A DNA stretch of 64,000 bases from Setoptus koraiensis. Lineage: Eukaryota; Animalia; Arthropoda. Numbering within the stretch: position 1 is the first letter of the stretch; every line of letters starts with the position of its first letter. Location of the stretch: positions 4,154,001-4,218,000 of the forward strand of contig CM106586.1 in assembly GCA_048013815.1 (NCBI GenBank), in the 5' to 3' direction. Of this stretch, positions 1 to 64,000 are shown one piece after another. The notes below the pieces were generated by a model. It was not told where the DNA came from. It searched no databases and saw nothing but the letters and a program-made list of their open reading frames with translations. A program made the position numbers and the translations under genes.

Positions 1-2
1 AC

Positions 3-113
3 AATGGCCCTACAACTGGTTCAGCAAACATCCGACAGGGCCGCGCTACTGGCTCCCTTCATACGCGCAGAGAAAGCTACGGGCGCCGCCCTCTCGGCGG
101 CGAATCAAACTGA
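3..113 (+). CDS. Possible 3' end of an upstream gene (partial, unidentified)
   Basis: Frame 3 is open from the window edge to TGA at 111-113 (NGPTTGSANIRQGRATGSLHTRRESYGRRPLGGESN*), followed by AATAAA at 201-206. No recognisable homology. Confidence 0.2.
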   Translation, partial: NGPTTGSANIRQGRATGSLHTRRESYGRRPLGGESN

Positions 114-362
114 CAGTGGGTCACTGAAAATAGCGCACACAGTACACGTACGCTCGAGCACACTAGCGCACATTGTAGGCTCTGCGATGTGCAGCGACTG
201 AATAAAAAGAGAGAAGGGTGTGTACGCTTTTGGCCAAACGCAGACACACCTATCAGTGTATTATTATTATTGTATTATTATTATTTTTTATTTTTGCCTT
301 AAATTAAAGATCTTATTAATATCATCATCATTCGGCATTATTGGACGGCAAAAGGATGAAGC

Positions 363-1039
363 ATGGATGGTAATAACGGAAACAATAATAATAACGGTAG
401 CGGTGGTCAAAGATTGCAGAAGTATGTTTGTGATTTTGAAGGTTGCAATAAATCATATGGGAAACGCTCTCACTTGACATGCCATTGGAGAACTCATACG
501 GGTAAGTCAGTTTTTTTTCTTTCTACTCAAGACACTATCGACAATCTCATCTATGTATGGCACTAATTTTGATTTTATATATATATATATATTTCTTTAA
601 TCACTTAGGTGAAAGACCATTTGAGTGCCATTGTGGTAAGAGGTTTACTCGATCCGATGAATTAGCACGCCATTTCAGAACTCACACAGGAGAAAAAAAA
701 TTTGCTTGCCCCTATTGCCCTAAAAGATTTATGCGTAGTGATCACCTTACTAAACATGCCAAAAGGCATCCTGAATTCTCTCAAAATGAATTTATGAGCG
801 CTAGAAAAAGGCAATCAAACGACGTAATAGATTGCGACTCTATGCTGCATCAAGTGCAAGTTCAGATCACCCCACAACAACCGCCTCAGAAGAGCAAGAT
901 TTTCTTGCCTACCAACGATTCAAATCTTAAGCACGAATTGTCTGCGACATCGCTTTTGGCTTGGTCTCCTAAAACCTATTCCAATAATAGCAAAAAAACA
1001 TCATCGTCTTTGGAGGCTTCTGTACCTATCACCAGTTGA
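363..1039 (+). CDS. Kruppel-like factor (KLF9/10/11/13, cabut-like subgroup), 3 C2H2 fingers, ~189 aa, 2 exons
   Basis: Exons 363-501 and 609-1039; intron 502-608 has G|GTAAGT ... TCACTTAG|. The join gives [80 protein letters not shown], with the KLF-typical RSDEL and RSDHL recognition helices. An in-frame stop lies just upstream of ATG 363; an extra 5' exon cannot be excluded. Confidence 0.85.
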
Positions 1040-2465
1040 CTAATAGATTCTGTGATTTAGGTATCGAGTGGAAGTTGGTGTATAAATGTCTATCAGTTAA
1101 ATCATTAAAAAGTCCCAAATCATGATAAATATCGCTCGTCTTCTGATAATCCACTGTTAATTGTTTCACACCGTCATATAAGCTCTGGGCTGTCCGCAGA
1201 AGGTCTTTATCTACGTTTATTTGTGTACGTGATTGAGCTCCACCATTTATACAGCCTGATGGGCATGCCATCACCTCAACGTAGTCGTATTTCAAACCAT
1301 TTCGTTTGAACCTCTGAACGAGAGTCTGTATATTCCTGAATCCGTTGACGACAGCAAATCTAAGAAGAGGTTTCTCGGACGCTGACTGAGAATTGAATAA
1401 TTCCAACTCAACAAAGTCGCTGTTTCGACAAATAGTGCGTCTGATGTCAGGTATAACGTCAGGAAATAGTATTTGAGCTGCACAAGTTAGTATATTTTGT
1501 GCGTAACCACCCGAGCTTGATCCCGGGTGAGATGTTAATGATGACATTTCTTTCAGTAAGGCCAGAGGATGGGGGAGAGTGTCAAGTTTTCTTCTATTTA
1601 GGCTCATCAATGTCACCTCTTCTCTTTCCATTATTGATTCTATTTCGATAGGAGTAAGGACTAGATCCACATCTTTAGATCCATCTTGAGAATCTTGGAA
1701 ATCTTCTCTAGATGCCTCGAGCTTTTTATCAAAGCAAGGCATGATCGTTACGTGATAAATCTTCTTCGCATTAGTAATTATTTGGTCTGGCATGGGCAAA
1801 CGTTTGAGGAGGCTGGCCATAATTTGTTGAGGGCTTTTAACACGGCTCAATTTTGGAATAAGCAGCTCACCATGAGTCTTCTCCACATAACAGACCCAAC
1901 CAGGACAGGTAGAGTTAAGAACTGGCAGGTTGTTTTCTTTGAATTTATCAACAAATTCTCTAGTCGACTCTAATAGACTTATGTGTCGAGCTAGATTTAT
2001 ATCGTAAATTTTGTTACATCCCAGGGATACAAGAAAAGAGGCCAAACGCTCAGCTGTTTCTTGCATGGTCATTTCATTTTTAGCTGCCAATGAAGCTATA
2101 CTCTGCAATGAGAGGGAAACAATTATCTCCTTTCGTTCTGGCTCCTGGATAATGGATGGATTTAGAAAGTGGAAAAATATATATTAATTACAGGCTCATC
2201 AATAGAAGGGGATTTGTCACTGAGAGAAGCAACTCACCTTGGACATTTTATTATCATTGATAACCTTGAATAGCTCTTCATGATTTTGTTGTTCTACCAA
2301 TATGGATTCAGATGATGTGATACAACCACTGCACGCCAGACAGTCTCCCAGATTTATATCTAATTTTTTGGAAACGGCGCCTGCTTCGGGCCGCTTAACA
2401 GGTTTTATGCAGGCAGTTGATGGATGAATAAAGTCGTTCAGATCCCCAAGGGTAACGGCAGACAT
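1029..2465 (-). CDS. CIAO3: Cytosolic Fe-S cluster assembly factor NARFL/IOP1 (Nar1 family), ~447 aa, 2 exons
   Basis: Exon 1 is 2465-2238 ([23 protein letters not shown]...[10 protein letters not shown]). Phase-0 intron 2237-2145 (AAG|GTGAGT ... CCAG|). Exon 2 is 2144-1029 with [34 protein letters not shown] and the family's terminal Trp. Confidence 0.93.
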
Positions 2466-4471
2466 GGCTGTAATAATAATGTAACGATGTAATAATGACG
2501 TAACAATAATAATGTAATAATTATGATGTATATCTAATAATTGTTTACCTTTTTTTGGCATAATAAAGCATGCGTCAGGATGTGTGACCAAAGGGCTAAT
2601 CCATCGTGTGTACATGTGCAGTACAAATTTCATCCGCCAGGTCTCGATCTTGACCGGAGCATAAGGATCGCAGTGCACTTTGCTGACAATGAGATAGTTA
2701 GGGCGGAGGGGCAACTTGTGATCTCTTTTGATAGCGCACCACTCCTCTACTGGTGTCGAGCGAGAAAAAATATTCCAATTTAGAAAGGTGAGGCTGAGAG
2801 CGATCTAGACATGAGACCCATTTCTATGAATGGATAGCATCATGAATGGTAATACTTTTCTTCTTCATGAACAATTTGTAGAAATTACTTCCTGGAAGAG
2901 TGACGCTATTGTGGGAACGGAATGAGGCATCATGGTCTGTCTGGCCAAATTCAAACAGAACTGAGCCTGGCAAGGTTGAGCAAAGATCGAAAGGGTGTCA
3001 TTCCCATCATCAGGGGAATGGTTACATTCTGGGGATTGAGACATCTCCGACAGCTCTGGTATCAGGCTGAGATTCAAGATCCCGTCTGAACTGTAAAGAC
3101 ACACAAAGGATAAACGTCTGTGTGTCGGAGTGAGCGAATCAAAAGAGAAAATCCACTTAGGTACAATCTGGATCAGGATGGATGTTTGTTGGGTTATAAC
3201 CGCCATTGAGGCGTTTTGTTGCTTTGGGCCGGGCGATCGGTCCTATCAGTTTGAATTTTTTAGTTTTGTTTTTCTTTTTCATTGAAAACTACAAGGCCAA
3301 AAATTTCCATTTAGACGCGTTCTTCCAATGGAGATTCCATGTACCCAGGGCGTGCTAATTTTCACAATACAATCGTTTCAAACAACCATTAGCTCTATCA
3401 TATAGGACAAACGACAAGCTTTCTTCTTCCAAAATGGCTAGGGTGAAATTTTTCACTAAATGCAAAGTAATAGTGTACGTGTAAAATCGAGCACGACCTA
3501 GATAAGAGCAGATTGTGTGATACGGAATCAACCAGAGCAAAGTAGCTTCCTTTAAAAGCTATCATTTCTCCAACTCGAGTACTGTTAGGTCCCTGCATTG
3601 GGTCCCAGATAAAATATCGGCTAGCCAGACTCACTTTATCTAATATGCATGTCAAGAGATAAAGAAAAGTCCAACTATGACTTTGGACGCTGATATCAGG
3701 ATATTTGGTGTTGCTTTTTGACTTTTGATCTGGTTGAATGCCGGTGAGCAGGCACTGATAGCTTTTCCACTCGATTAAATTATATAGAGTTCGATTGATA
3801 AAATCAATCGAGCTCACATAGTTAGGGCACATTGCGACGGTTGAACTAACGCAAACAGTGCGGCCAGCGCAAATGGATTTTCGCCTCAAATGACAATAAT
3901 GACATTATGTAATAAATGCAACTCAATGAATATACGCTGTTTGTTGTTGTTGTTCTTCTTCTGGTGCAAATCAACAAAATTCATATTAGACTTGATTACG
4001 TCCATTTAAATCATCGCCCATTAAGATGCGCCCTTATTTCGTCTCAATTTATCGCCAGTTATGCAGATAACGTTCGCGTAGATAAGACAAGTCAATGGCT
4101 AGAAGACGAGGCTGGAAAATCGCTGCACTAGACAATTTTTCCTTGTGAATTTCGCCCAGGGTTCACTGGGTTCTTTTCTGGGAAACATAAAATAACCCTC
4201 ACGCTGAATCGATATAATGTTGCCTTGTTAGATAACAAGATCGTGACCGCCAATATGGGAACTTTCGCGGTTTGATGTCACCTTGAACATCATCGAGACG
4301 TTGACTGTCGCAGTAAGGCTATTTATATCACAAAAATACTAATTTTGTGCTCATGAATAACGAGTAAACACATTAAGACTGCCACTCGTCCTTTACATAT
4401 ACATATACATATACATGATGATAAATGCAATTTATTTATTACTAATTTAAGTTTTATCAAGCACCTTCAAA

Positions 4472-5434
4472 TTAATCTTGCTTCATGCTCTGATGAAGTC
4501 TGCCATTGGAGTGACTTGCGTCGTGATTCAAGCCTTGCGATTGATCGCTTGAAGTCTTTCGAGACGGCTGCGAACCAGTTTGTATCTGAGACAATCTTCT
4601 AACGCCTATTTGCACTTGTTGTGATATACGTCTGCCAACATTTTGAGCCACTCTCACTGTTTGTTTGCCGTAATTTTCAATGTAAAATTTAGTGAACAAA
4701 TATATGAACACAAACGAAAAGAATATGTTTATGTAGAGGAAGGTGACGGGAAATTTGCAGCCTGGAATGAATATGGGGTAGGTTGAAACTGCTATCATTA
4801 TAATAAATTGAACTATTTGGAATTGAGTAAGAAACTTTTTCCATCCAAGATACGGGTGCAGCGATTTGTATGTAGCCAAAAAGTAATAGCTATACATTAC
4901 TGTGTGTATAAATGAGTTTAAGAATGGAAATATACCAGAATTTCCTCCTGCGGCAAACTTGACAAAGAACCAAACGGCCATGGGTACGGAAAAATGATGA
5001 AATACATGGAAGCCACTTATTTGACGCGTCTTTTTTCTCAATACAAAACAAATTGTATCAATGAATTCTACCACTCTTGATATTAGAAATATCCATCCAT
5101 ATTGAATGATCATCATTGAGTGTTCGTCTCTGGCCTCGTAATTGATCGGTCTGCAGCCGACGGTGTCCAAGCCGAAATTGAGTAACTTACAGGCCATGTA
5201 GAAACCGTAACCATTGTATAGGACCATCAAAAAATTGTAGCACCTGATGAAGCCAAGCAGCTCGTAGGGCTTCTTGTCGCGCATGAGTCCCGGCCCCATT
5301 ACTTTGACGAACCACAGGTAGGCCAAGCAAAACGACACTATCCACCAGGGATGTTTCATCAGGGGATAGTTGGCGACCCTGGGATCGCCGTGTTTTTCGA
5401 AAAACTCCAGCGAGTAGTATCTTAAGGTGTCCAT
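4472..5434 (-). CDS. ELOVL: Very-long-chain fatty acid elongase (ELOVL1/7-like), intronless, ~320 aa
   Basis: First ATG at 5434 (MDTLRYY...GDPRVANYPLM); the frame is open for another 30 codons upstream. It has the HxxHH motif FHVFHH, plus FLNSFIHTVMYSYY, KKFLTQFQIVQF and multiple hydrophobic segments. Confidence 0.93.
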   Translation of the reverse strand: MDTLRYYSLEFFEKHGDPRVANYPLMKHPWWIVSFCLAYLWFVKVMGPGLMRDKKPYELLGFIRCYNFLMVLYNGYGFYMACKLLNFGLDTVGCRPINYEARDEHSMMIIQYGWIFLISRVVEFIDTICFVLRKKTRQISGFHVFHHFSVPMAVWFFVKFAAGGNSGIFPFLNSFIHTVMYSYYFLATYKSLHPYLGWKKFLTQFQIVQFIIMIAVSTYPIFIPGCKFPVTFLYINIFFSFVFIYLFTKFYIENYGKQTVRVAQNVGRRISQQVQIGVRRLSQIQTGSQPSRKTSSDQSQGLNHDASHSNGRLHQSMKQD

Positions 5435-8400
5435 GACTGCTGCTTGATGTTTTCTTGCACTACTCACAATTTGCGCTTTTTCTATTGTATTGTCAACAGT
5501 TACTACTTTTTGACCACTTTTCACTGGCTACTTTTTGCGAAATAGTTGTATGGCTGTGTGTACTTGACGACACAAAACTTCATAACTTCAAATCAGAACC
5601 GTATTGTTTGATCGATTAGTTTATTTTGGAACGTTTGGTACGTTGAATGAATTCGATGTTTCGCTGATGCCAGATCACTCGCAACTGAAGAAGAAGAACA
5701 AGTTGTACTAAATTGATTAATTCAACTTGATGTTTGTGCCGAAGGAAGTAACCACAGTCACAACATAATTGACGGTCGGATAGTGCCTCGTTATATTGTT
5801 TGCAACTGCAACATACGCTGCCTGAGACAGTGTAATGCAACTATTCAGCATCTCTAATTAGCTAATCTAAAGGGTTGTGGCTTGATATCGCCAAGATGCC
5901 AGGCAGACGGATTGCGTTTACGCGAATCGTGATTGCAAACAAGGTGCGATCAGCGAGCTGCTGTAGTTCACGTATCAATTTAAAGGTGCCTGTTGTTTGC
6001 ACAGTGTATCTTGAAACAAATGATGATGATGGCGATGATCCAGCGAGACCTTAAATGATCATCAGCAAGACGCTTGTAGTGTGTGTGTCAAAGTTGAATT
6101 AGACCCCAGTTAGAACTTGATTTTCCTTCTTGCGACAAACTAGCTTGTCATTAATTGTTTGCACTCACTTGTAGTATTGAACACCGCGATGGAATTAGTT
6201 AGGCGCGCGCTCGCGTATCGCATTTGTTGGTGCCATTTGGTGGCTTGCTAAGACACTGTTTGCTAGATATAAAGATGATAAATCATTGATGGTGACTTTA
6301 TCCGATGGTAAAAGCCCAAAGCGACTAGTGCTAGTGTGATAAACACAGTGTTAGGTCTATGACTTTCGCTTGCTTTAGATGTAATCGACCGTGTCTTGTC
6401 TCGTAATGAAACAACAACATCGTCGTCATAATTATCAAATAGAGAAGTATACATAAGTAATCAATTATGCACCAACAAATCAACGTGTTACTTTTTCACC
6501 TTAATCTCACGTTATCTCTCACGCTACAGGTAAGCATGCCTAGATGCGTGCTAACGAGCCCTGTCTGTTGTATCTATATTCTTCTCTATTTCTTTTGCGA
6601 TATAATATAAAATAAAATGTGTGATGCAAAGCTCGGATTTGTTTTCAAATTTGAAATGTCTCTCACTCTGTTTCTTCGAATGTAAACACACAGTTCTCAT
6701 ATTAATAATATCACATACACTGTTGAAGGCTATCCGCTTAAAGAGACAAATAGCTTGTTTTACCTGTTGCTGCTGCTGCTGCCGCTGCTGATGTGTCCCT
6801 TCGTCGATGTCGACTAATACAACATGCAAAAGAGGTTATCTAAAAGTTTTCCGCCAGTTTGTTGCATCCATCTTGTTGACGAGAGCGATTTTTTTTTTGT
6901 CATAGTATCAGCGCACAATAATCAGCACTATCCTTGTACGTCATCTTCTAAAACGTTACGTGTTGTAGCAAGTAAATTGCATAATGGTAAATCCACTAAC
7001 ATCAATGCCAATCAGAGCCTGATAAAACCGAATAAATAAACCCACTCTCATAAATTGAAGGCATTGAAGAATTAAATCACTTGACTCGACAATCAGATCC
7101 CATTGTCTTTGCATATCGATCGTTTCTCACTCTCATACAACTATCAACTTACTCTTACAAGTTGTTAGAGGGGCCAGATTGTTCGGTCGGTTTGAATGAT
7201 AACAAGTTTGAATGGACGTTATTTAATCGGTTTAATCAACACTTGTCATTGCAAGTGTGAAGATGCATGCGGCTGGAAAGCTCAAGATGCTTCGAGTGTC
7301 TACTCAAATTTATGTGCTCAACCTCTTGAAAATTTCAATCTTGTGCTGCGTGTGGTTGCTGGTGTTTATTTGGCTGGATAAGATAAAACTGACAATAGAT
7401 GGTATCACTTGAATGGTTTAAACTTGAGTTCTAGTTGCACAATTGTAACACAGCGATACAAATCGCACAATTGATGACCTGTTATCACGCTGGAGTGCTG
7501 TTAGTAAGAATATTCTTAGATTACACAAAAGAAAAAAAAACTTGTTGATAATTTGACGAAACGTACGACTGCAACTACAGTCAGCTGAATCAGCTTGACA
7601 CAGGCTTGAACTGGCAATTCGGGATCGCGAGAAAACGAGTAACAAAATCAGATGAGTATAACTGTCTTACACAAGATATCACAATCAGCACACAACACCG
7701 TTTTACACACATCTACCATTTATTAGTTATAATTAATTAATTTGCTTGCAACGTAATAACTTGTTTCGCCGCCATTCTCGTATACACATGATAACGGCAG
7801 CACATACAGTGAACGTTGAGCACAGATATTTATTTTTTGTTGATTGTTCATCCAACTTGGATAATCCAAGTGACGATATCGATAGAGCCTTGCCAATATA
7901 ATTATTTTCTCTTGTTAGTTGTTCAACCTTCAATCGATGAGTCATTCCGATTTTTGCTTGCCTCTCTCAATCTCTAGCAAGAATTATAAACTCTTTGGTG
8001 AGCACCACGTGAGAATTGGCCCGTAAAACCTGCTAACACAGGTAAATATTTTGTAATAAGGAAGGGAGAATCTAACAGTACAGTACAGTATATGTATAGC
8101 ATAAATTCCCAATAGCGGGATTCCCTAAATCCCATCATTTGTCTGGGTTTCATAGCGGTTATTTACAGTGCATCACAGTGCTGAGATGCTGATTTGCAAA
8201 AACCAATTGACATTGGTGGCGGCGACAATTTTTGCTTGGCTCGAGCAATTTTCTCAGAACAACATGGGGTTTTATGTCGTTGTGAATCTGAATGTTTGAA
8301 AACTGCACTGACTCATACCGCACAACATGGTGCCCGTCTCAGAAACAATTTTCATGCAGTCAACATACTACTTGAATGTGCAAAATAAGTAGCGGATAAT

Positions 8401-9497
8401 TAAAACACCCATGATGTAACTGCTATAATCATGACCAACCTGACAAGGTTCCAACTTTTTATTTTCAGTCCACAGTCTAGATTTTAATTTTGTCTGTAAC
8501 TTACGGTCGCACGTACCGACGGCGTGTGTTTCTGTGGCAAATAAAAGCATTGATTGTTCGCAAAATAGACACATATTTGGCTCTGTCCATCATGCTTGAG
8601 GGCCTCGACAACGCAACAAAACAATCTGGCCAGTGGCCGAAAATCGCAACTCTAAACTGATCGATATTAGTGGCCGCATTGTTTTGTTTTATTTTCGAAG
8701 CCCCAGATTAATCAGTCTTTCTATTAGAGCAGTTCTGGGGGTCTGTTCGAAAAGCTGATGCACCAGTTCTAGTCACCACTCAGCGGCTTGCTAGCTACAT
8801 TGGTATTATTCATTTATTATAAATAAATGATATTATAAATAAATGAATTAATGTATAACAATGCTACTTAATTGTTGCATCAATAGTTGAGATGTGATGT
8901 TCAAATATGCAAATCAATATATTGTCTCGATACTAGCATACATGAGCAATCATGGTTGCTGAGGTTTTCATTGAACTGTGCACGGAGGTAGCCAACAAGA
9001 ATGGCATAGGTTTGCCATAGGTGCGCCCAAGTGAGGCGTATTGGTTACATAACCATAGCAACTGAAATATTTGCAAACTGTCCATGTAAATGCTCTATGC
9101 AAATGAAAGAATCTTTCAATGTAGTTTATTTTTCTTGTACTTGTACCTTTATGGCACCACAATTATGTATAATAGCGACCACAATGTGAATACAATATTT
9201 TCCATATAGTAATAATGCGCGAATATTTTTATTTTTATTAATTTTATATCAGCACAAATTGAAAAGAAAAGCAGGGAGCCCCCTGGTTGTAACGTCCGTC
9301 ATCAACATACATGATAAGAGGTGATTATTCGAGAAGGCAGCATCACGTTTTCTATTATTAGATTGTGTTAGAATCAATTGTTTTCGTGGCAATCACGCAA
9401 CGACCAGAAAATAGACATTTTAGCGCAACATAGACCGACAGTTTCATCATAGTCTCACTCAATATAATATAATCAATCGACAGCAACAGTAGTTATT

Positions 9498-13715
<4,218 letters not shown>

Positions 13716-16700
13716 ACCATTGTGTTATTGTTGTTGCTGTTGCTGCTGTTGTTGTTGCTGTTATGTAATGTTTTAAAAAGAATTGTTGGCTGGCCGGTGG
13801 GTCGCCCGATGGCCAGTATATATAAATGTGGCCGGCCAGCCAGCCAGCGACTGGACACACAGCGAAAGTCACTCGCTGGCCGGGGCCCCATTCAAAGCGA
13901 GGTGAAGACGAATAGAGTGGCGTGGCACGGGGGCTGCCCTTCAAAGGGATCAGTCAAACAACAGCCAGCGCTAACAACAAAGCCGCCTCTAACAATGATG
14001 ACGGCTACATAATGAGAGATGCCAGGCACGTTATTTTTGTTGCCAGTCTTGTCATTATGAGCCGGCCCCAGTTGCCAGCCTGGGCCGGCTGACTGGCCCC
14101 TTTTCAGCCCCTTTTTGGCCCCGTTGCGTGCCCAGTCGGCGTTCCCGTGGCCGTGGCCGCGGCCCCTCCCCGTCGGACCCCATTTTGGTGTTGCGTAACG
14201 ATGATGATAGTTCGATGAGTTGTTGTTGTCGCTGTTGTTGTTGCAGTTGCAGTTGCAGTTGTTGTTGTCGTTGTTGCTCAGGCAGAAATTGAAGTTTAGC
14301 CGGGCCCCGCCAAAAGAGGCGCCTTCGTAAGCACCGGCGACGACAACAACAGCAGCAACAACAACACGGCGACATCAGCGCCGCCACCATCAAGCCAAGG
14401 CCACACAAACAACGGCGGCACAAAGGAGCACCACAACACCAAAGAAGAAGTTGCCAAAACAAAAATGGCGACACCAACAGCGGCGCCAAAAAGATTATGA
14501 TTTGATCGCGCACTGAAGCGCCCCCTTGCGCCGGCCCCAACGTCGTTTATGGGGCGCCCCGAACAACAAAACGAGCAACTGGGCCAACCAATCTAAGGCG
14601 CACTCACACACAATGGCGCAACCCAATAGCCCATTCAATGCCCCCCCCCTCCGTAATAGTTAATGTCGTTGACGCACAAGCCCCCCCCCCCGCCCGCCCG
14701 AACAACAACGACAACAACAAGTTCCTTTCTTGGGGCGCCCACGTCCTCGTGTGTGTGTTTTCGAGTGTTTCCAGTTGGGGCGCCACACGAAACGCAAGCC
14801 ATCAAGTGGCTCGAGCCGCAAACTGTCCGGAGGGGCCCGCCTAAGGAGAGCGAGCGAGTGTGAGTGCGCGCACAAAGCCAGTGCAGGGGGGGGGGGCACT
14901 CGGAAGCCGGAGTCACGTATAAGTTGGCAAATAAATAATACTAGTCAATTGCTTTCTCGCTGTCTGTCTGTCTCTTGTGTAATTCTCTACGCGCGCATTT
15001 AAATCCGACAAAATTCCCTGCCAAGACAACGACAAACACGCGCACGCACGGCGGCGCCCGCGAAACAAGCCAAAGAGGCGCACCAGCCGAAGAAGCGAGC
15101 CAACCAGCCAGCCAAAGAGGCCCAAAAAGAGCGCACATTGATTTTGGGGCGCACATAAAATTGAATTGGAACGGCAGTTGTTTCAATGGTGCTTGTTGTT
15201 GCATGGCTGGCAAGCGAATTGTAAGCCACCATTGTTTATCTCGCTCACTTATCTGTCAGTCGGCCGGCCGAGTGTTTTGGTGTCTAGTTATTTTGCCATT
15301 GTCGCCTGCCCCAAATCCAGTGCGGGGCCCCGCGGTGCAACAACCGCCCAGCCGACGCGCCTCGGCGTATTTAAGTCACAGTTATCGCCGAGATGCTGAT
15401 ACAGATTTACAGGCGAAACATTGCGATTTTTTGCTCGTGCTTGTGTTCGCTCGGGCGCCGGCAAGTCGGCTGATGTTGCAACAGCAACAACGACAAATAA
15501 ATTTGCGCAAATTCACACGAGCGTATCCAGCGTGACATGTGCGGCCCAGGCACGTTCACCCGAGCCGCCGGGGGCCGGCCGGGCCCCACCGACCGACCCG
15601 CCGACAAACGAGCCCCAGCCCGGCGAATCGCGCCAAACAAATAGCGCGCACAGCCAGCATTTGTCGCAGGCCGGTCACGTTGCGCCGGCCGGGAGGCGCG
15701 GGCCAGATTTTGCGCTCGCTCGCAACAATCCACGGGCTCCATTTCGCTAATTGGCCCGGCTAATCATTAATTATTACCAGCCAATTCGGGCCGATTCCGG
15801 CCAATCCGGCCAATCCGGCCAATCCGGCCAATCCGGCCAGCTCGGCCAATTCGGCCAATTCGCCTTCTCTTATGATGCGGCGTCCATCGAGACACAGACA
15901 AAAAACTTGTTGTCGGTGTTTCGGCCGGTGGCCGCACGTCGGCGCGCACACGAACACAGGGCGCCCCCGCAAATGTTGTCAGCGGGCAAGCGGCGCCGGC
16001 AGCGTCCGTTGGGCCCGTCGAGCGACCCGAAAATGATTGCTCCCGAAGTGAATGGTCAACTTGTGTCGAGTGGCGCCAATTTGTTTCTGTCGCTCGCTCT
16101 CGTTGGGGCCCGCGTTTAGGTGAGTCGTGCCATTCGGCAGCAAAATAATTAGTCGGCGCTGACGGTGTCTCGCATGATGCGATTCGTTTGCATTTAGGGG
16201 TCTGGCGTGTCCATTTGGCCCATTGGCTATTACTTATTGCATGGTTTATTATTACTTATTATGGTTGCCAGCGACGCGAGTGCTAATAACGATAATCATT
16301 TTTGTACAATGAACAATTACACACACACGACAATTATTTTGGTGCAAACGAGCGACAAACAAGCAGTTTGTTTGCTTGTTTGTTTGTAACAAGCAACCAA
16401 AACACCAGCATACCAGCGCCACATAGTAGTGGCGCCGGCCAATTAATGTTTGATAAACATTAATTAAACAGTGGCGATTGCGTTGCATAACAGCATCATG
16501 CGTAATAGCTGTCTGAAACAACAAGCCATTTCGTGCCCCCAACTGATCCCATTGCCGTCAAACGTTGGCTATCAAACGGCGCCCATCAAACGGTGGCCAG
16601 TTGCACGAGCAAGCCAGCAGTCCAAAATAGCGCTCGTTGTCAGGTTACGTCATACACGACGACCAATGTTATGCGATTATTACGACACAAAAATAAATGC

Positions 16701-19700
16701 TGTTTTGGGGCCTAATTTGCTGGCATTTTAGTCCGGCCAGTTGGACGGTTTATCCGGCCAGAGCGAGACCGTTTATCGCCTGAGCCCGGCATTGATAGCC
16801 CGCTTGCTCATCCATATGCATGCCGTTTGCATGTGAGTGGTCGCCGAAAGGTGACACAAATAGAATGGCCGCTAATCACACACAAATAACAGATACAAGC
16901 CGGGCCCCACAGAGACACGAGCCAAACAACTTGTAATATTTACCTGCTTGCCTCGCGTCCAATCTAGCCTATAAATTGAGGCCAGTGCGTGCGTCAATTA
17001 GTCTGGCCGAGCTCAATTTTGGGCCCGATTTGGGCCCCAATTTCGGGCCCAATTTTGGAACCAATTTTGGCATTTTCGGCATGGTCACTCGGCAGCATAA
17101 CTGGGCACAACAATGGGTCACGTAAAATGGAAATTGCCAAGATAAACGATTGCAGCGACGGTTGCAATTTTGCACAACAGGGGCGCTGTTGCTGCTCGAA
17201 GCGTTGCCAATTCGCTAGTGGGCGCCGTTGATTAGCGCTGGCCAAAATGTTAATGTTTATCAATCACAGGTTTATCAATTGAGCGGCGATCAGATTGGCG
17301 GCCGGCGGCCGGCGGGCAAGGTGAGGCCGGCTGCCGCTGTTGTTGGCGTTGGCGCGTTAATTTATCACGGGCCGAGAAGTTGTCTAATCGATGCAACGGG
17401 TCGCTCGCAACGAGAGCGGCCAGCGCAAAGAGGATAAAAGAATCGCTCCGAGAATCGCCAGAATTGCCGCCGTGAACAAACAATGAGGCCAGCGAGAACA
17501 AGCGAATCTTTATGCAAATCTCTCTTGTTATTCTCGTGGCGTGTGTGTTGTAGTTGCCGTTGTTGCTGCTGTTGTTGTTGCTGTTGTAGTTGTAGTTGCT
17601 GTTGCTGCCGTTGTTGGGCTGCTGCTGTCGGCCAGCTCGGGGCCATGCGCCCACTTGGCGCCCACTGGCAGCGGAAATGTCGTAACACGCTCGCCATAAG
17701 CTCGCCGGCTCGCTGGGCCGCTTAAGCTCGCCATAAGCTGGCCAGCAAACAAGCCAGACAGCCAGACGGCCAGCCAGCGACAAGTAGTAGTTGGCTAACC
17801 TCGCTTATGTTGGCAAAGTAATTAAGGCCGACACACAATAATAGCAATAACGACACCAGCGCCGGCAATAATAACGAGCCAAGAATAACGACGACTCTTG
17901 TTTGGTTGGCAGCGGCGGCGGCGGCGGGGGCCTCATGCTATCGATGCTGCCAGAAATTGGCTGGCCCAAAACGAGCCAGCCGGCAGCCAATTGACTGCTG
18001 CCGGCTTCTCATTAGCTTATTGTTATTCACACATGGGGCCCGCTTTCTGGCTGTCGAGGCCGCTGTCGATTGTGCGAGTCGCCACTTGCCAGCGCACAGC
18101 CCCATCGGGGCCTCAAATCTCATCAATGGGCCATACGCGCCGATAATCAACGCTCGCCACTCGTCGGCAGCATTTTTCATCTTGGCGCGTCTTGGCTGCA
18201 AAATTGGGGCCCCGTTAGAGGGCTGCTCGTTGGTTTGCACCGTTTGCAGTGAAACTCGTCGAAGTTATACTCTCGATGTCGTGACACTCTCTATGTAGTG
18301 AGACCCTCGATGTAGCGCGACTCGATGCAGTGCGACTCGACGCAGTGCGACTCGATGTAGTGGACCCACTTGCAGCATATCCGCACATAGGCGCTATATT
18401 ATTCATTGCAATATGTCAGCCGGTCAGTCTGGCATTGGCACACTGACTGTCAGTCAGTCAGTCAGTCAAACAGTCAGACTGGCTCACTGACACTAGACTG
18501 ACTGATACCGCACCGGCCGACACTAGCCCGGCGGGCCGGCGACACCGTGGCCGGGGGACGCCCACGCACTGACGCTAATGGCGGACGGATAATTTAGTGC
18601 GCATACACACGAGCAGCGGGCCGTCGTCGTTGTCCAATCAAACACGGCGCAAGAGTCGCCTGGGCCCCAGCTTGCCGCTCGCAAGCCCAGCCCAGCCGAG
18701 CCGAGTGTCTAATGAGGGGCCCCTTAGGTTGCGCGTGTGGCGCACGCTGCACAAACATCATCAATTATATAGATCATCGCCGACAACAATCTATGGATTG
18801 TTGGGCACGCACAACAGATAAGTCTATTCATTTATCTGGCCCGCCGGAGCGGCAATGTTTTTTTGCCTGTGCCACATTTATCCGCAACTGCGTTGTGCGC
18901 TTACCCGGTGCCGCTGCGTTGCGCGCTTACCCGGTGCCGCTGCCTGACCCGGCGCCCATGGCCCGGATCCGCTCGGCGGGCTTGTGTCATGGCGGCTGCA
19001 CGCCTAGCCAAGTGTGTGCATGTTAACAGAGCCAGTAAATCTTTGACAACCAACAAGCCAAGACGGCGCCTGTCTGGCCGAATAAATCATCATTCATTTC
19101 CTATTGGGGCCCATTTCTCATTTGGTTCGCTGTGTTTGGCTCGACTGGGCGTTTTGCGCCCCCAGCCAGTTGGTTTGCCAGCCAGAATTATGCGCGGCGC
19201 GGCGCCGGCGCCAGGGCCCCGTTTTGCGGGCCCCGTTTTGCGGGCCCCATTTTGCGAAATGCGCGCCAAAAGCCACAACTTAGCAGCTTAGCTTCATCGT
19301 CTCGCCAATTTCCAATCAATGGACGGCCGGTCAGAACACTTGACTGAGACGGCGGGCACAAGATTTATGGCCGCGCTAGCTAATATTACATAACTGGCAC
19401 TTGGCGAGATAAACTTGCCGGCAGCGCTTTTGCTGCTGGCGAGCTCGCGTCTCGAGAGCAACAATCGAGAGCGTGTAGCGGGCGACGTGCGTGCCACCAA
19501 CAATCAATGCCGATCACGATCATCTGCTGCCGGCGATTATTCGGGGGCCAGGGCCAATTCGGCCCACTTATACGCCGACAATATACACACTGTGTGCGCA
19601 TCATATACAATGTACAAGTATATTATTATTCAATCATATGGCATAAATGCTCGACCATTAGTTATTTATTGGCTTAAATTGCACATTGTGCGCGCTGTAA

Positions 19701-21354
19701 CACTTTGTGCCCAAACCGTGGGCCCGTGGGGCCCGAACTGTGGGGCCCACAGGCTGCCACCGATCGATTGCGACCGTAAATGGCACATTCGGCGGCCGAT
19801 TCGGCTATCTATCAGCGGATATATATTCGCGGTATAACGACATATTTAATCAGTCCATGGCCGGCAAAAGTGTGGCCAGCAACATTGGGGCCGGCAACAT
19901 TGGGGCCTGCCACCGAACCGCAAACAGTGGCCGGAGCGGCTTGAATAGTGAGTGACATAAATAACGGGATTATCATCATGGCCCGTCATGCAATATTATC
20001 ATGGGCCGACTAAATAAATTATGAGCAAATGAAAAATGGTGCCGCCTTGCTGATTGCACGACACCAAGTGGCGGGCCCCCGAAAGAGCGCCACTCAAGTG
20101 GCAATTGTTGCGCTCTTGGGCAATTTGGGCCCGTTGGCATGATTGGCCAAATTGTTTGCGCCGCGCCTCATAACTTGCAACCTGTAATATTGTTGTGATC
20201 TCCCATCTTTTATATCACAACTGGTGAGGTTATCTCGTAACTATCGCTACCCAGTGCCTCTAGCGGCCACTCGGCGCGTTCACTGGCGCCTCGATTGCGC
20301 TTGCCGGCGTGCTGAACAATCGACAAATCCAACAATTATCCGCATATTATTGTTATAATTAAAATCGGCCATGGCAACATAAACAATCACTGATACTATA
20401 AACGATGATACTGTAAATGCCAGAGATTCATCCTGCTGTTGTCGGTCTACATTGCATATACATAAATCAAATCATTATTAGTCTGTGTATATGCTCTCTG
20501 TATTCGACGCTCAGTTTGACACGACCACCACCAGCGGTCCGACATGAAAAATGCGACCGAAAGAGGCGCCCGTTTGGAGGCTGCCGGCCCGATCGCAAAG
20601 CCGGCCCGATTGCAGAGCCGGCCCGTCTGGCCCGGCCGTCAGATCAATCATACGTACGCAGCGATGCCAGCGAATAATAATATTGATTCGGGCGCAACTT
20701 TACGCCGCGCCGGCACCCGGTACCTGGGCCCCGTTGCGTCGGGTTGCCCATTCACATTTGGCCGGCTTGTATGGCACTTGTGTCTGTCTGGAATTGTGGA
20801 AATTGTTTGGTGCTCGCCGCAGCGCACATAATGGGCCCATCATCCAGTCTGGCCGAGTGTCGAGATAAGAGAGGGGCCCCGCGAGTTGGCGTAACCCACT
20901 TTAGCTGGCCAGGCACTTACCGTCAAGTTGGCCACATGCGAGCGCAAACAACGACAGCGGCAGCAGCAACAACAAAGAGGCGCTGCGAGCGTCGCCTCAA
21001 ATTATATATTCCGGCGAGACTGGCGGTGCGCCGCCAGCGAGAATTGGGTTTTTTCTTGAGAGACTCTCTCTCTCTCTCTCTCTAATTCATTCATCGGTTG
21101 ATGCATATATAATTCATTCTTACATAACAACACATAACGGAATAGACGCGCGTACAAGCACGAGATGAGTTGCGCGCCGGCCAGTTATTTCCATTTAAAC
21201 TTCTCACTATTACATAATAATAACAACACAACAGCGGCGCCAATAATAATGCGCGCGTCGGGCCGGCACAACAATGTCATGTGATATGAGGATCAATTTA
21301 TTTGGCGCTCGCAGCGCCGCCGTCGCCAGCCAGATCTCACAAGTCAGATCACAG

Positions 21355-21386
<32 letters not shown>

Positions 21387-22727
21387 CGTGTGTGTGTGGC
21401 GCCAAAGTAATGATGTCATTAACAATGGCCAAAGATAGCGCAGGTTATCTATTGGTAGCACTTGTCTCTGGCTGCAAACACTTCATGCACCCACACCCAC
21501 GCGCGCAATGTCAGGTGTAATATCGGTGACACTTGGGTATATCTCATCATCGGCTTCACACCGTCCTATAGCGTCCTGTGGCGCCCTCATTCGGGCCCGC
21601 TTCCGAGCGGCCGCTCCATCGGGTAGCGGGGCACGGGCGGGTTTTGTTTCAGCGCTTTGGTCCGACTTTTTCGTGTTTCTTTGTCGCGTTTCTCTGTCAC
21701 GTTTCTTTGTCGCGTTTCTTTGTCGTGTTTCGTTGTCGTGAGTCGGGTGAGTCGGGCGAGTCCGCCGAGTCCGCTGAGGCCCGCAAAGTCACAAATAATC
21801 CGCGCCATAACTGCGCGTGATTGCGTCTCCTTTTTGTGCGCCGTGCGCGTGTGATAAAGTGGCCCCAAGAAGCCGGTGGCGGCGCTCGTGGCGCCATTGT
21901 GAGCCGCTCGTGGCCAATATTGGCCAAACACGAGCCCCAGCCAGCTCGCTGACAGGGGCCCCCGGCCGCCAGTGGCAAGCGCACAGTGGCGACACAAATC
22001 ACAATCAGCCAACGCGCACAATGGGCGCACTGATTGAGATTGTGCGGACAGCGCCGCTGTCAATAGCGATAATGATGATTATAATCAGAGCCATTCACAA
22101 GTGGCGGCTATCGGCTGCCGGCAGCCATCGACCATAGGTCACAGGTGAGAGGGTGTCGTATGTGTGCCTGCAGAGTGGATATTATTATATTATTATTATC
22201 GTTGTTGTTGCTGTTGTTGTTGCTGTTGTTGTGCTGTGTTGTGTCGGTCAGATAATGTGTGTGGCGGTTATCACTTGACGCGTGATTAGAAATAACGGGG
22301 GGGCGAGCGACAGCAGCGGCGCCATCAGGCCACACCGACAGCCAGAGAATAATAAAAGTGTTATGTAATAAGGCAACCAGTGGGCCATTATCACACATGC
22401 GAATCATATCGATATCGCACGGGCTATTGACGTGGCCCGTGCGGACGCTTTTAGAGTGAGCAAAATTGTGGCCGCTAGCCGCAACTTGTGTCACTGTCCA
22501 TTCGCACAGGTAACTCAATCATTGGCCGCCAGGTCGGGCTTGCCAATCACAGCGCCACTGAGCCGGTGGGCCACCCTACGAACGATAAGCCAGCGGATAA
22601 CGAAAGATCCGGATATTTCTCGGGCCGCGTCATTGGGCAGCGACGTCGAGCAAAGGGCAAAAGTGATGCGCGGCCGCCCCCAAGTAACTAGCCGCAAGTC
22701 ACACAGCCACGAGTTACCTGTGACCGG

Positions 22728-22734
<7 letters not shown>

Positions 22735-22800
<66 letters not shown>
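22735..22800 (+). repeat. (GT)33 microsatellite
   Basis: Perfect GT run with an imperfect 5' extension from 22727. Confidence 0.95.
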
Positions 22801-22802
<2 letters not shown>

Positions 22803-23560
22803 TGTAACTGGGGCCCACTGTCGGCTTGCATCATGCGAATGAATCGTGTGTGATGATGTAATTCGTGCGATGATGTAATGCAAGTGAATGTGTCATCGAG
22901 CGGGCGAATAGTGCGCTGGCACGCACATGAATCATGTGACATGACGCTCAAATGACGAATGGATTCACATTTATTTATATGTTACATTTATCTATTTATG
23001 TGTGAATACACGTGTGAATATACGTGCAAATATACACACCGGCGACAGTGACACCAGCGAGCCAATGACGAATGGCGGCACCATTAGCCAGTGCAGTGCG
23101 CTGTTTGTTTAACACCCATTACGTCATGCGGCCCTAATAGATAAACGGTCGCGGCCACTTTGAATAATGATCATAAATAACGGCTAGCGACACTTTTTGC
23201 AAACAATTTTCGCCAACAATTTTCGTGTAGCGAGCCATCGGCAACAATGCAGCCAACAAGATGCAGCCAACGAGCGACAGTCTTGGCGCGCCAAACCGGC
23301 CCCCGTGACACAATCGCTAATTGTGTGCGGGCCCCTAGCCGACACAACATAATGAAGCCACATTTGAATGATGTTGCCGGGCGCCCCACAAGCGGCCGGC
23401 ACATAACTCACGACTGGCCCGCTCTCACATGAGTGGGGCGCCATTTTGCGCTCGCTGCGCGTCGGACGGTCGCCATTTTCAGTGATCTGACTCAGATCGT
23501 CTGAGTCGCGTCTCGCCGCCGATGATTTGCGTCGCCGAGCGGCCCCGTTTCATTGCCATT

Positions 23561-23690
23561 TCGTCGCCGCTCGTCGGCGTCTCGTCGCCGCTCGTCGGCG
23601 TCTCGTCGCCCCTCGTCGCCCGCTCGTCGGCGTCTCGTCGCGTCTCATCGGTGTCTCGTCGCCCCTTCGTCGCCCGCTCGCCGCCGTCCC
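23561..23690 (+). repeat. Degenerate ~21-bp tandem repeat (TCGTCGCCGCTCGTCGGCGTC)
   Basis: Two exact copies at 23561 and 23582, followed by degenerate copies. Confidence 0.8.
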
Positions 23691-26600
23691 GCCGAGCATG
23701 CGAGCGCAAAAAAGGGCCCCACTCGGCCGGCCCGATCGCAAGTGCCCTGCACATACACCGTGTATGATACACGGACATGTGTGCACAGGCGACATGTATC
23801 CGTCGCTATATCCGCGCCGGCGCTAATAGTGCGACCGGCGGTGTGCCGGTGCCACCGTGCGTAGCTGCCGGCGCCGTTGCATAATCGCGTGATGGACGCG
23901 CCAAGCGCAAGCACGTAATTATTTTATCATTCATTCAATTTATTATCGCGCCACGGCCAGCGACAGGCCGGCCTGTATTGTGCGCCTAGCGACTCGCGAC
24001 TCGCCTCTAGCGACCGTATGCACGCGCTGCGTCATTAACAGCAGCACCAATGGCATCTCTCATTCCATTTCATCTTTTCCTCTGTGCTCGCTGTCGGCCT
24101 CGCTCGGGCCGGCGGGTGCCCCTCACACAGGGCGACACAACCGCGCACGGCCACACATCCGCGCGCGCCGATATGTGGGCCCGCATATCACGCGCCTCGC
24201 ACGCCAGAAGGGGCCCGAAGTGGCGAAAGTGGCAAAAAGTTGCAAAGAGCCACCATAATAAACTGTCACATATGCTCGCTGGCCAGATGGCATGGGCGCG
24301 CGCCCCCACAGTCCGTTAAACAGCCAGCACGTGAATTATGCGCAAACAAACAAACAAACGAGCCCAGCGACACAATGGCCGCCGCCGCCGGCCCGGGGCG
24401 CCCCTCTGCGGCCGCTCGCTTGCAGCGACAAAATTAGCCCTCGCGCTGGCTTTGTTGGGCCGCCAGAGATAATTTCGTCTAGACGCTCTCTTTAGCACTC
24501 GGCCGCCGGCACAGTGTGGCCACCGGTGCAGCGAGCACAGGTGAGTGAGTATCGCGACAGTTGGCGCTCGCTCCAACGCAGCCGCTCATTTTTGAGGGGC
24601 CAGTTTTGAGGGGCGCCTTTTTGGGGGCATTCGCTGGAGGGGGAAGGAGCTCGGCGGGGCCCCAATGGCATTTTTGTGCAAACAGGCCGGCATTGTTTGT
24701 TTGTGTGCGTGCTTGTTTATTTACTTGCCCGTGTGTGTGTGTGTGTGTGTGTCTGTTTGTTTTTTCGGCCACTGTCCAGCGTCACTCGGGGCCCCTCGCT
24801 GACCGTCAGCGGCTGACGTGTCCGAGCTCGTGGGCTGCGTGCCGGCCAACTGCACAACGCTCGGCCGCAGTTGTCCAGTTGGCCGCAGTCGGCCGACGGA
24901 GCCCGAAATAGTGTGCGAGCGGCCGGGCCGCTTCCGCAACTTTTGCGCTCTCTTTTGCCTATTTATAGCCCGCCGACTGGTCATATGTTGGGCCATTGGT
25001 CAAGCGCCCAGCTCTAACGGCCGCCGTTGCACACTCGTCCGTTTGATAGATGAGCCAGGGCCCCCTCGATAGGCGAGCTAACGGCCAGCGTTTTGACCGT
25101 TTTAACTGGGCCGGTTGTTTTAAGCTGCCCGTTAACGGCTTCGGCCGCAAGACTCGCCGAGTCTGACTCGGCGGGCAACCAAACGCGCCGGGCAACCCGC
25201 TGGCCGCACGCCGCATCACCCGCCGCAATGGGCGGCCGGGCCGGGATTTATCTCGATCGTTGGTTTATTTGGTGATCTTAACGGGACTGACTCAGGTGCG
25301 ACTTGCATGACTTGCTGCAATTTGCTGTCAGTTTTAAACAGTTTAGAGCGCGCCCGACGTTTGCGCCGTTTTCGATGCGGCACCGGACGCCGCGACGCTG
25401 GCCAAATTGCGCAACCGACCTAATGGCTCCGATCGAGTGCCCTGACCTCTTTTTGTCTGTCTGCCGGCATGCAACCTGAATAATCGGCGCCCGTCTCGCC
25501 GTCAACGGGCGGTGGCGCAGCCCGTGCGGCCGACCCGGCCATAGTGGCGGCCACTTAGCGGTAGTGGGCCCGCAATTTGAACGCCGGCCCACTCCTGGCA
25601 GCTGAAATTGTTTTCAGTCCCAGTGGCGCACTATTTGCCCGTTTGCCCGCTTGCCCACTCGCCCATTTGCCCGTTTCTCGCGGCGAGAGGCTCTCACTGG
25701 CCGAGCCGGGCTCGCGGCCAGGGCAGAGAGGCCCCGAAAATGGTCGCAGAAAATGGGAAAGTGGCCCAACGCTGACTTTTGGCAGGGCGCCGCCGCTGCA
25801 AAATATAAAATACCATCATCTGCCAATTCAACATGTCCTGTCAAGCCGAGCGGCGCGCCTCGGCCGGCGCGACTAAATGGGCGCCGCGCCAGCCGATATG
25901 GGTCAAGTTTGGGCCGTGTAGATTGAATTTGTTGTCGGGCGAGCAATTGAGGCGAGCAACAAATTCAACTGCGGGCCGCACACCTTTTTGCGACACTAGC
26001 CGGCCCGCCGCTTGTGGGCTCGAGGGCGCCGCGAGAGTAAGAGCAGTGAGAGCAAGGCGAAACAGGGCGCCCCCTCCCCATTCGCGCACTAGCCCAGCGA
26101 CATGGATGCCGGCGCGGCCGCCAGGGGCCCGCCTAGAGGCCGATATCGGGAGCGATATGTGTGTGGATGTTTGGAAATTATTATTGAATGATTTTAGTCT
26201 GGTTGGTTGCGCTCGCGTTGGCGCGCGGCCTCATGTGCTCGCGAGAGCGTGAAGAGCATGTTAACTAGATTGAAGAATTGTGTCTCGGCTAGGTGTGTCG
26301 GGGCCCGGTAACGCGCGGCCCGGCAAATTGGACACGGGCCGCCGCTAGAGAGCGCAATCATGCTGATGTGGCGAGCGCCACAATCGGATATCAATCAAAC
26401 TCATCGGATAAGATTAGCTCACCTGCATGGCGAGCGAAAGCTCGCTCTTTTGGGAGTTTGAGTTTATATTTTTAATTTCGATTTGATGCCCCGCCGCTGC
26501 TGTTGCGCTCGCGGATCACGTGGTCGGCCCGCCAACGATCGGGCGGCCGGCCCGCCACCGAGCGGCCAACCAGCGATCGGCGAGCGGCCGGCGTTTTGTT

Positions 26601-29600
26601 TTAGACGCCATTTATATTTTGGGGCGCAACATAATCCCCGCGCTGGGGGCGCAATTGATTCGGCCATCAATTATTGCGCATTATTATTGCGAACACGCCG
26701 CCCGGAGTCGTGCACCAGGTCGGGCCTCTGGGGTGTTTTGGGGTTTTTTCGATTTTTTCTTACGTTATATTATATTTTGCCGAGGCCGGCAAACGGCAAC
26801 GAAATGGCTCGCTTGCTGGATGGGCGACCGCTCATCGCTCATTAGCAATACCTGATGGGGGCGCCATTATTGGCCCGCCGACCCGATCAATTGGCTTATC
26901 GATGCCCCAGTGGACAGACTGTGTGTTGTGTCATCGTCAATCCATTTATCGCCGGCCCGCGGTGCTCGCGCCCGACTGAGCGGGGCCCCCCGAGCAGCAC
27001 ACTCACGTGTAGCGTGTCCAGCTGGCGCTTTTTTCTCTTCGCCGCCCCCCCCCGCGCCCCAATATCGCAACTGTGTTGCCATCAAGTGTGTTTGATGCAA
27101 CTTTATTCTGTCACCCCGTTGTTGTGTTATTCCGTCATCGTGTGCGCCAGTCGATCAACTGTGCCAGCCCGACAGCCCGACGGCCCGACAGCGCGACGGC
27201 CCGACAGCCCGAGTCGCAGTTTTTTCAGACTTTTCAGCCGCACTTGTGTCAGAGATGGCGCCCCATTTGTGTCTGTATATAATAGATGGATTTAATCGAG
27301 TTAATAGCCTTGTGTCTGCGCAAGTTTTGGCTCCAATGTTTTGTCGCTGTTTAAATCGAGTTATCAAATGAACTGGCTGTGTGTGCGGGCGCGAGCCGGT
27401 TGCAGTTTATTTATAACTGCAACCGGCGAATGCGCCATGTCTGAGCCGCCTGGCTGGCTGGCTGGCTCAGAGAGAGGGGCCCCCGCAAGACCCGAAATAG
27501 CGGACTTGCGTCGCGTCGGGCTCGTCGGATCGCTTCGAGCCCATGCACTTACCTCTGCAATTTTGCGGGGGCCCGGAGATGGGCTTAAAATAAACAAGGC
27601 ACTCGATCATGTCGCTGCATGCGGCACCGCGTGCATGCAGCGCCAAAATTGTCCGTGTGTCCGCGACCATCGCAACACGATTACGGCATCGCCAACGAAC
27701 GCTAGCTTGCCAACGAACGCTAGCTTGCCAGCGAACTGTTCTTGCGAGATACAGCCGAGTGTTGATTGAGCAGCCAACTACAATTGGCCTACAATGTATC
27801 GGATAGGTGTGACAATTGGTCTCTAGAGTGGCCCAAACTGGTTGGCCGACGCGCCCGCCAGAGACCGTCGACAGTGAATCGGATTGTCAGCGTCGGCACA
27901 GAATATCGAGTTGCAAATTGTCGGCGCCGGTGAGCTGCATTGATATAGGCACATGTGCTAATATTAATGACAAATGAAATGGGGCCAACCGGCCGACAAT
28001 CTTGACTGTGACTGCTGGACGATAACTGGCTCGATAACGACATTTAGTCACTATATCATATCACCATTACAGCGAGCCTCAGAGGCCCACGGAGGTGCCC
28101 GAACATCAGTAACAAGTTGTAAACAAGATTTCGCGACAGCAGGTCAGTTGGCGAGCCTCGGCGGATGATGGGGCCCGTGCCCAAGCGCCGACATGTAGCT
28201 CGTGTCCAAAAGCCGACATGTAACTCGTGCCCAAAAGTCGACATGTAACTCGAGCCAGCCGGCCGCATGTCGCGAATAATATAAATAATAATAAAACGGA
28301 TAGATAAAGTTAAGATAAAATGGACACGTGACATTGGGCGGCCAAAAAATGATTTGCTGCCGATTATGGGGCCCGGATTGTAATTAAAATGGCTCGCGCT
28401 TAGAGTGGCCGCGATCGCAGTTGGGCCACTTAAGTCGGCACAGTTTGCCTCTGGCCCCGGCGGCGCACTAATGGCTTCCCCTCGGCCCCATCTAATGATA
28501 ACAGCATCGGCATCCACTCTGGCCGTTGCTGATGCTGCTGTTGTCGTCGTTGGCGGTTGCTGTCGCTGTTGTCGTTGGCTGTCGGCCGTTGTTGGCCCGA
28601 CAGCAAAAGGTCAAATAATGCAGGTCATCAAATAGACATACGTAATATACATGCTCGCCAGTCATATTATGGCCAGCGAGCGGTCGCCTCAATAAATGCG
28701 CGCTCATAAAATATGCGCGCGTCGGAGATGAAATCGGATATAAATAATAAATTGCTAATGCCAACAGTGGCAACGAGCGGCCAAATTGTACCTCAGGGCG
28801 ACTAACAAGTGAGACACGAGTCACGTGGCTTGCAATCATTGTCGGGCAACGGCTAATTGGACAACGTGACAGACAATCGCCATTTCGGGGGCGCTCGTTA
28901 TTCGGCGCTGTCCCTAGCGACTGTGTGCGCAATTATTACCTGTATTTATCCTTTTTTATTTATTAGCCTCTCGCCAAGACAGATCAATCTCGGCTGACAG
29001 CTCGCCTGAGCTCTGTCCGCCAAATGCAGGCCGTTGGGTGGCCGTTGGTATCGCGTGCCGGCGACATTGTGAGTCGTTGTGACATTGTGACGTTGCGAGT
29101 CGGCCGACACTGGGCCCGCCAACAATGGAAATGCAAGCCAGAGATTTGCGCGGATCATGAGATTAGATTATCCTGCGTTGTGCCACCATTATTATCTATT
29201 ATTGGCATTTGTTGTGGCACGAGCCGGCCAAGACTCACAAACTGGGCCAGTTTATGCAATTTATAACGGCGCTGCGCTCTCTCAGACAGTTGCCAGTGAC
29301 CACAACAAACGCCAATGCGACACCTTGTAACATACGAATAATACATTCGAACGCATCAGCTCGAACGGGGGCGCCAATTTAATAAATGGCCGGCGATGAT
29401 TTTGCGGCCCCGTTTCGCAGTCGCATTGTTTACAGCGCCATTTGTGCTGCAAACAATGCCGCTGCTGGCACGTACTGCACCCAGCACGTACTAACGACTT
29501 TGTCGGACGGTGTTTGCAATGACTTTATGCCGTTATGTCGTCGTCATGATTAGGCAATCAAATGTGGCTCGAGTTTGTTTCGCGCGGCCAGTCGCTGTTC

Positions 29601-30666
29601 AACTGGTGCCAACAACTTGCCAACGGGCCGGCCGACGGGCCACCGGCGACAATTATCACTGTCGACATTAATATCGCCGCTCGCTGGCTATTAGCAAACA
29701 AAAGATGGGGCCATTTTCCGCTGCTGGCGCCACCCGTTTGGCCACCGTTTGTTTGACCCCGCCACTCGCTAGAGCCACCAGTCCTGTAGCACCGGCCGAG
29801 CGGGCCGGACGGGCCAAATGGGTCGGGGCCGGCTTGCTCGGAGTGCACAAATGGCAGTGCCCAAGTGGCCGAGTGTCATGTATAGTTTATGTAGTCGCCC
29901 GGCTATTTATACGCACATCTGTGTGCTCGTATAAAGCTGGCCGGCGGGTCCCGCCGGGCCCATTGCTTTAGGCCGTACTGCGAGCCTCGTAGGCTCGCCC
30001 GCGCCCGCCAGCTAGGCCGCCCGACGAGGTCGCCCGACGGGGCCGCTCGGTACGAGCGGGCGAGATAAGCTAATTTATTGGCATGATCGTGCATGCGAAC
30101 AATTGGTTAGTCACGCCGGCGAGCGGGCCCCCTGCCCCATTTAAATGGTCGAAATACACGCAACGCGGGCCAGCGGAACGAGCTGCAGCGGCTCAAACAA
30201 GCAGATGATAGCGCCGATAAGCGGGCCCGCGGCCGGCTGGCTGGTGGGCAACCGAGCCAACGGGAAACGAACAGACCGCACGGATCATATGAATCGGAAA
30301 CTGTGACTACTGGCTCGCTCGGTGCCGGCGAGCCCGTGAGCCCGCAACTCGCGGGCCGCCAGTGAGCCGGCCCAGCGAGCCAGTGGGGCCGCTACGGCCA
30401 GACAAGCGAGCTTGCAACTTGTTTGTAAACATCTATCAAGTCGCTTAATTAACTGCGTGGCGCAGCGAGCGGGGCCCCCCGATAACGGTATTAGTGCGTT
30501 TATCATAGTGTTTGCCTTGTTGCAAACTCAATTGAAGCGTGAACTGTGTGTGTGTGTCCCCTCAAATGTAAAACGTGGTTGCCAGTTGGTCAAGGGCTGA
30601 CCAACTTGGTCAGACCATTCCGGTCAGCGTGGCAGCTCGTTCACAGCGACGCCGAGCTCGCCAACT

Positions 30667-30760
30667 CTGGCCAGTCTGACCGACGACTGGCCAGTCTGAC
30701 CGCCGACTGGCGCGACTGACCGCCGACTGGCGCGACTGACCGCCGACTGGCGCGCCTGAC
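30667..30760 (+). repeat. 20-bp tandem repeat (CTGGCGCGACTGACCGCCGA), ~4.7 copies
   Basis: Units start at 30667, 30687, 30707, 30727 and 30747. Confidence 0.9.
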
Positions 30761-31493
30761 TGGCCGGCCCGGTGGCCCGATATGGGCCATTGGTCAACAA
30801 AGCGGGCAAAGCGGGCGAAACGGGCGGCCGCAAACAAGCTCGTCTGGGCATGTTGGCGCGTTGCTGTTTGGCTTTGGGGCGCTGCGACAAGCGATTCTGG
30901 CAAGTTATTCTTCTCACTCTCGCTGTCGCTTGCTGGCTCGCTGGCTCAATGGCTCGGCGGCTCGCTGGCTCAATGGCTCGGCGGCTCGCTGGCGAGTCTC
31001 CCTGGTTTCGGTGGCTGACAAAAGTGAGCGCGACTCACTCTCGCTCAGCCTCACCCGCTCGCTCGCGCCACGGGCACACATCAAGCTCATCATGTCAAGC
31101 TAGATGCCGTTGTCAGGCTACGTGATCGCTCATTTGTCTTGATATGACAATTGCGCGCCGGCACAGTCCGCGAACGTACACGTCGGTGCAAAGTTGGCAC
31201 AAGTTGCTGCCGCCGCTCTCGCGACCATTGCGACTACAGCGACCAGTGCGACCAGTGCGCCAGAGCCGCTTGTTGCGACGCTCATTTTATGCTCGCATGA
31301 CCCGCGTTACATCGCGCCAGTGTCCGGATTACATAACTTGCGGCCGTAACATTACATGCCAATGCCAGTGACGCTGTCAAAGGATTGAGCCCCTGTGACA
31401 GTGTGCGCCGGCACGCGGCACAGGTTACTTTGTGTTAGTTGTGGCTCGCGAGTGGCGAGCTTGTGAGCGCCGCCGGCCAGCGTAATTGCACTT

Positions 31494-31574
31494 GCTCGTG
31501 CAGCTCGTGCGGCTCGTGCGGCTCGTGCGGCTCGTGCGGCTCGTGCGGCTCGTGCGGCTCGTGCGGCTCGTGCA
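31494..31574 (+). repeat. 9-bp tandem repeat (GCTCGTGCG)x9
   Basis: Nine consecutive units; the first and last end in A. Confidence 0.95.
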
Positions 31575-33907
31575 AAAGTGGCCCCAACGCCATACACACA
31601 CGAGTGTGTGTGTATGCTTGTGGCCACATGCAGCCTGTGAGCGTTGTTAGTTGCGTAATACGTTACGTGATGCGCCGGTCGGCGGCGCTCAGTTGCATCG
31701 CCGATCAGCTATCAGCGATATTGTGTCGTCGGCAAACAACAATATCCGTTGGCGCTACTGCTTTCCGCCGCTCGCCACTGCAAAGCGCCCAGCCGCCACT
31801 AACAAGCCGGCCACTCGTTTGTGCGGCTCCCATTGCGCGATTACGGGAGCGGCTCTCATTGGGCGATTGTGGAACCGGCTCCCATTGTGCCGCTCCCATA
31901 ATCACAGACGCGACGCATAATCGGGCCAGCGGACAGGTGAGCACAAGCGAGTGGCCAGCGGTGCTCGTTGTGCCGCCGCTCACCTGAGCTCACCTGAGCT
32001 CACCTGTGCGCTGGACAGGCCAACTGACTGGCGAACAGAGCTGTGCCTCAACGGGCAACTTGCGCACTCGGCGTCGCAACTGTCAGCCGGTCAGCCGGTC
32101 AGCTGTTGTCAGCAGTCGTTACGTTGGCGCACGACATGCCAATTGCGTCATGTCTGATGCCAGGCGTGTGCCGCCGCTAATGCGGACACCTGTCGTGCCA
32201 GCGCCAGGCAATCATTTTTGTTCATTGAGGCGCAACCAAATATCCGGCCCCCGCAACTCACATACGCGCTCATAATACTACTACACTCTCATATACTCTT
32301 ATGGCTGGTCGCTCGTGCCGGTCTCGCCAAACGGCCCACTGGCCGTCTCGATGGCGGGCCGGTGTGCAATATGGGGCCGCCACCGCCACTTAGTGTCGCG
32401 GCGGCATCGGGCAGCGGCCGGACGGGGGCTGGACGGCGGCGTTTTTCGCGGCGCCAATTGTGACGCGCCAGCCGAACGGACCGCACCAGCCCAATGGCCG
32501 CACCGGCCGATGCGACCGCGCCGGCCGAACGGACCGTCGCGTTCTCATGCGCCATTATTCAAATAGTCGGCCGTGCAATGCCGGCCGTGAACTTTTGCCA
32601 GGCAAATCGCTGTCTGGCAAAAGTCGCCCGATGAAATGAGACGAGACGCGAACGGTCGCTAGGCGCACACACACAAATACACACAAATACACACAAAAGA
32701 TGCACGTTATGCCTGCATTCGCGGTAGTGACGCAATTGCGTCATTGCAATAAGTCAATAGAGGCAACAAGACAAACTAGATCATTACTAGTGGCTCATCA
32801 AGCACGCACAATTTGTCAGTTTAGTGAAGCGACTCAACAACAAACCATTTAAACTAATGCGCCACAATAGACGCGCTCAACAAAGCCCATTGGCCAAAAA
32901 GGAAACGACAGGCCAGGAAATGACGGGCCAAATGGCACAAATCAAGTTTAATACTTTGATACTTAATCGCTGTCATAATTCAATTGCAAATTCCACCCAA
33001 CAACAAGGAAAATTCGCAACAAAAATCTGTTTGGGCCTCACTGATAATTTGCCGCAATTTGCGCAGCTCAACAATTGTAGACCATTGGGGCCTTCCGAGG
33101 GCCTTGGGGCTCGCTTGTCGCTGGCGAAAATTTGTCTCAACAGTCGCTGAGACCATCCGAATCAGGCCAAATATGAACACTTTTTAGTGGCTAACTGACA
33201 ATTACTAATTGTCAATCAGACACTGAAAAGTGTAATTATTATTTGTTATTATGTGTCATTATTTGTCAGCTCAACGAGTCGACGCTGGACTCCACAAAAC
33301 AGATCACGCTACGTGCGTTGGTCTCGATGTCGGTCTCGATGTCGGTCTCGATGTTGGTCTCGATGTTGGTTTCGACAACCAGTTTAGAGAGTCAGCGGGG
33401 CCCAAATGTTGGCAAGCGAGCTGAGGCGATTCAGGCAGCGTCGTAACAAGTATGATATTTTGTGATGCGGTATCCGTGCTATCACAAGTATCCATGCCAT
33501 CACAAATACCCATGATATCACAAATACCCATGATATCACAGATTATCCATCAGCAGACTTGCCCCCATGATGCCCCAACGATCGCCCGTGCTGCTCGAAT
33601 CGCCAGAAACCGGCTACCATCCATTTCCTGTTGCTCAACAAACCATGATGAACTGTGTGTGCTGACAAGACCAGAATATTGCAAAAACGAAAGATAAAAC
33701 GGCCAAGTGGTCATACGTTTCCGTCTGGCCCATATACACAGCACCAGTCCATTTGTGGCTTGCGCATCCGAGAAGTCCGTTCACAATAGCTAGCTTGGCA
33801 GCGCGTCCGTTCGCTTCACTTCAATCCGAATTCACAATTGTCAGATCCAGATAATCTCTCTCTCATAAATTTGTTTAAATGCATGTCTCCGCTGGACCAT
33901 CGATGAG

Positions 33908-33993
33908 GTTGCGAGACGCAGTTGCGAGATGCAGTTGCGAGACGCAGTTGCGAGACGCAGTTGCGAGACGCAGTTGCGAGACGCAGTTGCGAG
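33908..33993 (+). repeat. 13-bp tandem repeat (GTTGCGAGACGCA), ~6.6 copies
   Basis: Units start every 13 nt from 33908 to 33986, with one C>T variant. Confidence 0.95.
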
Positions 33994-34849
33994 GGACTGT
34001 GAGTCGCAGTCTGTGACCACTCGCCGTTGAGCGAAATTATAAAAATCACATCGATTGAAATTATAAAAATTGCAACGTTGTGAATTGGTCAGAATATCAG
34101 AGTCGCAATATCGGGACAAGTGTCCATGAACGAGTGTGTGTCTAATGGCCTAATAAGTGTGCATAATTAATTGCTGTAATTGATTGCGATCGCGCGCTGT
34201 CCTCAGCACACAGTTTGGCGCGATATTTCATAACTAATGAGTCTTTGGGATAACTGTTTGGGGTAACCCTTTGGGATGGCAACTAGTTTTGTGAGTAGCA
34301 AAAAGGGCGATATTTTAGGGCGACTGTGCTGGCCTCACAAGTCAGTCATATCAAATCAGCTGATTTGTTTTGGCATACCATCGAGTGTACTGGCACTATG
34401 AGATGGTGGGCCCCATGTCATGGTGCACGTATAGAGACAACTGTAGCTCAACTTCACTGGCGGCTCACAACGCACGCAGTCATGTGAGTTAAGCTTGGTC
34501 GAGCGGACCTTGTGAGCAACCATTTATTATTTATACAAACAACAACTTAAACAACAACTACTTAAACAGGTAATTGGTTAGCTGCGTTAGTTGCGTCATA
34601 TCTATTTGTTGGTTGTATGGGTGGTAGCATGGGTGGTATTAGCAGGCAGTTGAGCTGAAAATAGAGCAAATCAGTTGTATGGATCAGTTATTGTTGCTGT
34701 ATTGAGCATGTCGTGCCAAATGGAGTTGTTGTTATTGTTGCTGTTGCTGTTGTCTCACAATGCAACAACTCACTTAAGCGAGCTGCCAAGATGCGAGATG
34801 GGAGCTCTAGACGTTTGCAATGTGTGGCCACGTTTACGTAGCACGTACT

Positions 34850-34852
<3 letters not shown>

Positions 34853-34884
<32 letters not shown>
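34853..34884 (+). repeat. (AC)16 microsatellite
   Basis: Perfect AC run. Confidence 0.9.
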
Positions 34885-34886
<2 letters not shown>

Positions 34887-35258
34887 TAGTAGCAAATATC
34901 CAGCTTACTTACGTAACTGCATCGACATTAGCGAGTGCCAGTTGTAGTTTAAATGAGCACTTAGGCGCCTCAGGTCGTCACATCCAACAAACTGGCAGTG
35001 AGTCCAGCTGACTCACTGCGCCACCAATGACATAATTGAGATCAAGAGGACGCTTATAATTATTTGATGGTTGAGCCATGGGCGACTTTGTTTGCCTCTC
35101 TGTCTATTTGTGCGCCAGTTTGTTTGCCAGTTGAGCAACATCAACACTGTCTCGCCACGCAAGCATCTACTGAAAAAGCAATCTGATTACGTAAGATGCC
35201 GCCGGTGTGTTGGCGAGCCAGTTGGCAAACAAAAATTATTAACTGTCACAATGCAGGC

Positions 35259-35332
35259 GCCCTACCTAGTTGTTAGGTATTTGGGCATACCCAAATACCC
35301 AAGTACCCAAATACCTAACAACTAGGTAGGGC
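35259..35332. repeat. Perfect 27-bp inverted repeat with 20-nt spacer (hairpin)
   Basis: GCCCTACCTAGTTGTTAGGTATTTGGG (35259-35285) is the exact reverse complement of CCCAAATACCTAACAACTAGGTAGGGC (35306-35332). Confidence 0.9.
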
Positions 35333-37882
35333 CACCACAACTGACATACAAATACCACAACTGACATACAAACCCAACGCCTTCTCCGCCGGCAGGTATA
35401 CCTTTTGTGCTGACTGGCATACCTTTCCGGCTGGCTGGCATAAATGAGAGGTAGCACTGGCGGCGGCAACACCAACTAATGGCACACCAACAAACAGTAA
35501 TGTGTGTCACATGAATGCGCCCGCCAATCAGATCGGATGCTGGCGGCCAAATGAAAGCAAATGGAGCACAATTAGCGCCTCTATGTTGTTTATGACGACT
35601 GACTAACTTACAGTTATCCCATCGCAATATATCACCGATATCGCAGCCAGTGTCGCCGATATATCGCCTGTTGTCCGGCGCTTGCAAACGCACCGGCACG
35701 AGCCGCCGGAGACGCCCGCAAGGGGGAGTCCGGCAGTCTGTGTGTTTGTTTGTGTCGCAAAAAACACACATCTTTGTGCGAGACACAGATGGGCACATAG
35801 CGCGATTCGCGACTTGGGGGGCTAATCGTCATTAGTGCTAGCATCGTCGTCACTATTAGTATAACTGCATACGAACAGCGAGCAAACAAACAATGGGCAG
35901 CATTAGAGGCCGGCCGACGGGGGGCGACAAGACGCAATTGTGAGGCGCCACTAAATGCCAAATCCAAACGAGCCAGCCGCCAGGGGAGCGGGGGGGGAGG
36001 TGCTGGCAAGACAATGGAGCAATAGAGAGCGGTGAGTAGGCAACAATTAGCGAGCGGCGACTAGCGCCACGAGATGAGATGGGGCGACGAATGCGAGCCG
36101 AGCCGAGCCGAGCCATTCAAATGATAGCTGGGCCGCTTTTTATCCGAGCGCGCGGCGAGTCGTTGGCACGATTAGAACGAATTGAACTACCCAGTGTGAG
36201 CAGTGTGCCAGTGACATTGTGCCAGCTTGCTAATTTGCAACTTATCTCCGGCGCCGTTAGGTGCGTGGGCCCCAGCCGACTGGCTATTGTGCAATTGGCG
36301 CTAGTTGCAACGGGGGCCCCCGTGCGTCGGGCAAACTCGGGCTTGCAAATGATGGCGAGCCAGCATTCACGGAGGTTTGTTTTGTCTGGCTTTCGGGCTG
36401 GTTATCGGCGTTGCCCGTTGTCGTCGTGTTATGTAAGACGAGCCATCGTCGTCGTCTTGCACAGTTATTGCTGCGCCATAACACCGCGTTGAAGGCGATC
36501 GCACTTATCGCAGGGGGCGCCTATCATCCCGACAGGCCCGACAGTGCAGACAGCGCTCCGGCAATTGCTGTCAAGGCGATATGCCGAGGCGCTGCCAGCG
36601 AGTCATGTGACCATGTGAACATTTGAACAATGGGCCCGCTCGGGTTTCGCCCGGCCACGGGGCCGGCTTGTCGCGGGCCACTGCAGCGGGCTGTCGCAGG
36701 CAGTGACGCGGGCGGGCGTGTCGCGCGCGCGCGCGCGGCATTCTTGACGGTTTGTTTTGCTCGTGCTCGGGGGCCGGGTGTCATATCACTGGAGGTAGGA
36801 GGAGGCTGTGCGCTAATGGGCAATCATGACTCATCGCAGACTAAATCATCTTGACTCGCGGGCCGGATAGCGCCAGGAGGGGCGCCCCGTCTCTGGGCAG
36901 AAAAGGTGTCCCGTTAGAAAGGCGCGCACATATTGTTAATAACAATAATTATTACTCATAATAATAATACTGACAGCGCGCGCGCGGGCGCGGGCAGTTT
37001 CCCTGTCGCCTGTCGTCGGCATTATAATCTACTGATTTGTGGCCCAGATATCGCCCATCGTGAGCGATGTGTGCGTTGCGTAAGCCAGCCTCACGCTCGC
37101 TTGATGATTTCCAAACAAACGGGCCCCGAAGCGGGCCCCATTCGAGCCCATAGCAGCCCGCAGAAGCCCGTAGAAGCGCGCCTCTAGCGATCACCTGAGG
37201 CAGCCGCGTGACGGGGCAGCCATGCGAGCGTGAGCGTGTAGCCAGGAAACGGCGGTGTGTTGCGATAACCTCTAGACGGCGCTGCCTCAATTTATTTTGG
37301 GCCGGCGCCGACAGGCCGGCCGCTGGGCCCATTATCGAGATGTTGATCGTTTATCATTTTATTTCATTTCTATTCATATCACTTTTTAGCTTCTTCACTC
37401 GGGCGCCGCTTCACTCGGGCGCCGCCTCACTTGTGTGCGGCCGGTTTGCTGGCGGCGCACAAGTGAAGCGCTCGGCCCGGTCGGCCGCTGTCAGCGCGCC
37501 CGCCAGGGGAGCCAGCGAGGGAGGGCGCCAGGGAGAGAGAGCACGAGAGCGAGCGAGAGCCGAGACTGGCTGCCACTCACAATGGATTGGATGGGGCGAA
37601 AAAAGAGCGCCACAAAGGGGGCTGCCACTCTGGGGCGCCAGAGTGCGGTCGCTAGAGCAACTGCAACTTCATTCTGCTCTTGACTAATAATAGCGGCAGC
37701 GCCTGACTCGGGCCGGCCCGGCCAGACAAACGAGCGAGCAGAAATTTTAATTTGCGCACACAAACAATGCCAATTATACAACAAGTGTAGCAAGTGGCAA
37801 GTGCATGCAAAGCACCTATTCGAGTGCTCGCCTAGCCGGCTCGAGCTCGAGTGGCGCCCCATTTATTTATAAGCGCAACTGG

Positions 37883-37998
37883 CTCGGGCCCAAGCCGAGA
37901 CGCAGCCGGGCCCCAAACGAAGACACAACCGGGCCCCAAAGCAAGACACAACCGGGCCCCAAAGCAAGACGCGGCCGGGCCCCAAACCGAGACGCAGC
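37883..37998 (+). repeat. 23-bp minisatellite with a GGGCCC core (CCGGGCCCCAAAGCAAGACACAA), ~5 copies
   Basis: Units at 37906, 37929, 37952 and 37975, plus a degenerate first copy. Confidence 0.9.
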
Positions 37999-40900
37999 AG
38001 AGGCACTGGCGCGAGCCAGCGAATAATCGGCGCGGCTGCCGGAGCAAATTGAAATTGGCCTCTTAACGGTCGCTGGCGCAGTTGTCGTCGGCGGCGCTGT
38101 TGTCATCGGTGCCGTTGCCGTTGCTGCGGATGTCGTTGCCGCTGCTGGCGCCCTACTACTGGCCGGCTACAGCGGCCATCCGCAGAATCGTGCCCGGCGA
38201 CACAGTAAATGAGAGCGCCATCGGGCCGGCGGCGGGCAATCGCGCGGTCTCTCTCGCTTTTAGAGGCTCGCCGCCGCTCGGCTGCTCGCTGTATCGCCGG
38301 CATCGATGGCGTGCTCGCGGGCCGCAGCCACCATACATCGGGCGGACAACTGTATCCAGCGGACGGATATATCCAGCGGACGGATATATCCAGCGGATAA
38401 ATATACCCGATATATATAGATATATTGTGGGGGCGAATTGGAGCGCTTTCAACGCTTCTGGCGTGTCCCGTGCACGGGCTCGCGCCGGGCGAGCCCACGC
38501 ACTGCGGCGGGAGCCGGGGCGAAGGCGAAAAAACAAAATAATAACAATGATATCTGTGCATGGTATCTCCGCTATGCCACGGTGTCGCTCCGGCAACTAA
38601 GATGAAGAATAGATAGGCGAGTGGCAGCAGCGCACCAAGGTGCAAAGAGAGCGAGAGATTAATGACTGTCTGGCTGTTTGGCGGGCCCAGTTTGCAGCCA
38701 TGCAAACTGCGCTCGGCTCGCTTTATCTCCCATTGCGAGCTGGTGGCCGCGCTCGTCGGCGGGCCTCGCATGGTGCGGATGTGTGCCCATTATGGGCGCG
38801 CACACGCCCAGCGCGGGCCCCACAAAGGGCGCAGCGGCGTCAAGTGCATAAAGTAGTGTGCTCGCCAAATCGTGCAAACTTCTTTTTGGCCTTTTGCAAC
38901 TGGCTGCTGGCGGCCAACCCGAAACAGTTTCAGCGGCTGGCGGCCGGGGTTTATTTGGTTTGGGGCCCGGCCGCCGGAGCTGCTGTGTGTGGCGCCGGTT
39001 CATCTATGGCCGAGCCGGCGCCGGCCGGGCACGGACAAAAGCAGATACAAGCAGATATAAGCGCCAGATATTGGGCCAATTGTGTGCCGTCGCTGCTCGC
39101 GATACGGCCTGTGCTGCCGGGGCACAGCGGCGGTGCCGCCTCTGCGGGCACCCGCGCCACACTGAGCCGACGTCTGGCTCGTTTGTGCGCCAACTGCCGC
39201 CTGTCGGCTAACCTTGGCTCGGGTGACCTAGCGCCATTACGCGCCAGCCGCACCAACGGCAACGGCAACGGCCAGCGAGCAAATCGGAAGGCGCCAGCGA
39301 AACACAACTAGCGACACCGTAATCGTTACGTAACGTGCTTGCGTGCGCACACGTGAGCTGCAGTCGTTGGCGGCGCCGTTGCCGTTGGGGGCGCTGGTGC
39401 CCGTGCTGGCGCTGCCGGCCGGGCTGCCGGGCCAAATTGAATGGAACACACACTACTAAGCAAATTGCAAATGCGACGCCATTAGTAGCATTTGTTGCCA
39501 TCAAAAACAAACCTCTACCGCCGGCAACGACAACAACAGCTACAGCTACGCCGTCGTTGTTGTTGTAGCTGCTGCAACAACGACGCCAACAACCACGCCA
39601 ACGACAGCAACAACAACGACAGCAACAACGACAGCGGCAACGGCGACGCCGAACGGACGCGCCCGTCTTGTGTTACGTAATACGCGCACGGTCGACATTG
39701 CGCAAGAGTTATGAGCGGCTGGCCGTGATGAATCATGAACTATTACTGTTGTTGTTTGGGGCCGACAGGGGCCCATTTGGTCGCGTCGTTTCGTTTCATC
39801 TCTGCTGCGGCCGCCGCCGCCGCTTGCGCTGGCCAGAGAAGCATGAATGAACTGGCTATTGACGAATGGCCATCGCGGTCTCATAGCGCCCCTCGCACCC
39901 TCCCCCCCCCGCTGCCCCCAGTCGCCAGTTTAAGCCCCGTCGCTGGCGCTAGCAAACCGTGCACCAAAACGCTAATTCCAACGGTTTCTCTCTATGACGC
40001 AACACTACGCGCGATGCATCATTACTCTGGCCCTGTCTTGCATCATGCAAGTTGCATGCAGCTTGTAAGCTGCACAATGTAAGGCCAACAATGTGAGGCT
40101 GCTGCAGCTTGGTGCACGCTGGTGCACTCAGCCACGTTGGTGCACGGTGCACGACGCGGTGCGCGCGTGGCACGTGTTCACGCATGACAGAGTCTTATTG
40201 CTGGCGCTGCGCGGATTTGAGCCGAGGCGGCCGCCGCCAGCGGCACAAACTGGCACAGTTAGCAAACGAGCCAATGGGGTTATAAATTTCGGCTCCCTCT
40301 CTCACTTGCTCGCTGGCTCGCTCGTGTTCGCTCGTGTTCGCCGCTCCTATTACGTAACACACGCGCGCGGTCATTGCGTGACGCAACAAACGCGCGCGAG
40401 CGCGCGCGCATAGCGCTCACCTTCGCCCCTGTGCCGACAGTCTGCCGTCGTGCGCAAACCGGACACTGTTACATGTGCTGTTACGTGGGCCGTCGTATGT
40501 GTGTGTGCCCACACCGTTGTTGTACCTTCCGTGTACGCGTACCCTGGTGCGCGAGGGGCGCTGTGCACTCATCGCGCACAGTCAGCGCGCTCCGGTAGAG
40601 CGCACACGGGCCGACGGGAGCCGGCCCGTCGCTGAGGGGGCACAATTGCGGGCTATCATCGAATTACCATCCGTTTTGGCAAATCTAATAGTCGCGCGCG
40701 TCCCCTCGGCCCGCTCGCGTATTCAAATTCGCATTTCGAATTTTGCAATTCGAACTTGGGTTTGCGAGCTCGCAATTCGAACTCGGAATTGCGAGCCTGG
40801 AATTGAGAACTCGCGAGCACTCAGCCCCGAAGCGCGCATCGAAACGGGCCCAGTTTTTAACCAGCGACTGCTGCGTAAGCAATCGCCTAACAAGAGTTGC

Positions 40901-41742
40901 ACAAACAGTCAACTTTACGTGCCAGCGCCAGCCCCCCCCCCCGCCACCGCCGCCGCCTTCCCCCGGTGTTTGGGTTACGTACGATCATTGACTGGCCATT
41001 GTTCGCAAGTTCGATCCGGGGGAAGTGACGCTCTGGCGGGTCGAGGGCACGAGGGAGGGGGGCGGAGCGCCCAATCTCAAACCGGGCAACTTTTTACGGC
41101 GTGTGTGCGCAAGCGCAAACGGGCCCCTTGTCTTGAATTATTTGTTGGCTAGTGTGAGCCGGGCAATACCCGAATCCGCCTGTGTTCGGTCCCCCTTCGT
41201 GCCCCCCCCGCCGCCGCCGCCGCCGTCGCTCTATGTTGTTGTCTCTCCATATTTTGTCGCGTGCCAATAAAATGTGTGTGCGTGCGAGTGCTCCGTTTCA
41301 ATGTGTGCCCGCTTAATTCGGAGAAGTGCCGCGAGGGCGGCGTTGGCTGGTTTCTCGTGTGGCGCTAGCCGTGCGTTGCATAATACAAGGCTTACGCGCC
41401 AGTGCGCGCTGAAGTGAATCAATCAAAAGAATTGAAACATTTGACCAGACGCTGCGCTGACGCTGCACAAACGCAAGCGCCCCTGACAGATTTTTCCCGA
41501 ACCAACATCCGTAGATGCAGTGGACATAGTTGCGCACGCGCTGCACGTTACAACGTTGTGTAACGTGTTACTTTGGTGCACACACACACACACACACGCA
41601 GGGGGCCGACAGAGAGGAAGCAAAATGACAGGGGCAAAAATAGAAAGGGAGCTCACAGTCAGGAATTGAATAAGAGAGCGAACATCAAGAAAGAAAAATA
41701 TTTATATATATATATATTTATGTATTATGTAATATGTATTGA

Positions 41743-46116
<4,374 letters not shown>

Positions 46117-47446
46117 CGCTCGACCGGCCGGGGCCAGTTCGCCGGCTGAGGGCCCGGTCGGCCGGCTGAGGGGCCGGTCGGCCGGACGAGAGGCCGGTTG
46201 GCCGGATAAATCGAATGCCAGTTGAATTGTGCATTATGCAAGACAACAACAACATGTTACGTCATTATCAATATTGCACAATTGTCACAGGATTGCACAA
46301 AATCACGCTCAAGCTCAGATTGACAATTTCGCACAAGTGGACGCAATTCGGCCAAGACACCTTCAAATGGACACCAACAAACGGACACGACGAGCGGCCG
46401 AGCGCGTGCGAAATTGCGCGCCCGGCCGAGTGGCGTCATCGGCACGTACGAGCCGTCAGGACAAATCTCATTTTGGGGCCTCTGTGAGGCTTGCGTCTCT
46501 AACAAGTAGCTAACAAGTGAGCAGAGGGAATTTGCGGTGCTTGGCTTGGGCAAAATTACAAAATTACGTATTGCGCACATGATAACGGCAATTTTTCGCG
46601 AGCATATCGCCGCTCATTTGGTAGCTGTGAGCTTATTAGTATTTTCCGGCAGCCGAGTGACTCGGTGAGGCATAAATACAATTATTATCTAGTATAATGA
46701 GGGCGATAATAAGTATGACGACGGCGATGAAAAGTGCAAATATATCTAATATATCATGGCCCACTTGTCACACAACGCCTAGATTATTACGCAATACGCA
46801 ATACGCAATACGTATATACGTGAATACGTATTGCGTAATAATAGGCGCACAGTATTGGTGCGCACGGCGGCGAGCGGCACTTTAATCAACGTTATTATTA
46901 CATGTATTATTAGCATTAATATTATTAGTATCACTGTAGGCGAGGCACTGTCCATATGCACTCACTCAGTGGTCATCTCAATCAAATCACATCCACGTTG
47001 CGTAATAATAATGCTGTTGTGCTGCAGTTGCGTATGCGTACGCATAAACAGCTAAACGTGAGCTAACAAAAATTACCGTTACACAGTGATAATTTGATGC
47101 TTGCACCTGCTCATGTTGTTGTTGTTGTTGTTGTTGTTGCCCACTCAGCAAACAACACACACACACAATTTATGTGCCGTCAACGCTGCTCTATCTAATG
47201 ACATAGCCTCAAGTAGCAATAAATATCGAGCATATGTTTGTTGCGTAACTCTCGCTCGTGCGGGCCCCAAACAACGGCACCGGCCACACAGAGACGAGAG
47301 AAAAGAAACAATAAATAATCGCATTATTAATTACAGCGCCATTATCACAACAACATATTGTGGCCACACACCTAAACAACCGATTCACCTGCACCGCTCA
47401 TGGCGCCGGCGAACAACAATTGGTGTTGTTTGCCGGATTACAAGGC

Positions 47447-47541
47447 GCCTCGCGATTGAAGACGCCTCACGATTGAAGACGCCTCACGATTAAAGACGCC
47501 TCACGATTAAAGGGGCCTCACGATTGAAGACGCCTCACGAT
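47447..47541 (+). repeat. 17-bp tandem repeat (GCCTCACGATTGAAGAC), ~5.6 copies, downstream of the ELAV stop
   Basis: Units at 47447, 47464, 47481, 47498, 47515 and 47532. Confidence 0.92.
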
Positions 47542-49041
47542 GGCCTCACCTTGCGCTCATCTAGTCTATGCCATGTCGTCTATTATGGCTGCTGTTTGCT
47601 GGCTCTTGGCGCAATTTGTTTAATGCGCATTCCATTGGTTTGCCTCGTTGATATTATTGCACCTCTATTGCTATTGATAACATTACATAATATTACATTG
47701 CATTAGGAAAGAATTATTACGTAAGCATTATTGCACAAGTTGCTTGCGTCGGGAGAATGATCTAAATCAAATTATTGATTCACATTCTCTCATTACTAAG
47801 GAGTCACCACTAATGACTCGTCACTAATGACTCATTAGCTGGCTGCTCATTTAGCTTGATTAGCGAATGCACTCCGCTCAACGCAGCAATTCCATTTGAT
47901 CAGCAGCACTTTATCAATACAACCACCGATCATCATATTCAATCTTCTTCTCTAGTCACTAGTGTCGCTTTAATCGCAACAGCAACAGCACCAACAACGA
48001 CAACAAACTTTGCTCGAGCCATCCCAAAATAACCAAAGTTTTAGCAATACCTTTTTACAATTCATCCAGTTGCGACCATTAGGATATAATTATCAAATCT
48101 GTTGTTGTTGTTGTTCATTATCATACTACATAGCGGCAAATAGCGCAAATAGTACAAATACTACAAAAGTAGTGCAAATAGTGGCTGTGGATTGCGTAGT
48201 GTGTGCAACATGATACAAACAAAACATCACCATCAATCTAAACTGTCACTCTAATGATCATAGTCAGCGGTTGCGTCGCTATCGTTAGACGGCACAGCTA
48301 CAATCATCAATTACATGCAACATGAATGAGGCAAGTTAATGCAACTTGTTTTATACTCACAATATCTACAATTGTCAGTGTTCAGATATGCAAATGAATG
48401 AGCTTGATTGTTGTCACGATTACGACTACGACAAAAGCAACAGCAACAACAGCAACAGCAACAATTAATAATAAACATACAACTTTTCACCTAAGCAACA
48501 TAATGTTAGACACACACAAACACACACACACACACAACAACAATGTAAATCCACAGAACATATGCATCGATTCATTGTATATACTCGAACCGGAAGCTGG
48601 CCGAGTTGAGGCCACACAGCACACACTATGCCCAATACGACTTTAGCTACCTTGACCTATCTGTGTTAAACATTAATATATATTGTATATATAAATATAT
48701 ATATATGTCTAAATATGTGTGTGCGTATATATTTGTTCGCGCACACGCTATAAAATACCGGCTACATGTCATCATGTTTACCTGTGTATTGTTGTGCTCT
48801 TTCGCCCCATCTTTGCAGTCTTATTGACGCGCCACTTATTGGCTCGATATCGAGTCAATGCTATTGAGCCAAATTACTCACTGACAAAATTTGACTGACT
48901 GACTGACTCGAGTCAGCCGACTGAAATTACTGGCTAAATTACTGGCGACTGACAAAGTAGAGTCTTCGTCGCCGAGACAGGGCGACAGCGAGAAACGAGA
49001 AACAAAAACCCACTTATAGTATTTATATCATAAGCTGCTGT

Positions 49042-49115
49042 AATAAATTATTGGCAAACTATTAATAAAACCTAATAATATCACTAGCTGTAATGTTGTC
49101 TTTTGAAACTTTCAT
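49042..49115 (+). terminator. Candidate ELAV polyadenylation region
   Basis: AATAAA at 49042 and 49064, followed by GU/U-rich GTAATGTTGTCTTTTG at ~49090-49105. Confidence 0.35.
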
Positions 49116-51868
49116 CACACACAATTGATTTCTTATTCTGGCCGCTCGCTCTCATTGGCGCCCTTTCATTGCTTGCCTTGTCTGTCTGTCTCGTTTTTAA
49201 TAGGATGCTTTTGAGTGGGGGCCATTATCCGCCGGCATCTGGTTAGCGCCACAATGGTTGAGCTATGAGTTATATCTCGCTGCACAGTTATGCCGGCAAT
49301 GGCCGGCCTCGCCGGCCATCATCAATCTAACAATCGCTCTTATCTCACTACTCTGCTTGTTTGCTCTGCCGGCTGTAAATGGGGCCGCATAGGGCCCCAG
49401 TGAGCCGCTGAATTGAGCCGCTGAATTGAGCCGCTGAATTGTGGCGCCGAATTGAGCCGCTGAATTGTGGCGCTGGATTGAGCCGAATTGCGAATTGGGG
49501 CCCCCGCCCGTCGGGGGCCTCGCTGGCTTCGGACCACTTAAAAAATTATCTCTCGTCGTGCGTGTGTGTGTGTGTGTGTGTGTGTGCGTTGCAATAAAAC
49601 CAATAAGCGACTTAAGTAGTGAGCTTGAGTGGCCGGTGAGAAAGAAAGTTTAAAGGATTATCGCGGGCCGGATGATGCATTCAACAGCCAGCCAGCCAGC
49701 CAACAATTGCGATTCTCATTGCAAACATTCGCTTGGCTTAACAATGGAGAGGCCAACGAGGGATGACGCAATTGCAACACTTGTTTGCGTTGCAATTGTC
49801 CGTTGTTACACACACACACACACACACCCAGACAGTGACTTATCACACGGGATCTCTCATACACACACACACACACACACACACGCACAATGTCTTAAGT
49901 GTATTTTGTGCATCTATCCAGACAAGATATGCCCCCCCCCACACACACACGAGACATTGGGGCCCCGCTCGGGCGCTCGCCTTTGCTCAACTGCAGCTCC
50001 GCTCAACTGCAGTTGGCCCCTTAATGGGTTTCGCGGCGGTAGCGCAAATAGATTTTATTGCGCGTGCCAAAGCCACCTAAAATGCCCTGGCGAGCATCCC
50101 AAATGACCTATATACGTTACATATACGCCACACGGTATTATACACGTTATATGGGATGGTAAATCTGGCAATAGTGTCAGGATTAAGGTGGCCCCATCAA
50201 AGCGCGCGCGTGTGCGTGCGTGTAACATATTGGCACCGGCGCCATTGATGATGGCGGCCCGCCACTGACCGACCGGCCGACTGACCGACCGGCCGACCAA
50301 TCGTACTTTGGTCATTTTATCAATGAGTCACCATTATACTATCGGGCGACCGTTATTATCTTCTATCGTCGCTCTTGTCCGCTAGTGTCCAGCACCAGCC
50401 AGCCAGCAACGAGTGCCGGTCGGCAGTGGCCGGCACTGCACGAGCTAGCACGCGCATGAATATATTACACACGTACAAACATTGCTGCTGACTTGATTCA
50501 ATTTATAATGCAATAATAGTCAGAATAATAACGGTTCAAACAGGGCGCATCTTTATTGTATACATTGTGCAGCGCTGGGCATTATCTTTTAAGTGACTCG
50601 AGAGTTGCGTCAAGCGACACTGGCTGGCCCGCCCGACAAGCCGAAAGCATTGATTAAATCAATGTGCCCCCACCTAACACAGATACAAGCTACGTGTTAC
50701 GTCACAGACGGTGTTGTTATTGCTATTATACCTGGCTACTAGCCAGTATACGGCCAGTATACGTCCAGTATATAGTATAGGCTGGCTGTGCGACCGGCGC
50801 TATTTTGCTGGCCACAATGGCCAGCCAAATCCAGCCAATCCATGGGTGAATAGTCGTAGATGGTCGTTCAATCAAATTGAGCAATTGCTAAAAAGAGTTA
50901 TTGCTCGACCATCTCGCAAACTATTGTGCGTTATTTGATTTGAGCCCGGGTCGACATTTCAATGTCGCGCGACAAGACCAGGTCAAGCCCAAAACCAGGT
51001 CAAGCCCAAAACCAGGTGAGAGAGAGAGAGAGAGAGAGAGCAGCTCGAAACCGGTCAGCCACAATCAGCACCAACGTGCAGGCTGCAGCCGAGATTGTCA
51101 CACAATCTCGGCCTCACATCGCACACCGACAACACGCCAGATCAAATACAAAAAAATATCCACGTTCGTGCGATCTAGCGAGAAATATCTGCGACGCAGT
51201 TATGAGCACCAGATGACAACAAACAAACAGAGCGGCCAACTAAAAAAACAGATCGTTGCTTACATTTCATTTGTTTTGTTTAGGCGGCGCATGGGAAGTG
51301 CCCGGGCGAGCAGTTTATTGAATACACAGTTTATTGCAGCGCCAAACAGGAAGTGCTTTTGGCGCTATTGTCGCGGCTCTATTTAGATTGGAAAATATAA
51401 GGAAAAAAAACAACAACCAACGGAACAAATGTAACTGTGCTGTCTGTTTGTGCTGCTCGTCTACTCGTCGTAATGAACGCCGGGCCGGCGGTGAGGCTCC
51501 TCCAGATACTTGTTTTGGCCATAGTTGTATGACGGGTATGGCTCAGGGCTACACGCCAACCACAACCGTACATACAAACCATACACACATGGGTGGCAAT
51601 GATCGGAAATAAAATAATGACATATTAGAAATTGAGCTCTGCAATCTTTAATTTAGTGCCCTTTGCTACCTACACACTCGACAACTCACCTGGGGGTCGG
51701 TTTGAAGTTGAGTCTCAGGTTCAGATTGTCCGGTGTGGGTATTTGTTGGCTGTGTGTTTGTATAAACAAAAACAAAAATACAATAGATACGCATGGCGAC
51801 GGGTGTAGAGATAAATTAGTGATTGTGGGCGATTGCGTCATGAGTTTAGTGCAAAGCTCATCGTAATC

Positions 51869-53524
51869 TTACTCAAGTTTGATGCACTTCTTAAATTGGC
51901 TGTTGCCTCGGATGGGAAAAACGTCTTCGGGTTTTATGCGCGACCTTATGTTTATCTCTAGTGGAAAGCCGTAACAAGGGGGCTCATAAGTGTAGGACGA
52001 GGAGTAACCATTTCGTCTGGTAAACAGTTTATTATTGGATTGTAGCATGTAATGATGACTGTCGCTGTTGTATTTGTCAATCATTGACTCAATGGGGTCC
52101 ACTTGTTTCACAACGAAAATCTCGCTGGAAGTGGAGGGCTGCAGCGGCAATTGCAGTTGTTGTTGGGGCTCGGTTGGGGCAAATTTAGCTGGATCCGTAT
52201 TTAGTTGTTGGCCAGTTTGTGGACGCGTCTGATGGCTGCCATTTTGTAGTTAGAAACCAAAAAACAAAAAAAAATATACAATTGATTAGTTAGTTATCGA
52301 TTGCGCCACGTAGTGGTCATGTTTGCGATACATTGCATTGGCCATCCATCGGCTACAATTTCGCCAATAGTTTGCCTCGTATAAACTTACTCTTGGGATT
52401 GTGATGGGTGATTCCTCGGAGGAGTGGGCTGGTAGGTCGGCTTGAAATTACCTGATGACGGTTGATTTCGAGACAACATAGACAACGGAATCAAATGCAA
52501 ATTTAGTTCATTGATTGTCCCGCAACAAAGATGAGTTTCTAAACTTATGCAGACCAGTGCAGCAGTGATTAGACATACCTGATTTTTGTGTTTTTCCCTT
52601 ATCTTAAAACGACAAACAACAACAACACGGCAAACAACAAACATCACATACAGCAATTACAGTTATCGTGACGCGGGTGACAACAACAATTGAGTTGGAC
52701 ATAAGTTGATATTGGTAAAGTCGAGCAAAATTAGTTCGAGTTAGTCAATGTTAATTAAGTTAATTTACCCTCGGTATTGATTATGTTTTAATAGGTCGGT
52801 TCACGCTAACATGTAATCGTGTTGGCCATTTTCCGACATTTTAGGAATATATGTGTGGTGATGATTGTGTGTTCAATGAGAGGTTCAAAAGGAGGTACTG
52901 ATCACGCAAATCTTGAGCAATTATCTTTTGAATTGAGCGTTTAACTACAAAACTTTTATGTACAAAATATTATTTGCTTGTTTGTTTGGCGCAACAATCG
53001 CTAAACGGAAGTTATGTTTATCTGGTATAAATGTGATGAGCATGATGATGGTCGCGATGATGTGAATTTGAAGTGAACATTTTACCAATATTGCTCAAAT
53101 CTTTCAAATTGTAATGTCTAATCAATACGGACGATTTATCATTTAGAACGTTCTTCTGTGCAAATTGTTTTATTAATTGTGCCAAATTGAACGCTCTCAT
53201 AATGAAATTATTCTCAACGACCTGGTTCTGTTGATTCTGTTGTTGTTGATTTTTTCTGGGTGATTTTGGTAATATCAAGTTCCACTTACCAGCTATTGAC
53301 GGTTGTGTGTTCTTTTTTGTATTGAGATTACCAAATAATATTCTCTTCAAAAGTGCCTTGAACAATTGATCCTTTTGTTGTGTTTCTGGTTCTGGTTTTT
53401 TGCATTCAACACCACTGTTTGGCCCAATGTTCAAGCTTAATATTATGGTAAATATTATCAAATTGATCAGTAGCAACGCCGAGCCTATTGTCCATCTTGT
53501 CTTACTTCTGCTTCTCTGATACAT
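51869..53524 (-). CDS. Uncharacterised signal-peptide/signal-anchor protein with a Cys-bounded C-terminal segment, 4-exon model (~296 aa)
   Basis: Exons 53524-53086 (G|GTAAAA; alternative donor G|GTAAGT at 53289), 52602-52579 (24-nt microexon, TTTTAAG| ... CAG|GTATGT), 52451-52391 (CATCAG| ... GA|GTAAGT) and 52235-51869 (poly-T tract, GGCAG|). All phases (1,1,2) join in frame. Hydrophobic N-terminus IGSALLLINLIIFTIILSL; C-terminus TRR-NGYSSSYTYEPPCYGFPLEINIRSRIKPEDVFPIRGNSQFKKCIKLE. Confidence 0.6.
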
Positions 53525-54421
53525 TGTGATTCTGATCGATGATGTGTGTAGTAGGACCTCGCAAACCTCGCTAGTACCGGTCTAACGCCGCTGCTATTCT
53601 TCTGAAAGATTTCTTCCGACTTTAAACTATTGTGCACTTGTTGTTGTTGCTGTTGTTGTGTTACTTTGGTTTTTCCGTGTAGACTAGTCCAGGAATTTGT
53701 GTTGTTGATCGCTGGAGTTTTTCCGTTGAACTGACCACTTTATTTCTCGCCCGCATTGTTTTTAATAGAATGATTCTACCAGCACACCATCAGACTACGC
53801 CAGTGCACACAGACATCAGGATAATTTTATCATGGGAATAATTAAGCTTTTTTGCTGTAGCCATTGCAAACACTAACCAAACATATCTATAAAGATAGTA
53901 CTAACTGTAGAACCAAGGGCCAATCATCCACCATCAACCAGGAAGAAGTGACTAGTCTCCGCTATACGAAATTCATCCACACCATCAAATACCGTCCGTT
54001 GTTGTTTCATTACGTAAGTAATTTTATTATTTTTCTTATAAACAATCCCTTCATACTGTTGTCATTTCACAAGCCCATACCTGTCCAGCTTTAACGGTGC
54101 AACAGTTGGCACTTTCACTTCGCTTTATCTCACTTTGATAATATTTCTCTCAGCAGACAGACTCTTGATTGAGTCGACCATCTAAGGTGCGCTTGATTTG
54201 TAGGTGAAGATGCGAAATCAAGTTGTCGCAGACAACGAACAAGATTATATGAAACTGTCACTCAGTTCACCTGTTCTTCAGTACATTCACTCATGAATAT
54301 GCATCTAATTGCCCGCTCATGACGATGCCGGTAATGATGCGGACAGATGAAGTTAGATGACAAGCTGACTCAAGAGCAGTTCTATGTTTAGCCTCGGGAC
54401 TAGATAGAGAGTTGAGTCGTG

Positions 54422-55507
54422 TCACTCCAGCCTTAACAACTGCAACATTCGCTTCTCGTCCAAGCCGGGCTCCACATTTTCACTAATTGACGTAGGTGGT
54501 ACTGTAGTAGTTGATTGGTGTTGTTGTTGATTAAAATGCTGCAATAGAGTGGACAGCATTTCCTGCTTGCTTCTATCCATTGTTGGTTGTAAAAATTTGT
54601 GCTTCCTAATTGATACATAACGCAAATCTTCACTATCGGCCGCACCCAATCTCTCATCGGGCTCCAATTTTAACAAACATTTGACTAGATCTTTAGCTTC
54701 CATATCGAACTCTGGGGGAAATTGAATATCTAATTCCATAATCTTTTTATAAATTAAATATTCGTTTACAGCGCTAAATGGTAACGCATTCGTCAACATT
54801 TGATATATGATGACACCTAATGCCCATAAATCTGACTTGTTCGAGGCGGAGCGACTTTTCAGCATCTCAGGCGACACGTATTGTGCCGTACCTACAAATG
54901 AGTTTTTCCTATCGGTTGTTGTTGCTTGTGGTGCCGGTGTGTCTCCGTTAGTATTATTGTCTGTTGTGCCAACTGGATAGACCTGGGCAGATCCAAAGTC
55001 CGTTATTAGTATATTCATTCTTTCGTCTAATAAAATATTTTCTGGCTTCAAATCTCTGTGGACAATACCTAGCTTGTGCATATGCTCTAAAGATTCAATG
55101 ATTTGCAATGTATACAAGCGAACGACATCCACGGGCAATAGATCTTGTCTAGTGATAATAGACAATAGTTCACCATTTTGCGCATAGGTCATTACAAAAT
55201 ATAATCGTTCACTATCCTGAAAGGTGCAATACAATTTCAAGAAATGTTCATTGGGATGGTCGTTGAGAATGTTCATTATTTGCTTCTCCCTCATAATTGC
55301 CAAATGTTTTCCCTGGCGTCTGATGTGCTGCTTCTGGCACACTTTGATGGCATATTTTCTGATGTTACTATCTGTTTTATCTACAATTGTTGTTTCCGTT
55401 GAAGGCTGGTTGGCGCTAATAGCCAGATAAACAGATGAAAAGGAACCTTCGCCGATAAGTTTTAGAAATTTATAATCAGTTGGGCACTTTTTCTTCATAC
55501 TAAGCAT
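54422..55507 (-). CDS. PDPK1: 3-phosphoinositide-dependent protein kinase 1; kinase domain only, no PH domain seen
   Basis: GEGSFS, YAIK, LYCTFQDSERLYF, HRDLKPENILL, DFGSA and NSFVGTAQYVSPE (PDK1 activation loop), plus the post-kinase EPGLDEK motif, then TGA. Single exon. Confidence 0.9.
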   Translation of the reverse strand: MLSMKKKCPTDYKFLKLIGEGSFSSVYLAISANQPSTETTIVDKTDSNIRKYAIKVCQKQHIRRQGKHLAIMREKQIMNILNDHPNEHFLKLYCTFQDSERLYFVMTYAQNGELLSIITRQDLLPVDVVRLYTLQIIESLEHMHKLGIVHRDLKPENILLDERMNILITDFGSAQVYPVGTTDNNTNGDTPAPQATTTDRKNSFVGTAQYVSPEMLKSRSASNKSDLWALGVIIYQMLTNALPFSAVNEYLIYKKIMELDIQFPPEFDMEAKDLVKCLLKLEPDERLGAADSEDLRYVSIRKHKFLQPTMDRSKQEMLSTLLQHFNQQQHQSTTTVPPTSISENVEPGLDEKRMLQLLRLE

Positions 55508-55533
55508 AATACAACGCTTTTATTAAATGTCTC

Positions 55534-55995
55534 TGTATAGTATAATGTGTATGATACAAGCTCGATGGATAGATATTTGCAATTGTTGCTACCTGAGCGT
55601 ATTGTTGTTGCCTTCCTCTATCTGTATCTTGGGGTTTATTTGTTCAAGGTAAACAAGTCATCAGAGGATAAATTTATAATAATATACGTCGATATATCGG
55701 ATGGCAGGACCAAGCGACCAAGGCACAAAAGCACCTCCGCAGCACAGCACCACAGAAAATCAGCTGAGAAAATGCACTGTGAAAGGCTGCGTAGCATCTG
55801 TGAAAACTCGGTTGTTCGGTCCTGCCACCCGATATATCGACGTTTATTATTATGAATTTATCCTCGGATCACTTGTTTACCTTGAATAAATAAGCCTGAA
55901 AATACAGGCAGAGGAAAGCAACAACAATACGCTTAGATAACAACAATTGCAAATATCTATCCATCGAGATTGTGTCATACGCATCATAATATACA
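55534..55995. repeat. Long imperfect inverted repeat (189-bp arms, 84-nt spacer) between the divergent PDPK1 and PPIL2 genes
   Basis: Arm 55534-55722 is the reverse complement of arm 55807-55995. Manual alignment shows no indels and 25 mismatches in 189 (~87% identity), 19 of them transitions. Confidence 0.93.
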
Positions 55996-56004
55996 TTAGA
56001 TATC

Positions 56005-57618
56005 ATGGGCAAAAAGAACAAGCATTCCAAGGATCAGCTCCATCTAACTGTTTCCGAGCTAGGATCTAGGCACGTGGGTCCAGATAAAGATTTGGAATTG
56101 TCTGTCAAGCATAGGCGCTTAAAATACTACTCATGTTGCCTCACTCTTAATCCTTTGGTGGATAAACCCCTTGGTTTGTGTGACAACGATGGATTTTGTT
56201 ACGTGTTCAATTCTGGCAAAGTTGTTGCTTTCTTAGAAAAGTTCCAAGTGCACCCAGTCACAGGAGAAAAGATACACAAATCAGACTTGATCGAACTTAA
56301 GTTCCACAAAAATAATGATGACAAATATCATTGTCCTGTTCTTTATAAGACGTTCAATGAAAATTCTAAAATAGCAGCTAATCGAAAAACCGGCCATGTT
56401 TATTTATACGAGGCGATACAACAGCTCAACTTAAAGACTAAGAATTTCAAAGATCTCATAACCGATGAACCATTTCAGAAGGACGACATAGTCTTGATTC
56501 AGGATCCTGAGAAAGCTGATTCCAAGTGGGACGCATCCAAATTTTATCATGTGACAAATCGATTGAAAATAGTCGACGATGACAATGGCAGCACAATTAG
56601 GAATCTCAATTATGAACTCAAGACTTCCTTAGATGCCTACAATAAGAATGCCGCCGATATAGCAAAAAATTTCTCTAGAATAGTCAATGGCGAGTCCACT
56701 TCTTCAAATGTTACTACTGCAACTCAGATGGACAAATTCAATACAGCAAATTATTCGGATGGGAATGTTAGTAGAGCTGTCACATCAACTATTGCGCCAG
56801 CAGCTACAAAAACTCAAGCAGCTGAACTCACAGAGGAACAAATAATCTACCCCAGAATAAAGAAAAAAGGCTATGCACAAATAGTGACTAATTTTGGACC
56901 TCTGAACATAGAACTTTACTGTGATAGGGTTCCCAAGACTTGCCATAATTTTTTTTTACTTGCCAGACGAGGCTATTACGATAACTGCATCTTTCATAGG
57001 CTAATAAAAAATTTTATCCTACAAGGAGGTGATCCGACAGGAACTGGATCTGGTGGTGAATCAGCTTGGGGTGGTACATTCAAGGACGAATGCCATGGAG
57101 ATCTCAAACATTCTGGTCGTGGAGTGTTGGCTATGGCTAACTCTGGACCGAATACCAATAAATCACAATTTTATATCACTATGAAAGGATCTTGGCCTCA
57201 CCTAGATGGAAAGCACACCGTCTTCGGGAGAGTTGTGGGAGGAATCGAAACATTGATCAAGATTGAGCAAGTTGAGGTAGACAAAAAGGATAGACCTAAA
57301 GAAGAGATTAAGATCTTGCAAGTATTAAGGTATGAGGATCCATTTGAAGTAGTTGAGGAACAGATAGCCAAAGAGCGTCAAGAACGACTGGAAAAAGAAA
57401 AGTTGGACAATGAAGAAAGAGAAGTCGAAGCGAAGCTTGCCCAAAGTAGTCAACCAAAAAAGAAGTTTCGTTCTGGTGTGGGAGCTTTCATCAATCTGGA
57501 GCTGCTGCACGGAAACTCATCGGGCGAGTCCGAGTCCTCCAAACCAGCCCCTATCAAGAATCAGAACGGAACTCCAAGCAGTTCGAGTAAGAACTTTGGG
57601 GATTTTTCATGCTGGTGA
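56005..57618 (+). CDS. PPIL2: RING/U-box E3 ligase and cyclophilin PPIL2 (Cyp60), intronless, 537 aa
   Basis: N-terminal U-box-type region (CCLTLNP, HPVTGE, KYHCPVLYK, DLITDEPF...IQDP). Cyclophilin domain FHRLIKNFILQGGDPTGTG...AMANSGPNTNKSQFYIT...LDGKHTVFGRV. Typical GVGAFI and FGDFSCW C-terminus. Confidence 0.95.
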   Translation: MGKKNKHSKDQLHLTVSELGSRHVGPDKDLELSVKHRRLKYYSCCLTLNPLVDKPLGLCDNDGFCYVFNSGKVVAFLEKFQVHPVTGEKIHKSDLIELKFHKNNDDKYHCPVLYKTFNENSKIAANRKTGHVYLYEAIQQLNLKTKNFKDLITDEPFQKDDIVLIQDPEKADSKWDASKFYHVTNRLKIVDDDNGSTIRNLNYELKTSLDAYNKNAADIAKNFSRIVNGESTSSNVTTATQMDKFNTANYSDGNVSRAVTSTIAPAATKTQAAELTEEQIIYPRIKKKGYAQIVTNFGPLNIELYCDRVPKTCHNFFLLARRGYYDNCIFHRLIKNFILQGGDPTGTGSGGESAWGGTFKDECHGDLKHSGRGVLAMANSGPNTNKSQFYITMKGSWPHLDGKHTVFGRVVGGIETLIKIEQVEVDKKDRPKEEIKILQVLRYEDPFEVVEEQIAKERQERLEKEKLDNEEREVEAKLAQSSQPKKKFRSGVGAFINLELLHGNSSGESESSKPAPIKNQNGTPSSSSKNFGDFSCW

Positions 57619-58188
57619 CCTCTCTACTGCACATCTTCATGTGCTATAATTTAATGGACAAATTAATGAAATAAATTTAAATAAATTGTGATCGTGCACC
57701 AGTGTAATACACACTTCGTGTCGAAGCCCCAGCACTTGGTGAAACTTTTCTCCGCATCATCAGTTCTACTTCTTGAGGGTATTATTTTTTGAAAGCTAAC
57801 TGGATACGACAATAAAGTTTTCAAGCTAGCACTTTTACCGTGTCACTATCGAGTATATATGGTTTTGGTAATGGGAAGAGCTGTTTATATTCATATGAAG
57901 GCCAAGAAGAGATTTAATAGCTGATGGGCAGCTTCACAACTGTTGGATTGGTGAGATTTGTATTGGCCTTTTTTTTAGAGACTCTCATAAACTCGAGCAC
58001 CATCTAAACAAGGCAGGGAGAGTATAAGTGAAATTGAGACTATACTGCGTATATTATCGGTGTATAAGTAAATGATTGATGAAATTTATTTTGGATATGT
58101 AAACAGAATGTTGATCTAATCTGTGTAAAGACTTATATGTTGTAGATTATTTTGCGGTGATAATAATTATTAATTCATTTATATTCTA

Positions 58189-58500
58189 TTATACATGGGC
58201 ATTTTTGTTGAGTGCCCTTTGTCTAGTTCTGATTTCGCGTTCCTTTTCGAATCTTCTATGATCGGAACGATCAAGAAAAGCTTGTTTATCTAGGTAACCA
58301 TCTTTAGATTTAGTGGCTTGCTTGAGTTCGTCTTCAAGACCTTCAGCTGATTTAGCTATTTTCCAATCTTGATTGGCTTGATCTAATATAGTGGGCTTCT
58401 TCTTTTTCTCGGTCGTATCTTTAAGCGTCTTTAACAGATCCAGTGGATTTAGTGGTGCTTTCTTGGTAGCGCTACTCGGTTGAGCCTTCTTCTCCATCAT
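58189..58500 (-). CDS. CFDP1: CFDP1/BCNT (Swc5/YETI) homolog consisting essentially of the BCNT-C domain, ~103 aa
   Basis: TILDQANQDWK...EGLEDELKQATKSKDGYLDKQAFLDRSDHRRFEKEREIR matches the BCNT-C signature. First ATG ATG at 58500. Confidence 0.85.
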   Translation of the reverse strand: MMEKKAQPSSATKKAPLNPLDLLKTLKDTTEKKKKPTILDQANQDWKIAKSAEGLEDELKQATKSKDGYLDKQAFLDRSDHRRFEKEREIRTRQRALNKNAHV

Positions 58501-58995
58501 TGGTGCTTGCCGATGTTGGTGCAAATAGTATTAATATTAATAATCGATTGCAAAGCCGACTGTTGCAAAGTTGATTGAATGTAATATTGATATTGATTGA
58601 ATAATAAGAGAAAAAATAATAATAAAAATAACAAAGTTGATATTCAATAACTGAAGAAAAGACGTCGGTCAAAACGTACAGATACAACAATGAGAATCAG
58701 AAGAAAGAACCGTCTGGACTCGTGACCAATTGGCGATTGCGTTTGATTGGCGTGCAATGAGCAGCGTGCATCGTGCATCACAAATGAAATAAATCGCAGT
58801 ATTTCGTTTCAAATATTGCGCCCAAATCCTAGACTTCACCTCATGATCCGACAAAGCTAGTGACCTTGATACAAGTGTATAAGTTTTTTTACAGTATTGT
58901 TGTTGTTGCACCTTTAATCTTAACCAACACAGCCAACAGATAATTAGATATTGTCATTATAAATTTTCAGTTTGTAATTATATTATAGCATCAAT

Positions 58996-60072
58996 ATGGC
59001 CAACGCAATCTTCTCCACCGTTGTACCACTGGGCAGGCGAGCCTCAAGACAGTTATTGCAACACAGATACGCCTCAACATTGACCTGCCGTGATGCTCTC
59101 AACAAGGCCATGGACGAGGAAATGAGTAGAGATGAGAGAGTTTTCCTTATTGGCGAAGAGGTTGCCATGTACGACGGAGCATACAAAGTGAGTAGGGGCC
59201 TGTGGAAGAAATACGGCGAAAAACGAGTGATAGATACACCAATTACAGAGGCTGGCTTCACAGGTATGGCCGTGGGAGCAGCCATGGCCGGACAGAGGCC
59301 TATATGCGAATTTATGACGTTCAACTTCGCTATGCAAGCCATAGACCATATAATAAATTCGGCCGCCAAAGAGTTCGCCATGTCGGCCGGCATGATATCA
59401 GTTCCAATTGTTTTTCGGGGCCCCAATGGAGCGGCGGCAGGCGTAGGGGCACAACACTCACAATGTTACGGTGCTTGGTACGCTCACTGTCCAGGCCTCA
59501 AGGTAATATCGCCCTACTCAGCCGAAGATTGCAAAGGTCTACTAAAGGCGGCCATTCGTGATCCGGATCCCGTTGTGTTCCTGGAGAACGAATTATTATA
59601 TGGCCAACAATTTGAAGTTAGTGACGAATGCCTAGAATCACCAGAGTTTGTCTTACCAATTGGAAAAGCTAAAATCGAAAGACCAGGCACACATTGTACT
59701 CTTGTGTCACATTCAAAAGGTGTTCAATTGTGCCTGGACGCCGCCAAAGAACTGGAATCTCAAGGTGTACAAGTAGAGGTTATAAATTTGCGCTCATTAA
59801 GACCGTTGGACATGGATACAGTGAAGCAATCATTGATGAAAACAAATCATCTAGTCACAGTGGAACAGGGCTGGCCAATTTGCGGTATAGGCGCAGAAAT
59901 ATCAGCTAGCATTTGCGAAAGCGAAGCGTTTGACTATTTAGATTCTCCAATAATCAGAGTTGCTGGAGCAGACGTTCCAATGCCATACGCCAAAACATTA
60001 GAACAAAACGCAATACCTCAAACACATGATATTGTTCAAGCAGTGAATAGGTCTCTAAATATCCAAAAATAA
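58996..60072 (+). CDS. PDHB: Pyruvate dehydrogenase E1 beta subunit, mitochondrial, intronless, 358 aa
   Basis: Arg-rich, acid-free presequence, then [45 protein letters not shown]...[15 protein letters not shown] and DVPMPYA. Confidence 0.97.
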
Positions 60073-60166
60073 TCATTCAGAGTGATCATGGATCGTGTTA
60101 CAAATCATTAGCTTATTATAACTATGATTATCATTATTAATATTATTATTACAATTAGCTTGTTGT

Positions 60167-63100
60167 TTACATGAGCTGGTGGCTAATATGAGCCGCGTCT
60201 CCGGCAACAGATATTAGACATTGAGCTTGGTTTTTGTTTGAATGATATATGACACAGAATTGTTGCAAACGAAATGATAAAAATGCATTACCTCCTAATG
60301 CCGATACATGAGCCCTAACAATAGCATAAACTTCCATGAGAAAACAATGTATAAATCCATTCAATCCTCCATTCTCTCTTACACTATTTGTTTCGCGAAC
60401 AAACGAAAATGACAAATTACCTAAATAATGATAGTCTGTGGCGCCAGGAATGTAGCTCAAAGAGGTGATATCTATATTACAATTTGACGTCTCATGAGCA
60501 TGGCCACCGATACCACCAATGCCATTGGTTGTGGTTTTATTGGATCCGTTGGCTCCAAACTGCACTGAGCTTCGTCTCTTTCCGTTTGCACTGTTGCCAC
60601 TAGTTGGATGAGTGTTTAAACCAGGGGTTGTTGCCGATGTTGACGATGGATTATTTTTTTGACGTTGATGATTAGACGATTTCTTTTTACTTTTGCTAGT
60701 TTCCGGTGCTTGTGTCGTTGTTGTATCCTTTTCGGAAACCATTTTTTTCTTTGTCGGAGATTTCGCCGAGCTGCCACTTTTCGGAGTGGGTGAACCATTT
60801 GTGGTGACTTGTTGCTGACGTTGCTTGGCATGCTGAAACTTTTTGAAACTATATTTACTGACACCATTGCCCACTTGCTGTGCCAACTTGACCCTATGTT
60901 CCAGGGGCTCCTGACCATCTACAAGTTGTGCAATGGCGCCAGGATAAGTTGATTGCTTCTTGAAAACCGTTCTAGACGGACTAGTTGTGGCCTTTTTGGC
61001 TCCATTGGCCACATCATTGTTTTGCAAACGTCTGGTAGGATCAGAGGAGTCAGGTGAGGTCTCCTTGTTATCGTTGGTATTACTACTCATGCTAGACGAT
61101 TTGTTTGTTGACAACTCTGACAATTTCAACTTCAATTCTTGTCCTGCCTTCACAAGAGCTTGTTTCTTTTTAAGAAAACTTTTCGATGCTGTTGTCTCGG
61201 CTGATTTGTTGTCATTGTGCTCTGGCAATGTTTTTTTCGCATCATTCGCGGACTCTGTTGTAGAATTGCGTTGAGAATTTGTAGAGGAGGAAGAAGAGGA
61301 CGACGCCGTGGATGATGTCGTCGACGACGATGTTGTGCTAGAGCTAGTTGTTGCCGAACTAGAGGTTGTAGTGGATAGTGAATTCGACGAGGCCGATGTA
61401 GATGATGGCGAGGATGGGGACAACGAAGAAGAGGATATTTGCTTATTCTTGGATCCTGGAGCAGGATTTTGCTCGTTAACATTAGAATGCTGTTTGGTGC
61501 TAGTGTTAATCTGGGATGTTGTTGGCTGACAAAATGGATCGTTGTTTTGATTCATTACGTCGTTGGCTTGATATTGTTGCTGCTGTTGGGTGCTAGCAGG
61601 CTGCTGCAATCCAATCAAGCAACCAGTCACAGCTATCTGAACTATATCCGCTTCAGGTAAATCAACAACAAATTTAATATTGGTTAGGCAACAAGGTAAT
61701 GAGCGTCTTAATTTCACAAATAGACTCTGTATGATCCAATCAAATTGTTGAGCAAATTGTTTTATGCCTGTTAATTTGGCGCGCATAACTTGAGTGAACA
61801 TGTTTATGGAAGATATAGATGATGGCTGCAGGCTTGGATATGTCTCACTGTTGCACACAAAATAGCCGTAGGGCACCTCGCTATCAATCATGAGAGCTAT
61901 TATATCGGCGTCCTCATTGTCGTCCACTTCCAAAACAATGGTGTTGTTTAGCGAGCTTGAGCCGCCGCTAGTAACCGGAATATTCTGGTGCATTGACGCC
62001 GGTGCCTGATGGACACTCGCTTGCTGTTGCTGCTGACTACTGTTGCCACCACCTACGTCCTGGCTACCTGATTGCTTTTGATTGACCAGGTGACCCGACG
62101 ATTGTTGCTGTTCGTTTGTGACCGACGACGGCGGGGGCGACACCGACAAGGAATGATGCTGAGACTGGTAATTGGCCGACGACAATGATCTATCTAAACT
62201 TCTGAACTCCGAACCGGTGGTTGTCTTGCTATTCTGCTGGTTCAGGTGTGCCGAGTGTTCGGCAGGCGGTGTCGCAGTGTCTGGCGACGAGGTTGCCCCC
62301 GACTTTGCTGACACCGAAGAATCTCGGAGAGATTGTTGTTGCGTCAGTATTGCAGAACTGTTGTTGTCAGTGGACAATTTTGACTGTTCGTTGAGTTTCT
62401 TAGTGCCATTGGCTGGCACATTATGAGATGAGCTAGCGCCAATTGAGCCGGCTGTCAAGTTGGTGACATCATTAGCGGCGCTGCCCATGAGTAGACTGGC
62501 CGAATTAGGCTGACTATTGTCAACGGTGGGTATGATATTCTGATTGAATCTGCTCAGACCGTAATGCTCGCGATTTTTTATCGCGCTCACCGATATAATG
62601 CGCTGGATTTCGCTCAATTTAGACGCCTTTATTCCCTTGCCAGCGGATATCTGGGGCGGTTCGGGAGCGGGCAAGCCCAACACAAAACAGCCAGTTCCGG
62701 TGGCCACTCCTGTTAGCATGTTCTCGCCAACGGATATGTCCACAGTGAGACCATACAAACAATTCATGCCCAAAAACTTGAGCTTACTCAACAATTGCCT
62801 GTGCAATTCATATTCTAAAAATGGCAAGGCATCGTCGACCTCTTTGGCGCTGACCTCACCGTGCGAGTCGCGTTTGTTACGACAAACTCTTGCTTGTACC
62901 AAAGTGCCAATGCTGGCAGTATTTAGATTACTCGGTGGCTCTATGGTGAGCAACAGAACATCGGGGACCTTGTTCTGGTGGCATAGTGTACAATCGGCAA
63001 ACGAGGACACCGAATTGAGACAGGTCAATGGCGTATGGCACAAACTGCAATCGGGTTTGGCCGGAGCATTTTGCTTTGGACAACTGCTTGACGGTTGCTG

Positions 63101-64000
63101 TTGCTGATCGGTTTTTAATGATTGCTGCTGCGAAGTATTAGAATTGGTCTTGTTCAGTTTGCCGTCGCTCTCTAATTTTGTTGCCGGAATGTCGGACTGC
63201 TGAATCGTTGCTGCGTCTACGAAATCTTGGGCATAGATGATGGGCGTCGGCTTCAAGACGGCCGCTGTGCCCGAAGCGGACAAAATGCAAACATCCTCTC
63301 TAATGCGACTGTTTTCGCGATATCCCAAAATTGTGTTGCAGTTCAGTGATTTTGCATGAGATTTTATCTCTTTTCGTATCTCAGTCCACCAAGTGTCCCG
63401 TTTTTCGCTCTCGACATCGTTGATGATGTGCAATAACTTCACCGAATGCACCGACACAACTCCTCCAATTGACTGTATCATTCCATCTGGGTATTTTTTT
63501 ATTGTAACAAACGGATATTCGGCCTGTTGTATTCTGTTGGGATGGATGAATATATTGCGATTATCGTTGGCCTTGCACAGGCCAAGACTCAGATTTTGCT
63601 GTTTGATCATCTGCTGCAATAGATGCTGTTGTGTCTTGACAGTGCTAACAGATTGAGCAAATTGATAGGCTGGCTGTCTTAATTTTAGCGAAGAATGACT
63701 CGCTTGTTGTTGGTACTTGTGATGTTGTGGCGCATTTTGTGGATTGGACAAAATTGTGCGAGATTGTGACAAATGTCGGCTTGCCTGATCCGAGCCGGTG
63801 GCACTGGCATTAGTTTTGTTGTTTGTGGCCAACTTTGATGGATCGGCTTGATTCTGCATCATAGATATCGAGAGATCCGAATCAGATTTGTGCAAGGAGC
63901 CTCGCCGGCCATTGTTTATGGGCGCATAGTTGCTTTTCAGGCTGCTGCTAACCGCCTGAGGTGAGCTACTTGAGCTTTCGCTTCTCAAACATGGAATTGC
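60167..64000 (-). CDS. C2CD5: C2 domain-containing protein 5 (CDP138/KIAA0528), 5'-partial; one exon of at least 3.8 kb
   Basis: The frame is open to the window edge. Conserved blocks: IGGVVSVHSVKLL...RDTWWTEIRKEIKSHAKSL...CILSASGTAA; LPFLEYELHRQLLSKLKFLGMNCLYGL; and C-terminal YLGNLSFSFVRETNSVRENGGL...EVYAIVRAHVSALGGNA...AQCLISVAGDA. The C2 domain presumably lies upstream of the window. Confidence 0.88.
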   Translation of the reverse strand, partial: AIPCLRSESSSSSPQAVSSSLKSNYAPINNGRRGSLHKSDSDLSISMMQNQADPSKLATNNKTNASATGSDQASRHLSQSRTILSNPQNAPQHHKYQQQASHSSLKLRQPAYQFAQSVSTVKTQQHLLQQMIKQQNLSLGLCKANDNRNIFIHPNRIQQAEYPFVTIKKYPDGMIQSIGGVVSVHSVKLLHIINDVESEKRDTWWTEIRKEIKSHAKSLNCNTILGYRENSRIREDVCILSASGTAAVLKPTPIIYAQDFVDAATIQQSDIPATKLESDGKLNKTNSNTSQQQSLKTDQQQQPSSSCPKQNAPAKPDCSLCHTPLTCLNSVSSFADCTLCHQNKVPDVLLLTIEPPSNLNTASIGTLVQARVCRNKRDSHGEVSAKEVDDALPFLEYELHRQLLSKLKFLGMNCLYGLTVDISVGENMLTGVATGTGCFVLGLPAPEPPQISAGKGIKASKLSEIQRIISVSAIKNREHYGLSRFNQNIIPTVDNSQPNSASLLMGSAANDVTNLTAGSIGASSSHNVPANGTKKLNEQSKLSTDNNSSAILTQQQSLRDSSVSAKSGATSSPDTATPPAEHSAHLNQQNSKTTTGSEFRSLDRSLSSANYQSQHHSLSVSPPPSSVTNEQQQSSGHLVNQKQSGSQDVGGGNSSQQQQQASVHQAPASMHQNIPVTSGGSSSLNNTIVLEVDDNEDADIIALMIDSEVPYGYFVCNSETYPSLQPSSISSINMFTQVMRAKLTGIKQFAQQFDWIIQSLFVKLRRSLPCCLTNIKFVVDLPEADIVQIAVTGCLIGLQQPASTQQQQQYQANDVMNQNNDPFCQPTTSQINTSTKQHSNVNEQNPAPGSKNKQISSSSLSPSSPSSTSASSNSLSTTTSSSATTSSSTTSSSTTSSTASSSSSSSTNSQRNSTTESANDAKKTLPEHNDNKSAETTASKSFLKKKQALVKAGQELKLKLSELSTNKSSSMSSNTNDNKETSPDSSDPTRRLQNNDVANGAKKATTSPSRTVFKKQSTYPGAIAQLVDGQEPLEHRVKLAQQVGNGVSKYSFKKFQHAKQRQQQVTTNGSPTPKSGSSAKSPTKKKMVSEKDTTTTQAPETSKSKKKSSNHQRQKNNPSSTSATTPGLNTHPTSGNSANGKRRSSVQFGANGSNKTTTNGIGGIGGHAHETSNCNIDITSLSYIPGATDYHYLGNLSFSFVRETNSVRENGGLNGFIHCFLMEVYAIVRAHVSALGGNAFLSFRLQQFCVIYHSNKNQAQCLISVAGDAAHISHQLM

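What the first reader, a model, noticed from the sequence alone, without database searches (positions are those of the whole stretch)
55534..55995. The PDPK1/PPIL2 divergent promoter region is a 462-bp mirror-image palindrome
The 497-bp gap between the two ATGs is almost entirely two 189-bp inverted arms (~87% identical, no indels) around an 84-nt spacer. The arms end 27 nt from the PDPK1 ATG and 10 nt from the PPIL2 ATG, so each gene is preceded by a copy of the same upstream sequence. Of 19 transitions, 10 give G-U pairs on the + strand and 9 on the - strand, so there is no one-strand wobble bias. This favours a DNA-level inverted duplication over a strand-specific hairpin RNA. Hypotheses: (a) a bidirectional promoter created by inverted duplication, letting one gene (perhaps the truncated PDPK1) acquire its neighbour's promoter/5'UTR; (b) a domesticated fold-back/MITE element (no clear target-site duplication seen); (c) a cruciform or long-dsRNA source if transcripts start across the spacer.
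Basis: partly seen in the sequence, partly recalled or inferred. Interest (0 to 1): 0.78.

Follow-up and report, generated by a model that had tools for sequence, protein, structure and literature searches.

The report
Mirror-copied gene leader around a mobile-element-like core
In a tiny gall-mite-type genome, two unrelated essential genes that sit head-to-head are each preceded by the same ~160-190 bases, because one gene's upstream DNA was copied in mirror image around a small dispersed element; it is real, but one more case of a rearrangement that recurs in this genome.

Summary
Arms 55534-55722 and 55807-55995 are 189 nt each, with 25 mismatches (19 transitions), no indels and an 84-nt spacer, and they fill the 497-nt gap between the PDK1 and PPIL2 start codons. 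The arms occur nowhere else in the 48.7-Mb genome. Both strands fold equally well and G-U wobbles split 10 to 9. This is a DNA-level inverted duplication, not a strand-specific hairpin RNA or a dispersed foldback element.

Two points are new:
- The spacer is not anonymous. It is a 136-nt copy (55697-55832) of a dispersed, TA-flanked element with inverted ends, here called X. X's 26-nt core occurs 58 times in the genome against 0 for a control. The mirrored unique flanks (161 nt each) start exactly at X's ends.
- Both genes keep their native start codons. The short PDK1 without a PH domain is clade-wide, so it has nothing to do with the palindrome.

Best reading: a fold-back copy primed on X's own inverted ends gave both genes the same putative promoter and leader. 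Which gene was the donor, and where transcription starts, remain unknown.

This scan had already noted at least 15 mirror-duplicated divergent promoters elsewhere in this genome.

The parts
54422..55507 (-). PDK1 (3-phosphoinositide-dependent kinase 1) gene, 361 aa, no PH domain. The clade-conserved start codon is at 55496-55498; an extra in-frame ATG lies at 55505-55507.
   Evidence: Pfam Pkinase, E = 5e-58. Best solved-structure match is the human PDK1 kinase domain, E = 8e-71. Twenty orthologues align end to end and start M(M)KKK. Single copy in the genome.
55534..55694 (.). Left mirrored flank: 161 nt of locus-specific DNA, the outer part of the left arm. Read towards PDK1 it has the same sequence as the right flank read towards PPIL2.
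   Evidence: No other copy in the genome.
55697..55832 (+). Element X: a 136-nt copy of a dispersed element with inverted ends, bracketed by TA (55695-96 and 55833-34).
   Evidence: Genome matches to the spacer. The ends align with other copies as (T/A)AGGGTG...CACCCT(A/T), each flanked by TA.
55761..55766 (.). CAGCTG (E-box-type palindrome), within 1 nt of the symmetry axis. The same motif sits upstream of the core in copies L041 and L043.
55772..55797 (+). 26-nt conserved core of element X. It differs from the family consensus at 2 positions.
   Evidence: 58 genome hits at up to 3 mismatches (30 forward, 28 reverse, 12 perfect), against 0 for the reversed-pattern control.
55826..55836 (+). 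CACCC + GATATA box: a degenerate copy of the family's CACCCTATA end box, pointing to PPIL2. Its mirror image at 55692-55706 points to PDK1. These are candidate TATA-type boxes.
   Evidence: 17 family copies have the core followed by 32-34 nt and then CACCCTWTA, at rigid spacing. In this copy the spacing is 30 nt.
55835..55995 (.). Right mirrored flank: 161 nt, the outer part of the right arm. It carries an upstream ATG at 55852-55854 (a 13-codon uORF if transcribed). The left copy lacks it (ATA).
56005..57618 (+). PPIL2 gene (U-box/Rtf2-type RING plus cyclophilin), 537 aa, with its native start.
   Evidence: Pfam Pro_isomerase and Rtf2. Residues 2-537 align to human PPIL2 residues 2-520, E = 9e-137. 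Single copy.

Best explanation
The PDK1/PPIL2 gap is an old, local, DNA-level inverted duplication of non-coding DNA built around a small dispersed element (X). X is 136 nt, has about 26-nt inverted ends and is flanked by TA. The 161 nt of unique DNA next to one end of X now also lie, flipped, next to the other end. That 161 nt is the upstream and leader region of one of the two genes.

Most likely origin (inferred): a break or stalled fork at one end of X. The exposed strand folded back on X's own inverted ends and copied the opposite flank almost up to the neighbouring start codon. The new end was then joined just upstream of the other gene's ATG. That gene's proximal promoter and leader were replaced, while both coding starts stayed intact.

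How it works now (inferred): each single-copy gene is preceded, at about the same distance, by the same CACCC-TATA-like box and about 140-170 nt of leader. The two genes share one asymmetric central element (E-box plus 26-nt core). The two mRNA leaders would then be alike in sense, not complementary, so no dsRNA is expected from normal divergent transcription.

The copies have since diverged by 13% (about 0.146 substitutions per site between them, Jukes-Cantor). Mismatches are spread evenly, so there is no sign of ongoing gene conversion. The complete lack of indels suggests that spacing in both copies is under constraint.
For: Structure (shown):
- Arms, mismatch spectrum and absence of indels.
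- The arms occur only here in 48.7 Mb.
- Similarity stops at the arm ends and does not enter either coding region: flank-only alignment scores 15 against a shuffle mean of 17.
- Both proteins have native, clade-typical starts and are single-copy.

The centre is a family member (shown):
- The spacer matches three other loci.
- The core has 58 hits against 0 for the control.
- Core-to-box spacing is rigid in 17 copies.
- The end boxes occur as outward-facing pairs: 13 (-,+) pairs 114-641 nt apart, against 1 inward pair, among the first 100 of 291 hits.
- Ends flanked by TA in 5 of 5 units inspected.
- Chance that one of about 58 cores falls in a given 84-nt spacer: about 1e-4 (my arithmetic).

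Against insertion of the whole 462 nt: it would leave only about 35 nt between two divergent ATGs. Divergent ORF gaps in an unbiased 200-kb sample are 107-5040 nt apart from one -2, and the median intergenic distance in a related mite is 538 bp (PMC7738191).

Constraint: five other inverted repeats of this genome show 21 gap openings per 71 mismatches. That predicts 7.4 here; 0 are seen, Poisson P about 6e-4.

Recurrence: I re-confirmed earlier leads as real inverted repeats. L003 (693 nt, 96.8%) and L006 (121 nt, 81%) lie between head-to-head ORFs; L007 and L008 are also real.

Mechanism: fold-back and template-switch inverted duplications primed on short inverted repeats are established (PMC3907307, PMC11724301, PMC10766183).
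Against: - No RNA or transcription-start data, so promoter and leader function of the arms is inferred from position only.
The event is therefore not polarised: the donor flank is unknown, and the 'before' state has not been seen.
- The order of events is open. X could instead have inserted into the central TA of an older palindrome.
- The indel test rests on only five heterogeneous comparison repeats.
- The upstream k-mer survey (58 genes) was too small to define promoter motifs.
- An unbiased 200-kb block had 0 mirrored promoters among 19 divergent ORF pairs, so the design is rare per gene pair.
Confidence: 0.65

Rival explanations
1. Reverse order of events. An older inverted duplication first made a palindrome of about 324 nt with almost no spacer between the two genes. 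Element X later transposed into the TA at its exact centre. Today's structure and function would be the same; only the origin differs, and X would play no causal role.
For: With X and one TA removed, the two flanks meet as ...CGATA-TA-TATCG..., a perfect AT-rich palindromic target. TA-flanked elements of this kind insert at TA. From memory, Tc1/mariner-type elements favour palindromic AT-rich sites. Most other mirrored promoters checked in this genome (L006, L007, L008) have no X-family unit, so the duplication process does not need X.
Against: It needs a long palindrome with no spacer as an intermediate, and such palindromes are known to be unstable (PMC8053094, listed). It also needs the insertion to hit the exact axis. 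A second palindrome (L003) also holds an X-family unit in its spacer, which fits either a causal link or a shared preference for promoters.
Confidence: 0.25
2. The whole 462-nt unit is a single-copy relic of a foldback or MITE transposon with 189-nt inverted ends. It inserted between the two genes and now supplies both promoters.
For: The outermost bases (TGTATA.../...TATACA) contain TA dinucleotides. A palindromic TA target duplication would be hidden inside the repeat, so it cannot be excluded. The centre does belong to a mobile-looking family.
Against: The outer 161 nt of the arms has no other copy in the genome, even at E <= 10. Removing the unit would leave about 35 nt between two divergent start codons, with no room for promoters. 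In the family, the terminal boxes mark element ends, yet here they lie inside the palindrome.
Confidence: 0.05
3. The palindrome is kept because it acts as a nucleic-acid structure. Either a long hairpin RNA is processed into small RNAs, or a DNA cruciform acts as a regulatory or replication signal.
For: Either strand would fold into a stem of about 190 bp, -278 and -281 kcal/mol, z about -30. The absence of indels and the excess of transitions (19:6) would preserve a stem better than random change.
Against: There is no strand bias in wobble pairs, 10 vs 9. Normal divergent transcripts would each hold only one arm, and the two leaders would be alike in sense. No Rfam family matches. No other genome site matches the arms, so there is no obvious target. 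13% mismatch already weakens cruciform extrusion.
Confidence: 0.07
4. Assembly artefact: a chimeric fold-back read was built into the contig.
For: None specific. Palindromes are a known artefact class in long-read assemblies.
Against: Artefactual fold-backs are near-identical copies. Here the arms differ at 13% of sites, with a natural-looking spectrum spread evenly. The unit lies 4.2 Mb inside a 24.5-Mb contig, between two intact single-copy genes.
Confidence: 0.02

Closest known systems
Fold-back / template-switch inverted duplications (short inverted repeats prime copying of the adjacent DNA; PMC3907307, PMC11724301, PMC10766183)
   Same: Two inverted copies separated by a single-copy spacer. 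The spacer is bounded by a pre-existing short inverted repeat (here X's 26-nt ends). The duplicated DNA starts exactly at that repeat.
   Different: The known cases are large human copy-number variants, yeast break-repair products of 5-34 bp, or amplicons. This one is a fixed, old, 161-189-nt event inside a promoter, between two essential genes. The seed is the terminal repeat of a mobile-looking element. The mechanism is inferred here, not observed.
Mirror-duplicated divergent promoters and 're-headed' genes noted by this scan in the same genome (e.g. eIF1/YTHDF, NEDD8/STAG, PAN3/Sirt1, PNPT1/eIF3g, DAD1/akirin)
   Same: Same genome, same head-to-head setting, same kind of locus-specific two-copy inverted duplication of upstream DNA. 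I re-confirmed L003 and L006 as such.
   Different: In most of those notes the copy includes the donor's start codon and first 4-33 codons. Here it stops 9 nt and 26-35 nt short of the ATGs, and both proteins keep their native N-termini. This case is centred on a dispersed element; of the others I checked, only L003 has a family unit in its spacer.
MITEs of the Tc1/mariner/pogo (TA-target) kind, and MITE-derived promoters
   Same: The central 136 nt has inverted ends and TA on both sides, has no coding capacity, and has tens of dispersed copies in both orientations and several size classes. Copies lie in gene-upstream regions.
   Different: No autonomous partner was identified. The core and end box are much better conserved than the 18 nt between them, and their spacing is rigid. 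That looks like selection on a bipartite protein-binding or promoter module rather than neutral decay of a transposon. The 161-nt flanks are not part of the element.
Classical bidirectional promoters of head-to-head gene pairs (PMC1487180, PMC2688522)
   Same: Two unrelated genes, start codons 497 nt apart, transcribed divergently.
   Different: Ordinary bidirectional promoters are not long sequence palindromes. Here about 93% of the gap is mirror-symmetric by duplication.

Membership tests
Fold-back / template-switch inverted duplication | Two copies of locus-specific DNA in inverted orientation, close together | tested here: met
   189-nt arms at 86.8% identity; the only two copies in the genome.
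Fold-back / template-switch inverted duplication | Single-copy spacer bounded by a pre-existing short inverted repeat or microhomology | tested here: met
   The asymmetric 84-nt spacer lies inside element X. X's ends are inverted repeats in other copies too (L041, L042, L043, L003).
Fold-back / template-switch inverted duplication | Derived state: relatives carry one copy only | not testable with these tools
The only relative contig reached (L029, 54% PDK1 identity) has no PPIL2 within 10 kb, and synteny is scrambled.
Foldback / MITE transposon (the whole 462 nt) | Several dispersed copies of the arms | tested here: not met
   No further match to the outer 161 nt at E <= 10 in 48.7 Mb.
Foldback / MITE transposon (the whole 462 nt) | Target-site duplication at the outer ends | tested here: inconclusive
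   There is no direct repeat outside 55534/55995. A palindromic TA would be hidden within TGTATA/TATACA.
TA-target MITE (the central 136 nt, element X) | Dispersed multi-copy family, non-coding, with terminal inverted repeats | tested here: met
   58 core hits against 0 control. Outward-facing end-box pairs: 13 against 1 inward. Ends align in 6 units.
TA-target MITE (the central 136 nt, element X) | TA duplication at both ends; an autonomous element with the same ends | tested here: inconclusive
   TA flanks all 5 units seen, but 2 nt is weak evidence. No pair of inverted cores 1-5 kb apart appears in the hit list. No transposase search was made.
Bidirectional promoter | Head-to-head genes with starts less than 1 kb apart | tested here: met
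   The ATGs are 497 nt apart on opposite strands.
Bidirectional promoter | Divergent transcription start sites in the gap; co-expression | not testable with these tools
   No RNA data were reachable.
Hairpin-RNA (hpRNA) locus | Strand-specific preservation of pairing (G-U tolerated on the transcribed strand) | tested here: not met
   10 vs 9 wobbles. Fold energies are equal on the two strands.
Hairpin-RNA (hpRNA) locus | One transcript across both arms; small RNAs; a complementary target | not testable with these tools
   No RNA data. No other genome match to the arms.
'Re-headed gene' class of this scan (start codon captured from the neighbour) | The copy includes the donor's ATG and first codons, and the recipient has lost its native N-terminus | tested here: not met
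   The arms stop before both ATGs and no similarity lies beyond them. PDK1 starts like 19 orthologues. PPIL2 aligns from residue 2 of the human protein.

The most novel reading that the evidence does not exclude
Element X and its relatives are both a portable two-part promoter (conserved 26-nt core, rigid 32-34-nt gap, CACCC-TATA end box) and a trigger of local fold-back copying. Breaks at their inverted ends would make the host copy one flank onto the other side. In this streamlined mite genome, that would be one general route by which neighbouring genes come to share mirror-image promoters and, when the copy runs further, borrowed start codons.
Probability: 0.25. Interest if true: 0.7.

Novelty: new variant of a known kind. 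Interest (0 to 1): 0.5.

Why it matters
[quoted passage not shown] How genes keep working promoters through rearrangement in such genomes is an open question.

This locus shows two essential, single-copy genes (PDK1, a kinase of growth signalling, and the spliceosomal PPIL2) running on what is largely one upstream sequence used twice in mirror image. It adds a concrete mechanistic lead that the other cases in this genome lacked: the symmetry axis sits on a small dispersed element with inverted ends.

If that link is general, it connects mobile-element ends, fold-back repair and promoter sharing. It would also predict co-regulation of otherwise unrelated neighbours.

As a single locus without RNA data or an outgroup, it is a solid but modest finding.

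Tried and rejected
- **Synteny in relatives.** The event could therefore not be polarised or dated.
- **Genome-wide survey of head-to-head pairs.** The unbiased 200-kb block had 19 divergent ORF pairs and no mirrored promoter. Its single 114-nt inverted repeat lies between convergent ORFs.
- **Two earlier leads.** L004 and L005 showed no inverted repeat at my blastn sensitivity.
- **Promoter-motif discovery.** From 58-59 upstream regions I found only AT-rich (TTA)n and (TA)n tracts, too unspecific to place transcription starts.
- **Known RNA families.** Nothing at E <= 1 except noise. Element X does not fold better than shuffles on either strand, so a small-RNA gene was rejected. A Pol III snRNA-type promoter reading was also rejected, because nothing is conserved beyond the box and no snRNA lies nearby.
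- **PH domain for PDK1.** Not found downstream. This is explained by clade-wide loss.
- **ORF 55547-55855 (102 aa) across the left arm.** No family match.
- **Literature.** Searches for the core sequence returned only unrelated primers. The published gall-mite genome paper does not mention inverted repeats or promoters.
- **Donor direction.** I first took X's orientation (core towards PPIL2) as showing that PPIL2 was the donor. I dropped this once X looked like a mobile element rather than PPIL2's own promoter.
- **Not relevant here.** No contig was taken for human, and no spliced model was needed.

Full report
**1. What is there**

The window is part of a 24.5-Mb contig of a 48.7-Mb, two-contig genome. 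Earlier notes of this scan, and the protein matches, place the genome among the tiny-genome gall (eriophyoid-type) mites. It is not human.

On the minus strand, 54422-55507 encodes a 361-aa protein kinase. Its best solved relative is the human PDK1 kinase domain. On the plus strand, 56005-57618 encodes a 537-aa PPIL2 that aligns from residue 2 to the last residue of human PPIL2. Both genes are single-copy in the genome.

The 497 nt between the two start codons is almost entirely an inverted repeat. The repeat tool gives 210-nt arms at 83%. Base by base, 55534-55722 and 55807-55995 are 189 nt each, with 25 mismatches, 19 of them transitions, and no indel. The wobble count is 10 vs 9 on the two strands. 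Either strand would fold to about -280 kcal/mol, z about -27 to -30. No comparable inverted repeat exists elsewhere in the 64-kb window.

**2. What it is not**

- *Not a dispersed foldback element.* The arms match nothing else in the genome, even at E <= 10.
- *Not an assembly artefact.* The arms differ at 13% of sites, evenly spread: my count in nine 21-nt bins gives a dispersion index of about 0.8. The unit lies deep inside a chromosome-scale contig between intact genes.
- *Not a known RNA*.
- *Not a coding duplication.* Similarity ends at the arm ends, and the flanks beyond them align no better than shuffles.
- *Not connected with PDK1 being 'truncated'.* More than 40 orthologues from related mites (340-450 aa) also lack the PH domain that spider, tick and insect PDK1 carry. 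Nineteen of them aligned with this protein share both its start, M(M)KKKxxxDYKF, and its end. The conserved start codon is therefore the ATG at 55496-98, 36 nt from the arm. The shortening is ancient, whereas the palindrome is young enough to be 87% identical in non-coding DNA.

**3. The centre is a copy of a dispersed element**

Searching the whole gap against the genome at a loose threshold gave three extra hits, all to the 'spacer'. The best-conserved part is a 26-nt core (window 55772-55797). It occurs 58 times at up to 3 mismatches: 30 forward, 28 reverse, 12 perfect. The reversed control pattern occurs 0 times.

In 17 copies the core is followed, after a rigid 32-34 nt, by CACCCT(A/T)TA. 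The first 15 or so of those nucleotides are conserved and the next 18 or so are free to vary.

CACCCTATA occurs 291 times genome-wide, against 171 for its control. Among the first 100 listed hits there are 13 outward-facing (-,+) pairs 114-641 nt apart. There is only one inward pair and one same-strand pair.

In all the units I could read (L003, L042, L043 and the window) the ends align as TA|(T/A)AGGGTG ... CACCCT(A/T)|TA. The interiors are poorly conserved.

This is the anatomy of a small non-coding TA-target element with inverted ends. I call it X. One subterminal block of X is unusually conserved.

X does not fold better than shuffled sequence on either strand, and no small-RNA gene lies beside it. 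The conserved blocks are therefore more likely protein-binding DNA. Where genes are recognisable, X lies upstream of them. In L043 it sits in the 582-nt gap between head-to-head acyl-CoA dehydrogenase and UFD1 genes. In L042 a box lies 135 nt before an ORF start.

From memory only, the reverse complement of the core resembles the Staf/ZNF143 site, which is linked to bidirectional promoters in vertebrates. I did not test this.

**4. Revised anatomy**

In window coordinates:

| Coordinates | Feature |
|---|---|
| up to 55498/55507 | PDK1 start codon(s) |
| 55508-55533 | 26 nt unique |
| 55534-55694 | left mirrored flank, 161 nt |
| 55695-96 | TA |
| 55697-55832 | X, 136 nt (ends 55697-55722 and 55807-55832; CAGCTG at 55761-66, within 1 nt of the axis; core 55772-97) |
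| 55833-34 | TA |
| 55835-55995 | right mirrored flank, 161 nt |
| 55996-56004 | 9 nt unique |
| 56005 | PPIL2 ATG |

The repeat runs through these three parts in one register. The chance that one of about 58 cores lies in a given 84-nt spacer is about 1e-4.

**5. How it arose (inferred)**

Insertion of the whole 462 nt would leave about 35 nt between two divergent start codons. Divergent ORF gaps in an unbiased 200-kb sample run from 107 to 5040 nt, apart from one -2. The median intergenic distance in a related mite is 538 bp (PMC7738191). The flanks were therefore duplicated in place.

I favour the following sequence of events:

1. A break or stalled fork occurred at one end of X.
2. The free strand paired on X's inverted ends and copied the opposite flank outwards.
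3. The extended end was joined close to the other gene's ATG.

This is the established fold-back or template-switch route to inverted duplications with a spacer (PMC3907307, PMC11724301, PMC10766183). It explains why the mirrored DNA starts exactly at X's ends.

The alternative order cannot be excluded: palindrome first, then X jumping into the central TA of ...CGATA-TA-TATCG.... Which gene donated the flank is unresolved.

A second palindrome of this genome, eIF1/YTHDF in locus L003, also carries an X-family unit in its spacer, though off-centre. Three others I checked do not.

**6. How it probably works (inferred)**

Read towards its gene, each arm begins with a CACCC-(G)ATATA box, followed by an AT-rich tract of the (TTA)n type. 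That tract type is over-represented upstream of ORFs in my small sample. About 140-170 nt then run to the ATG.

The simplest reading is that each arm supplies a TATA-type box, a transcription start and a leader. The asymmetric centre of X is shared. The two leaders would be the same in sense, so divergent transcription would not make dsRNA.

The arms have no indel. Five other inverted repeats of this genome show 0.30 gap openings per mismatch. That predicts 7.4 here; 0 are seen, P about 6e-4. This suggests that spacing matters in both copies.

Small asymmetries exist. The PPIL2-side copy has an upstream ATG (55852-54, a 13-codon uORF) where the PDK1-side copy has ATA.

One alternative gene model is not excluded. 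Both arms carry an inward-facing AAG|GTAAAC, and both ATGs are preceded by TTAG. Interleaved leader exons with leader introns are therefore conceivable, and only RNA data can tell.

**7. Context in this scan**

This scan had already noted the same kind of structure on other DNA of this genome: at least 15 mirror-duplicated upstream regions of head-to-head genes, most including the donor's start codon. I treated these notes as leads.

- L003 (693-nt arms, 96.8%) and L006 (121 nt, 81%) are real inverted repeats between divergent ORFs.
- L007 and L008 are real inverted repeats.
- L004 and L005 were not detectable at my sensitivity.

The present locus is the mild end of that series: non-coding DNA only, both proteins untouched.

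**8. Limits**

X was therefore characterised from four loci plus pattern counts.
- No RNA, read-level or sister-species evidence was available.

**Verdict**

The feature is real and well defined. It is best explained as a fold-back inverted duplication of a promoter and leader around a mobile-element-like core. I rate it a new variant of known processes and of moderate interest. The central element family is the most promising lead.

Noticed in passing
window 55697-55832; also L041:1490-1620, L042:1500-1575 and 1614-1908, L043:1459-1583 and 1618-1911, L003:2320-2611: A dispersed element family ('X') with ends TA|(T/A)AGGGTG...CACCCT(A/T)|TA and a 26-nt subterminal core. The core has 58 genome hits against 0 control, and sits at a rigid 32-34 nt from the end box. 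The ~18 nt nearest the box varies. It is either a MITE or a portable two-part promoter.
   Followed up: partly
L043:1351-1934 (genome C1:8.80 Mb): The 582-nt gap between head-to-head acyl-CoA dehydrogenase and UFD1 genes holds two X-family units side by side. The second carries an inverted copy of the core 128 nt from the first. Four CACCCT(A/T)TA boxes lie in the gap, one of them 31 nt before the UFD1 ORF's ATG.
   Followed up: partly
L003:2320-2611 (genome C2:4.094 Mb): The spacer of the eIF1/YTHDF palindrome (arms 562-1238 and 2678-3370) contains a 284-nt X-family unit with exact outward-facing CACCCTATA boxes, 67 nt from the right arm. This is a second palindrome associated with the family.
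   Followed up: partly
window 54422-55507 and proteins P0001-P0044: PDK1 without its PH domain (340-450 aa) is shared by more than 40 related mite sequences, including Aceria tosichella. Spiders, ticks, oribatid mites and insects keep the PH domain (PF14593). This looks like a clade-wide loss of phosphoinositide binding by PDK1.
   Followed up: partly
window 55645-55659 and 55870-55884; 55996-55999 and 55499-55503: Both arms carry an inward-facing splice-donor-like AAG|GTAAAC inside a 16-nt perfectly conserved run. Each start codon is preceded by TTAG. Leader introns with interleaved first exons are conceivable, but untested.
   Followed up: no
window 10000-42000: A 30-kb stretch at 51-63% G+C lies between flanks of about 40% G+C. 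It contains a 1405-aa ORF (9498-13715) and few other long ORFs.
   Followed up: no
L015:6918-7495 (genome C1:4066918-4067495): An inverted repeat with 114-nt arms at 83% and a 354-nt spacer lies between two convergent ORFs. It is MITE-like and is not a promoter palindrome.
   Followed up: no
genome C1:12483303, C1:23597928, C2:5353018, C2:9292914, C2:16907427: Five X copies are identical over the 56 nt from the core to the box, and use the CACCCTTTA variant. This is either a recent burst of one subfamily or a duplicated gene family carrying it. The variable segment contains a tRNA B-box-like GTTCAAATCC.
   Followed up: no
L029 (plant-metagenome contig, 107.8 kb) and L030-L032: Contigs of related mites carry PDK1 with entirely different neighbours. 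No gene of the 64-kb window other than PDK1 recurs there, so gene order is scrambled at this distance (54% PDK1 identity).
   Followed up: partly
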